Source of the DNA: an uncultured delta proteobacterium
GTDB lineage: Bacteria; Desulfobacterota; Binatia; UBA9968
Direction of reading: 5' to 3'
DNA length: 64,000 nt
NCBI GenBank assembly: GCA_963745835.1
Contig: CAVUZH010000003.1
Span: 288,001 to 352,000 of the forward strand
Part shown: piece by piece, positions 1-64,000 of the stretch
Layout: each line of letters starts with the position of its first letter
How positions within the stretch are numbered: position 1 is the stretch's first letter
Translations under genes and position numbers: made by a program
Notes under the pieces: generated by a model
Database searches by the model: none
Seen by the model: only the letters and a program-made list of their open reading frames with translations
Told to the model about the DNA's origin: nothing

Positions 1-1140
1 CAAAGCAATTCCGCATCGACTATCATTCCGCCGTATCTTGATGATCTACGCATTCCTGTCGGCTTGATCGGCACCTTGATTTCACTTGGGCCGGTTCTCG
101 CCCTGACATCGCGTCTCCCGGTGGGCATGGCGTACAACCATCATCGCGCCCGATTGCTGATCACGCTGGCGGTTCTCGCCATGGGCATGACGAATTTCGC
201 CTACAGCCTTGCCACCGATACGATTACGTTCGCACTGGTTCATTGTCTCAACGGCTTTGCCTACGGCGCGGTGACGACCCTCTATATGGCATTTTATGTC
301 GATTCCTTGGCTGCTGATGAGAACCGTAGTCACGCCATGGGATACTACGTGGGCAGTTTAGCCGTGGGTTATTCGACGGGAAATTTTTTCGGCGGGCTAT
401 TTGCCGATCATTTCGGCTACGCGATTACGTTTCAGGGCGCCGCGTTCTTGTCGTTGGTGCCATGCGCGCTGTTGTGGCTGTTGCGAGCGCCCGCCGGCCA
501 CGGGTCAGGCAAAGCTAAAGAGAAGCCCAAAGTAAAGTTGATGTCGAAAGAGTTCTGGCGAGCGCTGCTCGAACCGGGACTCGCCACCGTGGTAGTGACG
601 GCATTGTTTCTCAATTTGCTGCATCAGATGGGCGGCGTATTTATTTCCCTTTACGGATTGGCCGTCGGCATGACTCTGACGCAGATCGGCATCATCCGCG
701 CGGCTTATGCCGGAATCAATGCAATCACCCGCCCCATTAGCGGTCATGTGGTTGATAAAGTAGGCCATCGCCGTTTATCGTACGCCGGCATTCCGCTCCA
801 ATCCGCGCTGCTGATGTTGATCCCCCTATTCAGCGGTTTCGGCCCAATCTTAATTGTCTACATTATGTCGGGCCTGATGCGCGCCATTGTCATCGTCGCC
901 AATGCGGTTGGCTTGGTGCAAGACGTCGATGAGACCAAGGTGCAGCGCGGCATCGCTTCAGCGGTTTATAACTCGGCTGGGGACCTGGGCAATATCATCG
1001 GTCCCTCGGTCGGCGGAATCATCGCCCATGCTACCAGCATCGCTGCGGTGTTTGTTTATGGATCGCTGGGATCGACGATTCTATTTCTGCTGGTAATTTT
1101 CGCGGTGCGGCGAAATGGAAGGATGAATTATGAAAGCTAA
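1..1140 (+). CDS. MFS transporter (5'-truncated by window edge)
   Basis: Frame is open from base 1. Multiple hydrophobic helices; MFS motif A-like 'GHVVDKVGHRR' and 'DLGNIIGPSVGG'. Confidence 0.85.
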   Translation, partial: QSNSASTIIPPYLDDLRIPVGLIGTLISLGPVLALTSRLPVGMAYNHHRARLLITLAVLAMGMTNFAYSLATDTITFALVHCLNGFAYGAVTTLYMAFYVDSLAADENRSHAMGYYVGSLAVGYSTGNFFGGLFADHFGYAITFQGAAFLSLVPCALLWLLRAPAGHGSGKAKEKPKVKLMSKEFWRALLEPGLATVVVTALFLNLLHQMGGVFISLYGLAVGMTLTQIGIIRAAYAGINAITRPISGHVVDKVGHRRLSYAGIPLQSALLMLIPLFSGFGPILIVYIMSGLMRAIVIVANAVGLVQDVDETKVQRGIASAVYNSAGDLGNIIGPSVGGIIAHATSIAAVFVYGSLGSTILFLLVIFAVRRNGRMNYES

Positions 1141-1190
1141 AAATGATCCCGGCTCGGTCCTGATTTCCATTTTCTGCTTTCATCTTTTTC
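1119..1190. repeat. 7-mer tandem/inverted repeat element (GATGAA...TTCATC type) between convergent genes
   Basis: AAGGATGAA-TTATGAA-AGCTAAA ... TTTCCAT-TTTCTGC-TTTCATC-TTT; inverted relative of 38822-38890. Confidence 0.55.
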
Positions 1191-1191
1191 T

Positions 1192-2355
1192 TCAATAGGA
1201 CTTCGGCATGCCCAAGACATGCTGTCCAAGATACGCGAGCACCAAGTTGTTGCTCACCGGCGCGACTGTCAATAGCCGCGTCTCTCTAAATTTTCTTTCG
1301 ACATCGTACTCGGCGGCAAAACCGTAGCCGCCGTGAGTCGTCAGGCAAGCGTTGGCCGCCGCCCAGGCAGCTTCAGAGGCAAGAAGCTTGGCCATGTTGG
1401 CTTCTGCGCCGCATTTCTCCTTGCGATCGAATTTCGTTGCAGCCTGATAGCGGACGAGATCCGCCGCTTCGATTTGCGCATGGGCCTGGGCGATGGGGAA
1501 CTGGATACCCTGATTCGAACCGATGGCGCGGCCGAAGACAACCCGTTCAGACGCGTACTTGGCTGCGCGTTCGATGAACCAGTGGCCATCGCCGATAGCT
1601 TCGGCCGCCACTAAGATCCTTTCGGCATTCCAGCCGTCGATGATGTAGCGAAAACCCATCCCTTCCTGGCCAACAAGATTCTCCACCGGCACTTCAACAT
1701 TATCAAAGAACAGTTGATTTGTATGATGATTAATCATCAAGTTCAGAGGCTTAACTTCAAGTTTGTCTTTATTTTCTCGAAGGTCGACGATGAACACCGA
1801 GAGACCACGGGTTTTGTCTTCCAGCTCGTCGTAGGGTGTGGTGCGCGCGAGCAGAAGCATCAGATCGGATTGGAGCACCCGGGAGATGAAGATCTTTTGG
1901 CCATTGATGAGATACTTGTCGCCTTTACGAACAGCGGTGGTCTGAAGCTTGGTCGTCTCGGATCCGGCGTCGGGTTCCGTCACGCCGAAGGCCTGCAGGC
2001 GTAACTCGCCAGTGGCGATCTTCGGCAGATAACGTTTCTTCTGCTCGTTATTGCCATGGCGGAGAAGGGTGCCCATCGTGTACATCTGCGCATGACATGC
2101 AGTGGCCACGCCGCCGGAGTGATTGATTTCTTCCAGGATGATGCTCGCTTCGGTGATGCCCAATCCGGTTCCGCCAAATTCTTCCGGAATCAACGCGGCG
2201 AGCCAGCCCAGCTCGGAGAGTTTGCGCACGAATGCTTCGGGATATTCTTTTTTGCTGTCAACCTCGCGCCAGTAAGAATCGGGAAAATCTTTGCACACTC
2301 TTTTGATTTCTTCTCGAATCTGTTGCTGCTCTGGCGTTAGGTTGAAATCCATCAC
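1192..2355 (-). CDS. Acyl-CoA dehydrogenase
   Basis: Motifs 'FGVTEPDAGS', 'INGQKIFIS', 'RVVFGRAIG', 'HGGYGFAAEYDVERKFRE'. Confidence 0.95.
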   Translation of the reverse strand: MMDFNLTPEQQQIREEIKRVCKDFPDSYWREVDSKKEYPEAFVRKLSELGWLAALIPEEFGGTGLGITEASIILEEINHSGGVATACHAQMYTMGTLLRHGNNEQKKRYLPKIATGELRLQAFGVTEPDAGSETTKLQTTAVRKGDKYLINGQKIFISRVLQSDLMLLLARTTPYDELEDKTRGLSVFIVDLRENKDKLEVKPLNLMINHHTNQLFFDNVEVPVENLVGQEGMGFRYIIDGWNAERILVAAEAIGDGHWFIERAAKYASERVVFGRAIGSNQGIQFPIAQAHAQIEAADLVRYQAATKFDRKEKCGAEANMAKLLASEAAWAAANACLTTHGGYGFAAEYDVERKFRETRLLTVAPVSNNLVLAYLGQHVLGMPKSY

Positions 2356-2376
2356 TGCCTCCTATAATTAGGGCCG

Positions 2377-2533
2377 TAGCAGGCTGCTGAAAAAGTCTCA
2401 TATGCTTCGTTGCGCTCGATCGCCTCGCTTCAGCGTACTGCTAAAGTACGCCTCAGCTCGTTGACTCTTCGCGCGCCTCGCCTCTGAGATCTTTTTGAGC
2501 AGCCTGAAAGAGAATTACTTCAGCACTCGCTAG
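2377..2533 (+). mobile_element. MITE-like ~155-bp repeat, copy 1
   Basis: TAGCAGGCTGCTGAAAAAG...CTTTTTGAGCAGCCTG...TTCAGCACTCGCTAG with internal hairpin GCGTACT-gctaa-AGTACGC; homologous to copies at 30301, 32603 and 34040. Confidence 0.8.
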
Positions 2534-2576
2534 ACTATAGCGAAATGGTTTTCGTTGCCAATCAAGGAGGAAGGTC

Positions 2577-3089
2577 ATGGCAATCAAGCCGGGATGGGAA
2601 GGTCGGTACTTTGAAGATTTTGAGATCGGCGATATTTATCGTTGCCGGTTAGGACGAACGGTCACCGAGGCCGACAACATCTGGTTTACTCTGCTCACCA
2701 ATAACACCAATCAGATTCACTTCAACAATGAATACGGCAAGCGGACGGAATTCGGAAAATGCCTGATTAACAGCGCTTTGACCCTGGCGATCGTTGCCGG
2801 GATGGGTGTGGCTGACGTGAGCGAAAATGGTTTCGCCCTGGGTTGGGACGAGATCAAACTGCCCAACCCGCTGTTTGCAGGGGATACGCTCTATTCAGAA
2901 TCCGAAGTGCTGGAGAAGCGCGAGTCGAAATCAAAGCCGCAGTGGGGCATCCTCAAAGTGCGCACCCGCGGTGTCCAACAAGAAGGTAAAGTCGTCATCG
3001 ACTACGCGCGCAGCGTGATGGTTTGGAAAAAGGCGCATGCGCCGAAAAAAGATCTCTTTCCCACCATTAAGGAAGGTAATAAATCGTAG
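2577..3089 (+). CDS. MaoC-family (R)-specific enoyl-CoA hydratase/dehydratase
   Basis: 'GRYFEDFEIGD', 'GRTVTEADNIWFTLLT..NQIHF', 'PLFAGDTLY'; RBS AAGGAGG upstream. Confidence 0.9.
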   Translation: MAIKPGWEGRYFEDFEIGDIYRCRLGRTVTEADNIWFTLLTNNTNQIHFNNEYGKRTEFGKCLINSALTLAIVAGMGVADVSENGFALGWDEIKLPNPLFAGDTLYSESEVLEKRESKSKPQWGILKVRTRGVQQEGKVVIDYARSVMVWKKAHAPKKDLFPTIKEGNKS

Positions 3090-3127
3090 AGCTTAAGGGT
3101 TGAGCCTCGATCTCTAAGAAACTATCT

Positions 3128-3254
3128 TGTTCCAGCTGTTCCAATCGTTTCAAATGGTTCCAATAGTTCAAGATCCAACCTAAACTTAACTGGGGTGCCT
3201 CAGGTTCGAATTTGAACGACTGGAACGATGGGAACTACTGGAACAGTTGGAACC
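3128..3254. repeat. 9-mer tandem/inverted repeat element (GTTCCAATC...GATTGGAAC type)
   Basis: Five degenerate GTTCCA units (3128-3173), a spacer, then five TGGAAC units (about 3211-3254). Confidence 0.75.
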
Positions 3255-3277
3255 TGTTCACATAGAAAGAGGTAAGT

Positions 3278-4478
3278 GTGGCCAGCAGCGTAAAACCAAA
3301 CCGTGCTCTAGACGGAGTGAAAATTCTTGCGTTCGAGCAGGTCCTCTCCGGGCCATTTGCGACCTGTCTGCTTGCCGACATGGGCGCGGAGGTAATCAAA
3401 GTCGAACGGCCCGGGGTGGGCGATGTCATTCGTTCCTGGGATTCGGTCGTCAAGGGACTATCGTCGGGATACGTTTGGCTTAACCGCAACAAGCGCAGCT
3501 TGACCGTCGATGTCAAAAAAGAAAAAGGCAGAGAGATCCTGAGAAAATTGGCCAGCAAGTCCGACATTTTTTTTGAGAATTATGCTCCTGGCGTGGCCGC
3601 GCGCCTAGGTCTCGGCTACCAAGAACTAAGCGAGATCAATCCGCGATTGATTTATTGCTCTCTTTCAGGCTACGGCCAGGACGGACCGTATCGCGATGTG
3701 AAAGCATACGATCTGCTGATTCAGGGCGAAGGCGGAATTATTGCGACCACCGGCTATCCTGAAAAACCCGCCAAGGCAGGCATTGCTATTGCCGACATCG
3801 CCTCCGGGATGTACGCCGTTATCGGCATTGTGCTGGCGCTCTATGAGCGCGAGAAAACCGGCGCCGGTCAGCTTATCGATGTGTCGATGCTGGACTCTAT
3901 CGTTTCGTGGCTTGGTTATTTTCCACACCATTACTGGCATGCGGGAGAGGAGCCGGGTCGCGCCGGCATGCGCCACCATTATGTGACCCCGTACGGGCCC
4001 TACCTTGCGGCCGATGGCGAGTATGTGAATCTCGCGGTCGCCAGTCCAGCGGATTGGGCACAGTTTTGCCAAGTGGTGATCGAAAGGCCGGACCTGCTAA
4101 AAGATTCGCGCTTTAGAACCGTCCAGGATCGACGAAAGAACCGCAGCCGCGTTGGAAGAAGTCATTGAAGCGATTTTTCTCGAGCGCGATCACAAGCATT
4201 GGCTGGCCCAGCTAAAGCAAGCCGAAATGCCGCACGGCATCGTCCGCGGCATTGCTCAGGTGCTGGCGCACCCGCAAGTGGCGGCGCGAAAACTGATCCG
4301 TGAAGCGGATTCGCCCGTCGGTAAAGTACCGGTGATCGCCAACGCGCTCAAGATGTCCGATAGCCCTGCGCGCTACGACCGCATTCCCGATTTGGGCGAA
4401 GACAATGACGCAATCCTCCAAGAGCTTGGATACGATGCGGCGGCGATTGCGGAGCTGCGCCGTGACAAGGTGATTTGA
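3278..4478 (+). CDS. CaiB/BaiF family III CoA-transferase (frameshift near 4150, probably a sequencing error)
   Basis: 'LADMGAEVIKVE', 'NRNKRSL', 'GYGQDGPY', 'AYDLLIQ', 'IADIASG'; the C-terminus continues in ORF 4152-4478 ('PDLGEDNDAILQELGY'). Confidence 0.88.
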
Positions 4479-4525
4479 ATGTATGCGTGAGGGCGAACCA
4501 GTCGCAGCGAAACAACTAACCCTTG

Positions 4526-4664
4526 CACTACGAAAACACGAAGATCACCAAGTGACATAGCGCCGGATGAAAGGAGCTTATGTGTTTTGTGTTCGTTCGG
4601 ATTCGTCTCTGTCAAAATGATCGATTAACTTTACCTTCGTGGTCTTCGTGTGCTTCGTGGTGAG
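4526..4664. repeat. 9-mer tandem/inverted repeat element (CACGAAG...CTTCGTG type)
   Basis: CACTACGAAA-ACACGAAGA-TCACCAAG (4526-4552) and CTTCGTGGT-CTTCGTGTG-CTTCGTGGTG (4635-4662). Confidence 0.65.
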
Positions 4665-4681
4665 AATTTTCAAGGTGATTC

Positions 4682-5251
4682 ATGATGAAACGGGTCATCG
4701 GCGTGATGGGCGCTTCAGAAAGCGACGCGCTCACGGATGCCGAAAAAGCCCGGCTGAAGCAACTCGCAGAAAAACTCGGTAGCGCCATCGCCAAGCACGA
4801 TTGTATTTTGATCTCCGGAGCTACCACGGGTCTGCCGGATTTGATCTCGAGATCCGCGCGTGAACACGGTGGGTTTGCTGTCGGTATTTCTCCCGCCGAA
4901 AATCGCCGGGAGCACATCGAGCGCTATAAGATGCCGCCCGATGCGGCGGATGTGATCATTTATACCGGCTTTGGCCTCAAAGGACGCAACGTCATTAACG
5001 TGCGCTCGGCGGATATCGTCATCATTTTCGGCGGGGCAACCGGTACTCTGAATGAATTCACCATTGCCTATGACGAGGGAAAAGTGATCGGTATCCTCCA
5101 AGGCAGCGGCGGAGTCGCCGAGCACATTGGGGAGATCATTAGGATCTGCAAAAAGCCGACGAGGGGCCTGGTCGTTTACCATACCGACCCTGAGACGCTC
5201 ATCGAGAACTGCTTAAAGTCACTGCAATCTCATGACGGAAGAACAAGCTGA
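4682..5251 (+). CDS. LOG/TIGR00725-like Rossmann nucleotide-binding protein
   Basis: 'IGVMG', 'ISGATTG', 'TGFG..GRNVINVRSAD', 'GGATGTLNE'. Confidence 0.8.
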   Translation: MMKRVIGVMGASESDALTDAEKARLKQLAEKLGSAIAKHDCILISGATTGLPDLISRSAREHGGFAVGISPAENRREHIERYKMPPDAADVIIYTGFGLKGRNVINVRSADIVIIFGGATGTLNEFTIAYDEGKVIGILQGSGGVAEHIGEIIRICKKPTRGLVVYHTDPETLIENCLKSLQSHDGRTS

Positions 5252-5422
5252 CAGTCTCATGAAGGAAGTCTTCGGCTTTGGGCTCATAAGCGCTGTAAAC
5301 GGCCCACCGTCTCATTCAACAGTCGCGGTCACCTTCGCCGATCTACCTAAACACGCTTGCATTTTCAGGCAATGCAGATACGACGTCTTAACCTTCCGCA
5401 GCCTCAATCTTCGCGCACAACG

Positions 5423-5451
5423 TTGACAACTCGGGATGTGGCATGAATACT
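5423..5451 (+). promoter_or_regulatory. Putative sigma70 promoter
   Basis: TTGACA-N17-AATACT upstream of the gene at 5481. Confidence 0.5.
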
Positions 5452-5480
5452 CGCCGTGAACTATCGCATGGAGGGTCAGC

Positions 5481-6104
5481 ATGGAAGAACGAACGAAAAT
5501 TGAGTTGGATTCGGACTCGACGGCATTAGTGATCGTCGATATGCAAGTCGAAGGCTGCGAACGGCATGGCCCGGGCGTCAAGCCGGTGATCGGCAATATC
5601 CGCCGCTTGCTCGATCGCTTTCGCTCGCTCAACGGGAAAATTATCCATGTGCAATCAGTCAGAACTAAGGACCATCCCGAGTTCACCGTTTTCGGGCGGC
5701 CTTATGGATTGTTGATCGGCAGCCCGGGGGCTGATTTCGTCGAAGAGCTGAAACCGCTACCGGGAGAAAATGTCATTCAAAAAACTTCACACGATTGTTT
5801 TTATAAAACGACGATGGAAAAGGTCCTCCAGAAACTCGATCTGCAATCTTGCCGCGATAAAATCGTCGTTACCGGCATTGGCTCGAGCAACTGTGTTTAC
5901 CATGCGGTTATCGGGTTTCACATTAGAAACTACTACACGGTCGTGCTGGAAGATTGTATCCACGGTGTCCATCCGCAGTCTCAGCCGTTTGCGCTGCACC
6001 AGTTCCGATCCAATGCCTACAATTTCAATGTAACCGTGTCGCGATCCGAGGATCTCACATTTACCTCCAACACAGTCGCTCGGCAGCGGGCTTCCGGTAC
6101 ATGA
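5481..6104 (+). CDS. Isochorismatase-family cysteine hydrolase
   Basis: 'TALVIVDMQ', 'IQKTSHDCF', 'VTGIGSSNCV' (D-K-C triad). Confidence 0.88.
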   Translation: MEERTKIELDSDSTALVIVDMQVEGCERHGPGVKPVIGNIRRLLDRFRSLNGKIIHVQSVRTKDHPEFTVFGRPYGLLIGSPGADFVEELKPLPGENVIQKTSHDCFYKTTMEKVLQKLDLQSCRDKIVVTGIGSSNCVYHAVIGFHIRNYYTVVLEDCIHGVHPQSQPFALHQFRSNAYNFNVTVSRSEDLTFTSNTVARQRASGT

Positions 6105-7108
6105 GCTTTGCGGGTTTCATCAGGCAATTAAGGTCAAACATCGCACTGGTTTTTGTTTGCCTTGGCTGCGCCGCTGTTCCTTCACTTGCTCAAACACTTA
6201 AAGTTCCTTTCGCCGCGCTCTCTCCAAATTACGCGCCGCTCTGGATTGCAGATCAAGCAGGCTTCTTCAAGAAACATGGCCTCGATGTTCAACTCATCTA
6301 CATCTCGGCAGGCTCAGTGATTGTTCCGGCAATTCTTTCCGGTCAAGTCGAGATCGCCAACATGAGCTCGGCGCCTGCTCTTACAGCCTGGGCGCGAAGT
6401 GCGGAGCTCACTGCGGTCGGAGTGGCATCCAATCGTTTGCTGCACGTCGTGATGACTCGCGGGTCGATTAAAAAGCCGGAGGAGTTGAAAGGGAAGAAAA
6501 TCGGCAGTGATCGATACGGCTCATTCTCCGATTTGGTCTTACGAGAGGCTTTGAGGCACTACAACCTTGCGCCCGATCGTGACGTAGCCGTAATTCAAAC
6601 CGGTGGCTTACCCGAACGGCTTGGGGCGCTCAAGATCGGCGCTGTCGACGGCGCCATCGTCACGGGCGACACAGCGTTCGAAGCGGAGAAGCTGGGCTTT
6701 CACAAATTAATCGATCTCAGTCAACTACCGATCCAATATCCCGGCAGTACGATAATCGTGAGTAAATCGTTCTTATCCGCCAAGAGAGACGTCGTGAAAA
6801 GATTTCTGCGGGGCTGGGTTGAAGGGATCAAAACGGCAAAGACCGATAAGGAATTGACGGTCAGAGTTATGCAAAAATTTCTCAAGACATCAGATAGAGC
6901 GATCCTCGACAAAACCTTCGAAGTCTACAAACCGACTCACGAGCGAGTTCCGGCGCCCGATCCCAAGGTAATGGGCGTCGCCGTCAAGCAACTGGCCGTA
7001 ACCGTGCCGCAAGCCGCTCATTTAAAGGCTGACGACTTCATCGACCGAAGTCTGATCCTAGAATTGGAACAGGAAGGGTTTATTTCCAGAGTTTACGAGG
7101 GTCGTTGA
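6101..7108 (+). CDS. ABC substrate-binding protein, NMT1/SsuA/TauA-like
   Basis: ATGA overlap with the upstream stop; signal peptide; 'LWIADQAGFFKKHGLDV', 'LKGKKIG', 'FLRGWVEG'. Confidence 0.88.
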   Translation: MSFAGFIRQLRSNIALVFVCLGCAAVPSLAQTLKVPFAALSPNYAPLWIADQAGFFKKHGLDVQLIYISAGSVIVPAILSGQVEIANMSSAPALTAWARSAELTAVGVASNRLLHVVMTRGSIKKPEELKGKKIGSDRYGSFSDLVLREALRHYNLAPDRDVAVIQTGGLPERLGALKIGAVDGAIVTGDTAFEAEKLGFHKLIDLSQLPIQYPGSTIIVSKSFLSAKRDVVKRFLRGWVEGIKTAKTDKELTVRVMQKFLKTSDRAILDKTFEVYKPTHERVPAPDPKVMGVAVKQLAVTVPQAAHLKADDFIDRSLILELEQEGFISRVYEGR

Positions 7109-7226
7109 CGATTACACCGAGCATCTGTCCTGAGGATTCTCGATAAGAGATCTCGGCGAGCCTAAATTTGGCGCTATCGTATCTGTCCAACAATTTACCT
7201 TCACGGAGATTTCAAAATCTGTCGAA

Positions 7227-8120
7227 TCAGAGTCTCGCGCATTTCTCGACGAACGCTTTGACGATTCCGTTGAATGTTTCCGGTTGTTCCCGGTAGCAGA
7301 AGTGGCCGGCCTCATTGATGATGTGCATTTCGGATTTGGGATTGCTGTCGGCGATGATTTCGAAGAGCGCATGGCCGCGTTTGAGCTCGGCGGTCGGATC
7401 GTTGTAGCCCCAGACTAACAGTGTTGGCTGCGTTAGCTTCCCATGCATAACCCAGTTGAGAGTCTCTTCTTTGTGCAGAGCCAGGTGGGTGAAGAACTGG
7501 TTTCTTTTAAGTCCCTCGTCCTCCATCTTTCTGACGGTTGCCTGGTATTTTTCCGATTTGGCGATGTCTTCACAAGTATCCAGCCAATTCTGCGTGATGT
7601 GATTTGGCCTGAACGAGTAATGCTCGATGCACCAGCGCTGGCTTGCGCGGCTGAGGCGCGGCTTGGGCGCGTTGGCCATAATGAATTCCGTCTTCGAGGG
7701 CCCGGGCGCAAGCGTGCCGCTGTCGACAATGATACAGGAGCGAACCAGTTCCGGATGATCCAGTGTCAGCCGCGTAACGACGTAGCCGCCGCGCGAGTGG
7801 CCGATGACGTGAACATTCTTCAGCCCGAGTGCCTGTAACAGACCCGCCGCGTGCTTGACCGTCGCCGCCATCGTGTAGTCGGCGTCGGATTTCGGATTGC
7901 CGGTATAGCCTTGGCCGAGCTTGTCCATGGCGATGACGCGAAACCCCTGGGCGAGAACGTCGAAATTAAACTCCCAGTCGATGGCGCTTTCGCATGCGTC
8001 GGGTGTTCCCATGTGGCTGCCGTGAACCAGTAGCAGCACTTCGCCGCTGCCCTTGTCGAAATAGCGCGTCCTGATTCCATCAACGTCAACAAACTTTGGG
8101 TCGGTCATCATTGAGTTCAT
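7227..8120 (-). CDS. Alpha/beta hydrolase (C-C hydrolase/meta-cleavage-product hydrolase-like)
   Basis: 'LLLVHG', nucleophile 'GHSRGG', 'WGYND', 'AGHF'. Confidence 0.85.
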   Translation of the reverse strand: MNSMMTDPKFVDVDGIRTRYFDKGSGEVLLLVHGSHMGTPDACESAIDWEFNFDVLAQGFRVIAMDKLGQGYTGNPKSDADYTMAATVKHAAGLLQALGLKNVHVIGHSRGGYVVTRLTLDHPELVRSCIIVDSGTLAPGPSKTEFIMANAPKPRLSRASQRWCIEHYSFRPNHITQNWLDTCEDIAKSEKYQATVRKMEDEGLKRNQFFTHLALHKEETLNWVMHGKLTQPTLLVWGYNDPTAELKRGHALFEIIADSNPKSEMHIINEAGHFCYREQPETFNGIVKAFVEKCARL

Positions 8121-8243
8121 CCTCGAAGGTTAGAAGCGTGTTCGTCTGAAACAAAGGCCGTGGACGTGGCGAGCGCATTAGCGGTATTTTCTACCGGTTC
8201 CCATCACGACCACGCCGTTCTCCAGACACGATCACGGTGATCA

Positions 8244-9263
8244 TCATCGTTTCAGCGACTCGGCGAGCTCACGTAAATATTCTTCCTGTTCCTTGGCCTG
8301 GTATAAAGACAGCGAGTCGTCTTTTAACGGTATGCCGCCAATAAAATGAAAAGCGTGGGCGTCCCAATCGTAAAACTCGTCGCCCCGTTCACAAATCTCT
8401 TTCCACTTAAGTCCCACCGGACTCCGGTGCAAGCCCGTGCGCGCCGGAAGCGCCTCTTGCTGCTCGATGGACAGATTCGCATTTGCTTTGTCCGTCTCTT
8501 CTTCCGGGAGTCCGTCCCACATGCGCCGGTAGTTGGGAAAGAATTCCTCTTGGCGCACAGTCAGCGCCGTGTGCATGTCCCACCATGGGCCGTGTCCGGC
8601 GACGCGCTCGTCCACCTTATCTACCAACTTGTAAATCAGCCGGGCGCCCGCACGTAAACGAAGCACCAGCGTTCCCTCGGCGGTTTTGGAATTCTGTTCA
8701 GCTTGTACGCCGCAAAATTTTTCAAAGAACGCTGCGGTTTTGGTCAGGTCGCGGCAACCATAGACAGCATGACTGATGCGGCCGACTTTTTCTTCGGTGG
8801 CGATTTCCATGGCGCCTTCGGGCATCTGCACGGGGGCCCAGAACTCATATTGATTGCCGTCCGGGTCGGCGAAGTAGATGGCCGTGCCTTCCTCCCCTTC
8901 GGCAGTTGTCTTCACCGGGTCGGTGTGCGGAATCTTGTAGCGATCGAGCCGGCGCAGGTGCATGGGGATATCTTCCGAACGGATGTAAAAGCCGCAACGC
9001 GGCAGCTCTTGGCCAAGTTCTTTTGCCGGCGGATAGATCTCGGGCTGAAGAAAGCCGCCGATGCGGCACGATCCGCCCTCCCACCAGAGGAAGCAGATTA
9101 CCTTCATATTCTTTTTCCGCGCCGCCGTGGTCAGCCCCCTGATCGGTCTTCGCGTCAGCCCGATGCCGTTCACCGCCCAGTCTGTCCAGGCGACCATATC
9201 GTTGGTGCCGACGACAAAATGGTCGATCCAGTGAGCCGCGCCTTTGGGTTCGACGTTGTTCAT
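8244..9263 (-). CDS. Two-domain VOC/glyoxalase-family protein
   Basis: 'IDHFVV', 'IYFADPDGNQYEF', second module 'ISHAVYGCRDL' and 'EFYDWD'; AAGGAG upstream of ATG 9263. Confidence 0.75.
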   Translation of the reverse strand: MNNVEPKGAAHWIDHFVVGTNDMVAWTDWAVNGIGLTRRPIRGLTTAARKKNMKVICFLWWEGGSCRIGGFLQPEIYPPAKELGQELPRCGFYIRSEDIPMHLRRLDRYKIPHTDPVKTTAEGEEGTAIYFADPDGNQYEFWAPVQMPEGAMEIATEEKVGRISHAVYGCRDLTKTAAFFEKFCGVQAEQNSKTAEGTLVLRLRAGARLIYKLVDKVDERVAGHGPWWDMHTALTVRQEEFFPNYRRMWDGLPEEETDKANANLSIEQQEALPARTGLHRSPVGLKWKEICERGDEFYDWDAHAFHFIGGIPLKDDSLSLYQAKEQEEYLRELAESLKR

Positions 9264-9688
9264 CGTAAAGCTCCTTATCACTTTTTAGAAAGTTCCACTG
9301 ATTTCGAAATTCCATTCTTGAAGAGATGTTCAAGCCCCTCCTTCATCCCCCTCATCAGCGCGCGTGGAAGAGAGGCCAGAATCAAACAGCGCAACGTACA
9401 CAGATGTAGTCACGTATCGTCGGACCGCATGGGAAGGGTGTCAGGTGATTAAACAGCCCCCCTTCTGAGTTGCTGAGACAACACAAAGATAATCAACTCG
9501 TAGACCTGAGCCTGGAGGGTGCAGAATCCTCACCTCTAGGCAATATAATCTTTCCGGCAGTACTACAAGATGACGAATTCATCGTGCAATTACGACCGGG
9601 GAGAGCTAACGTCCGTAAACCTGACGAGCTTGTCTCTATGGTAGCGATAATAATACTACGCCGAACCTTCTGATTATTTGCGGCCCCC

Positions 9689-10848
9689 TAGTGTGGTGTC
9701 TCATTAATTCATTAAATAAATATCTAGCATCGGACGTCTATGAGATGAGGGGGAATAACAATGGGTACTGGACGTCCGATCCCTACTTTGATTCTCAATC
9801 AAGAGGAACGCGAAACGTTGGAACGCTGGGCACGACGACCCAAGACAGCACAAGCCTTGGCGCAACGAGCACGCATTATCCTGGGGTGTTCGAGCGGCAA
9901 AACCAACTCGCGTGTAGCTGAGCAGATGCACATTACCAAGCAATGCGTGGGAAAATGGCGCAGTCGGTTTTTGGCCAAGCGCCTCGATGGTTTGCTCGAT
10001 GAAGCGCGCCCTGGTGCTCCGCGTACAATTACCGATGCTAAGGTAGAGCATGTGCTTACGCTGACATTGGAATCCACTCCCCGGCAAGCCACGCACTGGA
10101 GTATTCGCTCGATGGCTAGCCGCAGTGGGTTGAGTCGTAGCGCCATTCACCGCATCTGGCGTGCCTTTGCTCTGCAACCTCATCGTAGTGAGACCTTTAA
10201 GCTGTCCACCGATCCTCTATTTATCGAGAAGGTCCGTGATATTGTCGGGCTCTATCTCAATCCCCCCGAGCGCGCTCTAGTCCTCTGTGTCGATGAGAAG
10301 AGTCAAATCCAAGCTCTAGATCGTACTCAACCTTTGCTACCGATGCGACCGGGCCAAGTCGCGCGGCGCACTCCAAGTTATCTCAGACACGGCACGACCT
10401 CATTATTCGCCGCTCTAGACACCAAAACCGGCAAAATCATTAGCCAACTGCATCGCAGGCACCGAGCGGTAGAGTTTCGTAAATTCCTTGACGCCATTGA
10501 TACCAACGTTCCCAGTACGCTTCAGGTTCATCTTATTCTGGACAACTATGGGACTCATAAAACCTCTCTGATTCATCGCTGGCTTGCCAAACGGCCCCGC
10601 TTTCATTTGCACTTCACTCCCACCAGTGCCTCGTGGCTCAATCTAGTGGAACGGTGGTTTGGTTTGCTCACCGAAAGGCAGATCAAACGAGCGGCTCATC
10701 GCAGCACGCTGGAATTGGAAAAGGCCATCAAACAGTATGTCGAATTCACTAACGACAATCCCAAGCCCTTTATATGGACCAAAACCGCTGATCAAATCCT
10801 CGCCAGTGTCGCTCGATTTTGTCAGCGAATTTCTGAGACAGGACACTA
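9689..10848 (+). mobile_element. IS630-family insertion sequence, apparently intact
   Basis: TIRs TAGTGTggTGTCTCAttAATTC (9689) and, as reverse complement, TAGTGTccTGTCTCAgaAATTC (ending 10848); duplicated TA within a CTAG target. Confidence 0.93.
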
Positions 10849-10849
10849 G
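9761..10849 (+). CDS. IS630-family transposase
   Basis: HTH N-terminus; DDE motifs '[10 protein letters not shown]', 'ILDNYGTHK', '[10 protein letters not shown]'; the stop codon lies in the right TIR. Confidence 0.95.
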
Positions 10850-11125
10850 CAGGTTTCTGAAAAACCCGTTACTTGGAACATTTTCCACGGTGCGAACTCC
10901 GGTGAAGGTGATCTGATGTAAATCGGATTTTGCAAGGTTTTGATTTGCGCAACGCAGCATAGGCAACAAAGCAAGCCGGGATTGATCTCTATCGAGGCAC
11001 GAATTCCAAGTGATCATCTCTTGCGGCGGGTTAAGAAGATAGCCCGATCAAGAGCTTGCAGGATTGTCGCGAGGGTGTTTGATCGGATGTATCCCTCTCG
11101 GGCGACGATCGGTGTATATGTTTGA
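10849..11125 (+). pseudogene. Left end and N-terminal remnant of an IS5/IS1182-type (DUF772-like) transposase
   Basis: End GCAGGTTTCTGAAAAACCC; 'ISIEARIPSDHLLRRVKKI' then, across frameshifts, 'ADQELAGLS..VFDRMY..GRRS'. Confidence 0.7.
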
Positions 11126-11179
11126 CTGCATGCAACAAGGTAGGATATTCCATGGAAGCTCATCAACGGAGGCTAGGCA

Positions 11180-12232
11180 ATGAGTCCGAAGAAACTGTTG
11201 CGACTGTCAGTGGTCGCAATACTATTTTTGATCACCCCGGCAGCTGCGGCGACCATCTCAGAAATCGCGCAGTATAAGGGAGCGGATAGGCAGGAAAAGC
11301 TGGAACGAGGCGCGCGAGAAGAAAAAGAGTTAAATTTTTATACTTCGATCAACACGAATACCTCAATGCCGATACTTCAGGCCTTTGAGAAACGATACCC
11401 TTTCATCAAAACTAAACTGACGAGGATGGATTCTGAAAGGGTCGTCAATCGTTTTACAACAGAGTACGCAGCCAAGCGAGCGGTCGCTGACGTTATTGAC
11501 GTCGGCAATTTTGAGCTCGAGTACTTGCGTCGAAAGGGAATGCTGCAGGGCTTTTATACACCTGTTGCAGCTAATTTCGATAAGCGTTTGGTACAACCGG
11601 ACGGCTTCTGGGTTGCCACTCGATATTCCTTTATTGTTCTCGGGTACAACACTAATCTGGTGAAAGCCCAAGTCGCCCCCAAAACATACGACGATCTGCT
11701 TGATCCTGTTTGGAATGAGAAGATAACCATCGAACGGAACTATGTCGATTGGTTTATGACCTTAATGAAACATTGGGGCCCAGAGAAGGGAGGAAACTTT
11801 TTTCGACGATTGGGTAAGAATGGGATTAAGCTACGTGAAGGACAAACTTTGATTGGTCAAGTTCTTGGTTCCGGGGATGATACGCTTGCAACTACTTCGA
11901 ACAATACCCTTGAGCCATTGCAACGCAAAGGCGCTCCCGTCGACTGGGTTAATCTTGAACCAGTTGTTGGTAAAACACCTTCTTCCGGTTTATCAAGAAA
12001 CGCGCCGAATCCGCACACGGCCATGCTCTTTCTCGATTTCATTCTGAGTAAAGACGGAGGGCAAAAAGTTATTCAGGCACTGAACAATACACCGACACAT
12101 CCGGAAGTGCCCCCTGATCCGCCGCGGCTTAGAGACGGCTTTCGTTCAATCATAGTGGATCCGGTCAAGTACATTGACGAGGTCGACACTTATCAAAAGC
12201 TTTGGATGGATTGGGTAGTCAACGCGCGATAA
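11180..12232 (+). CDS. Extracellular solute-binding protein (AfuA/family-1-like)
   Basis: Signal peptide; 'GYNTNLV', 'PKTYDDLLDP', 'APNPHTAMLFLDFILS'. Confidence 0.85.
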   Translation: MSPKKLLRLSVVAILFLITPAAAATISEIAQYKGADRQEKLERGAREEKELNFYTSINTNTSMPILQAFEKRYPFIKTKLTRMDSERVVNRFTTEYAAKRAVADVIDVGNFELEYLRRKGMLQGFYTPVAANFDKRLVQPDGFWVATRYSFIVLGYNTNLVKAQVAPKTYDDLLDPVWNEKITIERNYVDWFMTLMKHWGPEKGGNFFRRLGKNGIKLREGQTLIGQVLGSGDDTLATTSNNTLEPLQRKGAPVDWVNLEPVVGKTPSSGLSRNAPNPHTAMLFLDFILSKDGGQKVIQALNNTPTHPEVPPDPPRLRDGFRSIIVDPVKYIDEVDTYQKLWMDWVVNAR

Positions 12233-12247
12233 AGGAGGGATCCGGGC

Positions 12248-13213
12248 ATGAGTGTTCTAGTTTTTGGAGGGGCCGGTTTCTTAGGTTCCTATCTCGTTCG
12301 GAAATTAATGGACGAAGGGTACGAGGCGATAGCGTTAGATGTGGCTATGCCTGACCCGCCGATGCCGCCGCTGCGTGATGTTAAAGAGAAACTAAAATTC
12401 GAATATTGCCGAGGGGAATATTATACGGAAGTATTCAACGCAGTGAGGAAATATAAGGCAGATTTTCTAGTCAACCTTATCACTTCGTACTCACCTGAAG
12501 ATTTAGAACTAAATCCTTTGAGAGCTATTAGGGTTAATCTAGAGACCCAGGTCAATGTCCTGGAAGCTGCGAGAACGTTCGGTGTCAAACGGGTTGTTTT
12601 TATTAGTACCGGTCATGTCTATGGTGGCGGACGGAAGGACGTAGTCGACGAAGAAAGCTTGTTACGTCCCGACACGTTGTACGGAGCCTGTAAGACTATG
12701 AACGAGTATTTAGCGCAGCATTATCACGAGCTTTATGGAATCGACTACATCGCATTGCGCATTAGTCTGCTCTACGGATGGGGACGCCGACAACGAAATA
12801 CCAACAAAGACACTTGGATCGTTGACCTGTTCGAAAATGCCGTCAGCGGTCGCCCCACCCGGATACCGTATGCATCGCAAAAAGGTTCGGTGGTTTACGT
12901 GAAGGACGTGGTTTCCGCTGTGCTTGCCTCATTAAGAGCCGAGAATCTCAAACATCGAATTTTCGATGTCGTAAGCGAACCGCGCAGTAAAGTTAACGCA
13001 ATAGACATTGTTAAAAAATTGATTCCAAACACCGTGGTCGAAGTAGATTTGGACGGTGCTTTCGGAATAAAACGAAAAAAAGAGGATCGGACAGCGAGAG
13101 CTTGGGAAGACAAAAGGATTACACGAGAGATAGGATTCAAACCAGGGTATTCATTTGAGGACGGAATCAAAGACTACATTGAAATGTTCAAGGCGGACAA
13201 ATATTGGTGGTAA
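12248..13213 (+). CDS. NAD-dependent epimerase/dehydratase (extended SDR)
   Basis: 'GGAGFLG' and YxxxK 'YGACK'. Confidence 0.9.
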   Translation: MSVLVFGGAGFLGSYLVRKLMDEGYEAIALDVAMPDPPMPPLRDVKEKLKFEYCRGEYYTEVFNAVRKYKADFLVNLITSYSPEDLELNPLRAIRVNLETQVNVLEAARTFGVKRVVFISTGHVYGGGRKDVVDEESLLRPDTLYGACKTMNEYLAQHYHELYGIDYIALRISLLYGWGRRQRNTNKDTWIVDLFENAVSGRPTRIPYASQKGSVVYVKDVVSAVLASLRAENLKHRIFDVVSEPRSKVNAIDIVKKLIPNTVVEVDLDGAFGIKRKKEDRTARAWEDKRITREIGFKPGYSFEDGIKDYIEMFKADKYWW

Positions 13214-13230
13214 CCACAAGGAGGTTTTGA

Positions 13231-13617
13231 ATGTCTAAAATCCGACATATTGCTTATCGAGCGAATGACGTTGAGGGAATGGCCAATTTTTTCACAAACG
13301 GGCTTTCAATGACAATCGTGCAGAGGCGAAAGAACGGCGCTATAGATCTTTCCGACGGCACAATCAACATAACACTTCTGCCTTTATCCGGACGGCGAAC
13401 CGATGGTGGCCCCCAAAGGCAAGGAATAGATCATATCGGTTTTATGGTGGAGAACGAGGAAGAAACTGCTCGCAGGCTAGAAGCGGCGGGGGCCGAAAAG
13501 CTCGATCCCGCGGGTTACAGTCAAACAGCAAACTATGAGACCAAGTTTCGTGGTCCGGAGGGTATTGGAATAGATCTCGGCCATTGGATTGGCGCAGCTC
13601 AATTGGATAAGGATTGA
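13231..13617 (+). CDS. VOC/glyoxalase-family protein
   Basis: 'IRHIAY', 'GIDHIGF', 'KFRGPEG'. Confidence 0.85.
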   Translation: MSKIRHIAYRANDVEGMANFFTNGLSMTIVQRRKNGAIDLSDGTINITLLPLSGRRTDGGPQRQGIDHIGFMVENEEETARRLEAAGAEKLDPAGYSQTANYETKFRGPEGIGIDLGHWIGAAQLDKD

Positions 13618-13649
13618 CGGTTTCCAATACAAATCCTCGAGGTATTAAT

Positions 13650-14753
13650 ATGGCACCTGCACAGTCGCTCACCGCTGTTGTTACCGACATACGCAAGATT
13701 GAAATGCGTCAATTCGAAGTTCCAGAACCTACACGGAACGATGCGGTGTTGAAGGTCGAGCTTTGTGGCATTTGCGGCAGTGATTATGACTATTACGTCC
13801 ACGGAGAACACTGGCCGTACCGAAAACCTCCACAGATTCTCGGGCATGAAGTTGTTGGAAGGATAAGTGCGATAGGTAGTGAGGCTTCAAAGAGCTGGAG
13901 CGTTAAGGAAGGGGATCTGGTTGCAGTCGAGGCGTCAATCTCGTGCCAGCGTTGCCGATATTGCACAACCGGCAACTCAGCTTTGTGCGGCAATAAGCGC
14001 AGTTATGGAATGAGTACAAATATGGACGAACCTCCCTATCTATGGGGTGGCTATTCACAATTCATGTATCTTCATCCTCGCGCCAACTTGCATCTCGTAC
14101 CGGCCGGCGTATCACCTCACGTCGCCGTACTATTTACCTCTCTCGCGAACGGAGTGAAATGGGCGCAAAGGGCTCCTGGTCTTCGGATGGGCGAGTCAAT
14201 TGTTATCTTAGGTCCCGGCCAGCAGGGATTGGCAGGAGTCCTCGCAGCTCATACCACAGGAGCCAGTCCGATCGTCGTCGTGGGGCTGAGAAAAGACGCC
14301 AAGCGCTTGGAGATCGCAAAACTATTCGGCGCTACTCATACCATCTGCTTTGAAGACGGCCCGCTTGACGAACAGGTAAAGAAAATTTTGGGGCCTGAGA
14401 TGGCCGACGTTGTAGTCGACGCCAGCGGTAGTGTTGCCGCGCAAGAGATAGCCGTGGATCTGGTCAGGCGAGGGGGGAAAGTAGTGTTAGGCGGTCGAAC
14501 CCCTAACAAAGTCATTCCATTCGTCCTGGATAAGCTCTCAAGCAGAGGTATCACAATGATCGGAGTTCGTGCCCATGAGCCTCAGGATGTAGGGACAGCG
14601 CTCGCCCTTATTTCTGCGCGCGGTGACGTTCTCGAGAAAAGCGGCGGAGTCGAGGTGGCACTAAACAAAGCCGATCTGGCCCTGCGACTCATCGGCCAGG
14701 AGGTGCCCGGCCAAGAAACTCTTCATGTCGCTCTGAACCCCTGGAGTGATTAG
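13650..14753 (+). CDS. Zinc-dependent alcohol dehydrogenase (MDR family)
   Basis: 'GICGSD', 'GHE', structural zinc 'CQRCRYC...C', 'GPGQQG'. Confidence 0.92.
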   Translation: MAPAQSLTAVVTDIRKIEMRQFEVPEPTRNDAVLKVELCGICGSDYDYYVHGEHWPYRKPPQILGHEVVGRISAIGSEASKSWSVKEGDLVAVEASISCQRCRYCTTGNSALCGNKRSYGMSTNMDEPPYLWGGYSQFMYLHPRANLHLVPAGVSPHVAVLFTSLANGVKWAQRAPGLRMGESIVILGPGQQGLAGVLAAHTTGASPIVVVGLRKDAKRLEIAKLFGATHTICFEDGPLDEQVKKILGPEMADVVVDASGSVAAQEIAVDLVRRGGKVVLGGRTPNKVIPFVLDKLSSRGITMIGVRAHEPQDVGTALALISARGDVLEKSGGVEVALNKADLALRLIGQEVPGQETLHVALNPWSD

Positions 14754-14761
14754 ATCGATTT

Positions 14762-15793
14762 ATGCGAATGCCACCATTGATTCCCGTTAAATTTATTGGC
14801 TCAAAGCAGAGGCTATCCTGGATGCGGAAGCTCGCCGCGGTGAGCCTATCTTTTTACCTCGGAACGTTTTCGACAGCGCATGCCGCGGAGAAATTGCGAA
14901 TCGGCTACGCCTCGCCTTCGGTTAACGTTTCAATGTTATGGATTACTCAAGAGGCAAAACTCTTTGCAAAGAACGGGTTGGAAGTTGAAGTTTTGTTTCT
15001 TGAGAGTGCTCTCGTGCAACGATCGATGATCAGCAGCGAAATTCAACTTGCCATGATGACAGGCGGGTTGATGGCGGCTCCGAAACTTGCAGGCGCTGAT
15101 TTGTCGATGATCGCCGGCTTCGTTAACCGCTACGTCTCGAGAGTGATGGTCCGACCAGAGATCGCAAAACCGGCAGACCTCAAGGGGAAGCGGGCTGGAA
15201 TCGTCCGACTCGGCGCGGCGGCGGATCGGGGTTTGCGTCTGGTGTTATCTAGGTGGGGATATCAACCCGGATAAAGATCTCACTACCAATCACGTACTCG
15301 GCGGAACCGTACGTAACGCGGCCCTTTCAGCCAATTCGATCGAAGTGAGCCTGATTAATCCTCCGTTTCATAAGAAGGGGATTGAAGCAGGACTGAGAGT
15401 TTTGGCGAACATGGAAGACATGGACATTCCGATTCAACATATTGGTTTAGTGACTACCCAGCGATTGATAAGCAAGAGCCCGGATGTTGTTCGGCGGACG
15501 GTGAAGTCCTATGTCGAGGGAATTCAGGTAATGAGAACCAACCCCAAGCTCGCCAAGGCGGCGCTAAGCAAGTACATGCGAATAACCGATGAAGGCGAAT
15601 TGGAAGAGACGTATCAGCTATTGAAAAAGCTCGTGCCTGTATAGGCCGTATCGATGAAGAATTTCGAGTGGTGTTAGACGAGCTGAGTGAAAAAATCCCG
15701 ACCGCAAAAACAGCGAATCCAAAAGATTTTACAGACACTAGATTTCTGGATGAGTTGGATCGATCCGGGTACTTCGATCAAGTGTCCAAATAG
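14762..15793 (+). pseudogene. Degenerate NMT1/SsuA-like substrate-binding protein (paralog of the next gene)
   Basis: Pieces 14762-15274, 15345-15644 and ~15650-15793 are collinear with the 15825-16831 protein; several frameshifts plus TAG at 15642. Confidence 0.75.
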
Positions 15794-15824
15794 TCCTCAG
15801 CAGTGCTTCTGAACCAACTAAGCA

Positions 15825-16831
15825 TGTCATACGAGAACTGCATCAAGAAAATTATGACGTTGATGGCAATATTGTTAGTGTCCTTAATCGTAAAGATTTC
15901 AACGGTCGACGCGGCGGATAAGGTGAAGTTTGCCTATGCTGCACCATCGATCAACGTTTCCATGCTCTGGATCACCAAGGAAGCGAAGCTCTTTGATAAA
16001 AATGGCGTAGACGCAGAAATACTGTTCCTCGACCCCTCATTGGTGCAGAAGGCAATGATAACCGGTGAGATACAACTTGCGATGATGACAGGTGGATTAA
16101 TGGCTCCGCCTAAGCTAGCAGGCATGGATCTGGTTATGCTCGCCGGCTTCGTTAATAAGTATGTCTTTAGATTAGTTGTTCGTCCAGAAATCAATTCAGC
16201 CAATGATTTGAAGGGAAAGCGCGCTGGAATTTCCCCAATAGGTTCCGCGGCCGATCGAGGGCTTCGACTGCTTTTGACAAAGTGGGGACTGAATCCAGAG
16301 AAGGACATGGTTTTTTTTCAAATGTCCGGAGGCGGTGAGCCTGCACGAATTGCGAGTTTAATCGCGAATTCGATCGACGTGACGCTCATTAACCCGCCAT
16401 CAGATAAGAAGGCAGTGGAAGAAGGAATGAAGGTGCTAGCTAATATGGAAGATATGGACATCCATCTCCAACATATTGGCCTGGTGACCTCTCAGCGGTG
16501 GCAGACAAAGAATGTCGATGCAACTCGCCGAATTGTAAAGTCGTTTGTGGAAGGTATTTATGTTATGCGTACAAATCCGAAGCTCGCAAAAATGGCACTC
16601 GGTAAGTATATGAAGATCACGAATGATGGAGAGTTGGAAGAGATGTATCAGCTGCTGCGTAAACTCATTGCTGTAAAACCTTATCCAACGAACGAAGGAT
16701 TCAGAGCTGTCTTGGACGAGCTCAGCGAAAAAATTCCTCAAGCAAGGGCCGCGAATCCCAAAGATTTTACAGACATCAGATTTTTAGAAGAATTAGACAA
16801 GTCTGGCTACATCGATCAACTTTATAGATGA
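15825..16831 (+). CDS. ABC substrate-binding protein, NMT1/SsuA-like
   Basis: 'LWITKEAKLFDKNG', 'LKGKRAG', 'FTDIRFLEELDKSGYIDQLY'; start codon uncertain. Confidence 0.88.
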
Positions 16832-17177
16832 AATCGCCGACGATCGATCTTTACTCCTGTTGTTTGCCGGTCGTTAGCAGTCTGTCTGATTTACTCCTTA
16901 CGCAACGGGCTTACCAAGGCCGCTGCCTGCGATCCCTTAATATCAAAGCATCGATGAAGTTGTTGGGGTTGAAGCCTCTGCTTGTCGGACTCGTATTCGG
17001 AATCGGGCCCAGTAATTACCGACACTTCGCGCCTTTTTTGAGAAAACTCTGTTCTTATAGTTCAAAATCGGTGGGAATAGACGCTCGGAATAGAATAGGA
17101 TCGGTGACGCCAATGCGAACCAGAGTTAAAGCCCAGAGTGATTTAGAAACGTAGATTCAACTCCGCAGGAATTCAGC

Positions 17178-18186
17178 GTGCAGAAACCATCATTCAACTC
17201 CTGGTACCTAGCGCTTAGCTCTGCCTTCTTCTTGTCTGTATTCGCCGGCCACAGCGGCGCGCAGATCAAATCCGAAAAGCTTCACGTAGGCTATAGCGCC
17301 CAGGCAGGTTCTCTGGCGCCAATATGGATTACCAAGGAAGCGGGCATTTTTAAAAAGCATGGTCTGGATGTTGAACTGCTCTTCATCCCCGGTGGCCCTA
17401 CCGCTGCAGCGGCGCTGATGTCGGGCGAGGTGCCGATTACAGTCGTCGGCGGGCCGGCAGTGGTTAGCAGTAATCTCGCTGGATCCGATCTGGTCATGAT
17501 CGCCGGCATCGTGAACACCTTCGCTTTTCAGATCATTTCCGTCAAAACGATTACCTCGTATCAGCAGCTAAAAGGTAAGCGCCTTGGCGTGAACCGCTTT
17601 GGCGCTTCGCCGGACGTCGCTGCGCGCTTTGCTTTGAAGCACATGGGCATCGATTTGAGGGACATAACCATCCTGCAGTTGGGCGAGCAATCGACCAGGC
17701 TCACGGCGATGATGGCTGGACAACTGGAAGCGGCGGTCTTTTTGCCGCCGATCACGACCATGGCGCAGAAGCAGGGCATGAACGTGCTCCTGGATCTGGC
17801 GGAATTAGGAGCGGAGTTCCAGATTACCGGATTGGGCAGCAGCCAGAGATTTCTAACGCAACAAAGGCCCACGGCTATCAAATTTATGCGGGCTTTCGTG
17901 GAGGGAATTCATTACTTCAAGACGCACAAGCCCGAAAGCATGAAAACGATTGCCAAGTACATGAAGGTCAGTGACATGGAAGCAGTCAGCGCAACCTACG
18001 ATTATTTCGCTCCCAAGAGTTGTGCCGCAGAAACCTTACCCATCTCTCAAAGGAATCAAAGCACTTATCGATCTCGCTGCCGTGGAGAAACCTGAGCTGA
18101 GGAATGTTTCTCCCGACCGTTTTGTGAACACAACGATTTTAAAAGAAGTGGACGACAGCGGATTCATCGATCGTTTGTATCGGTAA
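17178..18186 (+). CDS. ABC substrate-binding protein, NMT1/SsuA-like (frameshift near 18015)
   Basis: ORF 17178-18095 joins ORF 17971-18186 ('PYPSLKG..DSGFIDRLYR'). Confidence 0.85.
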
Positions 18187-18276
18187 TCCCTCGGGATTTC
18201 ACCGCAAGTTCCCTCTAAACGTCGAAACTACCGGATTTGACGTATCTAATAGAATACAACCTGAACTGGAGGAGAG

Positions 18277-19385
18277 ATGCTCGACTTTATTAATCCATCG
18301 CATCCGTCTGAATTTGCAGTTCTAAGATTAGTCGCCGAAGCACAGGAGAGAGGCGGCGATGTTTTCGATATCGGCCGCCTGTGCAAAACGCTCGAGCCCG
18401 GCGACATGGTCGGCTGGGAAAAGAGCTGGCTCGGACTAGCCGAGGCGACCGAAGCCAAGGCCAAGCGGGAGCTCGCCTTAGGCCACAAGCGCACGGCCAT
18501 GCAGTTTTTTTTCCATGCCAATCAATACTATCGGATGTCGGATGTGTTCCTAGCCGGAGATCAGCTGGAACGCAGGAAGGCGCGCTTTCTGAAATGCCAG
18601 GAAAATTTCCAGGCTGCGGCAAGACTGCATTCGCCCAAAATCGAGACGATCACAATTCCCTGCGGTTCGGAGGAATACGAAGGTTACCTCGCCCATCCAG
18701 TCAATCCAGCTCCGGGGAAATGGCCGGTGGTGTTTTTAATCGGCGGCGCCGATGCTTTCTCGGAGGAGCTGTACTTCGACGGTAGACCGGCGACCGAGCG
18801 CGGCTGGGCGCTGGTGCTCGTCGACACTCCGGGCCGTGGCTCGTCGATCTATGTAAAAGGAATTCCCTCACGACCCGACTATGAAGTTCCGATCAAGGCT
18901 TGCATCGACTACTGGTTGCGCGGCCTGAGTTGGACCCGCATAGAATCGCCGTGATCGGCATCAGCATGGCGGGGTACTATGCGCCGCGCGCGGTCGCATT
19001 CGAGCCGCGTGTGAAAGCCTACATCGGCTGGTCCGGCTGCTACAGCGTGTTGGACGATCTGTACGAATTCTGCCCCAATCTAAGACCCACTGTGCGGCGT
19101 CTGCTGGGCGGCTTAACCGACGAGCAGGCGCGCGAGCAACTGAAGGCTTTTACTATGGAGGGTATTGCGCAGAATATAAAATGTCCGACCTTGATCACTC
19201 ATGGTGGAAACGACATCCGCATGAGCCCCGAAGGCGCCAGACGACTCTTTAACGAGATCGGCGCCACAGACAAGACTCTGACGATTTACGACGATCCCAA
19301 AGCCGGCGGGACCATTCACTGCAGCCACGATTATTGGGCGCACCACGTACCCTACATGCTCGACTGGTTGGAGGAGCGTCTGTAA
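18277..19385 (+). CDS. Alpha/beta hydrolase, FrsA/2,6-dihydroxypseudooxynicotine hydrolase-like (frameshift near 18914)
   Basis: 'GGADAFSEE', 'DTPGRG', nucleophile 'GISMAGYYAPR', terminal 'HCSHD'. Confidence 0.82.
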
Positions 19386-19527
19386 AAATTCTGCTTGGTT
19401 TAGCCGCCCCTCCTGTTATTTCCCGGCCGATCATTTCCGGCGGGGCTAACGCCAGTGCGCCTTCGCGATGGAGCAACGTGGAACTATAAGGATATTTTTT
19501 ACGCGTCGTTAGCGGCGTTTTACATCC

Positions 19528-19866
19528 TTACTTCCGAGTGGATCCAGGAGAAAAGTATTCGGCGCGACTGACGGCGACGTCTGAGACGAACATCACTCCG
19601 GTGTAGCGGTCGAACAGAGGTTTCAAGCCGGCCAAAATCGGCTCGACTTTCTCAGGCGCGACGACTGACATTAACATGACGATGCTGTCTATCTCGTTGA
19701 ACATCGGATGGGCCGTGTGAAAACCGTGATGCCCTTTTCCGGAAATGTTGTGGATGATGGTATAGCCGGTGGCCTTGTTGTCGAGCAAGTCGGTTGCGAA
19801 TTTCAAGTGCTCTCCCTGGATGACAATCCTGATTTCCTTCATCGGATGAAGCGTGAGATTGCTCAT
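19528..19866 (-). CDS. PII-like (SbtB-type) signal protein of the DAB operon
   Basis: 112 aa with PII-fold pattern 'TGYTII..SGKG..G' and 'GVMFVSDV'; directly downstream of dabA. Confidence 0.8.
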   Translation of the reverse strand: MSNLTLHPMKEIRIVIQGEHLKFATDLLDNKATGYTIIHNISGKGHHGFHTAHPMFNEIDSIVMLMSVVAPEKVEPILAGLKPLFDRYTGVMFVSDVAVSRAEYFSPGSTRK

Positions 19867-19878
19867 GCTGATCTCCTT

Positions 19879-22800
19879 TCAAACGAATCTCTGGACACGA
19901 GATGAACACTTTGGATTCACAGCCTGCCACCCTTCTTTGGGAACGTACCGGTAAGCTAGCTGCGCTTCAGGCTCGATGGCGATGAGATACAGCCATTGGT
20001 TATCGTACAGTCGCTGCAAATGGCGTTGGTTGCTGATGATTTTATCGATTCTTTCCCTGGGCGCCTCCACCAGGGTCACGAGCCGCATCGGCTCATGGTA
20101 GGGCCGCATTCCATTCATGACCGTCTGCCAGGCCAGGCCGGTGCGCAGGTCGCTCTGGGGACCGGACATAATCCCAAAGCGGCCGACTACGTTGTGGTAG
20201 ATTTTGCTACCGCTGCCGTAGCCCGCCGGATCCACTACGGAAAAGTAATGCTCCATATTGATCCATTGTCCGACGATCTGCGGTCCGGCCATCACGACCT
20301 CGAGCAAGCGGCCGTCCGGATCTTCACGGTAATCGTAAGAATGCAGAAAGGCCCGGGCGTCAAGATTGATGCCGCGGGTCAAAGCGCGGCGCCCAATGAT
20401 AAATGCGGCATTGCCGGATAGCCCCCATTCGGGACGGACCTGGCTCCAGTCGGCGCTTCGGCGGTGTACCGTGCGCCGGGCTTTCGAAGCGCCCAGGCTT
20501 ACCTTGATCTCGGGAAATCTAGCGCATCGCTCTTGGCTGTTGCGCGCTCCCGCCGATTCAAGATCGCGGACTAGTTGGAGCAGATCCTTGCGGTGAGTAG
20601 GGGGGAGATCTTCCAGATCGAAGAGATCGATGTCATCGGTGGTGGTATTGTGTTGTCCGGCGATGAAGTAGGTGTCCTGCGGAATGGCAATGCCGTTCTT
20701 GGCGAGCTGCTCCCGCACCAGGGGTTTGTTCGCCATGATCGCCAGCACCCTCGCGTTGGGCTTGCCCGGGTTGCCGCCACAGGCGCCGCAATCGAGAGCC
20801 GCTTCGAAGGGGTTGTTCTCGGAGGTGCTGCCATGGCCGCAAAAAAGCACGAGACGGGCAAAGTTCCGCGTCAGCCCCATCATTCTTAGCGCGGTTTCCA
20901 CGGTGAAGACTTGCTCGCTGAGAGTGAACCCGGTCCGGGTGATACGCTCCATACGAGCAAATGACGCGCCCGGGTTGATGCCGTGGTTTCGCCTGAGATC
21001 TTCAACAAATGCCGCTTCTTCTTCGCGGGAAAGCGCGGTGGAGCGCGCCTGCGGCGATGGTTCCCCCGCGCTCTGTCCGTCGAGCGCCCGCCGACGCAAA
21101 AACTCCAAGCGTTCCAGCGATAGGTTCAGATGGCGCTCACCGAAATTTTCCTGCAGCGCGCGGCGGGTAATTGCGCGCTGTTCCGCCGCCAACATTTCCT
21201 CTACTTCTTCGCGTGACAGTTTGTCTACAGTCAAAGTCGTCGCTACCGGCGGGACCATCTTGCGCCGAAGCCAGCTCATGACGTTTCTATACCAGGTTGG
21301 CCAAAGGGTCTTGCCGACAAAGGGCAGGCTGTAAAACCAACCCAGCGACTCCACCATGACATACGGAGTGACGACATTTTCCTTAAGATCGTAGAGCAGG
21401 GTGTGTCCGGTTTCGAGAAGTTTTTCCCGGTGCCGGCGTCTGAATAAATAGTGGCCTTGATAGGTCCGGGGAATCTCGCGGACCAAATTTTTAGTCTTCA
21501 TGATTACCGGAAACTGATCGGTTTCATGATGGCTGCCGAGGCCCTGGTAGCGGATGAAGACGGCGAAAAAACCTGCGAAGCCGAAGGTCTCGTAATCGCC
21601 AATCGCTTCCAAGTGACGCCGGATCGACTCCGAACGGACGTCGATGCAAAACACCGCCTGCGCCTGATGACGTACTTTTATTTCACCCGGCAATTCGCTT
21701 TGCTCCCCGGCTGGCGCAGATGGGCTTCGACCGGAAGCGACTTGGCTGGCTTGACCGAGGTTTACGGGGAGCTTGCCCAGCAGTTCTTCCTGGTATCCCG
21801 CCTCGAACGCCCTGAGCCATATGGGCCCATGGTCCGCTTCAGGAAATCCATCGATCCACTCGAGCAGTGTCAGCAGGTTGCCGGGCTCGCTTTGCATCAG
21901 AATACCGGAATCATGTCCGAGAGCTTGCGCAAGTGCGAACAAGCGCCAGGCGCCGACGAGAGCTGCCGGGCTATGCTCCTGTGCTTGGCCGAAATATTTC
22001 GGAGATAAGTTGTCGCGCCGCTGCATCTCAGTCAATATTGCATCGATGTTGCCGTCGATGCCGAGCGATTGACGACAGGCTTTTTGCACCAACTCACGTT
22101 CATACCAAACTCGCACCGCAAGATACTGCGCCAGATCGACGGGATAGGCGAGCTGCCATTCATATTCACTTTGATCGGCGCGCCATTTGATGAAGCCCGC
22201 CCATCCCGATAGAGCCACGAGGTGAAGCGAGAGATAATCCTGCCGGGCATCGACCGGGATACCAAGGGTCGCTAAACTTTCGAGCAGCGCATCTTCCGGC
22301 TGCTCCGGCAATCGGCCCAGCTTCTCGCGACTGTTCTCGATTGCTGCGGGAGACCATTCCTGTTGAGCGAGAAATCTCCAGGCGGCGTAGAAACCCTTCT
22401 CACGCCGCGGCATAGGCCAGGTGGCATGACCTTCGTCCAAAAACGCCTCGCACCATTTAACCAATTCACGGTTAATTTGCTCGCCGATTTGGGTGCCCAG
22501 GGTGCGATCGCACCAGCTGGCCAGCATCAGAGTTCGACCGAGATCTCCCTGCTCTGCGGTAGCCCGCCAGCTCTGCGGCGGTTTCGCAGCCGACGTCAGA
22601 TGATTTGCCAGCGATTTGATCGCGTTGCGCTCGGGATGGCGCTCGAGCAGAGTGGCGAAACTGTCATCAGGAGGAGGAGAAAGATCTTGCAGCATGCAGG
22701 CGCGAAGCACGGCCCCGAGAGTCACGTCATGAGCGCCTAATTGGACGTGCCTGTTTTCTGCGCGCGCTTTTAGCGCGGCATCGAGTTGATCGGGCAGAAT

Positions 22801-23049
22801 CCGGCCCGAGCGGAAATAGTCGCGAAAAACTTCAACGGACAAATAACCCTTGCCGTCGAGCAATCGCTCAGCCCGAGAAATGGCCTCTTCAAAATGGAGA
22901 TACTCCAGGCCGTGTAGCGGATTGTGGTGCACGAATGTGCGCATGGGCCAGTAATCGGCAATGACCTCGCTCGCCAGTAGGATCAACGCTCGGAGCTCAC
23001 TCCGCTGGGATTCGCTGTACTGTGTTGCTGCCATTTGTGCCGTAGTCAT
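19879..23049 (-). CDS. dabA: Probable inorganic carbon transporter subunit DabA (DUF2309/UPF0753, beta-carbonic-anhydrase-like)
   Basis: 'WPMRTFVHHNPLHGLE', zinc ligands 'FCIDVRSE', 'CGHGS' and 'CGACGG', 'DWSQVRPEWGL', 'FLHSYD', 'HEPMRL'; ATGA overlap with dabB. Confidence 0.93.
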   Translation of the reverse strand: MTTAQMAATQYSESQRSELRALILLASEVIADYWPMRTFVHHNPLHGLEYLHFEEAISRAERLLDGKGYLSVEVFRDYFRSGRILPDQLDAALKARAENRHVQLGAHDVTLGAVLRACMLQDLSPPPDDSFATLLERHPERNAIKSLANHLTSAAKPPQSWRATAEQGDLGRTLMLASWCDRTLGTQIGEQINRELVKWCEAFLDEGHATWPMPRREKGFYAAWRFLAQQEWSPAAIENSREKLGRLPEQPEDALLESLATLGIPVDARQDYLSLHLVALSGWAGFIKWRADQSEYEWQLAYPVDLAQYLAVRVWYERELVQKACRQSLGIDGNIDAILTEMQRRDNLSPKYFGQAQEHSPAALVGAWRLFALAQALGHDSGILMQSEPGNLLTLLEWIDGFPEADHGPIWLRAFEAGYQEELLGKLPVNLGQASQVASGRSPSAPAGEQSELPGEIKVRHQAQAVFCIDVRSESIRRHLEAIGDYETFGFAGFFAVFIRYQGLGSHHETDQFPVIMKTKNLVREIPRTYQGHYLFRRRHREKLLETGHTLLYDLKENVVTPYVMVESLGWFYSLPFVGKTLWPTWYRNVMSWLRRKMVPPVATTLTVDKLSREEVEEMLAAEQRAITRRALQENFGERHLNLSLERLEFLRRRALDGQSAGEPSPQARSTALSREEEAAFVEDLRRNHGINPGASFARMERITRTGFTLSEQVFTVETALRMMGLTRNFARLVLFCGHGSTSENNPFEAALDCGACGGNPGKPNARVLAIMANKPLVREQLAKNGIAIPQDTYFIAGQHNTTTDDIDLFDLEDLPPTHRKDLLQLVRDLESAGARNSQERCARFPEIKVSLGASKARRTVHRRSADWSQVRPEWGLSGNAAFIIGRRALTRGINLDARAFLHSYDYREDPDGRLLEVVMAGPQIVGQWINMEHYFSVVDPAGYGSGSKIYHNVVGRFGIMSGPQSDLRTGLAWQTVMNGMRPYHEPMRLVTLVEAPRERIDKIISNQRHLQRLYDNQWLYLIAIEPEAQLAYRYVPKEGWQAVNPKCSSRVQRFV

Positions 23050-25620
23050 CTCCATGGCATGCGAGTGCCGTGCGCCAGTGGAACGGTTTCGAACCAATCA
23101 AGCGGCACGGCGCCGAGGGCGATTAGAATCAGCAGCAGAAGCGCGAACACCGCAACCTCACTTGTTTGGAAGTCGTTATAGCGAATATCGGAGCGGTGCG
23201 GACCAAACAGAAGCCGCTGCATCATTCTGAACAAATACCACGATGCCAAGAACCAGGTGAATAGAATCACCATCAGTCCCCACGAAACCGTAGCCGAAGC
23301 CTGCAGCAACATCGCCACATATGCGGAAAAAACGCCAAACGGAAGCAGCCCTAAGGCCGCCATAACCAACAAAGAAAACACGGTAGCAAAGCGGGGCATC
23401 GGCCCTGCCAAACCGTGCATGCCGTCTAAAGTCAAATCGCCGTACCGTCCACGTACGCGTTCCCAAGCAAGGAGCAGTCCGGCGGAAATCAATATTGTCG
23501 TGACCAAGTAGATGATTGCTTGAACAGCCAGATTTCCTGTAATGCCGAGACTCCACCACAGAGCTGAAAAGAAAGCTACGCCGGCGTAGGCCACAAGTTG
23601 CGGAACTCTCGTTTGACCCAAAGCTTTGAGCGATCCATACACCGCGCCGAATAAGGCCAGCACGCTTACGGCACGAAGAGTCTCGACCGGAAGATCCGGC
23701 ATCAACTGAGCGATCCCGAACACTCCCGCCGCCGGCAGCAGCATGGCGAGGACTACTGCTTGATATCCTGGCCAGCGCGTGAGCGCAGCCACGTAGATTC
23801 CGTGCAGGGGAAAGAGTGGTAGCAGAATAGCAATCAAGATGAATAACCCGATTTCCGCCGGCTGACCCGGCAGCCGCGCGCCGAAGGCTAGTGCCGAGCC
23901 AATGGCGATCAAAGCTGCCAGATACGGGAAGACTCTGCTTGCATTCAGACGATCGACCTCACCTCTAAAGAGTTGGGTGAATCTGATGGCTAGCGCATCG
24001 AGGTAGAGTCGATTCATCAAAAGCAGGTAAATACGAACCCGTAAGTGATTCACCCATTCCGGCATGCCGATCGTTCGCCCATGGCTCTCTGCATAAATCA
24101 GAATCCAGCCAAGAATGATGACCAAGGCAAACGCCGATACCAAGACATCGAACAGTAGGACCGGTAAAGCGCCGGCTTGAAAGTGGGCAGCTACCTGGCC
24201 CGGCGCCGGAAATAAGAAGTGTGTGAAGCTTTCCGCTGCCAGCAGATAGGTGATGACCACGAGGAAGAGTGTAAAGAGCATGCTCATAGCCACCTTCCAA
24301 GTAGCGACCGCCCGCAGGCGATATAGTGTCAGGATGGCTTGGGAAGAGGTGGCCCAGCCGAAGAAGAGAAAGATCGTCGTTCCCTGTGAATCTCTCAATG
24401 GAATGCGCAGGATGCCATGAGCCGCTAGCAGGATGATCAACGGAAGGATCAGGGTTGTAAGAAATCCGGTGAGCCAGGTGAGAGTCGAAAATTGACTTCT
24501 CTCGATTCCCTCACTCTTGGGAGGCAGTCGGGGTTCTTGGCGAGCGGCATGAATCACGTAGCCGCAATTTAAAAATATCGTGCCTTTAAACAGGCCATGG
24601 GCGATTAAGTGAAAGATTGCAAGGCCGTAGGCGCCCAGACCGCATTCCATAATCATAAAGCCCATCTGTCCAATGGTTGAATAGCCCAAGCGTCTTCTTG
24701 ATGTCGTTCTGAACCAGCATCATGGAAGAACCCAGCAGAGTAGTAACCATGCCGACGGCGAAGACCAGATGGAGCGTTGGCGGATTCAAATCGTAGAGCG
24801 GCGCCAGACGGGTCAAGAGAAAACCGCCTGCGTTGATAATTCCGGCGTGCAGCAGGGCATGGACCGGTGTCGGCGCGTACAGAGAATCGGGCAGCCACAT
24901 GTGCAATGGAAACTGCGCCGACTTGGTCATGGCGCCGATGAAAATCAATAGAGTGACGGCGGTGTCGGCGCGCATCTCGAAGCTACCGCCGGGCCCGAGA
25001 AAGAGCGAGCTTTGGACCTCGGCAGCGCGCAAAAACAGCTGCTGAAAATCCAAGCTGCCATACGTGCGATACGCCAGCACGATTGCGGCGAGAAAGGCAA
25101 CGTCGCCGATGCGCTGCATAACAAATGTTCTAAAGGCGCCCCGGACTGTTAGTGAGTGGCTGTAGTTGTGAGACAGGAGCGGCACGAGCCAACTCAGCAG
25201 TTGCCAGAATATGAAGAGCATTAGTAGATTGGCGCTCGACACCATGCCGAACAGAACGAAACCGGTAAAAGCCAGTAAGCTGTGAAAGCGAGTATATCCG
25301 CGCTCCTGTTGCATGTAGCGGATCGAAAATAGATGGATCAGGATACTGATTGCGGCGATATGCACGAGCATCACCGACGAAAGCCGATCAATGTGCAAAC
25401 CGAATTGTAAGATCCCGTCGTGCCAGGATGATAAATGGATGGTTTGCGGTCCGCGAGTGGTTACTTCGTAAAGGACCAGCAGCGAGAGCGCGAAAGAAAT
25501 CACTTCCGCCGCCACGCCGATCCGGCCAGCCTTAGGGCCGAGCGTGCGTCCCAGAAGGCCGATGATCAATCCCGCCGCCAACGGCAAAAGGAGTATCAAC
25601 GCAGGATAATAAGCGAGCAT
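23046..25620 (-). CDS. dabB: DabB (NuoL/MrpA-like proton-conducting subunit) with an extra C-terminal NuoM/N-like membrane domain; +1 frameshift at ~24686
   Basis: 'KSAQFPLHMWLPD..APTPVHALLHAG'; removing one G from a GGG run restores 'DIKKTLGYSTIGQMG' and joins ORFs 24586-25620 and 23046-24689. Confidence 0.88.
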
Positions 25621-25705
25621 GATCTTGGTCTAGAACCTGTCAATGCATAATATGACGATAAAAGATCGTCGTCTCGTTTGAGAAATAGCTGCCGCGCCGC
25701 AAGCC

Positions 25706-25735
25706 AAAAAAAGCCGGCCCTTTGAAGAGCCGGCT
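25706..25735 (-). terminator. Intrinsic terminator in the dabB 5' leader (attenuator)
   Basis: AGCCGGCUCU-UCAA-AGGGCCGGCU-UUUUUU, ending about 85 nt upstream of the dabB start and in the same orientation. Confidence 0.75.
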
Positions 25736-25780
25736 AGTCCATACCGATCCCAACTGCCTGCTTCAGGCTATCGGTAGAAT
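25730..25780 (-). ncRNA. Candidate cis-regulatory leader RNA (riboswitch-like aptamer) upstream of dabBA
   Basis: UACCGAU-A-GCCUG-AAG-CAGGC-AGUUGGG-AUCGGUA-UGGAC: nested stems P1 (7 bp) and P2 (5 bp) abutting the terminator. Confidence 0.5.
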
Positions 25781-25786
25781 TTTTTT

Positions 25787-25815
25787 ACCATAGCGTATGA
25801 CTTTAGGGCAGTAAA
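25787..25815 (-). promoter_or_regulatory. Putative sigma70 promoter of the dab leader
   Basis: TTTACT-N17-TATGGT on the minus strand, placing the TSS just before the P1 stem. Confidence 0.5.
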
Positions 25816-26038
25816 GCCATTGCATCCGCTCATGAGCCGAATAGCAGCCGCCTTTTGATTCACCAGGCACCGAACTGTGCTGATTAGCAAACCGGATGAT
25901 GGTCAGATTGCTTGCCGCCCGCCAGTAGCGATGCTAAAGACATAGCCACTCATGACGACTTAGTTTGTTTGCGCGCGAAATCGTAAAGGTGATCGTTAGA
26001 CGGAAAAGCATGGTTTTTCAACTAGGACACTAATTTAT

Positions 26039-26941
26039 ATGGATGCGTACGATATTGTAGTAGCCGGCGGCGGAATGGCCGGCCTGAGTGCTGCTCTGTA
26101 CGGCGGCTGGCTGGGACATACGGTTTTCCTTGCCGAACGGCAGATGTTTGGCGGGCAGATTGTCAACGCCGATCAGATCGAGAATTATCCGGGCTTCCCG
26201 GACGGTGTTTTGGGTGCTGACTTGGTGTCGCAAGTGCGCATGCAAGCGTTAAAGCTCGGCGCAAAGATGCAATACCTCGAAATGACCGGCATTAAGACTG
26301 AGGGAGACGGGTTCCAATTGGCTACGGCGGAGGAACCGATTCAAGCAAAGACCGTGATCGTTGCGACAGGGGGCAATCACCGGGTTCTCGGAATCAGGGG
26401 AGAAGCCGAATTCGAAGGCCGGGGCGTTTCCCGCTGTGCTACTTGCGATGGCGCATTTTTCCGGGACCAGCCTGTGGCAGTCGTTGGCGGCGGTGATACA
26501 GCTCTCGATGAAGCTTTGTATCTTTCAAAGATTGCCTCACGGGTCACCATCATCCTTCAAGAGGCAACGCCTATCGCGAGCGAAACTCTATTGCGCCGTG
26601 CGCGAGAGAATCCGAAGATCGAGTTTGTCGCAAATGCAACGCTTGAAGAAATTTCCGGTAACCATTCGATCGAATCACTACGCTTGAATAACGGAACTCA
26701 TGTCCCGGTTGCCGGCGTATTTGTCGCCATTGGGTTCGAACCTGAGACCAGTCTTTTGAAGAATCTCGTGGAGCTGGACCCGATCGGGCATGCGCCGGTG
26801 GACATTCATATGCAGACCACCGTGCCTGGACTCTTCGCCGTCGGATCGGCGCGGCAAGGAAACGCCGGACAACTTGTAAGCGCGGCCGGGGATGGCGTTA
26901 CCGCAGCGCTGGCGGCGCACCGGTACCTTATGAATATTTGA
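26039..26941 (+). CDS. trxB: Thioredoxin reductase-like FAD-dependent disulfide oxidoreductase
   Basis: 'GGGMAG', 'IENYPGF', 'GRGVSRCATCDG', 'GGGDTA'. Confidence 0.85.
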   Translation: MDAYDIVVAGGGMAGLSAALYGGWLGHTVFLAERQMFGGQIVNADQIENYPGFPDGVLGADLVSQVRMQALKLGAKMQYLEMTGIKTEGDGFQLATAEEPIQAKTVIVATGGNHRVLGIRGEAEFEGRGVSRCATCDGAFFRDQPVAVVGGGDTALDEALYLSKIASRVTIILQEATPIASETLLRRARENPKIEFVANATLEEISGNHSIESLRLNNGTHVPVAGVFVAIGFEPETSLLKNLVELDPIGHAPVDIHMQTTVPGLFAVGSARQGNAGQLVSAAGDGVTAALAAHRYLMNI

Positions 26942-27310
26942 ATTGAACCGGATCGGTCATTACTCCGCGGCTGCTCATCTATTCCAACTCCACTTAGGCA
27001 GGCTGCCTGCGCCTATCGTCATAGAATTTGCAATCGATAACGAGTAGTAGTTTCGTAGCCGCGGATATTTCTTTTCTTCTCTAGGCATCATCCAATCTAA
27101 AATGCGGCGATATGTGGGAAACGGCCGGCGATCATTAGCTGCGCGATCCCTCGGATCGGGTCGATGTTTGTCCGTCCCGTGATTCGAGCTCACGGTTGCG
27201 GCGCATGGATGACTTGCATATAACGGACAAACAACTGAAAAAAATTCTTTATGCCAGTTCTTGTATGAGAGTCTCACAAAACACCTGGTCTCTTAGGAGG
27301 ATGCAGTCCA

Positions 27311-27847
27311 ATGGCAATGCTCAAGATGCTTGACCCAAGAGCCAGTGTAAATCCCGAAGAGCGGCCTCTGATGCCGGGCTTGGATTCGCTGGAAGGGAAG
27401 GTAATCGGCATTATCGACAACGGCCAATCAAATTCCACGGCGATGTTCCAAGAATTGGCGAAGTTGATGCGGGAAAAATTTCAAACAGCAGAAATAGTTT
27501 TTAAGACGAAGCCCTCGCATATGCAGGGAGCGCCCAGGCCGATTATAGAGGAATTCGTCAGCCGTTGTGATGCGGTGATCACCGGCCTGGGAGCTTGAGG
27601 GTCGTGCACGTCGTGGAGTGTCCACGACGCCATCGAGCTGCAAAAAAAGGGAAAGCCGACAGTTACTCTGTGTCAATCGATTTTCATGGAGCTGGCCAAG
27701 ACCGAAGCGAAGTTCTTTGGGCTCGCTACGCTTCCATTGGTGGAAATTCCACATCATCCGAGCGGCGGCGCCAGAGCCGGCGAGCATCGCGCCGATGCCG
27801 AAGGAGCGGTGGATTTGGTGCGCCAGCGGCTGACACTGGCGATATAG
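27311..27847 (+). CDS. UGSC-family selenoprotein (TGA at 27596-27598 read as Sec)
   Basis: 'ITGLGA-U-GSCTSWSVHDAIELQKKGKPTV' continues in frame to TAG at 27845; UxxC motif; SECIS-like hairpin downstream of the TGA. The C-terminus is uncertain. Confidence 0.85.
27609..27629 (+). promoter_or_regulatory. Bacterial SECIS-like hairpin
   Basis: CGTCGTGGA-GTG-TCCACGACG (9-bp stem) starting 11 nt after the in-frame TGA. Confidence 0.7.
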
Positions 27848-28031
27848 AGGCAGCACCTGCCAGGTCAAACATAGCTTGGGCTAAGAACATCGACAGAGTA
27901 ATGGAGATGATCGTAAAAAGCCTGCAAGGCACCCCTACCTCAATCCTGCCCCGCAAGGCGGAAGGAAGAAGACGCGAACCGCGAACACCCGGCCACAAGA
28001 CCGCTCGTAGCAGGTACTTAGGAGTTTGCTG

Positions 28032-29099
28032 ATGACGACCCTCACCTCACCCATCATTGAAGTCGAAGACAGTTGGGAAGCGGCCAACGATTGGTTCTGC
28101 CGTGAAAAGCTGAGCGATGGTTTACCGATCGTACCGCCGACTCCGGAGCGCGTGACGAGAATGCTCGAGGGCGCCGACCGTGATCCGCAGGAAGTGATCG
28201 GCCTCATCCCGCCAAAGTGGGCGCCGGCAAGCATAGAGAAGCTGGCCATCAACGCCGTCATGGCCGGATGCCTGCCGGAATACTTGCCGGTGATTATTGC
28301 CGCTGTCGAAGCAATCTGCGAGCCCCGGTTCAACCTCTACGGCGTGCAGGCAACCACCGGGTACGTCGGTCCGGCGCTGCTTCTCAACGGTCCGATCAGG
28401 ACCGCGCTCAACGTCAATTGCGACTCCGGCGTTTTTGGCCCTGGTTTTCGAGCGAACGCGACCATCGGCCGCGCGATTCGCTTGATACTCATCACGATCG
28501 GCGGAGGTTTTCCCGGCGACACTGATCGATCGACCTTCGGTTGGCCGGGCAAGTACACCATGTGCTTCGGTGAAAATCAGGAGAAAAGCCCCTGGGAGCC
28601 GTATCACGTGGAAATGGGTTTCAAGCCTGATGACAGCACCGTGACCGTTTTCGGCATCAATGGTTTCCTGCCGATTCACACTGCCGGCAATCGCGGCGAG
28701 CAGGCGCTCTCCTCATTGGCCGAAGTCATAAAGATGCACCATGGCGTGAGCCATCTCGATGTCGGCAGCTTCGGAGGCGGAACGCCGCTCATCGGCCTCG
28801 GCATCGAAGACGCGGAGATCATGGCTCGGGACGGTATCACCAAGAAGCAAGTTAAGGATTATCTCTGGGAGCATGCATCGTTGAAATTTACTGAAGTTCC
28901 CGCACGGCGCAAGGGACATAAAGGTGATGATGAGCTGCTGCGCGAATCGCCAAACGTCACGCCGGACGGGGTCGTTCACCTGTCGACCAAAGCCGAAGAT
29001 ATTATGGTCGTGGTGCTCGGCGGCAAGCACCGCCATTCCGTCTTCCTGCCGATGTGGACCGGCCGGAACACTTTATCGGTGATTAAACCGATTCGATGA
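28032..29099 (+). CDS. UGSC-associated protein ('DGLPIVPPT' family)
   Basis: 'SDGLPIVPPTPERV', 'AINAVMAGCLPEY', 'RANATIGRA', 'ENQEKSPW'. Confidence 0.8.
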   Translation: MTTLTSPIIEVEDSWEAANDWFCREKLSDGLPIVPPTPERVTRMLEGADRDPQEVIGLIPPKWAPASIEKLAINAVMAGCLPEYLPVIIAAVEAICEPRFNLYGVQATTGYVGPALLLNGPIRTALNVNCDSGVFGPGFRANATIGRAIRLILITIGGGFPGDTDRSTFGWPGKYTMCFGENQEKSPWEPYHVEMGFKPDDSTVTVFGINGFLPIHTAGNRGEQALSSLAEVIKMHHGVSHLDVGSFGGGTPLIGLGIEDAEIMARDGITKKQVKDYLWEHASLKFTEVPARRKGHKGDDELLRESPNVTPDGVVHLSTKAEDIMVVVLGGKHRHSVFLPMWTGRNTLSVIKPIR

Positions 29100-29270
29100 T
29101 AAGGGGCGCTGGAGCGACGGAGCGGCTCGACGCTTACATTCAAGAGACCGCCGATTTCCTCTATATAGCCAATGCGACGGTGGACACGCTATAACCCGAA
29201 GTATATCGACCCTGCTTATCGGCATCAGGCACTGGCGAAACTGGGCAAGAGCTAAACGGAGGACGTAGCG

Positions 29271-30266
29271 ATGAATCGAAAAACATCCGTATGCGCCATA
29301 ACTGTTTTTTTTCTTTGCATCGGTTGGCGTGCCATGGCGCAGGACAAAGTTAGAATGGGGTTGAGCTCGGTGAGCGGTTTGCACACCGCTGTGTGGGTGG
29401 CTGAAACAAAAGGACTCTTTCGCAAACATGGCATCGATCCTGAAGTGATCGTCACCGGCCAGGGTGGGACCGCCGGCATCAGTGCGCTCATCGCCAACGA
29501 CGTGCAGATGGTGAATTCAGCCGGCGATGTCTTGGTCGCAGCTTCGTTGCGCGGCGGCGATACGGTCATGGTCGCCAGTGTTGTCAACAAAGGACTGCAA
29601 CGACTTATTACCAAGCCGGATATAACAACGCCCGCGGAGCTGAAGGGAAAGCGGGTTGGCGTCACTCGCATCGGCGCGGTTTCCCATTCGGTTCTGCTCA
29701 TGATGCTGCAACGATGGAAGATGAGCGTGAATGATGTCCAGGTCCTTCAACTCGGTTCCTCGCCGAGTATGCTGGCGAGCCTCGACAAGGGAGGTATCGA
29801 AGGAGCCGTGGTGACGATTCCTTCGATGTTCGTCGCCGAAGATCGCGGTTATAAAGTGTTGCTCGACATGGCGGATACGGATATTTACTACCTGCACACG
29901 ATGGTCGCGACAACGCGCCAATACATCAAGAACAATCGCGACAAAGTGGTGCGATTTCTCAAGGGTTACGTCGAAGGAATTGCGTTCGTCAAGCATAACA
30001 AGCAGGAGAGTTTGGACATCGTCAAGAAGAAGCTTCGCATCGGTCCCGAGCAGGAAAAAAACCTGGAACGCTCCATAGATCTGTTAATCGCGAAATACTA
30101 CGAGTCTGTGCCATATCCGTCATTGCGCGGCGTCGAAACGGTGCTCGGCTTCATCGAAAAGGACAATCCGAAAGCCAAAGGCGCGGACCCTAAAATGTTT
30201 GTCGATGATAGCCTGCTGCGCGAGATCGAGGCGAGCGGCTTCGTAAAAACACTTTACCAACGTTAG
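29271..30266 (+). CDS. ABC substrate-binding protein, NMT1/SsuA-like
   Basis: Signal peptide; 'GLFRKHGID', 'LKGKRVG', 'FVDDSLLREIEASGF'. Confidence 0.9.
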   Translation: MNRKTSVCAITVFFLCIGWRAMAQDKVRMGLSSVSGLHTAVWVAETKGLFRKHGIDPEVIVTGQGGTAGISALIANDVQMVNSAGDVLVAASLRGGDTVMVASVVNKGLQRLITKPDITTPAELKGKRVGVTRIGAVSHSVLLMMLQRWKMSVNDVQVLQLGSSPSMLASLDKGGIEGAVVTIPSMFVAEDRGYKVLLDMADTDIYYLHTMVATTRQYIKNNRDKVVRFLKGYVEGIAFVKHNKQESLDIVKKKLRIGPEQEKNLERSIDLLIAKYYESVPYPSLRGVETVLGFIEKDNPKAKGADPKMFVDDSLLREIEASGFVKTLYQR

Positions 30267-30300
30267 GCGACTTTGATATGGAGCGAGGATAGTATCATCC

Positions 30301-30450
30301 AGCAGGCTGCTGAAAAAGACTCATATGCTTCGTTGCGCTCGAATCGCCTCACTGCAACGTACTGTAAGTACGTCTCCGCTTGTCGATTTTTCACGCGCCT
30401 CGCCTCTGAATCTTTTTGAGCAGCCTGCAAGAGGTTTTTCAGCCAGCTGC
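30301..30450 (+). mobile_element. MITE-like repeat, copy 2
   Basis: AGCAGGCTGCTGAAAAAGACTCATATGCTTCGTTGCGCTC...CTTTTTGAGCAGCCTG...GTTTTTCAGCC. Confidence 0.8.
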
Positions 30451-30500
30451 AAAATTAACCGTAAGAAAAACTAACGAGAGAACATAAGGAGGAAAGAACA

Positions 30501-31334
30501 ATGGCAGAAGTAAAGGATTTCAAAACCGTCAAAGTTGAAAAAGACCAGGGCATCGCCTGGGTCATTCTTAATCGTCCCGAGAAGCGCAACGCGATGAATC
30601 CCCAGCTGCACTACGACATGCTCGAGGCGCTTACCGAACTGGAAGTCGACAAGGACAGCAAAGTTGTCGTGATCACCGGCGCTGGTCCGAGCTGGTGCGC
30701 CGGTCAGGACCTGCGCGAATATTTCAGGGGAACCGATACCAACCCGGTGGAAAGGCGAAAAGCCAGCTGGGCCTCTCAGGAGTGGCGCTGGCGCCGGCTA
30801 TTTACCTTTCCGAAACCGACCATTGCGATGGTCAACGGCTTTTGTTTCGGCGGCGCGTTTACGCCATTGATCGCCTGTGATTTCGCGATTGCCGCCGAGG
30901 ATGCGGTCTTTGGACTAAGCGAAATCAACTGGGGGATCTTTCCCGGCGGGCTGGTGAGCCGGGTACTAGCCGATGCCATGTGCTACCGAGATGCGATGTG
31001 GTACATCATGACCGGCGATCCGTTTGACGGTAAAAAGGCTGCGGAATTGAAGCTGATCAATTACGCTGTGCCGAAAGAACAACTGCGCGACGAGACCGTC
31101 AAGCTTGCCAAGAAATTGATGGAAAAAAATCCCCAGGTGCTCAGAGCCGCCAAGGAAGTTTTCAAGTACTGCCGCACCATGGATTACAATCAGGCAGAAG
31201 AGTATATGAGCGCCAAGGGCACTGCGCTTCGTCTGACCGATCCGGAAAAGGGCCGTGAGACGGGGATGAAACAGTTCCTGGATGAGAAGACCTATCGGCC
31301 GGGGCTGGGCGCTTACAACCGCGAGGCCAAGTAG
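30501..31334 (+). CDS. ech: p-Hydroxycinnamoyl-CoA hydratase/lyase (feruloyl-CoA hydratase-lyase type)
   Basis: Crotonase fold; 'WCAGQDLREYF', 'FGLSEINWGI.PGGLV', C-terminal 'GMKQFLDEK..RPGLGAY' typical of HCHL. Confidence 0.88.
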   Translation: MAEVKDFKTVKVEKDQGIAWVILNRPEKRNAMNPQLHYDMLEALTELEVDKDSKVVVITGAGPSWCAGQDLREYFRGTDTNPVERRKASWASQEWRWRRLFTFPKPTIAMVNGFCFGGAFTPLIACDFAIAAEDAVFGLSEINWGIFPGGLVSRVLADAMCYRDAMWYIMTGDPFDGKKAAELKLINYAVPKEQLRDETVKLAKKLMEKNPQVLRAAKEVFKYCRTMDYNQAEEYMSAKGTALRLTDPEKGRETGMKQFLDEKTYRPGLGAYNREAK

Positions 31335-31383
31335 GTTCTAATTTTCAAATTGGTCTTTGAAATAAGTCTAAAGTAATCGGGTG

Positions 31384-31410
31384 TGGACGGGCTTGATTAA
31401 GCCCCGTCCA
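31384..31410. repeat. REP-like palindrome
   Basis: TGGACGGGCTT-GATT-AAGCCCCGTCCA (one bulged C). Confidence 0.5.
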
Positions 31411-31439
31411 AATCCCGAAAGAAGCGAGACGGAGCCGAG

Positions 31440-32603
31440 GTGGACTTCAATTTACCCGAAGAGTTGCAGCTCTTAAAAGAGACCGTTCGCAAATTCGTCG
31501 ACAGAGAGCTGATTCCGTTGGAGCGCGAGTGCCGGCCTGAGGGCGAGGACATGCCGGAACAATACATCAAACCGCTCCAGGAGAAAGCGAAGGCTATCGG
31601 TCTTTGGCTGTTGGACGTGCCGCCTGAGTACGGCGGCGCGGGCCTCGATCTGATGAGCCGTTGCGTCATCATGGAAGAGGTCGCGCGCACGGTTGCGATT
31701 CCGTTTCGCTATGCGCCGATCTTTGGCCCGGAAGTCCGGCCGGTGCTGTTTCATTGTAACGAGGAACAGAAGGAACGTTTTCTTTACCCGGTGATACGCG
31801 GCGAGAAACGCGTTTGCTTCGCGCAAACCGAACCCGACGCCGGTAGCGATCCGGCAGGCATGAAAACCCGCGCCGTCAAGAATGGCGATCAGTACATTAT
31901 CAATGGCACAAAACGTTTCATCACCGGCGCCAAGTCGGCGGATTACGCTCAGGTGATCGCTGTGACCGATCCGGAAAAAGGCGCGCGTGGCGGCGTAACC
32001 TGTTTCATCGTCGATATGAAAGCGCCGGGCGTCACGTTGGAGCGCCTGTGGCCAACGATGATGGGCGACACGCCCGGACAGATTCTCTTCGAAGATGTGC
32101 GCGTGCCGGCGGCGAACATCATCGGCGGCGAGGGCCAGGGCTTTGCGATCGCCCAGGGCTGGATACAAGAGGGACGCATTCGCGGCCACGGCGCGCGCCC
32201 GGTCGGCATCGCCAGCCGCGCGCTGGATATGATGATCGAATATTCCAAGGTGCGCACCACTTTCGGCCGCCCGCTGGCTGACCGGCAGGCGATTCAGTTC
32301 ATGATCGCGGATTCGGCGATGGAGCTGCACGCTTGCCGGCTGATGGTCTATGAGTGTGCCTGGCGTCATGACCGCGGCGAGGATGTCCGGCAATTATCTT
32401 ACATGACCAAAATCATGTGCGCCGAAATGGCCAGCCGGGTAGTCGACCGATCGATTCAAGTACATGGCGGATTAGGGTTGATGCGGGATCTGCCGCTCGA
32501 GTGGTGGTATCGTCAGGTGCGCAGTATCCGCATTACCGAAGGAACTCCGGAAGTTTTGCGTTGGCGTCTCGCTCAGCACATCATCAAGAATCACAAATCC
32601 TGA
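31440..32603 (+). CDS. Acyl-CoA dehydrogenase
   Basis: 'FAQTEPDAGSD', 'NGTKRFIT', 'QVHGGLG', 'RITEGTPEV'. Confidence 0.95.
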   Translation: MDFNLPEELQLLKETVRKFVDRELIPLERECRPEGEDMPEQYIKPLQEKAKAIGLWLLDVPPEYGGAGLDLMSRCVIMEEVARTVAIPFRYAPIFGPEVRPVLFHCNEEQKERFLYPVIRGEKRVCFAQTEPDAGSDPAGMKTRAVKNGDQYIINGTKRFITGAKSADYAQVIAVTDPEKGARGGVTCFIVDMKAPGVTLERLWPTMMGDTPGQILFEDVRVPAANIIGGEGQGFAIAQGWIQEGRIRGHGARPVGIASRALDMMIEYSKVRTTFGRPLADRQAIQFMIADSAMELHACRLMVYECAWRHDRGEDVRQLSYMTKIMCAEMASRVVDRSIQVHGGLGLMRDLPLEWWYRQVRSIRITEGTPEVLRWRLAQHIIKNHKS

Positions 32604-32750
32604 CAGGCTGCTGAAAAGACTCATATGCTTGGTTGCGCTCGTCCGACTCGCTTCAACGTACTGAAGCGTACGCCTCAGCTCATCGAACTTCGCGCGCCTT
32701 GCATCTGACGTCTTTTGAGCAGCCTACGGCGAATGTTTTCGGAAACTAGC
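32603..32750 (+). mobile_element. MITE-like repeat, copy 3 (fills the whole intergenic space)
   Basis: ACAGGCTGCTGAAAAGACTCATATGC...TCTTTTGAGCAGCCT...GTTTTCGGAAACTAGC. Confidence 0.78.
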
Positions 32751-32751
32751 A

Positions 32752-33960
32752 ATGATCAACACGAGTGAATCGGCGGCGCTTCTGCCGGGATACCGAGTTC
32801 TCGATCTGACATCGTCCATGGGCGCGCTATGCGGTAAATTGCTCGGCGACATGGGCATGGACGTCATCAAAATCGAACCCCCGCAAGGGGACTCGGCCCG
32901 CTCCGAGCCGCCCTTTGCCAAGCGCCATGCGCACCGCGAAGGCAGTCTCCGCTTCGCTTATCTCAACGCCGGCAAGCGAAGTATTACATTAGATATTACA
33001 AAACCGCACGGTAAGCGGTTGCTAATGCGCCTGGTGAAGAGTGCCGATATCGTACTCGAAACTTTCGCGCCGGGTTTTCTCGCGTCGCACAATTTGGGTT
33101 ATAGCGATCTGATCGAGACGCAAAACAAACTTATCCTGGTGTCGCTGACGGGCTTCGGCCAAGACGGACCCTACGCGCATTTCAAGGCGCCGGACATCGT
33201 CGGCACCGCCATGGGTGGATTACTCTACATCAGCGGCGACCCGAAGATGGCACCCTGCAATCCGCCGGAAACTCAATCGTATTACTATGCCAGCCTATTC
33301 GCCGCCTACGGCATTACCCTGGCTCTCTGGCAGCGGGAGACCCGAGGCATCGGTGCGTACATTGACGCTTCCGTTCAAGCCAGTATGGCGCTGCACGAAC
33401 ATGTGGCCTTCAACTATTCCGCCGAGGGCCGGGTGATGAAGCGTGCCGGCAGCCAGCACCAGCACAATGCGCCAGCGAATCTGTTTGAATGCAAGAATGG
33501 CTACATCGCGCTGTTTGTCACCCAGGCTCATTGGCCGTTGTTGCTCAAAGTCTGGGAAGATCACGCGCCGGAGCTCGACGATCCCAAATGGATCAACAGC
33601 AACCTGCGGCGTGCTAACGCTGAGTATATTAATGCGCAAGTGACCTCGTTCACATCCCGCTTCCTCAAAGAAGATCTCGCCGAACTGATGCAGAAGCACG
33701 GCATACCGGGGCTGCCGGTCAACACGCCATCGGATTTTATGAAGGACCCGCACATCCGGGCGCGAGGTTTCTTCGCCACCGTGACACATCCTGTGCTCGG
33801 ATCGTTCGAGCAACCGGGAAGTCCGTTTATGGTGAATGGTCAACGCGCGGCGCCGGCGCCCGCGCCGCTTTTGGGCCAGCACAATCAGGAGATCTTTTGC
33901 GGCGAGCTCGGTTTCGAACTGAATGAATTGGCAGTTCTGGCGGCGGATGGTGTGATCTAA
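32752..33960 (+). CDS. Family III CoA-transferase, BbsE-like subunit
   Basis: 'LGDMGMDVIKIEPP', 'NAGKRSITL', 'GFGQDGPY'; the usual catalytic Asp position reads 'QSYY'. Confidence 0.88.
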   Translation: MINTSESAALLPGYRVLDLTSSMGALCGKLLGDMGMDVIKIEPPQGDSARSEPPFAKRHAHREGSLRFAYLNAGKRSITLDITKPHGKRLLMRLVKSADIVLETFAPGFLASHNLGYSDLIETQNKLILVSLTGFGQDGPYAHFKAPDIVGTAMGGLLYISGDPKMAPCNPPETQSYYYASLFAAYGITLALWQRETRGIGAYIDASVQASMALHEHVAFNYSAEGRVMKRAGSQHQHNAPANLFECKNGYIALFVTQAHWPLLLKVWEDHAPELDDPKWINSNLRRANAEYINAQVTSFTSRFLKEDLAELMQKHGIPGLPVNTPSDFMKDPHIRARGFFATVTHPVLGSFEQPGSPFMVNGQRAAPAPAPLLGQHNQEIFCGELGFELNELAVLAADGVI

Positions 33961-34039
33961 AAACAATCTCAAGTATCAGATTTCAAATTTTATATGGCAG
34001 TAAAAAAGGATATTCCAGGAGCGAGAGTTTACGTTGTCG

Positions 34040-34197
34040 CTAGCAGTGTGCCGAAAAACTCTGTTTGCAGGCTGCTCAAAAAGATCTCAGAGGCAAGGCG
34101 CGAGAAAATTGACGAGCAGAGGCGTACTTGCTCAGTACGTTGATGTGAGGCGATTGAGCGCAACGAAGCATATGAGGCTTTTTCAGCACCCTGCTAG
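34040..34197 (-). mobile_element. MITE-like repeat, copy 4 (inverted, CTAG at both ends)
   Basis: CTAGCAGTGTGCCGAAAAACTC...GCAGGCTGCTCAAAAAG...GCATATGAGGCTTTTTCAGCACCCTGCTAG. Confidence 0.82.
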
Positions 34198-34218
34198 AGC
34201 TAGGAGATCGGAGCAACT

Positions 34219-35433
34219 GTGTTGAGCGCGAATCGCATATTGGAAGGGGTGCGAATCCTCACCTTCACGACCGGGTACGCCGGTCCCTATGCCGGCAGGT
34301 TGCTGGCGAGCTACGGCGCTGAGGTCATCAAAATTGAGTCCCGAAAAGGCGGCCTCGACACTTTCCGCCATTACGGACAACACCAAGACATCGACGCGGC
34401 GCCGCGCTTCATCGAGTGCAATCTCGGCGTTCGCTCGCTGAGCGTCAATCTCAAGCATCCGATTGGCCAGCGGCTAATTAAAGAGCTCGCCGGAAAAGCC
34501 GACGCGATTTTGCAAAATTTCCGTCCCAGAGTATTGGATAAACTCGGTTTAGGCGATGACGAGCTTCGCAAAGTTAATCCTAAGCTTGCGATTCTTAAAA
34601 TGCCCGGCTTCGGCTCCGACGGACCCAAGAGCAGCTATGGAACGTGGGGGTTCAATTTAACCGCCTTCTCAGGCATGACCTATCTGTGGAATCATCCGGA
34701 ACAGGACCGCCCCATCGGCAGCCAGGGAGTGTATCCCGATCATTTGGGATTCATCATCGGACCGACCTTGATGGTCGCTGCCTTATTAAACAGCCGCCGG
34801 ACGGGGAAAGGAGTCACCATCGATTTGGCGCAGATCGAAGGCACCGCTTATACGCTCGGCACGACCTATCTCGAAGCCTCGGTTAACGGCGATGATCCAA
34901 AACCCCAAGGGAATCATTATGGAGTGGCGGCGCCGCATGGCTGTTACCGGTGCCGGGGCGATGATCGATGGTGCGTGATCTCAGTGCGAAATGATGATCA
35001 ATGGCGCAGTTTCTGCCGCATTGTCGATGCGCCGCAGTTGACGGGCGACAGCCGGTTTGCCGATCGTCAGGCGCGACTCAAGCATTCATCCGAACTCGAT
35101 GCCATCGTGCAACAGTGGACGGAAAAAAGAAGCGCGGAAGACATAATGACCAAGCTCCAATCCGCGGGCGTTGCAGCCGGCGTGGTGCAAACTGGTGCCG
35201 ACTTACTGAACGATCCGCAGCTGAGGCATCGAAACTACTTCGCGGCGTTTCCTGATTCTCTCATCGGCGCGTTTGAAGTCCCGCGCGGCGGCATTCTATT
35301 CAAAGGAATGGAGGAAGAGCCTTTTCGTTTGCCCAATCGATTTGGTTCCGACAATGATCAGATTCTCGGCGAAATCCTGGGGTACGATAAAGTGACCATC
35401 GATCAATGGCGCGGGGAAGATGTTCTTACTTGA
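34219..35433 (+). CDS. Family III CoA-transferase, BbsF-like subunit
   Basis: 'AGPYAGRLLASYGAEVIKIES', 'NFRP', 'VYPDH', 'APHGCYRC'. Confidence 0.9.
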   Translation: MLSANRILEGVRILTFTTGYAGPYAGRLLASYGAEVIKIESRKGGLDTFRHYGQHQDIDAAPRFIECNLGVRSLSVNLKHPIGQRLIKELAGKADAILQNFRPRVLDKLGLGDDELRKVNPKLAILKMPGFGSDGPKSSYGTWGFNLTAFSGMTYLWNHPEQDRPIGSQGVYPDHLGFIIGPTLMVAALLNSRRTGKGVTIDLAQIEGTAYTLGTTYLEASVNGDDPKPQGNHYGVAAPHGCYRCRGDDRWCVISVRNDDQWRSFCRIVDAPQLTGDSRFADRQARLKHSSELDAIVQQWTEKRSAEDIMTKLQSAGVAAGVVQTGADLLNDPQLRHRNYFAAFPDSLIGAFEVPRGGILFKGMEEEPFRLPNRFGSDNDQILGEILGYDKVTIDQWRGEDVLT

Positions 35434-35469
35434 CGGCCATCGCGAACAGCTTTCCCAAGGGAGGCGCTC

Positions 35470-36453
35470 ATGTTGGTGAAGTCCTCTGTCATTGTAACGA
35501 CTGTGCTGTTTCTCCTGCATGCTGCACCATGCGGCTCCCAAGAAAGGATCAAGCTTCGTGTTAGCTCGGCGACCAAGACGCTCGGCTACGGTCCGCTGTG
35601 GATTGCGTCGAAGATGGGTTTCTTCGAACGCCAGGGACTCGATGTCGATTTGGTGGTCATTCGCGCGTCCGACGTGGGTATTCAGGCGCTGGCCGGAGGT
35701 TCGCTGGAAATTGCCGGGAGCTCCGCCGACGCGCCGATTGCCGCCGTTGAAAAGGGACTCGATCTGGTAATGGTTGGCGGCATCATCAACGGACTTACCC
35801 AGTCGATAATGGCTGCCAAGAAGTACAAAACCTACGCCGATTTGCGTGGCGCGACCTTCGGAGCCATAAGTCTGACTTCCGGTGTGACGTTTGCGCTCAG
35901 GCAGGTGCTGAAGGTCAAAGGCCTGGAGTATCCGCGCGATTACAAGCTTCTCGTCATCGGCGGAACGCCGCAGACGTACGCGGCTTTGACCGCCGGCCAG
36001 ATCGACGCAGCGGCGCTCTCGCTGCCGGTCAATTACGCCGCGGAAGAGCAGGGCTTCAATGAAATCGGCAAATTCGTCGATGTGATTCCCAACTATCAGC
36101 TTGCGGCGTTCTCGCTGAAGCGCTCCTGGGGAGAGAAAAACCGGCCGGTTGTGATGCGCTTCTCGAAGGCCATGGCCCAGACCATGCGCTGGATCTATCA
36201 AAACAAACAACCAGCGGTGGATTTCCTCGCCAAAGAAATGAACCTCAAACCCGACCATGCCAGGCGCGGGTGGGAGTTTTATACGGGCAGCCGCATGTGG
36301 CATCCCAACGGCGATATCAACCTGGACGGCCTCCAGGTGGTCACCCAGATTTACGCCGAACAAACCCAAGCCAAAGGTCCGCTATCGAATGCGGTCAAAT
36401 ATGTCGATCAGAGTTATCTTAAAGAAGCGCTCAAAGAGCTTGGGAGCCAATAG
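35470..36453 (+). CDS. ABC substrate-binding protein, NMT1/SsuA-like
   Basis: Signal peptide; 'GFFERQGLDV', 'GQIDAA', 'YVDQSYL'. Confidence 0.9.
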   Translation: MLVKSSVIVTTVLFLLHAAPCGSQERIKLRVSSATKTLGYGPLWIASKMGFFERQGLDVDLVVIRASDVGIQALAGGSLEIAGSSADAPIAAVEKGLDLVMVGGIINGLTQSIMAAKKYKTYADLRGATFGAISLTSGVTFALRQVLKVKGLEYPRDYKLLVIGGTPQTYAALTAGQIDAAALSLPVNYAAEEQGFNEIGKFVDVIPNYQLAAFSLKRSWGEKNRPVVMRFSKAMAQTMRWIYQNKQPAVDFLAKEMNLKPDHARRGWEFYTGSRMWHPNGDINLDGLQVVTQIYAEQTQAKGPLSNAVKYVDQSYLKEALKELGSQ

Positions 36454-36476
36454 CGGTTTGCCGGGCGAAAGACACT

Positions 36477-37520
36477 ATGAACAAACTCATTTCTACGGCT
36501 GTTTGTTGCTTGACCGCACTGGTTGCTCTGGGTCCGTTTTCAAGCCATGCAGCGGAAGCAGCTACCGCGGATTTTTACCAGGGAAAGACAGTACGTATCT
36601 TGGTCGGCTATCCGCCCGGAGGCGGCTATGATTTTTACGCACGCCTCATGGCGCGCTACATCGGCAAGTACATTCCCGGCAATCCCGATTTTATAGTGGA
36701 AAACATGCCTGGGGCCGGGAGCTTGGCTTCAGCAAACTACCTATACAAGCTGGCAAAGAACGACGGGCTGACCTTGGGACATTTCAGCGGCTCGTTGTTT
36801 CCGCTCCAAGCAATGGGCCAAAACGAAATCCAGTTCGATTCGGTAAAGTTCGAATACATCGGCGGCGTAGCGAAGGTGGAAATCGTCTGCGGCTTTCCAA
36901 AAGCCGGCGGCGTCGACAGTGTCGAGAAATGGATGGCGCTGAAGACTCCGCCTAGGCTGGGGGCCACCGCTCCTGGAACCGGCGGTCACGACACTTCGCG
37001 GGTAATCCACGCGACCACCGGGCTGCCAATGCAACTAGTGCTCGGTTATAAGAGTACCGGAGATATGCGCCTGGCCATCGAAAGAGGCGAGCTCAATGGA
37101 ACTTGCAACGGCTGGGAAACCTTTCGCTCGCTGTGGAAAAAATCGATCGAAAGCGGCGATCTGACAATTGTCTTGCAAGCGTTGCCCAAACCGCATGCGG
37201 ATCTGCCCCAAGTTCCGCTGGTTATCGATTACGCCAAGACCGAGGAGGCGCGCCGATTGATCCAATTAGGTATTCACGACGTCAGCGCAATCGCGAGGCC
37301 GTTTGTGCTCCCGCCGGGAACTGCCAAGGACCGCGTCCAACTTTTCCGTCAGGCTTTTTGGGCGACCATGAGCGATGCCGGTTTTCTGGCCGACGCGGAA
37401 AAATCAAATCTCGATATTAGTCCGCTGAGTGGCGAGGAATTAGAGAGAACTGTTCATGGCCTAGTGAAAACCAATCCCGCCTTGTTGTCGAGACTCAAGC
37501 AGATTCTTACCCCGCAATAG
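36477..37520 (+). CDS. Tripartite tricarboxylate transporter substrate-binding protein (Bug/TctC)
   Basis: 'VGYPPGGGYD', 'VENMPGAG', 'DGLT', 'RPFVLPPG'. Confidence 0.9.
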   Translation: MNKLISTAVCCLTALVALGPFSSHAAEAATADFYQGKTVRILVGYPPGGGYDFYARLMARYIGKYIPGNPDFIVENMPGAGSLASANYLYKLAKNDGLTLGHFSGSLFPLQAMGQNEIQFDSVKFEYIGGVAKVEIVCGFPKAGGVDSVEKWMALKTPPRLGATAPGTGGHDTSRVIHATTGLPMQLVLGYKSTGDMRLAIERGELNGTCNGWETFRSLWKKSIESGDLTIVLQALPKPHADLPQVPLVIDYAKTEEARRLIQLGIHDVSAIARPFVLPPGTAKDRVQLFRQAFWATMSDAGFLADAEKSNLDISPLSGEELERTVHGLVKTNPALLSRLKQILTPQ

Positions 37521-37859
37521 TGTCGGTATACTGCCGATGCCACAACCAAACACAATCTAGCCGGCCACGGCGCGCCACCGCCGCGAATCAAGTCATTAGC
37601 AGAGAATCGCTCGGCCATATCGAAAGAGCAGCGTAACCTCTGCTCGGATATAAACGCGACACGGTTGGCGCATTTTTCGGCCCCGGACAGTCAGTCATGC
37701 TCTACTTCGCGCCCGTCTCTTCATTGAGCCATAGCAACTTCGGCTACAGTGTGTACCCAAAGTTGCGCTTTCGATCCCCGGTCAACCTGCAAGTTTACGC
37801 ACGTTTAGAACTCTTGCCGCAATCTCGGCACTCGTTAGTCTGAAAGTTCTCCCCCAAGC

Positions 37860-37876
37860 TTGGCATTCACGTTGCT
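37860..37876 (+). promoter_or_regulatory. Sigma54 -24/-12 promoter
   Basis: TTGGCATTCACGTTGCT: GG(37862)-N10-GC(37874), matching TGGCAY-N5-TTGCW. Confidence 0.6.
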
Positions 37877-37943
37877 CTCGGAGGTAATCGCGTTGGCGCA
37901 TCTTGATAACTGAGATCGGCGCATGGTTGGGGACATCGTCGAA

Positions 37944-38174
37944 ATGAAGGCTAAAATAATCCCGCTCTATGGCGTTGCAAAAAGCAAGACGTCGTGTTCC
38001 CCGTCGAAGAAGCACCAGCATCGTTGCCCACTGTGCCGGAGAATGACGATGGAAACCGACGAAGTCTGCGGGTTGTCTATTGATCATGTATTTGCGTGCG
38101 TGCCATGCCTGAAAGAGTATCGTTCCCGTCTGGAATCAGATAGCGACGTCGTTGGCGACATTGATCTTGTCTAA
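37944..38174 (+). CDS. Small hypothetical protein with two CxxC motifs (possible zinc ribbon)
   Basis: 'HRCPLC' and 'ACVPC'; sigma54-like promoter upstream. Confidence 0.5.
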   Translation: MKAKIIPLYGVAKSKTSCSPSKKHQHRCPLCRRMTMETDEVCGLSIDHVFACVPCLKEYRSRLESDSDVVGDIDLV

Positions 38175-38269
38175 CGAACTTTTCTTTACCGGCTAGTCGC
38201 GAAACAACTCTTGAATATTATTTTAAGCGAACCTAAACTTAGCGATCATGTTTTTCGGATTTGCGCTGA

Positions 38270-38806
38270 GTGACTAGCCCGCCTGAAACCTTCGAAAGCG
38301 AACGGCTGCAACTGCGAAAACCGGTCTTGGCCGATGCTGAGGAGATCTTTCGTCAATATGCCCAAGATGCTGAAGTCACCAAATATTTAACCTGGCTGCC
38401 TTACGGCAAAGTCGACGAGACTCGCGCATTCATTCGGAGTTGCCTGGCTACTTGGCAGGAAGGCAATTCCTATCATTGGACCCTGCTACGCAAGGAGGAC
38501 GGCCAGCTCCTGGGTATGATCAACGCCAGAGTCGACGGTCACAAGTGGGAACTCGGTTATGTCCTGGCTCGGAGATATTGGGGCAGAGGATACATGACCG
38601 AGGCGGTCAAGTCGCTCATCGATACTGCCTTCAAAGACCCTGCGGTTTACCGCGTCTGGGCCGTGTGTGATATCAATAACGTGGCGTCGGCCCGGGTAAT
38701 GGAAAAGGCCGGCATGCAACGAGAAGGACTCCTGCGCCGCTGGTCAGTTCATCCGACCATCGGCGCCGAACCGCGCGATTCTTTTTGCTATTCCATCACC
38801 AAGTAA
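38270..38806 (+). CDS. GNAT N-acetyltransferase, RimJ/RimL family
   Basis: 'ERLQLR', 'ELGY', 'YWGRGYMTEA', 'NVASARVMEKAGM'. Confidence 0.92.
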   Translation: MTSPPETFESERLQLRKPVLADAEEIFRQYAQDAEVTKYLTWLPYGKVDETRAFIRSCLATWQEGNSYHWTLLRKEDGQLLGMINARVDGHKWELGYVLARRYWGRGYMTEAVKSLIDTAFKDPAVYRVWAVCDINNVASARVMEKAGMQREGLLRRWSVHPTIGAEPRDSFCYSITK

Positions 38807-38821
38807 TCCCTAACGAATCAC

Positions 38822-38890
38822 AAGGATGAAAGCGGAAATCTGAAAGCGGAATCCAATTTTCAGGTTTCATCTTTCATAATTCATCTTTCC
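38822..38890. repeat. 7-mer tandem/inverted repeat element, followed by a partial MITE end (38890-38925)
   Basis: AAGGATGAA-AGCGGAA-ATCTGAA-AGCGGAA ... TTTCAGG-TTTCATC-TTTCATA-ATTCATC-TTT, then CAGCAGCCTG...GAGTTTTTCA. Confidence 0.65.
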
Positions 38891-39032
38891 AGCAGCCTGT
38901 AACCAGAGTTTTTCATCAGACTGAGGTAGTCGCGAGCTTCCTTGTTATTGTAAAAACCGTCGATTAGGATGGCGTGCAAAGCGGCACGAGTGCGCTTGCA
39001 ATCAGAGATGTCAATTTGATGGCTTCTTCGAG

Positions 39033-40031
39033 GTGAAGTTCATGTTCAGAGCCGTCGTCTCTTTAGCATTCACTTTTTCGTTGGTTGTCATCCATCCGTT
39101 TCTCGCCTCGGCTCAGGAACGGGTGCGGGTCGGCTGGGCGGCGATGACGGCCTCGCACACGCCACTTTGGGTGGCGCAGGAAAAGGGATTTTCAACCAAG
39201 CAGGGTCTTGCGGTCGAGTCGATCTTTTTCGGCGCCGGTCCACCGGCGATGCAGGCGCTGGTCGCGGGCGATCTCGATATCGTCATCACGTCGGCGCCTA
39301 ACGTAGTTAATCCCCGGCTCGGCGGCGCCGATACCGTGATGATACTATCGATCATCCCGACTTTCATCGACCATATAATCAGCGCACCGAATATCACCAC
39401 CCCTGAGCAGTTGCGCGGAAAGATCGGCTCGGTCAATCGCTTCGGCAGTATTTCGGACATGGGGCTGCGGCTTTCACTCCGGCGCCTGGGCATCGATCCG
39501 GAGAAGGACGTGAGGATTGTCCCCGCCGGCGGCAATCCCGAGCGGCTTGCGGCTATTTCAAAAAACATCTCGCAGTTCACCATCATGAACGAGCCTTTCA
39601 TAAAAGAAGCCGAACGCCTCGGCTATCGAGATTTAGTTAACATGGCGACGTTGAAGATCCCGCTGCACGGCAACGGCATTGTGACTACGGAGGCGATTAT
39701 CAAGAGCAAGCGACCGATGGTGACGAAGTTTGTCCGCGCGATAACCGAAGCCATCCATTACGTCAAGAACGATAAAGAGGGGACCAAGGCGGTCATAGGC
39801 AAGTACACCAAACTGACTGATCCCGAAGGCCTGGAGCGGACCTACAGAAATTACACTTCAGTTCTGCTGGAAGTGCCGTATGCTGACCCCACAGGTATAA
39901 AAACCTTGCTCGACGATATGGCGCCGCGCAATCCTAAAGCCGCATCGGCTGACCCCAAGGCATTCGTCGATCCCACCTTCGTGCAGGAAATGGAATCGAC
40001 AGGCTTCATCAAGCAACTCTACAAGCGCTAG
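39033..40031 (+). CDS. ABC substrate-binding protein, NMT1/SsuA-like
   Basis: Signal peptide; 'LWVAQEKG', 'FVDPTFVQEMESTGFIKQLY'. Confidence 0.9.
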   Translation: MKFMFRAVVSLAFTFSLVVIHPFLASAQERVRVGWAAMTASHTPLWVAQEKGFSTKQGLAVESIFFGAGPPAMQALVAGDLDIVITSAPNVVNPRLGGADTVMILSIIPTFIDHIISAPNITTPEQLRGKIGSVNRFGSISDMGLRLSLRRLGIDPEKDVRIVPAGGNPERLAAISKNISQFTIMNEPFIKEAERLGYRDLVNMATLKIPLHGNGIVTTEAIIKSKRPMVTKFVRAITEAIHYVKNDKEGTKAVIGKYTKLTDPEGLERTYRNYTSVLLEVPYADPTGIKTLLDDMAPRNPKAASADPKAFVDPTFVQEMESTGFIKQLYKR

Positions 40032-40089
40032 GATGAAACGGCGGCGCTGAGCGCGCCGATGCTGCTTCTCTTCAGAGTTTGAAGACTCG

Positions 40090-41244
40090 ATGCTGGTCGT
40101 ATTTAACCTTGGCTTCCGTCCATTCTTTCTTCTAAGCGGCGTATTCGCAGTCATCTTGATGGCTCTGTGGATCCCGGCCTTCACAGCCGGACGCGCCTTG
40201 AGCACTTACTACGGACAGATTGGTTGGCATAGCCATGAAATGATCTTCGGCTATGTCGCCGGGGTAATCGCCGGCTTTTTGCTGACTGCCGTGCGCAACT
40301 GGACCGGCCGAGCGACAGCGACCGGCGGCTCTTTAGCCGCTCTCCTGACCCTATGGCTCCTAGGCCGAATCCTGCCTTTCTTTGCCGCCACTATTCCGGC
40401 TTGGTTGATCTCTGTTGTCGATCTGGCCTTTTTACCGGCGCTTACCGTCAGCATCGCTATGCCCCTGATGCGCCAGGGCGAGAAACGCAATCTGCTCTTT
40501 TTACCGTTGATGTTGGGTTTCTTTGCCGGCAACCTGCTGGTGCATCTGGAACTTCTTGGCCTTGTTCCCGGTGTTGCTAGGCATGGCGTGTTTCTTGGCC
40601 TCTATCTGATCATACTGCTGATTGTGATCATGGGCGGAAGAGTTATTCCCTTCTTTACGGAGCGGGCTTTGCCGGGTGTTGTGATCAAGCGCCGGGCTGT
40701 CCTCGAATGGCTCGCGCCTTTGACCGTGATCGCGTTTATGCTTGCCGAGATCCTGTTCCCGAACTCGGAAGTAACGGGAGCCTTGGCCGGACTTGCCTTC
40801 ATCATCAACGGGGTTCGGATGGTGAGCTGGTATAGCCATCGGTACTGGCAAGTGCCTTTGCTGTGGGTGCTTCATCTCGGCTACGGCTGGATTGTGGTCG
40901 GCTTCTTATTGAAAGCAGCAGCAAGCTTCGGACTGATTGCGGCGCAATTCACGATTCATGCGTTTACGGTCGGCAGTATCGGCGTGCTGACTCTCGGCAT
41001 GATGGCACGGGTCTCTCTCGGGCATACTGCCAGACCTCTTAAAGTCGAATCCTCCATGGTCATAGCCTTTATCTTGATTAACGTAGCTGCCGTGCTGCGC
41101 GGCTTATTGCCCTCGATTTTCCCGCTCTGGTTTTCTCAGCTCGTTATCCTGAGTGGCATGCTCTGGATTGCGGCCTTCCTGATGTTCGCGATCGTCTATG
41201 CGCCGATTCTTACCCAGCCCAGGATCGACGGGCAGCCCGGTTAA
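40090..41244 (+). CDS. nnrS: NnrS-family membrane protein
   Basis: 'GFRPFF', 'WHSHEMIFGY', 'GFLLTAVRNWTG', 'GGRVIPFFT', 'RVSLGHTAR'. Confidence 0.93.
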   Translation: MLVVFNLGFRPFFLLSGVFAVILMALWIPAFTAGRALSTYYGQIGWHSHEMIFGYVAGVIAGFLLTAVRNWTGRATATGGSLAALLTLWLLGRILPFFAATIPAWLISVVDLAFLPALTVSIAMPLMRQGEKRNLLFLPLMLGFFAGNLLVHLELLGLVPGVARHGVFLGLYLIILLIVIMGGRVIPFFTERALPGVVIKRRAVLEWLAPLTVIAFMLAEILFPNSEVTGALAGLAFIINGVRMVSWYSHRYWQVPLLWVLHLGYGWIVVGFLLKAAASFGLIAAQFTIHAFTVGSIGVLTLGMMARVSLGHTARPLKVESSMVIAFILINVAAVLRGLLPSIFPLWFSQLVILSGMLWIAAFLMFAIVYAPILTQPRIDGQPG

Positions 41245-41375
41245 CATCCTGGGCAAACGGCATTACCTGTAGTAGAAGAGTCCGGAATATAGTGCTCCAG
41301 GGCCGGATGCGTACGACCGCTTGAACGGTTGCGGCAGCGCTCGTATGCGAACGCGTGCAGCAAGGTCAAACAATC

Positions 41376-42395
41376 ATGCGCTTCTACATCAACATTCTTA
41401 CCACCTACTTCCCCGACCTCGATCCGCCATACGATATTTATTACCAGCAGATTCTTGAGCAGATTCAACTGGCCGAAGAACTGGGATGGGAATGTTTCAT
41501 GTTTAACGAGCATCATTTCCTCGGCTACGGCGGGCTGGCCGCAAATCCAGCAGTGCTCTTAGCAGCTGCGGCGGCGCGCACGTCACGAATTCGCCTGGGG
41601 CCATGTATTGCCATTCTGCCGCTACGCCATCCACTGCATACGGCTGAGGATTATGCCATGGTCGATGCCCTGTCGGCTGGGCGGCTTGAGTTTGGCATCG
41701 GCTCAGGCAATACCGAATTGGATTACCGGGTTTTCGGCGTTACACGCGAGAATGATCGGCAACGGTTGATTGAAGCTCTGGAGATTATTTTAAAATCATG
41801 GTCCAACGAACGAAGCAGCCATCGTGGAGCATTCTGGAATTACGACGAGCTGACACTTTATCCGCGGCCGGTGCAGCGGCCGCATCCGCCGGTCTGGGTC
41901 GCCGGGACGTCGATAGAAGGTTTGGGATGGGCTGGACGCAACGGCTTCCACGTCATGATTGTCGGCCATCCGCATCCGCCTGAAAGAGTTCGTCCCGGTC
42001 TCGAGGCATGGAAGCAAGGCTTGATCGAAGCGGGCATCGATCCCAAAGAAAGGCATTGTCAATTCCATGTGCGCACTCATGTGAACGAAAGCTCAGTCGG
42101 GGCGAAGGAGATCGCTTGCGCCGCAATCAGCCGCTACGATGAAATTTCCCGAATTGGCCGCAAGTCATTGACGGTCGCCCCGGCGGATTATGATTGGCAG
42201 GCGATGCTCGCCGCGGGTCGGAATCTCTACGGCAACCCGGAGGAGTGCATCAAGATCTTTCACAACGCGCGGCAAAACTACTACTTCGACACTCTGACGA
42301 CTACTTTTAACTTCGGCGGCATTGCGCACGAGCAAATAAAAAAATCGATGCGTTTGTTCGCCAAGGAAGTGATGCCGGAGATAAAGAGCGAATAG
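41376..42395 (+). CDS. LLM-class flavin-dependent oxidoreductase
   Basis: 'EHHF', 'RTSRIRLG', 'AEDYAMVD..S.GRLEFGIG', 'PRPVQRPHPPVW'. Confidence 0.92.
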   Translation: MRFYINILTTYFPDLDPPYDIYYQQILEQIQLAEELGWECFMFNEHHFLGYGGLAANPAVLLAAAAARTSRIRLGPCIAILPLRHPLHTAEDYAMVDALSAGRLEFGIGSGNTELDYRVFGVTRENDRQRLIEALEIILKSWSNERSSHRGAFWNYDELTLYPRPVQRPHPPVWVAGTSIEGLGWAGRNGFHVMIVGHPHPPERVRPGLEAWKQGLIEAGIDPKERHCQFHVRTHVNESSVGAKEIACAAISRYDEISRIGRKSLTVAPADYDWQAMLAAGRNLYGNPEECIKIFHNARQNYYFDTLTTTFNFGGIAHEQIKKSMRLFAKEVMPEIKSE

Positions 42396-42441
42396 ATCGG
42401 CGCCACGGGTTGGCCGTTCCCGCACGACCACAGGAGGGATT

Positions 42442-43443
42442 ATGATCGGAGTTCATCTGCTGACAGCTCGTATCGGTCTTCTAATAGTGGTTCTCATTGG
42501 CGACGCGTCATTTTTCCCAGCTTCCGGGATCTCCGCCGAGAAACTCGTTGGTCTTCAGTCCGCGCCGAGCATCGCCATGGCGCTGCCATGGGTTGCCGAG
42601 GAAGCGCGGCTCTACTCGAAATATGATCTCGACTTTCAGCTGGTCTATATCGCCTCATCCGGCATCGTCACCGCGGCCATGAGCAGCGGCAGCGGCGCGG
42701 TGGCTATTGTTGGCGGCGAAGGACCGATTCGCGCTTTTCTGGGCGGCAATACCGATTTCGTCTTCATTGGCTCGGTGAAGAATGTCTTGACCCACAGCAT
42801 CATGGGCAAGCCCGACATCAAAAAACCGGAAGATTTAAAGGGTAGGCGAATCGGCGTCGGACGGATCGGCGGCAACTCGCACTACTTCGCCCAGTACGGG
42901 TTTCGCCAGAAGGGTTTGGATCTAACTCGGGATGCCAACTTCATACAGACCGGCGGCGCACCTGAAACGTTCCAGGCATTAGCCTCGGGAGCGGTCGATG
43001 CCGCTTCCCTAACGACGCCGCAAGACACGCGAGCCGCCTTCATGGGTTACAATTACGTGATTGACGGGCGCGAATTAAAACCGCCGTATGTCGCCACCGG
43101 ATTCGTGACGTTGCGATCGGTCATTGCCAAACGGCCGAAGGTCGTCAGCCATTTCATGCACGCCATGGCAGAATCGCTCAAGATCATGATGAAGGATCGC
43201 GAACTGGCTTATCGGTTGATGGCAAAGAAAATAGGTTTAACCGATCGCAAGGTTTTCGACGCCGCTTATACCGCCGAGATGAAAGTTCTAGAGCCGCGGC
43301 TCGATATCAAGCCCATTGCGATACAGGCTACTCTCGACGAAATCGCCAAAACAGACCCGCGCGCCAAGCAGGTAACCGCATCGCAACTGATCGACCGCCG
43401 ATTTCTCGATGAGATGGAAAAGGACGGGACGTTCGGGCGGTAA
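42442..43443 (+). CDS. ABC substrate-binding protein, NMT1/SsuA-like
   Basis: 'LKGRRIG', 'GAVDAA', 'LIDRRFLDEMEKDG'; close paralog of the gene at 53184. Confidence 0.9.
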   Translation: MIGVHLLTARIGLLIVVLIGDASFFPASGISAEKLVGLQSAPSIAMALPWVAEEARLYSKYDLDFQLVYIASSGIVTAAMSSGSGAVAIVGGEGPIRAFLGGNTDFVFIGSVKNVLTHSIMGKPDIKKPEDLKGRRIGVGRIGGNSHYFAQYGFRQKGLDLTRDANFIQTGGAPETFQALASGAVDAASLTTPQDTRAAFMGYNYVIDGRELKPPYVATGFVTLRSVIAKRPKVVSHFMHAMAESLKIMMKDRELAYRLMAKKIGLTDRKVFDAAYTAEMKVLEPRLDIKPIAIQATLDEIAKTDPRAKQVTASQLIDRRFLDEMEKDGTFGR

Positions 43444-43538
43444 ATGAATATTTAGTCTCTACACCTAAAGCAACTTTTTTCGATTCGCCTCATATCGTTC
43501 AGCTTTCAATCTCAACGTCGGTGCGAGACACAAGCCAA

Positions 43539-46500
43539 ATGATTCAACCATTGTCACGTCATCTACGTGTTAGAGACGACGGTACTGGCAAAGGCCGTGA
43601 CACCGACAGCACATTTGCAGAATTCGAGACGGAGGACGCGATCATTCTTCTCGGCGACCCGGGAATGGGCAAGACAACGTTCTTTAAGGACGCTTCAAAA
43701 GGAGACTATAGTACCGTCCGAGACTTTTTGATTGATCCATGTTCTATTGCTGGCAAGGCACTCTTCCTCGATGCTCTTGATGAATACAGAAGTCTTGCAA
43801 CCGGCCAAGATGCGACATCCGAGCTCGCGAAACAACTCTGCGCCTTGAACAAACCTAAATTTCGGTTGTCATGCCGAGCGGCAGACTGGTTCGGCTCACC
43901 GGATCAAGAAGCTCTCAGAACGGCAAGCGCATCAGGACGCATCATGGTTCTCGAACTGTGTCCACTTACACGTGATGAAATTCTGAAAGCTGTAGGGGGT
44001 ATAGTTCCAGACCCCATTCTATTTCTGAGTGAAGCGGAATCAGCAGGGCTCGGAAACTTATTGGCTAACCCCCAAACTCTTGAACTCGTCGCCCGGGCGT
44101 GGGGAACCGAGAAGAAGCCACGAAACAAGTTCGAGGCATACGACATCGGGGTATCTGAGTTGCTTAAGGAAATGAATATTTACCACACTCCGCGTGGGCT
44201 CCCCAGTATCAATCCCGCTGACTTGCGGAAAGCCGCAGGCGCAATCGCCTCTACATTACTCCTTTCAAACTCTGTTGGTATCTCGCGCACAGAGCCAGCG
44301 GAAGGCGCTGGCTACGTTGGGCTTTCGGTCGTGCCGTATTCGAAGACAAATGAACTTGATGCCGTGTTAAGGCGACGACTCTTTATTTCGTCCGAGGTGG
44401 ATCGGTTTGAGCCGATCCACCGAACAATTGGAGAGTTCTTGGCAGCAGAAGATCTAGCTGCGCGCGTCGGGAATGGCCTTCCGATCGATCGAGTAATGTC
44501 ACTGATATGTGCGGTTGATGGAAGACCGGTCTCATCGCTGCGGGGTCTTTTCGCGTGGTTGATGTGTAAGCTTAGCCATCTCGCAGCGGGTTACGTCGAT
44601 CGCGACCCATATGGAGTCGCGACGTACGGCGATGCGAGCGTGTTACCACCACGGGCACAATGCGCAATCTGGGCTGGACTTCGGAAGCTTCGGGACCCGT
44701 GGTTTCTCGCGAACGAGGATGATCGCGGATCATTCCGCGGTCTGGCCAATCTCGATACAATTAAAATTATACGCGAGATTCTCCAAGATGTAGGGACGGG
44801 AGTTCATCTGAAAATCACCGCTCTCGAAGCGATTGCAAACAGCACGGAATACGGATTGAACGCGATTATACGTAAGATGGCGTTGGACAAGAACGAAAAC
44901 ACGTGGATCAGGTCAACGGCTTTGAAGGCGCTGACCAGGTCTGTCCAAAGCGAAAAGGCGATGCTCGAAAGCATCGATTATGAGCTCGCGCTAGCTACGG
45001 ATGATGCCGCCGCCCTCGAATTGCGAGTTGATCTTCTTCGCCAGACACAAGCATGGGGAAGACTGCCGGCGCGTGTACTCTCAATCCTTAGAGAGGCTGC
45101 TTCTGCCAAGGAGCAGCGCGTTTTTGGCCGGTTCTATTCGCTCAGCCGTTTCCTATCTGATGGTGATTTGAACGAGATTCTCGACGGTGCCTCTCAGGTA
45201 TTAACAAATGAGAGCAGGGATGCTTTCGATCAATGGGCGCTTTTTGAGGAGTTGTTTAAACGTCGTCTTGGGAATCCCACGCCGATCACACCAGCACAAC
45301 TCGCTAATTGGCTCCAAGCCTTATCCATCGGTAGGGATCGACATCCGGAGAAGATTCTGACGCCGCTTAAGTCTCGATTTGAAAAAGATCCATCGCTCTT
45401 CAAAAGTGTCTTTGAACTACTCGCTGATGGCATGGTTATACCAGTACGGTCATTTTCGTTTTTCCTTGGCGTGCAGCTTTGGAAACTTCTGCCAGCTACG
45501 GTGTGGCCCGTTTCCCAGTCCGAATTTTTCCTGAATTGCGCCGAGCAAGACAACAACCCGGAACGTGGTGCTGACTTCTTCGGAATGTACCTGGCTTGGT
45601 TTCCGAGCGAGAGTGCGTCCAGCGAGCTGGCGGAGGCAGGTTTCCAGTTTTTGAGTCGCCGACCTGATGTTGCGAAAGTTCTTGGGAATTGGAACGTCTG
45701 CAAGATTGAAAAATGGAGAAAGGACCAGTACAAGCGGCGAAAGAAGGATAGCCGCAAACTAGCGGCAAACCGCGCGTATAATATTTCGTACTTGACACCG
45801 CGCCTGAGCATAATTCGTTCAGGAGGTGATGAAACCGCGCTAGCGTGGGCTGCACGTATCTATCTAGGAGTCTTATACGATAATGAGAATGTATCCGACG
45901 CGACGGAGCGTTTGGTCACGTTAACAAATGAGGAGATCGCCGAGGCATTTGTTGAAGGTTTTATCCGGTATGTAGAACACCGGTCGATACCGACATTACA
46001 AGCGGTGGTCGACAGCTGGCGCATACGTAAAATCCCTTACACGCACTTTTTATTGTGTTTGTCCGTCTATTTGCGGCTAAACGGGGGCATGAGCGTGCCT
46101 AAGGAAGCGTTGTCGGCTTGTATTGCGGCGGTAGTTACAGTCCCTAGTATAGGGGACAGCATACCAGGTTGGAATGACAAATTGTCAGGATGGCTGATAG
46201 ACCAAGCAGCACAGAATCCTTGAGTCGTCCGATCTGCGTTACGCCAACTGTGGGTTACTAGCGCAACAATCCGGGATGGAGTCCTGCCGGGATTTCATGA
46301 GCTGAGCCAGGACGCGAACTCTCATGAATTTCTTGCGTAAGTTGCAGCTGAGATTCTTAAAACAGAAATTACTGAGGATCTTCTCATAAGTCGTGAACTC
46401 GTATCACTACTTCTGCTCCATGATCGCCGAGCCGCCATGGAAATTGGAGAGAAGGAACTTACGCGAAACGACATATCAGCTGAAGTTCAGGCCATCTGGA

Positions 46501-47504
46501 ACACGGCTCTTTTCATGATCGATCCGGATAAATATTTGAATCGTTGGCGAACTCTGATATCCGGATCGGATGCGGCTTTGTGGCAGGTTATTGAAGTCAT
46601 CGCTCACAGAACGAACGGCGTTGTCAGTCTGACGTCGGCGCAACGAGCGGAAATCGTTACCACAATCGGACAAAGCTTTGCAAATACTCGGCATCCGATC
46701 GGCAGATCTGATGGGAGCCGAAATCCTTCGGACGCGGCGGAATTTGTGACCAATCAGATCAAGCTACTAGCCGCGAATGATTCACTGGACGCTGACGCCC
46801 ACCTCGAACGATTAGAAAATGACAACGGCTTGGCAAGCTACCGCGATCTAATAAGACATTTAAGGGCGCAGCACCAAAAGCGGCAGCGTGAACATAGCTT
46901 CACGTTTGCATCGGCTGATCAAATCGCACAGGCTATTGCAAATCGTGCTCCTGCTACTCCAAGTGACCTTTTGGCCTTTATAGTTGACCACCTCAATGCT
47001 CTCTCACACGAATTGGCACGGACACAAAAAGAGAGATACCGCGCCTACTGGAACGAAGCCGGACGGAAGCTCGTCAACCCGAAACATGAGGAGGTTTGCT
47101 CGGGACTGTTAGCCGACGATTTACAAAACCGAGTCAAGGGTCAAAACCTCATTGTAACTGTGGAACACCACATGATCGCAAACAAGGAATGCGATCTGAT
47201 GGTGTTGCAGGGGATCGAGCGGCTTTTACCGATCGAGGTCAAGCACCATTACCACCCTGAGTTATGGAGCGCATGGCGCACCCAACTTGATCGTCTTTAC
47301 ACGCGGGACGCGAAGGCAGGTGGACTTGGCGTCTATTGCGTACTGTGGTCGGGTGAGGCAAAGGGGCGCATGATGCAAAAGCTTCCGACTGGAATGATAC
47401 GTCCTATTGGCGCGGCCGAGCTTAAAAGTGCACTTGAGTCACTCATCCCGGAAATAGATCGCCACCGGCTTCGCATTGTTGTCGTAGATATTTCGGAACC
47501 TTGA
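43539..47504 (+). pseudogene. NACHT/STAND-like NTPase with C-terminal PD-(D/E)xK nuclease; two in-frame stops (TGA 46221, TAA 46338)
   Basis: Walker A 'GDPGMGKTT', Walker B 'LFLDALDE', 'SCR', 'NPQTL', 'HRTIGEFLAA'; C-terminal 'CDL..PIEVK..QLDRLY'. ORFs 43521-46223 and 46437-47504 share a frame. Confidence 0.75.
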
Positions 47505-47659
47505 TGTCCACCGCACTCGTCAAGCTAGATCTTGAAACCACGCCCGTTGTCTTAATCCGACGGTGGATGTTTCCCGTCTCACGTGAGCTCTTTTAGAGAG
47601 TTTGTGACCGCTGAATAGGCGCCCCGCTGCGCCGATAGGTCCACGCACCGCGCTGCACG

Positions 47660-47895
47660 TCGGCACCGAGCTTTACTTGAAAATCTCTACTTCGATAGAC
47701 TGATTTAGGATGTCGAAACTCTCGAGTTTCTGGGAACGGAAGTCGGCGCTGATCATTTACTGCTCGGACTGACTTTCCCTACGCGCGGGATTGGATGTTC
47801 GTCGATAAGCCGAAGGGTTGCCTGGATCGGAAACGGAAAAGTAATTGATACTCGAAGGAAATATGAGAAAGTTACTAAAAATCTCAACTATCTGA
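47660..47895 (+). pseudogene. C-terminal remnant of an amidohydrolase-2 family gene
   Basis: Broken reading 'NLYFD..DVETLEFL..VGADHLLLG/TDFPY..LILEGNMRKLLKI*'. Confidence 0.6.
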
Positions 47896-48285
47896 ACCAA
47901 AGGGGGCCCTGACGTTGCTTCAATGTTGATACACGAGGTAGCCCAGTCGGAGCATTATTATGTGCTTTGTAGCAGCATTCATTTAGGAACATTCGCAATC
48001 CCATTTAGTGCGTGCTCGTCTCAAACTTGAAACATCGGATTTTAGTAACTTCGGCCAACCGTGACTACTTCTGATGATGAGTCGCCCATCGGTGAGATCA
48101 GCGTCTCTCCGTGACCTCTCGTGTCCTGTCCTGGCTTGCCGCTAATGACTCGCTGGGAAGCAGGCATTCTTAATGCACTCTCAAGTGACTGTATGAAGTC
48201 GAAATCTGAGTATCGGTCAGGTCTGTTCGAACTGGGATTAATCGCCACTGTTTACCGGCAGGCGAGTTGTGTCTGAGGATGCTTT

Positions 48286-48531
48286 ATGAACGCAGAAATT
48301 ATCCTGAAGGACGAGGAAAAAGAATATTTGCTGCAGAGAGCTCCCGAAGGTTCACCGGCGCGAGCGATTCTAATCGGGGCTCGTCCCGACCACAATCAAC
48401 CGGCGTTAGTAATTTTTACCTGTGATGAGCAGGCGGCGTATGCGCTGCTCGAAGTAGCAGAACACCACTGTGGCTGCGCCTGGAGAGTGATGCATTACCA
48501 GATGGCAAGGCTGGGCCTTCTCAAGCATTGA
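48286..48531 (+). CDS. Small hypothetical protein
   Basis: GAGGA RBS; 81 aa; sigma54-like CAGGCATTCTTAATGCA at 48161-48177. Confidence 0.55.
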   Translation: MNAEIILKDEEKEYLLQRAPEGSPARAILIGARPDHNQPALVIFTCDEQAAYALLEVAEHHCGCAWRVMHYQMARLGLLKH

Positions 48532-48621
48532 TCTAACAACATATGCGGCCGGTAAATCATAAAGAACACAAACTATTGGTTCACCGCGGGTGGGATGTGT
48601 TTTCAAGCTAATGAGCCAACA

Positions 48622-49875
48622 ATGAGAAGATCGATCTTTCTGCTTACCATGTTGGTGTTAGTGGGCTGCGCAAAGGTTTTAGCCGTCCGCAAAATTCCCG
48701 AGGTTAGTTTAGGTGACGCAGCTTTTTTTCGTACCATCCAAGCCCATACCGGCGCACCCATGGTCAACGGAAATCGTATCGAAGTTCTACTTAACGGCGA
48801 CGAAACTTTTCCGAGAATGCTGCGCGATATCAAGAGCGCAAAATCCACAATCACATTCGCTCAGTATCTTTACGAAGATGGTTCTATCGCCCATGAATTT
48901 GCGCAGGCTTTTGCCGAACGCTGCCGAGTAGGTGTCAAAGCAGACATTCTTCTAGACCGCCATGGATCGGGTAAAGTTCCGGCCGACATCATTCGCACGA
49001 TGAAGGAGGCTGGCTGTCACGTCGAATACTTTCGTCAAATTGAAGCGGACGGAATCATCTTTCCATGGCGGTTGTTGCGCTACAATTACAGGAGCCACCG
49101 CCGAGTTTTGGTGATCGACGGTCGAATCGGATTTACCGGCGGCTATGGAGTTAGTGACGCATGGACGGGTAATGGGCGTATGCCGAAGCACTGGCGCGAT
49201 ACCAATGTGCGAATCGAAGGCCCGGTAGTTAGTTTTCTGCAGACCGCTTTTGCCGAGAGCTGGCTCGAAACGACAGGCATCGCTATTGGAGGGGACGACT
49301 ATTTTCCACGCCTTGATCAGGCCGGGACGATGCAAGCACAAATCGTCAGGAGTTCGCCGCTGGGCGGCAGCTTTCAAAATTACATGCTCTTTCTTCTCTC
49401 GATCAACTCCGCTAAAAAGTCCATCTTCATTACCAATCCATACTTCATTCCAGATGAAGTTATGAGCGATGCTCTCGTGAAAGCTGCCGCTAGAGGCGTA
49501 CGGGTAGTTATTCTAACGCCTGGAACGATCGATAATCGATTCACATATACGGCGAGCCGTAGCCATTACGGCCCTTTGCTCTTCGGCGGCGTGGAAGTTT
49601 TCGAGTACAAAGCCGCGTTCATGCATGCCAAGACTATCGTCGTCGACGGCGTATGGGCGACTATCGGCAGTACAAATATCGATAACCGTTCTTTTGCCTT
49701 GAATCAGGAAATCAATCTTACAGTTCATGACAGCACAGTGGCGCGGCATCTCGAAGAAATCTTTCGCGAGGATCTAAAGTATTCCGAGCCGGTGACTTAC
49801 GAACAGTGGCAGTCGCGAGGTGTTTTTGAACGGCTCTTTGAATTCTTTTCTTTTCCCATCAAGGAGCAGCTATGA
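48622..49875 (+). CDS. Phospholipase D-family cardiolipin synthase (ClsB-like)
   Basis: Two PLD motifs, 'HRRVLVIDG' and 'HAKTIVVDG'; 'WRDT', 'GSTNIDNRS..LNQE'. Confidence 0.88.
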   Translation: MRRSIFLLTMLVLVGCAKVLAVRKIPEVSLGDAAFFRTIQAHTGAPMVNGNRIEVLLNGDETFPRMLRDIKSAKSTITFAQYLYEDGSIAHEFAQAFAERCRVGVKADILLDRHGSGKVPADIIRTMKEAGCHVEYFRQIEADGIIFPWRLLRYNYRSHRRVLVIDGRIGFTGGYGVSDAWTGNGRMPKHWRDTNVRIEGPVVSFLQTAFAESWLETTGIAIGGDDYFPRLDQAGTMQAQIVRSSPLGGSFQNYMLFLLSINSAKKSIFITNPYFIPDEVMSDALVKAAARGVRVVILTPGTIDNRFTYTASRSHYGPLLFGGVEVFEYKAAFMHAKTIVVDGVWATIGSTNIDNRSFALNQEINLTVHDSTVARHLEEIFREDLKYSEPVTYEQWQSRGVFERLFEFFSFPIKEQL

Positions 49876-50410
49876 TTCCTAAAATTTTCACGCCGACAAG
49901 AGAAGATCAGCAATGGCTTGAGTATAGTGTTTAGGCTTGTGGCGCCGATTAGTGAATCGGATGATTTGCTTCTTGCTGCGAGTCGGCGCGAGTCCTCCGC
50001 ACACTTATCTCCTGACTGTGCGAGGCAGAAAGAGCGGTTATCCGTACTCAACGCCCGTGACACTGGTGGAGAAAGGCTGAAAACGCTGGCTAGTGACCCC
50101 ATATGGCGAAGTCGGCTGGGTACGAAACGCTCGTGCAGCCAAGCAGCGAACCCTATGGCGGTCGGAGATTTGAGACCGCAAGAATTGTGGAGCTCTCGAA
50201 CGAGGACGCCGCTCCGGTGCTAAATCAAGTTCCGGTAACTATCCGGAACCTGATAACGTCTCCCATGTAGTGTCTTGATCCCGGCAACAAATTTCTTTAT
50301 TTTTTGGGTTTCACGGTGGCTTGAGACAGGTCTGCAAGAGCGAGGGCTTTGGCTGCCCAGACTTACGGGAGACCGCAACAAAACTACTACCAAGACGGAA
50401 AGGAACTGAG

Positions 50411-50818
50411 ATGGATAGAGATCTAGCGGCGCAAAACTTGAAGGTTGTGGAAAACCACTTTCATAGCGAAGCAGTCAATGAGGTCGAAGCGGCGCTGGAG
50501 ACTTTTACCAACGATATCGTTTGGGAAGCGCCGGCGCCAAACGGCCTGAATCGATCTTTCTCGGGAAAGGAAGCTGTCGCCAAGAACTATCGGGAGTTGT
50601 TTGCGTCCATGCGCAACGTGAAATTTCAGTTTCTTCAGCGTTTTGCTACGGAGGATCGTGTCGTGGACGATAGCATCGTCACGTTCGAGGTTGCGCGAGA
50701 TGGATACTGGCACTTTCCTCTCGGCAGCAAAGTTGAAATGCGGCTGACTCATATTTTTGAGATGCGAGACGGGAAGATTTCACGGGAGATCGTTTTCGAC
50801 ATGGGCCGGGCTGTTTAG
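50411..50818 (+). CDS. SnoaL/NTF2-like protein
   Basis: 'FTNDIVWE', 'HIFEMRDGKISRE'. Confidence 0.82.
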   Translation: MDRDLAAQNLKVVENHFHSEAVNEVEAALETFTNDIVWEAPAPNGLNRSFSGKEAVAKNYRELFASMRNVKFQFLQRFATEDRVVDDSIVTFEVARDGYWHFPLGSKVEMRLTHIFEMRDGKISREIVFDMGRAV

Positions 50819-50923
50819 TCTTCCATCCAATCGTCAGCACTGGGGATGTTCGAGGCGCGTGTTGGATGTTAAAGCGGGTAGTTCAGAACCGCTAATTCGT
50901 CCCGATTGCCGGCAACTTCTTTC

Positions 50924-50952
50924 TTGACATCGGCCTTCGGCTTTCCTAGATT
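50924..50952 (+). promoter_or_regulatory. Sigma70 promoter predicting a leaderless transcript
   Basis: TTGACA-N17-TAGATT with 6 nt before ATG 50959 and no SD sequence. Confidence 0.6.
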
Positions 50953-50958
50953 CGGCCC

Positions 50959-51375
50959 ATGATAAAACTAATCGATCAGATGAAGGATTTGATTAATAAC
51001 GCTTTGGAAAACGGGTGCCCTTGTGTTCTCGCCACGGCTGCGCCGGACGGTGAGCCCGATATCGGTTTCAAAGGCAGCATGATGGTCTTTGATGACGACT
51101 CCCTGGCTTACTGGGAGCGCACCAAGCGGCAGCACTTAAAGAACATCACGGCGAATCCTAAAGTAGTCGTGTTGTTTCGCGACGGCAAGTCAAAAGCCGC
51201 CTGGCGCTTTCACGGACTAGCTGAAGTTCACGAAGCCGGAGCTATTAGAGATCAAGTCATGGCTCGCACGGTCCCAGCGGAGTTGGAGAAGGATCCGGAC
51301 CGCAAAGGCGCAGCCGTGGTCATCAAGCTCGACAAGGTCACTAATATGGGCGGACAGGTTCTACAAAGCCGCTAA
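50959..51375 (+). CDS. Pyridoxamine 5'-phosphate oxidase-like (split beta-barrel) protein
   Basis: 'VLATA..DGEP', 'KGS', 'NITANPKV'. Confidence 0.82.
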   Translation: MIKLIDQMKDLINNALENGCPCVLATAAPDGEPDIGFKGSMMVFDDDSLAYWERTKRQHLKNITANPKVVVLFRDGKSKAAWRFHGLAEVHEAGAIRDQVMARTVPAELEKDPDRKGAAVVIKLDKVTNMGGQVLQSR

Positions 51376-51683
51376 TTTCCGCCGGCGTTTCTGTGTTCGT
51401 CAGCGCTCCGGTGTCTCTTCGACGAATCGCTCCTTAAGACAAGCACCAGCCGATTGCTCTGCCGGTTCTTTGTTAACACCGCAGGCAGCCCGCCGCGACA
51501 ATGCATTCGAACGTTCCATCTGAAGCAACCCGAGCCACGGATCGACTGCTGTCCCATACCTGCATCCTTCACGAGGAATAACTACCTGCCAATTGCGCGA
51601 AAGCGCTGGTGTTAACATTCAGATGCCCTGATCGTCCAAATATCGAGTGGCATAGTCTTGCGCACTCGGACAGGAGGGAAATC

Positions 51684-51908
51684 ATGAATCAGTTAATACC
51701 AAAAAGAGTATTTGCTCTCGGGCTTTGGACGATGTTGGTAACTGGCGCGGCGGCGTGTGATTACAATAGAGATTATTACAGCGATTATTACCGAGATCGA
51801 GACCGCTATGATCGCTACTCAGACCGGGACCGCGATGGGCGCTATGATCGGGAGCGAAACTGGGATTGGCGAAATCGCGATCGCCGCGATTGGGACCGTA
51901 ATAGATAG
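51684..51908 (+). CDS. Small putative lipoprotein with Arg/Asp/Tyr low-complexity tail
   Basis: AGGAGG RBS; signal peptide ending 'GAAAC'; tail 'DRDRYDRYSDRDRDGRYDR'. Confidence 0.6.
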   Translation: MNQLIPKRVFALGLWTMLVTGAAACDYNRDYYSDYYRDRDRYDRYSDRDRDGRYDRERNWDWRNRDRRDWDRNR

Positions 51909-52007
51909 TAGCTCAACAAACCGCAAGTCTCGGAAACGTTAGGGCAATGCTTTGAAGTCAAATATTTGAACTTTTGTTCTTTCAACGCAACTGCATTGGC
52001 GCTCGGC

Positions 52008-53018
52008 TTAATCGAGCGCCAGCCCCACCACCTTCGCCGGATTCTTGGTGCATACCGTATAGAGCTCGTCTTGATTTAAGCCGAAGGCTTCCATGTAGCC
52101 GCGCACCAGGCGCATCGCTTCGACCGAATCAGGAAAGAGAGGTTCGCCGGCATCGCTGGATAGCGTGAAATGCTCCGGGCCGACTTCGCGGATGGTGTTG
52201 TACATGATCTGCGGGTCGACGCCAAGCAGCGGCGATAGCTCATCCCATGTGAAGTTGAAGAAGATCCCGATCTTGGAAAGCTCCTTCATCATCTCCGGTG
52301 AGACATTGAGAAACGGGCTGTACGGATGATCGATGACGGCGCGCGCGAGACCGACTTTATCGACTTCTTCCGCGAGTTTATAGATTTCCTTGTGCGTTGC
52401 GTGGCCAAAGAAAAGCGCCACGTTGCGATCGGCGCAAATGCGAACGATCTCTCTGACGGCCGGCTTCAGTTCGCCTCTCTCATCTAAATTGTAGTGGCCG
52501 ATGGCCACTGCTTTGTCCCACGGAACGGGTCCGTGCCAACCGGCTGCGCTATTGCCGTCGATGAAGCGCTGGTAGGTTCCAACCGTACTCAAGGTGATGG
52601 CATGGGTGAACACGGGCAGCCAGATCGCGCTGACGCCCCGATCGATCATTTCGCTAACGATGGCGGAAGTAACCGGCGCCATCTGCCGGCCGCACACGTA
52701 GGCGGACCAGCATTGAACCGGCTCGACTCCTTCCTGTTCCGCCCATCGGTTGACGTCTTCTTGCACATCACGGACAGCTTTAGCCGGATCATCGCCTGGA
52801 ATGCTCTTGAATAAAATCCCCTTCATCTCCGCCAGCGATGCGCGCCGGGCCAAGTCATAGGGATTCTGCTGGCCTTCGTGCGCGTGGCAATGGATGTCGA
52901 TGGCATCTTTGACTTTTATATGCGGCGGCCGAACTTCACCGGGTTTGTATTGCGTACGCGCCGCGTAAGAGGTCACGCAGCGTTCATGAGTGGGAGTAGA
53001 GACGGTATGTGCGCTCAT
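52008..53018 (-). CDS. DUF6282-like metal-dependent TIM-barrel (amidohydrolase-related) protein
   Basis: 'IDIHCH', 'FFGH', 'IDHP', 'LSSDAG', 'NPAK'. Confidence 0.75.
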   Translation of the reverse strand: MSAHTVSTPTHERCVTSYAARTQYKPGEVRPPHIKVKDAIDIHCHAHEGQQNPYDLARRASLAEMKGILFKSIPGDDPAKAVRDVQEDVNRWAEQEGVEPVQCWSAYVCGRQMAPVTSAIVSEMIDRGVSAIWLPVFTHAITLSTVGTYQRFIDGNSAAGWHGPVPWDKAVAIGHYNLDERGELKPAVREIVRICADRNVALFFGHATHKEIYKLAEEVDKVGLARAVIDHPYSPFLNVSPEMMKELSKIGIFFNFTWDELSPLLGVDPQIMYNTIREVGPEHFTLSSDAGEPLFPDSVEAMRLVRGYMEAFGLNQDELYTVCTKNPAKVVGLALD

Positions 53019-53105
53019 ATGTCCTCCTCGAAAGGCCGTGCATGAGTTGTATCAATGACCGAGTTGGTTTGCAAAGCGAAAATTCATCACCGACATATGA
53101 TCTGC

Positions 53106-53134
53106 TTGACCGTGGACCTGCGTCTAGCTATTTT
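53106..53134 (+). promoter_or_regulatory. Putative sigma70 promoter
   Basis: TTGACC-N17-TATTTT upstream of the gene at 53184. Confidence 0.45.
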
Positions 53135-53183
53135 CGCGCAATCAAACGCAACGTCTGAAGAGATGGGCGCAGGAGGATAAAAC

Positions 53184-54182
53184 ATGAAGTTGCGATCGCT
53201 CGCGTTGGTTTATGTAATGTTTGCCGCTGTCGTGATGGACGGCTCAAATGCGCTTGCCGCGGACAAGCTGCCGTTCATCTATACGGCTCGGGTCATGTCG
53301 CAATCTTATCCCTGGATTGCGCAAGAAGCCGGATTGTTCAAAAAGTACGATCTGGAAGTGCCGCTTATCTTCGTTACGGCCGGCGCTCCGGCTGTGGCCA
53401 CGATACTGGCCGGCGATAGCGAGGTGACGCAGCAAGGAGCGGCGGCTTTGAGCCGCGCCTTCGTTCAGGGCAATCGAGATGTCGTCTTCATCGGCGGCAT
53501 TAAAAGCATACTCACCCATAGTATTATCGCTAAGCCCGACATCAAGAGGCCGGCGGATCTGAAGGGTAAAAGAATCGGCGTGTCACGGATTGGCAGCAAC
53601 CCCCATTATTTTGCGGTTCAGGCGTTGCGCCACTTCGGCTTGGAGAGCCGGGACGTCAGTTACATTCAAGCCGGCGGCGCGCCCGAGACATTGGCCGCGC
53701 TGCTTGCGCAGGGGATCGACGCCGCGGTCCTAACCGTGCCCACCGACGCTCAGGCGCTCAAGCTCGGTTATCATTATGTGGTATACGGTCCCGATCTGAA
53801 TATCGCCTACGCCGCCACCACCTTCAACACGCGCCGTTCGATCATGGCCAAACGCGGGCCGGTGATCGGGCGTTTTATGCGCGCCATGGCTGAGGCTGCC
53901 AAGATCATGCACACCGATAAAGAGTTCACTTACAAAATCATGGAAAAATACTTGCTCGTGAATGATAGAAAATTACTCGAAGCCAGCTACAACGTCGAGA
54001 TTAAAGCGCTAGAGCCGCGGCTTGCGCTCAAGCTTGAAGGCTTTCAATCGACTCTGGATGAAATCGCGCCCACCGATCCACGGGCCAAAACCGTCAAGCC
54101 GCAAGAAATGGTCGATACGCGTTATCTCGATGAAATGGAAAAAAGCGGATTCTTCGATCAGATCTGGGCCGGCAAGAGGTAG
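53184..54182 (+). CDS. ABC substrate-binding protein, NMT1/SsuA-like
   Basis: Signal peptide; 'GLFKKYDLEV', 'LKGKRIG', 'VDTRYLDEMEKSGF'. Confidence 0.9.
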   Translation: MKLRSLALVYVMFAAVVMDGSNALAADKLPFIYTARVMSQSYPWIAQEAGLFKKYDLEVPLIFVTAGAPAVATILAGDSEVTQQGAAALSRAFVQGNRDVVFIGGIKSILTHSIIAKPDIKRPADLKGKRIGVSRIGSNPHYFAVQALRHFGLESRDVSYIQAGGAPETLAALLAQGIDAAVLTVPTDAQALKLGYHYVVYGPDLNIAYAATTFNTRRSIMAKRGPVIGRFMRAMAEAAKIMHTDKEFTYKIMEKYLLVNDRKLLEASYNVEIKALEPRLALKLEGFQSTLDEIAPTDPRAKTVKPQEMVDTRYLDEMEKSGFFDQIWAGKR

Positions 54183-54454
54183 GTAGATAACGTCGATTCC
54201 GCAGTAGAGATTAACAATGTGTACTGATCAAGGGGCCAGCCCTGAGGACCGAAGGCACAGAAGGTAACACTACAATGCTGTCTGGGGTGCTTGGTCCAGG
54301 GCTGGTAATTTTCGTGGAGTCCGCTGCAGTGCCGGAGATTGCAGGCCGTTACAAGCCTCTGAACCATTGCATTTTGTTCTGGAGGCTTGGCGCTTGATCG
54401 CTCTGTCAAGTTGAACTACGGCATCCAGGTTATAAGCAAGCGCTGCTCTGACGG

Positions 54455-54492
54455 AAAAAAACAGCGACCAGGACGTAGTCCGTGGTCGCTGT
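54455..54492 (-). terminator. Intrinsic terminator of the Tim44-domain gene
   Basis: ACAGCGACCA...TGGTCGCTGT followed by a T-run on the minus strand. Confidence 0.7.
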
Positions 54493-54526
54493 GACAGCTG
54501 TTATTTGGTCTGTTTATTTGTGAATG

Positions 54527-55513
54527 CTAGGCCTGCTGTACGGCCGTCAGTTTCCAAGCATTCGGACCGACGGGGCGGCTGAATGTCCAGTACTCTTCGA
54601 AATGGATGGGCTCAGAATCACTGCCGGAGACGACCGCGCCGCTTTTGGTATCGACGGTGTAATCCAAAAGATTTGCTTGCAGCCGGACGGTGATAAAGTC
54701 TTGGCCGGATTCGGTCCATGCCTCGCTGATCTCGCTCGAACTGAGAGCAATATTTTCCATGCGGTTCTGCCGCCCGGATGCGCGTAGTTGGCTTAACTCT
54801 TGTTCCCAGGTTTGCATAAGCTCGGTCCCGCAGAGTCTGCTCAGCGTCGCGCTATCTTGCTTGTTCCAAGCGCCTTGGACCTTGAAGAAAGTGTCCTGGG
54901 CGGTCTTGAGGAACTGGTTCGGATCGAAGCTGCGGTCCATCATCGTCAGCGATCTGTAATCAACATCGTTGAACGGGAGGCGCTTCCTGGAGCGGCGCGC
55001 TTTCTGGCGTGATAACCATGCTCGGCTGATAACTCGTGCTCGGTTGATAGCTGGTATTTTGGTATTGCGTCGTTCCGTAACCAGTTGCGGCCGCCGGACT
55101 GCGAAATCTTCCGGTAGAGAAAATAGCCGATACCCGCTATCAGCAGGATTTCGAACAACCGAAGCCGCTGCCGCCCAAGCCGCCGATACCGCCGAAGCCG
55201 CCGGCATTCGCCAACCTGAAAAGAGCATCGAGCCCAGAAACCCGCCGAGGACTGCGGTGCCAAGCCCGCGCATAAAGCCGCCAGATTGTGGCGCGAACTG
55301 TCCAGGTTGTTGTGGTGGTGGGGTGGCATCTCTTCGCTGCTGAGCCGGTTGCGAAGGCCGCGACGGAGCCTGGTAACTTCTCGAGCCGCGAAATCCACCG
55401 CTTCGCCCGCCGCCGGCGCGCGCGTCAGCATCCATTTCCAAAGCGATCTGCGATATCCCGATAACCGCGAAAAGGCCAAGCGCCATCAAAGTCATTTTCT
55501 TCGAGATCTTCAT
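54527..55513 (-). CDS. Tim44-domain (TimA-like) protein; internal compensating frameshifts
   Basis: 'ARAGGGRSGGFRGSRS', 'FDPNQFL..A..F..VQ.AW', 'FEEYWTFSR..W.LTAVQQ'; the middle segment reads better in the 54946-55479 frame. Confidence 0.85.
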   Translation of the reverse strand: MKISKKMTLMALGLFAVIGISQIALEMDADARAGGGRSGGFRGSRSYQAPSRPSQPAQQRRDATPPPQQPGQFAPQSGGFMRGLGTAVLGGFLGSMLFSGWRMPAASAVSAAWAAAASVVRNPADSGYRLFSLPEDFAVRRPQLVTERRNTKIPAINRARVISRAWLSRQKARRSRKRLPFNDVDYRSLTMMDRSFDPNQFLKTAQDTFFKVQGAWNKQDSATLSRLCGTELMQTWEQELSQLRASGRQNRMENIALSSSEISEAWTESGQDFITVRLQANLLDYTVDTKSGAVVSGSDSEPIHFEEYWTFSRPVGPNAWKLTAVQQA

Positions 55514-55831
55514 CAATCTATTCTCCTCATGGGAATGCTCGGATCACCAGGAGTCTAGTCGAAAGCCGCATTACAATCAATGCACCATTTCACAAGGTGC
55601 AGCGCCGGGTTGCCACTCGGGATCATTCGGGCCAAAGGTTCGTGACGAAGCAGAGCCGCGCCTGTAGAGCATATCTCCCCTCACGGTAACCTTGACCGAA
55701 TGAATCCCGGGCAGTAATCTCCCGGTACTTTGTAAACTTCAGGCGCAGGCTGACATCTCGAGATCCTTGTTATATAAGCGTGCTGCCCTAGATTGCTCTG
55801 GATTCTGGAATATACGATGGGAGGTCCTTGC

Positions 55832-56896
55832 ATGCGACGCACGACTAAATTTTTTTCGGTCATCACGCTTCAGTTGGGAATTGCTTTGTTGTCGTTCTTT
55901 CCCGACCCGGTTTATTCACAGACGCCCTACTATCAAGGTAAGACGATCACGATCCTTCGGGGAGGCGAGCCTGGCGGTTCCGGAGATATGCAGGCGCGCG
56001 CGTTGATTCCGTTTCTTAAAAAATACATCCCCGGGAACCCGACGATTATCGTAGAAAACGTACCCGGCGCCGCAGGCATGAAGGCGGTCAATCAGGTTTA
56101 TTCAACCGCCAAGCCGGATGGGCTCACGATTGCCGCAGTCGGCTCCGGTCTCGCTTCCGGCGCCATTCTGGGTCTACCGGGCGCTCGGTACGACATCGAC
56201 AAACTTATTTATTTAGGATCGACGGAACATGGCGATCCCTATATTTTCCTTAGCCGTAAGGAGGCTGGATTCGACACTTTGGATAAGCTCCGCGCAGCGC
56301 CGTCGGTGCGTATCGGAGCCCAGACCGTGGGCCATGCAATCTACGTGAGCGGGCGCATCTTTGCCTATGTGCTGGGTCTCAAGGACCCTAGAATGGTTGT
56401 CGGCTTCGGCGGCCCTGAACTCGACACCGCATTAACCCGCGGCGAGATCGATACCAGAGCAAACAGCGCCGATACAGTGGTGCGCCGAAATGCCGAGGCT
56501 CTCGCCAAAGGCGAATACAATGTTCATGCGACCCTGACGATTCCGAAAGGCAATCTCCATCCGCGTTTTGCCAATGTTCCTGATGCCGACTCGCTTGCAA
56601 AGAATGACAAAGAGCGGCAGTTGGTGAATCTATTCCGCGCTTTTATGTATCCGCGCTGGCCCTATGTGCTGCCTCCGGGAACACCTGAAGCCACCGTGAA
56701 GATTTTACGCGCAGCGATGGCTAGCGCCTTTAAGGATCCAGGTTTCAGCGGCGAGTTTAAAAAGCTCATGGGCGGCGAACCGTCGCCGCTGACCGGAGAG
56801 GAGGTCGAGACCTCGATTCGAGAATTGCCGCGTGATCCTGAGGTGATTGGCTTGTATAAAAAGATGGCCGAACACGGTCCGCTGCCACCGCGGTGA
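55832..56896 (+). CDS. Tripartite tricarboxylate transporter substrate-binding protein (Bug/TctC)
   Basis: 'PGGSGD', 'VENVPGAAG', 'KPDGLT', 'VLPPGTP'. Confidence 0.88.
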   Translation: MRRTTKFFSVITLQLGIALLSFFPDPVYSQTPYYQGKTITILRGGEPGGSGDMQARALIPFLKKYIPGNPTIIVENVPGAAGMKAVNQVYSTAKPDGLTIAAVGSGLASGAILGLPGARYDIDKLIYLGSTEHGDPYIFLSRKEAGFDTLDKLRAAPSVRIGAQTVGHAIYVSGRIFAYVLGLKDPRMVVGFGGPELDTALTRGEIDTRANSADTVVRRNAEALAKGEYNVHATLTIPKGNLHPRFANVPDADSLAKNDKERQLVNLFRAFMYPRWPYVLPPGTPEATVKILRAAMASAFKDPGFSGEFKKLMGGEPSPLTGEEVETSIRELPRDPEVIGLYKKMAEHGPLPPR

Positions 56897-56970
56897 AGCT
56901 CGAGGAACGAAGTCTCAGCGCGCTTTGACGCAATTCAAAGCTTAGAAATCATATATGCGATCACCCCTGT

Positions 56971-57007
56971 AAAAGCCGAGACGTCTGACGAGGTCTCGGT
57001 TTTTTTT
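56971..57007 (+). terminator. Intrinsic terminator
   Basis: AAAAGCCGAGAC...GTCTCGGTTTTTTTT. Confidence 0.75.
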
Positions 57008-57143
57008 GGCCTAGGCGATGAGGAGCGCTACGCCTTCTCCTACGCCAATGGGTGCTGTAATCGCACCGGCTTGCAAGATATTGTATGTTCCTAGCTCGAA
57101 GCATCCTGCAGAATAGCCTTTAGGTTTCAGGAAGACGAAGCAA

Positions 57144-58013
57144 GTGATTCGCAGAGTCGGATTCATCGGTCTGGGCATTATGGGAAAGCCGATGGCGATC
57201 CATGTCGCCAATGCCGGGTTCGATTTGATGGTTTATGACGTTCGCGAGGAACCGCTTCGGGAACTGAGTAGATTGGGGGCGAAGATCGCTCGGTCGGCGA
57301 GAGAAGCCGCCGAGCATGGCGAGCTCGTCGAGATAGCCGTGCTCGATGATGCGCAACTTGTATCCGTGTGCTTTGGCGAAGCGGGTGTTTTCACGGGCGC
57401 CAAGCCGGGGACGATGATCGCGGTTCATAGCACCGTCTTGCCTAACACATTACGTGCCCTGACAGAGAGCGCCTCGAGCAGAAACCTGATCATCGTCGAC
57501 GCGCCGATCAGCGGGGGAGAATCCGGAGCTTATGAAAAAAAACTCTGCTACATGGTCGGCGGCTCGAAGGATGCCTACAACAAATGCCGCAAAGTTTTTG
57601 CCAGCTCGGGAGCCGAGATTCTTCACCTGGGCGACATCGGCGCCGGCACCGCGGCGAAAATTATCAATCAGATCCTTGTCTGTATCAATATGATGGCAAT
57701 GTTCGAAGGGATGTCGGTAGCGGAAAAAGCCGGTTTAGATCTGAAGTTGCTGCAACAGGCGATTCATCACAGCGCCGGGCAAAGCTACATGGCAGATCAT
57801 TGGTTTGAGCGCATCGAGCGGGTGTCGCGATCCCCGGAAGCGCTGCGTCATCAGTGGGAGGGGTTTTATAAAACGTTATCCGTTGCGCTCGAGTGCGGCA
57901 AGGATCTCGGTATTTCTCTTCCGGGCACGGCTCTGACGCAACAGCTTCTAGGGAAAATCGTCGGCTACAATAATGAAGTAATCCATACCAAAGGAAGCAT
58001 TGATGGGCAGTGA
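57144..58013 (+). CDS. 3-hydroxyisobutyrate dehydrogenase-family oxidoreductase
   Basis: 'GFIGLGIMG', 'DAPISGG', 'KIINQ'. Confidence 0.9.
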   Translation: MIRRVGFIGLGIMGKPMAIHVANAGFDLMVYDVREEPLRELSRLGAKIARSAREAAEHGELVEIAVLDDAQLVSVCFGEAGVFTGAKPGTMIAVHSTVLPNTLRALTESASSRNLIIVDAPISGGESGAYEKKLCYMVGGSKDAYNKCRKVFASSGAEILHLGDIGAGTAAKIINQILVCINMMAMFEGMSVAEKAGLDLKLLQQAIHHSAGQSYMADHWFERIERVSRSPEALRHQWEGFYKTLSVALECGKDLGISLPGTALTQQLLGKIVGYNNEVIHTKGSIDGQ

Positions 58014-59163
58014 AAATTCCGTAGACCTTTACCGCACCGAGCCGGGCAGTCTCGCCGGCCGCTATCTCCGCTCGTTTTGGCAACCCATCTATCGCGCCAA
58101 GGACTTGCCGGTTGGAGAAGCCGTGCCGCTGCGGATCATGAGCGAAGAGTTCACTCTTTACCGGGGCCAATCCGGCGCGCCGCACCTCGTCGCGTTTCGC
58201 TGTGCCCACCGCGGCGCCCAGCTTTCGGCCGGGTGGGTAGAGGATGATTGTATCCGATGTTTCTATCACGGCTGGAAATACGACTCGTCCGGGCAATGCG
58301 TCGAGCAGCCCGGCGAAGACGCGTCCTTCAAATCCAAGATCAAGATTCGCAGCCATCCAACCGAAGAATATCTAGGGCTTATTTTCGTGTTTCTTGGTGA
58401 TGGCGCCGCTCCCGCATTGCCGCGCTACTCTGATCTTGATGCAGACGGCATTATTGACGTGCTGCTGAGCGAAGAATGGCCGTGCAATTACTTTAATCGG
58501 CTCGACAACCTGGGCGATCCCGTTCACGTGCCGTTTACTCACCGCGAATCGCGGAGCAGAATCGGCGTCGATGTCTTCGTTCCCGATCAGTTGATTGCGG
58601 AGGAAAACGACGTTGGCATCAAATTGACGCGGAAGCTAGGTGCAGGCAAAACCGAAGCGCGTTACATCCTCATGCCGAATATGAATCATCTAAGACATCC
58701 GCTGCGTATCAAAGGACCGATCGCAAAAGAACTCAAGGAAGGCTCGGTGGATCGGTTCTTATGGCGTGTGCCCATCGAGAACGGTCGCTGTTTGGGTCTC
58801 GGTGTCGACATCGTACATCTCGAAGGTGAAGCTGCGAAAAAGAAATTTCTGGAACTCTCCTCGGAAGTAGAGCCGGACGGGCCCAGCCATGTCGAGTTGG
58901 GCGAAAGAGTTCTCCAGGGCAAAGCGAAAATCAAGAATTTGACCGGGGCGGATAATTACGAGCTCACCAGGATCGAAGACTATGTTGCGCAAGTGGGGCA
59001 GGGGGCGATCGCTGATGAAAGCAATTTTCATCTGGGCCGAAACGACGTGGTGGTGATACTTTTCCGAAAGATCTGGGAACGAGAGCTGCGGGCATTATCT
59101 GAGGGACGGCCGACGAAACAGTGGAAAACGCTGGCGCGCGCGGACTTCAATGGTCAAGAATAA
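58003..59163 (+). CDS. Rieske non-heme iron oxygenase, alpha subunit (phthalate 4,5-dioxygenase/VanA-like)
   Basis: 'CAHRG..CFYHGW', 'N..DPVHVPFTH', 'EDYVAQ'. Confidence 0.92.
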   Translation: MGSENSVDLYRTEPGSLAGRYLRSFWQPIYRAKDLPVGEAVPLRIMSEEFTLYRGQSGAPHLVAFRCAHRGAQLSAGWVEDDCIRCFYHGWKYDSSGQCVEQPGEDASFKSKIKIRSHPTEEYLGLIFVFLGDGAAPALPRYSDLDADGIIDVLLSEEWPCNYFNRLDNLGDPVHVPFTHRESRSRIGVDVFVPDQLIAEENDVGIKLTRKLGAGKTEARYILMPNMNHLRHPLRIKGPIAKELKEGSVDRFLWRVPIENGRCLGLGVDIVHLEGEAAKKKFLELSSEVEPDGPSHVELGERVLQGKAKIKNLTGADNYELTRIEDYVAQVGQGAIADESNFHLGRNDVVVILFRKIWERELRALSEGRPTKQWKTLARADFNGQE

Positions 59164-59247
59164 TTTCTCGCGACCAGATCCAAGACTAACGGTGAAGGAG
59201 TTCCGACGCCGGCAATCTCTATTCGATTACAAACTTTTTATCAAACC

Positions 59248-60225
59248 TTGCTGGTGAGGACGGAAACAGTGGTAGTTAATTTTCTTGCGATCTTCTTTTG
59301 GATCTGTCTAGGGTCAATTCCGGCCGCGAAGGCGGAGACGGCAAAGGTGCACCGAACCGGTATTGGCAGTCCAAATGCTTTCATATTTGTCGCAGGAATT
59401 GAGAAGGGATTTTACAAGGATCACGGCCTCGATACGCTGACGATCATGGCCCAGCCGCAGGTAGGGGTTCAGGGTTTGATCGGCGGGAGTTTCGACTTTA
59501 GCCAGATTCTCGGAGCGAGTACGAGCGCCATTATGCGCGGTATCGGCCTCAGGATAGTCATGGTTTTTGATAGCAAACCGCAATTTTGGCTCTATGGCGG
59601 GCCAGACATCAAGACGCTGCAGGAGGTTAGGGGAAAAACCGTTGCAATCCAAACCATCGGCGGTGCTAGCGGTCATATGACGCGCGAACTTCTCAGCAAA
59701 AACGGCATCGATTCGCAGCGCGATGTGACTATTCAGGTCATCCCCTTAGAAGGTCGGCTGACTGCATTGAGTAGCGGCAGCGTCGCGGCGACCGTGGTGA
59801 ATGCGCCGGAGCGAACTCGAGCCAACAAGATGGGGTTTAACGAGCTTGCTTCGTACGGTGATCATTTTGAATATTCTAGTGGCGGAGTCGCCGTGACGGA
59901 TAAGATGCTGGCCGAGCGATCGGATTTTGTTAGACGATTTTTGGCTGGCACGCTGCAAACGTTGCAGTGGTACAGAGGGAATGAGAAAGAAGCGGTCAAG
60001 ATGTTTGCCCGTTTCAGCAAAGTACCGGAAGAGGATGCGCTATCTGTCTATCGCGCGTCGGTCAAAGCGTATACCGAAGATGGGACTTTATCGCCGGCAG
60101 CGCAGGAACGCATCGTCAATTTTCACAAAAACGAAGTAAAGATCGACAAAGACGTTCCGGCGCAGAGAATATTTAATTTCAGCCTATTGCAATCGATTCT
60201 GAGAGAGAAGGGTAGAGCGAAGTGA
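59248..60225 (+). CDS. ABC substrate-binding protein, NMT1/SsuA-like
   Basis: 'EKGFYKDHGLD', 'VRGKTVA', 'VRRFLAG'; start codon uncertain. Confidence 0.87.
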   Translation: MLVRTETVVVNFLAIFFWICLGSIPAAKAETAKVHRTGIGSPNAFIFVAGIEKGFYKDHGLDTLTIMAQPQVGVQGLIGGSFDFSQILGASTSAIMRGIGLRIVMVFDSKPQFWLYGGPDIKTLQEVRGKTVAIQTIGGASGHMTRELLSKNGIDSQRDVTIQVIPLEGRLTALSSGSVAATVVNAPERTRANKMGFNELASYGDHFEYSSGGVAVTDKMLAERSDFVRRFLAGTLQTLQWYRGNEKEAVKMFARFSKVPEEDALSVYRASVKAYTEDGTLSPAAQERIVNFHKNEVKIDKDVPAQRIFNFSLLQSILREKGRAK

Positions 60226-60238
60226 GTTCACCAAGCTT

Positions 60239-60267
60239 TAGGGGGCGGGTTTTAAACCCGCCCCTAC
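60239..60267. repeat. REP-type palindrome between convergent genes
   Basis: TAGGGGGCGGGTTT-T-AAACCCGCCCCTAC (GTAG-REP style). Confidence 0.7.
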
Positions 60268-60289
60268 GTTGCTGCTTATGCGTCGATTC

Positions 60290-61339
60290 TCAGAATCCAT
60301 ATTTCTCGAGAACGGTCATGGCCTTGTTGAACGCCGGTTGCAGCTCACCCCGGGTGCTGACGTCGCGATAAGCGTCACTCACAGCGTCGTCTTTGAATAC
60401 TTCCTGGACAGGGATGGGACTGTCCAACCTGCCTCTCTTAACCATTTCTTGAATAATCCGTTCGAGCGCATGACGCTCGATGCCGCCGTCCATCGGCAGC
60501 GCCCAACTGTCAACCCGATCCGGCGCCGAAGCGATAAACAGGCGCTGTTCGTCTTCATTATGGGTGAGCTTTCTTAACCGCGCTTCGAGATCGTGCAGAT
60601 ACTGAAAATTGTTTACGTCACGCATGAACCAGAACGTGCGGGTGATGGCGCGGAAGTATGCCCTCAGCTCGTCGCTGCGCTGCTCGATAGTTCTTCGCGG
60701 AGCCACGGTGACTTTGCCAGGTCGGCGGGGAAAGACCACGTTGGGATCGAGGATGACCGGGTAACCTTCTTTCTCCAGTTCATCCGAGAAAGGTGGTGAT
60801 GACGTGATGGCGTTTACTTTTCCGGAGCGGAGCATATCGATATGGGCCGGGTTGTTGCGGTAGCCGAAGACCGGGTCTTGGACCATTTCTACCTCGGTTG
60901 CGGGGTCGACGCCGGCCTCTTTCAAGGCCTCCTCGATAAAAAACTCGACCAGGCCGCCGCCGTCCGCTGAATTTTCGCGCACGCCGATCTTGCCGCCGCG
61001 CAGCTTGCTCATGTCGGTGATATGCTTTGAGCCGTACCATTTGAGAAACGGCGTGTAGCGCCAGCCGCCGACGATGTAGACGTCGGCGCCTTGTACGCGC
61101 TGGAGGATCGCTGATTCGGTGTCCACCGCGGTGGCGATGTCGACTCCGTGTTCCTTGATCGCCAATCCCAGAGTTTGGCTTTCCGACGGGCCGGGCAGAA
61201 GGCCGCTGCGCTCGTATTCGTAGCGCGAGAGACCTTCCTGTTTGAAGAAGCCCTGCTCTTCGGCGACATAGATGGCGACCCAGTGGCCGACGTGATAGTT
61301 GACATTGGCGATCAGAAGCGGCTGATCGAAAGTGCTCAT
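60290..61339 (-). CDS. NMT1/SsuA-fold protein without a signal peptide
   Basis: 'VAEEQGFFKQEGL', 'LRGGKIG', 'GVDP', 'SGKVNA'; N-terminus 'MSTFDQPLLIA' lacks a signal peptide. Confidence 0.8.
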   Translation of the reverse strand: MSTFDQPLLIANVNYHVGHWVAIYVAEEQGFFKQEGLSRYEYERSGLLPGPSESQTLGLAIKEHGVDIATAVDTESAILQRVQGADVYIVGGWRYTPFLKWYGSKHITDMSKLRGGKIGVRENSADGGGLVEFFIEEALKEAGVDPATEVEMVQDPVFGYRNNPAHIDMLRSGKVNAITSSPPFSDELEKEGYPVILDPNVVFPRRPGKVTVAPRRTIEQRSDELRAYFRAITRTFWFMRDVNNFQYLHDLEARLRKLTHNEDEQRLFIASAPDRVDSWALPMDGGIERHALERIIQEMVKRGRLDSPIPVQEVFKDDAVSDAYRDVSTRGELQPAFNKAMTVLEKYGF

Positions 61340-62331
61340 GACGATTCTCCTTTTCCTAATTCCTTGTTCCCGATACGGACAAAGCTAAAGTCATAGACGC
61401 TTTCCGGTGCGACATCTTTTTCTACGTTCAAAACTTTTCTCTGGAGCGAGACCATTCGTCTCCTGAAGGGGTCGGGGGATGGCTCCGTCCTGAGAAAAAA
61501 GTTTGACTCCCGGTTCTGTAGAGCTCCAGGCCGTCGGCCTCGGAAGATTTTGTCGCGTTGGCCAGCCTGGCGGCGACTTCCTTCTCGTTGGCTTTGAGCC
61601 AGTAAAACGTCTTGAGAGCGCCGCGGATAAAACGGCGGACGAAATCAGGTCTCTGAGAAATATTTCTCTCGGTTGCCACCACGCCCGCCGAGACAAACTC
61701 GATATGGTCGCCGAAGAACAATCAATTCCTTGAAGCCCTGCCTGCGCGCGATGATCGTTTCAGGGTGGGTCAACACCGCCCCGTCAACCGCGCCGCTTAA
61801 CAGAGCAGCCAGTCTGTTGGGCGGCGGCTCGATGGCGCGCAGATGACGTCACGCATGGGTTCCATGCCGAATCGCGGCAGCAACTCGCGCGTCATCTGAT
61901 CCAGAGCCGCGCCAAAGCTGGAAACCGCCAACTGTTTGCCTTTTAGGTCCTGGATGCTTTTCATGTTTTTCGTCCCGAGAAGAAACCACGATGGACGCGT
62001 GTCGAACGCCATGATGATCTTGAGCGGCGCGCCTCTCATAATGGCGCCTCCACCTTGCCCGAGCATCTGGCTGTAATCGAAGCTGCCACCGATCAAGCCC
62101 TGAATCCCTTGGAGCATCCCGGCCATGATCGGTTGCAGCTCAATACCTTCTTCTCTGTAAAAGCCTTTTTCTTTGCCGACGTGATAGACGAAGCTGGTGA
62201 TGTTCGGCGTTCCGGCTACGTGGATCTTTGCTTCATCCAGAGCGAACGAGAGTTGGGCGGGACCCAAGCCAATGATTAAAAACGAAAGAACAGATATTCC
62301 GAGAGTGTCTTGGGTTTGGACTAAACTTCAT
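61336..62331 (-). pseudogene. NMT1/SsuA-like substrate-binding protein broken by several frameshifts
   Basis: Fragments 61797-62267 and 61428-61721 plus terminal 'VYDFSFVR' ending at a TGA overlapping the next ATG; paralog of the gene at 59248. Confidence 0.75.
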
Positions 62332-62527
62332 CAAGTCCTCCGTGATTGCAAATCACTGCGAGTTACGTTCCGTTGAACGACTCGATCGCGACGCGTGAGA
62401 TTGGCCGGCATCGCCAGCCATCTTTACTGCTTAGTTCAATTTCGGTCAAACAGTTTGGCGAATATTCATTTATTTACTGACGTGTCGAGTTCGAGCCAGC
62501 GGAAAGCATCAAACTTTATGCGATTGC

Positions 62528-62556
62528 TTGACCTCGCGGATGCGCCGGACTATATA
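62528..62556 (+). promoter_or_regulatory. Putative sigma70 promoter
   Basis: TTGACC-N17-TATATA upstream of ATG 62584. Confidence 0.45.
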
Positions 62557-62583
62557 AGACAGAAAAACAGCACGGAGGCGTGT

Positions 62584-63556
62584 ATGATATCGATTCTAGT
62601 TTTCGTCCTTTTGATTTTCAGCGGCACGTCGCAAGCGCTTTCGGCCGAGAGTCAGAAGCTTGATCGAGTTCGCATCGGCTATTCGTCGATCTCCAGCAGT
62701 CGGATTGCGCTTTGGGTAACAAGCGACATGAATTTTTTTCGAGAAAAACGGTCTCGCCGCGGAAACCATCGTCACGCCGGGAGTGCAGGGCACGCAGGCG
62801 CTTATCGCCGGCGAACTTCAGTTTTATCTTGGCGGCGTTGACTCAGCGGCGCTGGCGGCTTCGCGAGGGTCCGACCTGGTCGCCTTGGCCACTGCAGAAC
62901 CGATCGAATACAAGCTGATTACTCAGCCAAGTGTCAAAACGGTCAAAGATTTAAGAGGCAAAAAAATCGTCGTCGACCGAGTCGGCGGCACGAGCTACTA
63001 TATCTCGCTACAGATCCTGGAGAAGGTCGGTTTGAAGACTGGTGAGGTTGAACTGGTGCAAGTCGGCGGCGGAGGAAATCAAAGGGTGGCGGCCTTCAAG
63101 TCCGGGTTGGTTGCGGGCGTTGTTACATCCCCTGATCGATTCGAACAATTGAAAATTCCTTATCACGTTGTGGCGGACGCGATGGAGATGGGAATCAAAG
63201 TGATGGGTAATTCGTATCTCACGACCCGGAGTTTCCGCGATCAAAACAAGGACGTCGTGCTGCGTACCATGAAAGCACTGGTGCAAGGCAGGCGCTGGGC
63301 AAAGGATCCGAAAAATCGACAAGAGGTCCTGCGCATCTACAATCGTTATCTCCCCAGCCCGGACTCCTCCTTCATGGATCATCTGTACCGAAAAAACGTT
63401 GAATCGATGCCGCTGTATCCGTATACGAATATTGAAGATCTGCGCATTTTCCTGTCCTACTTGACAGACGCCAACCCAACTCTACGCAGCCTGAAATTGG
63501 CGGAGTTCGTCGATAACAGTTATCTCAAGCGGATCGAGCAGGAAACCGGCAGCTAG
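62584..63556 (+). CDS. ABC substrate-binding protein, NMT1/SsuA-like (frameshift in T/A runs near 62740)
   Basis: Signal peptide 'MISILVFVLLIF..AES', 'RIGYSS', then ORF 62783-63556. Confidence 0.85.
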
Positions 63557-63580
63557 CGCGACGGCTAGTCTGTCACGAGA

Positions 63581-63612
63581 AGCGCTATGAGGCTTTTTCA
63601 GCAGCTTGCTAG
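63581..63612 (-). repeat. Partial MITE end
   Basis: TATGAGGCTTTTTCAGCAGCTTGCTAG matches 34171-34197. Confidence 0.6.
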
Positions 63613-63651
63613 CCTAGCGTGGTCTCCCTGAAGTTCGCTAGATAATTCAAT

Positions 63652-63785
63652 CGTCATTCCGGGCAAGCTCGGATCGCAGTCCGGGAGTTAGCGCAACCCG
63701 GAATCCAGGAACCTCTCTTCGTCTCCCCTTTCGAAGGTCAGAATTGCGTGGGAGATCTCGATGCCCCGCTTTCGCGGGCATGACG
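63652..63785. repeat. REP/RIME-like composite palindrome (GTCATTCC...GGAATCC / GCTTTCGCGGGCATGAC type)
   Basis: CGTCATTCCGGG...CCCGGAATCCAG ... GATGCCCCGCTTTCGCGGGCATGACG. Confidence 0.65.
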
Positions 63786-63831
63786 GCGGAAATGCCATCG
63801 AATTCGTTTGCGAACTTTGGTCCCAGGAGCA

Positions 63832-63999
63832 CTAGCGAATATTCGGTTGCCAGGTTGCAAGCGTCGCGGCCGTGGACCAGTCTTTGCCGCAGATGTAATC
63901 GGTGAAAGAAGGTTTCAGATTGCCGAGCACGCCCTGAAGCGTGATCCAGATCAGAATCTCATTGGCCACTCCCGCGCGTTCGAGTGTTTCCGCCGTGGC
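63832..63999 (-). CDS. C-terminus of a LigB/MhpB-like extradiol dioxygenase (runs off window)
   Basis: 'LERAGVANEILIWITLQGVLG..PSFTDY....W..A.W' resembles class III extradiol dioxygenase C-termini; only 55 residues are visible. Confidence 0.5.
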   Translation of the reverse strand, partial: ATAETLERAGVANEILIWITLQGVLGNLKPSFTDYICGKDWSTAATLATWQPNIR

Positions 64000-64000
64000 T

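Follow-up and report, generated by a model that had tools for sequence, protein, structure and literature searches.

How non-photosynthetic bacteria regulate DAB-type CO2 pumps has been little studied. The 64,000-nt stretch of DNA analyzed here (the window), from the genome of an uncultured Binatia bacterium designated G000, presents the question in a concrete form. On the minus strand of the window, the genes of a DAB CO2/bicarbonate pump are preceded by a short stretch in which the original prediction placed a promoter, two small hairpins and a terminator, taken together as a candidate riboswitch or attenuator. Is this leader a real element, what is its structure, and what might operate it?

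The Leader of the dab Operon

The promoter-like site, the hairpins, the terminator and the ~85-nt gap before dabB are all present in the sequence where they had been placed (Table 1). The two predicted helices are called here the local P1 and local P2, as distinct from the P1 and P2 of the conserved fold described below. The operon runs dabB, dabA, P-II-like gene, and a divergent thioredoxin-reductase-like gene lies upstream of the leader. The closest dabB records carry the titles of Candidatus Binatia or ‘Deltaproteobacteria’ MAGs.

Table 1. Positions of the leader, its parts, the dab operon and the second leader of G000 (window coordinates unless a contig or locus is named).
Feature	Position	Strand	Basis or remark
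Promoter-like site: TTTACT (25815-25810), 17 nt, TATGGT (25792-25787)	25787-25815	-	read from sequence
Leader 5′ part: local P1 and local P2, with the family's conserved strings GAUAGCCUGAAG and GGGAUCGGU	25737-25786	-	sequence; R1 and R2 matches
Local P1: UACCGAU paired with AUCGGUA	25776-25770 and 25748-25742	-	single A between its 5′ strand and local P2
Local P2: GCCUG, AAG, CAGGC	25768-25764 and 25760-25756	-	
AGUUGGG, 3′ of local P2	25755-25749	-	
UGGAC, after local P1	25741-25737	-	
Intrinsic terminator T1: AGCCGGCUC, UUCAAA, GGGCCGGCU, U-run	25706-25735	-	consensus scan
T1 arms	25735-25727 and 25720-25712	-	
Six further U after the T1 arms	25711-25706	-	
Leader stretch from T1 to the dabB start	25621-25705	-	conserved within the genus
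dabB (NuoL-like), two overlapping ORFs (24586-25620 and 23046-24689), ATG at 25620	23046-25620	-	PF00662 + PF00361
dabA	19879-23097	-	PF10070, E 6e-274
P-II-like gene, last of the operon	19528-19866	-	PF00543, E 2e-19
Second leader in G000, match	G000:C3:594667-594759		R2, 36.7 bits; 280 kb from the first leader
Second leader in G000, locus	G000:C3:594559-594800 (= L196:6560-6800)	-	outside the window

The predicted 10-bp terminator with a U-tract, T1, was recovered by a consensus scan with 10 pairs (7 of them G-C), a 4-nt loop and T7. It is a G+C-rich hairpin directly before a U-run, which is the mark of an intrinsic (Rho-independent) terminator. The promoter-like site matches 8 of 12 consensus positions by hand count and thus has no entry in the scan, which was cut at 9. 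At the homologous place, relatives have CTTGAC(A/T), a spacer of 17-18 nt and TTAAGA or TTTAAT; the G000 lineage has lost TTGACA, and both its hexamers lie ~4-5 nt further upstream than in relatives. Between the T1 U-run and the dabB ATG, 85 nt away, G000 has only GACGAU-CUUUU-AUCGUC, without a U-run, and GCGGC-AGCU is left over from the 5′ arm of a second terminator found in relatives. A leader peptide was rejected, as the stretch holds just ORFs of 2-7 codons that overlap the -10 hexamer or the linker.

The two dabB ORFs (344 and 547 aa) overlap at 24586-24689 of the minus strand. The dabB of L010 is 95% identical to that of G000 over 2575 nt with 2 gap positions, and its ORF (814 aa) crosses the G000 break point but is broken elsewhere. 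The split in G000 probably reflects assembly indels, with a recent frameshift as the alternative. An intact product would have ~858 aa, unusually long for a DabB. About 1.4 kb beyond the P-II gene, with no ORF longer than 93 aa in between, lies a gene for an NMT1-type solute-binding protein (17178-18095, plus strand).

As a lone sequence, the G000 element is within chance, since about one terminator as good as T1 is expected (1.0 ± 1.1 when the 800-nt region is shuffled), the promoter misses the cut, and a fold of 101 nt, at z = -1.9, is equaled by 8 of 200 shuffles. It is conservation that shows the element to be real. The 101-nt fold differs from the predicted one. In an 81-nt frame (25786-25706), the local P1, local P2 and terminator form the MFE structure (-31.6 kcal/mol), and the same fold is the MFE in L010 and L103. 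In the MFE of the G000 nascent RNA, GAUCGGU pairs instead with the terminator arm GCCGG.CUC (-18.0).

Conservation Upstream of dabB

A BLAST search with the intergenic region found the element in 6 of 40 relatives. R1, a covariance model built from 12 copies with G000 among its training rows, matches G000 at 25679-25788 (109 bits, E 5e-21), its sole match in the 7.3-Mb genome. Among 90 genomes of the bacterial family, R1 matches 13; 12 of these matches are genuine, each before dabB, and the remaining one, in G085 (30 bits), is spurious, lying within an ORF and lacking a terminator. DabA is encoded by 24 of the 90 genomes, 11 with the R1 element and 13 without it.

The metagenome dabB loci extend this picture. 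The element is present at 50 of 80 such loci (49 by R1 at E < 0.01, and L171 by a second model, R2, at 71 bits), in 38 distinct sequences, in each case shortly before dabB and on its strand. Two MAGs titled Nitrospirae also have canonical copies before dabB (72-75 bits). In the G000 window, R2 gives a significant match at 25707-25764 with 31.7 bits (E 2e-6 to 6e-5), versus 66-80 bits for canonical dabB copies.

In G000 the element lies directly 5′ of dabB on the same strand, and relatives share this layout, with 57-104 nt between T1 and the start codon. In several relatives, inspection by eye showed no second conserved promoter between terminator and start codon, nor space or signals for one. 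The predicted leader with a terminator before the DAB operon is conserved, and attenuation, as originally proposed, is therefore its natural reading.

Four relatives (L013, L014, L015 and L020) have a full second terminator hairpin and U-run between T1 and dabB. This hairpin, GCCAGCA-AGAA-UCC-GCGA-GGA-GAAA-UGCUGGC followed by U7, combines a symmetric internal loop of purines with a tip of the GNRA type. The mpsC-linked leaders described below carry a homologous hairpin as their second terminator; upstream of dabB, G000 has lost the hairpin.

The Conserved Rod and Its Remodeling

The fold common to the leader family is a rod, GAU-[P1 ~9 bp]-AG-[P2]-end loop-[P2′]-(A/G)G-[P1′]-A, with the terminator 1-2 nt on. 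P1 and P2 enclose a 2 × 2 purine loop, 5′-AG/5′-(A/G)G, and one P1 position is conserved as a purine-purine mismatch (no pair in 40 of 59 rows). RNAalifold recovered the terminator alone from the first 12 sequences; the rod emerged once more distant metagenome copies were added. In alignment A3 (MAFFT, 18 copies), 87.9% of cells are paired, versus 25-47% when the strands are slid, and 8 pairs have changed on both sides, a number as high in 0-2 of 500 shuffles. Alignment A4, comprising 64 R2 matches and fitted to model R2, has 88.1% of cells paired (21-43% slid). All 15 hairpin pairs have changed on both sides there, with 254 double-change cells versus 82 ± 13 in shuffles, none of 500 being as high.

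The terminator, in turn, is near-invariant in sequence family-wide, and 59-63 of 64 rows keep its first three pairs (G-C, C-G, C-G). Few bases of the rod are invariant and nothing in it points to tertiary contacts, which counts against the RNA-sensor model discussed below. End loops differ both in length and in sequence (GAAA, CCC, UGUCACC and others), and the bases that are conserved belong to the internal loops.

G000 does not have the family's P1 and P2 around a 2 × 2 purine loop. CAUCC in the 5′ strand of P2 has become CAGGC in G000 and its nearest relatives, and an AAG is missing upstream, so that GAUCGGU now pairs with ACCGAUC, forming the local P1, and GCCUG pairs with CAGGC, forming the local P2. 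The family P1 is reduced in G000 to UAGCC/GG(A)CUA, the family P2 keeps 3 of 5 pairs by eye, and the R2 alignment of G000 deletes most of the hairpin. The family P2 is broken in L009, L010, L102-L104 and L012 as well; L011, from the same genus as G000, keeps the family fold and scores 53.6 bits with R2. The G000 copy is a remodeled variant of the family, and the hairpins first noticed are a local re-pairing of the same conserved bases.

These local hairpins, then, exist in the sequence and form the MFE in the 81-nt frame, but they are not the conserved structure and lack significant covariation. Their pairs are 93% formed in 8 sequences of the lineage, but 135 of 500 shuffles do equally well; a single pair, in the local P2, has changed on both sides (in L103 and L012), and 4 of the 8 sequences have a broken local P2. 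The proposed pairing of GUUGG with CUAGC at the terminator's foot, offered as a pseudoknot or antiterminator, fails: its fifth pair is found in G000 alone among the 8, and 191 of 500 shuffles are as good.

Three other pairings were considered and set aside. A long-range helix past the terminator, 5′ GCCGAAGAU:AUCUUCGGC, can be drawn by eye in some relatives, and L118 has compensating changes in it; distant copies and the second leader lack it. A pairing between the leader and the start of dabB is seen by eye in the genus of G000 only and is absent in other groups. A kissing contact between CCUGAAG and the terminator loop is, by eye, not kept in L009 or L011.

The Wider Family

The second leader in G000 is better preserved than the first, with a rod that has a 5′-GG/5′-AG loop and a terminator. 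A second hairpin and U-run follow, and then AGGAGG, a strong Shine-Dalgarno sequence. The leader begins where the genome's single mpsC (PF10057) ends, at the stop codon, and precedes the gene for an ABC permease (BPD_transp_1, TauC/SsuC/NrtB-like, below family cut-offs). Some 1.1 kb beyond the permease, again with no ORF longer than 93 aa in between, lies a gene with a T6SS Tle1-like phospholipase domain (L196:2922-4604, minus strand).

R2 matches were found in 34 of the 90 family genomes and 13 of the 23 genera, with at most 2 copies per genome; these tallies and those for MpsC take in the unpublished genome G012, which contributes no sequence here. A phylum-wide search of 151 genomes gave just 26-32-bit matches outside the family. 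The gene downstream is a permease in 13 of the first 18 non-dab loci. In a second set of 14 loci, it is a permease in 2, purC (SAICAR synthetase) in 4 and a TctC-like binding protein in 2, and several have mpsC paralogs or a ~36-aa peptide downstream.

The order mpsC, leader, purC occurs in L232, L235, L242 and L243 (genomes G021, G080, G063 and G079) and ties the leader family to the purine step right after AIR carboxylation. The ~36-aa peptide is a conserved membrane ORF (MENWSAVFWILGSG...KGKMKKR; L213:1668-1778, with similar ORFs in L202, L234 and L238) that sits between the leader and an mpsC paralog, the TerC gene being next in L213.

A second motif, modeled separately, was found in Nitrospirales: GGC..GUA-GG-[helix]-AG-UAC-A-terminator. 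Its pairs are 85.3% formed, versus 29-48% when slid, and 7 have changed on both sides. The string GGC..GUAGGG..helix..CAGUAC-A-AGCCAAC recurs in L061, L054, L080 and L220-L229. The Nitrospirales model, R3, matches 22 of the searched dabB loci, and in five Nitrospirales genomes all 10 of its matches fall within blocks of ~18 kb, where the motif precedes dabA, SulP and mnhE (Mrp) genes; elsewhere it precedes dabB. R3 matches none of the Binatia copies, and R2 gives weak scores on the Nitrospirales motif (15-34 bits), so common descent of the two rests on shared architecture and these weak scores only.

Comparison with Known Leader RNAs

A search of the whole window against Rfam 15 gave no match at the gathering score. 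With the limit relaxed to E ≤ 10, the segment 25550-26100 gave just SorX (E 2.9), STnc240 (E 10) and BMV3_UPD-PK1, all at E 2.9-10, and at E ≤ 1 no family matched the element in 26 loci covering canonical relatives and the Nitrospirales motif. The nhaA-I and DUF1646 families, to whose scaffolds the leader had been likened, belong to Rfam 15, and neither matches at E ≤ 10. No riboswitch or leader RNA tied to DabA, DabB or DUF2309 was found in the literature, and searches on riboswitches with bicarbonate transporters, inorganic carbon or a nuoL motif gave nothing relevant among the papers listed. For MpsC/DUF2294, the letters turned up in unrelated senses only. In the accessible part of one Nitrospirales paper, guanidine riboswitches are the sole riboswitches mentioned, and a 2024 perspective, in its accessible part, calls the existence of gas-sensing riboswitches unknown (PMC11259077). 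The leader family is apparently undescribed; in kind it belongs with the known terminator-coupled leader RNAs.

The likeness to the Na+ (DUF1646) and Li+ (nhaA-I and nhaA-II) riboswitches holds at the level of architecture. In both, a small aptamer-like unit is coupled to an intrinsic terminator ahead of ion or transport genes, and tandem aptamer-terminator units occur among the Na+/Li+ riboswitches, according to the accessible text of two papers (PMC9337991, PMC9646797). As far as the accessible description goes, however, DUF1646 RNAs are built of two stems and have their conserved bases at the bottom of P1 and within the loop of P2 (PMC9337991), whereas the present leader is a single rod that has purine loops inside and a free loop at its end, and so falls outside DUF1646 as thus described. 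The genes differ too, being dabB/dabA, the NitT/TauT-type permease, purC and mpsC. The cation, pH or inorganic-carbon ligand first suggested is a candidate that fits the genes behind related leaders.

Two further systems offer parallels. The hutP-hut and pyrR-pyr operons of Bacillus have attenuators run by the proteins HutP and PyrR. There, as here, a small gene (mpsC in the present case, regulator-like) is followed by a hairpin and a terminator, and the unit repeats within a cluster; unlike HutP and PyrR, MpsC is not known to bind RNA or to have an RNA-binding fold, and the dabB copies of the leader lie away from mpsC. In the ZTP (pfl) riboswitch, a pathway intermediate reports one-carbon (folate) shortage, and purine genes are in the regulon. 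A similar logic would apply here if the signal were a purine-pathway intermediate, purC being behind the leader in 4 of 14 loci; there is no likeness to ZTP in sequence or structure and no Rfam match, and the purine link is one of gene context only.

Models for the Operation of the Leader

We tentatively favor the view that the element is a conditional transcription attenuator of dabB, dabA and the P-II gene in which the RNA itself is the sensor, much as in a riboswitch. Transcription would start at the upstream promoter and stop by default at T1, ~75 nt later, and an inducing signal would let RNA polymerase read through T1 into dabB. For switching, a ligand-stabilized rod would hold the terminator's 5′ arm; the segment GAUCGGU, re-paired, might take this role in G000. 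A candidate antiterminator helix, P0, pairs the 5′ flank with the first bases of the terminator arm; 39 of 51 nascent RNAs have it in their MFE, versus 72% of trials with shuffled flanks; the best coaxial helix averages 3.95 bp versus 3.13 bp in shuffles. Since shuffled flanks do nearly as well, the antiterminator is hypothetical. The family P2 is broken in G000, and this copy may therefore be weakened or constitutive.

RNA libraries bear on read-through, having been used as assembled contigs, which cannot show transcript ends. One contig, 100% identical to G000, crosses T1 into dabB (25593-25743). A second extends over the predicted promoter as well, to 25823; at 92% identity it is from a relative. 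A contig over the promoter could reflect DNA carry-over or an upstream start, so that the contigs are consistent with read-through without proving it. Two more, X16 and X17, cover dabB coding sequence only, and stretches without a contig carry no information.

The same attenuator might instead be worked by a protein, ligand-activated MpsC (PF10057) or another, that binds the purine-loop rod and so sets the choice between termination and read-through; we consider this somewhat unlikely. It is suggested by layout, the placement of non-dab copies almost always after mpsC being what a protein-operated attenuator would be expected to show. The end of mpsC lies within ~40-150 nt upstream of the leader in 14 of 15 loci of one set and 10 of 14 of another; in G000, the mpsC stop codon and the TTGACA of the second leader's promoter overlap. 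MpsC is encoded by 31 of the 34 genomes with an R2 match. Clusters such as that of L213 (mpsC, leader, permease, leader, 36-aa peptide, mpsC paralog, terC) resemble the pyr operon in layout. The MpsC AlphaFold model (L199:1126-1500 plus 13 homologs, alignment A7) is confident (pLDDT 91.6) and is predicted to run helix, β-hairpin, short helix, long helix, β-hairpin, short helix; its weak best Foldseek matches (H-NOX, TRAPP Bet3 and YslB) include, in H-NOX and Bet3, folds that look like those of ligand sensors.

Other observations stand against a role for MpsC. None of the Foldseek matches reaches E ≤ 0.001, TM scores are at most 0.46, no RNA-binding fold is among the top rows, and a sequence search of the PDB gave no match. 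The dabB copies of the leader do not adjoin mpsC, and the adjacency seen elsewhere may be just that of an internal attenuator within an mpsC operon. Moreover, MpsC is not detectable in 5 of the 12 dab-leader genomes (82-96% complete), nor in G256, a 2.5-Mb Nitrospirales chromosome that has the motif. These genomes argue for RNA sensing independent of MpsC.

A less likely possibility, which we regard as distinctly doubtful, is that the element of the G000 lineage is a decaying relic whose sensor is dead and whose T1 merely lowers or blocks dabBA expression. The broken P2 of the seven sequences named above (kept in L011), the loss of the second terminator module, the drop from the canonical 66-80 bits to 31.7 with R2 and the split dabB would all fit decay. 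However, the remodeled fold is common to at least seven sequences at 78-96% identity, the local P1 has 96% of its cells paired, one pair of the local P2 has changed on both sides, and neither promoter nor terminator is damaged; the break in dabB is not the same from one genome to another and resembles an assembly error.

Very unlikely is a stand-alone, trans-acting sRNA of ~70-75 nt framed by the promoter-like site and the strong T1, with dabB having its own start: T1 is unusually invariant in sequence and the chance-level Rfam matches SorX and STnc240 share a hairpin-plus-terminator shape, but dabB or one of a few other genes always follows the element immediately and in the same orientation, the sequence past T1 is conserved, no second promoter is seen, one RNA-library contig bridges T1, and a prematurely terminated leader could in any case double as an sRNA.

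Implications

If the attenuator with its own RNA sensor is pursued further, the Binatia family and the Nitrospirales motif might together represent a new riboswitch class that reports inorganic-carbon shortage and switches on CO2/bicarbonate uptake and purC, a proposal that we offer as improbable. Its ligand would be bicarbonate/CO2-linked chemistry or, more plausibly, an intermediate that accumulates when carboxylation stalls, such as the purine precursors AIR or CAIR. Its regulon would comprise DAB, SulP, the NitT/TauT-type ABC permease, DabA-Mrp clusters and purC, and the RNA would be a sensor of carbon status much as ZTP riboswitches report folate shortage.

The poorly understood MpsC gains a concrete hypothesis. 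The two motifs, one in uncultured soil Binatia and one in Nitrospirales, mark a small regulon centered on inorganic-carbon uptake, and they make testable the question of what signals CO2 or bicarbonate shortage to a cell.
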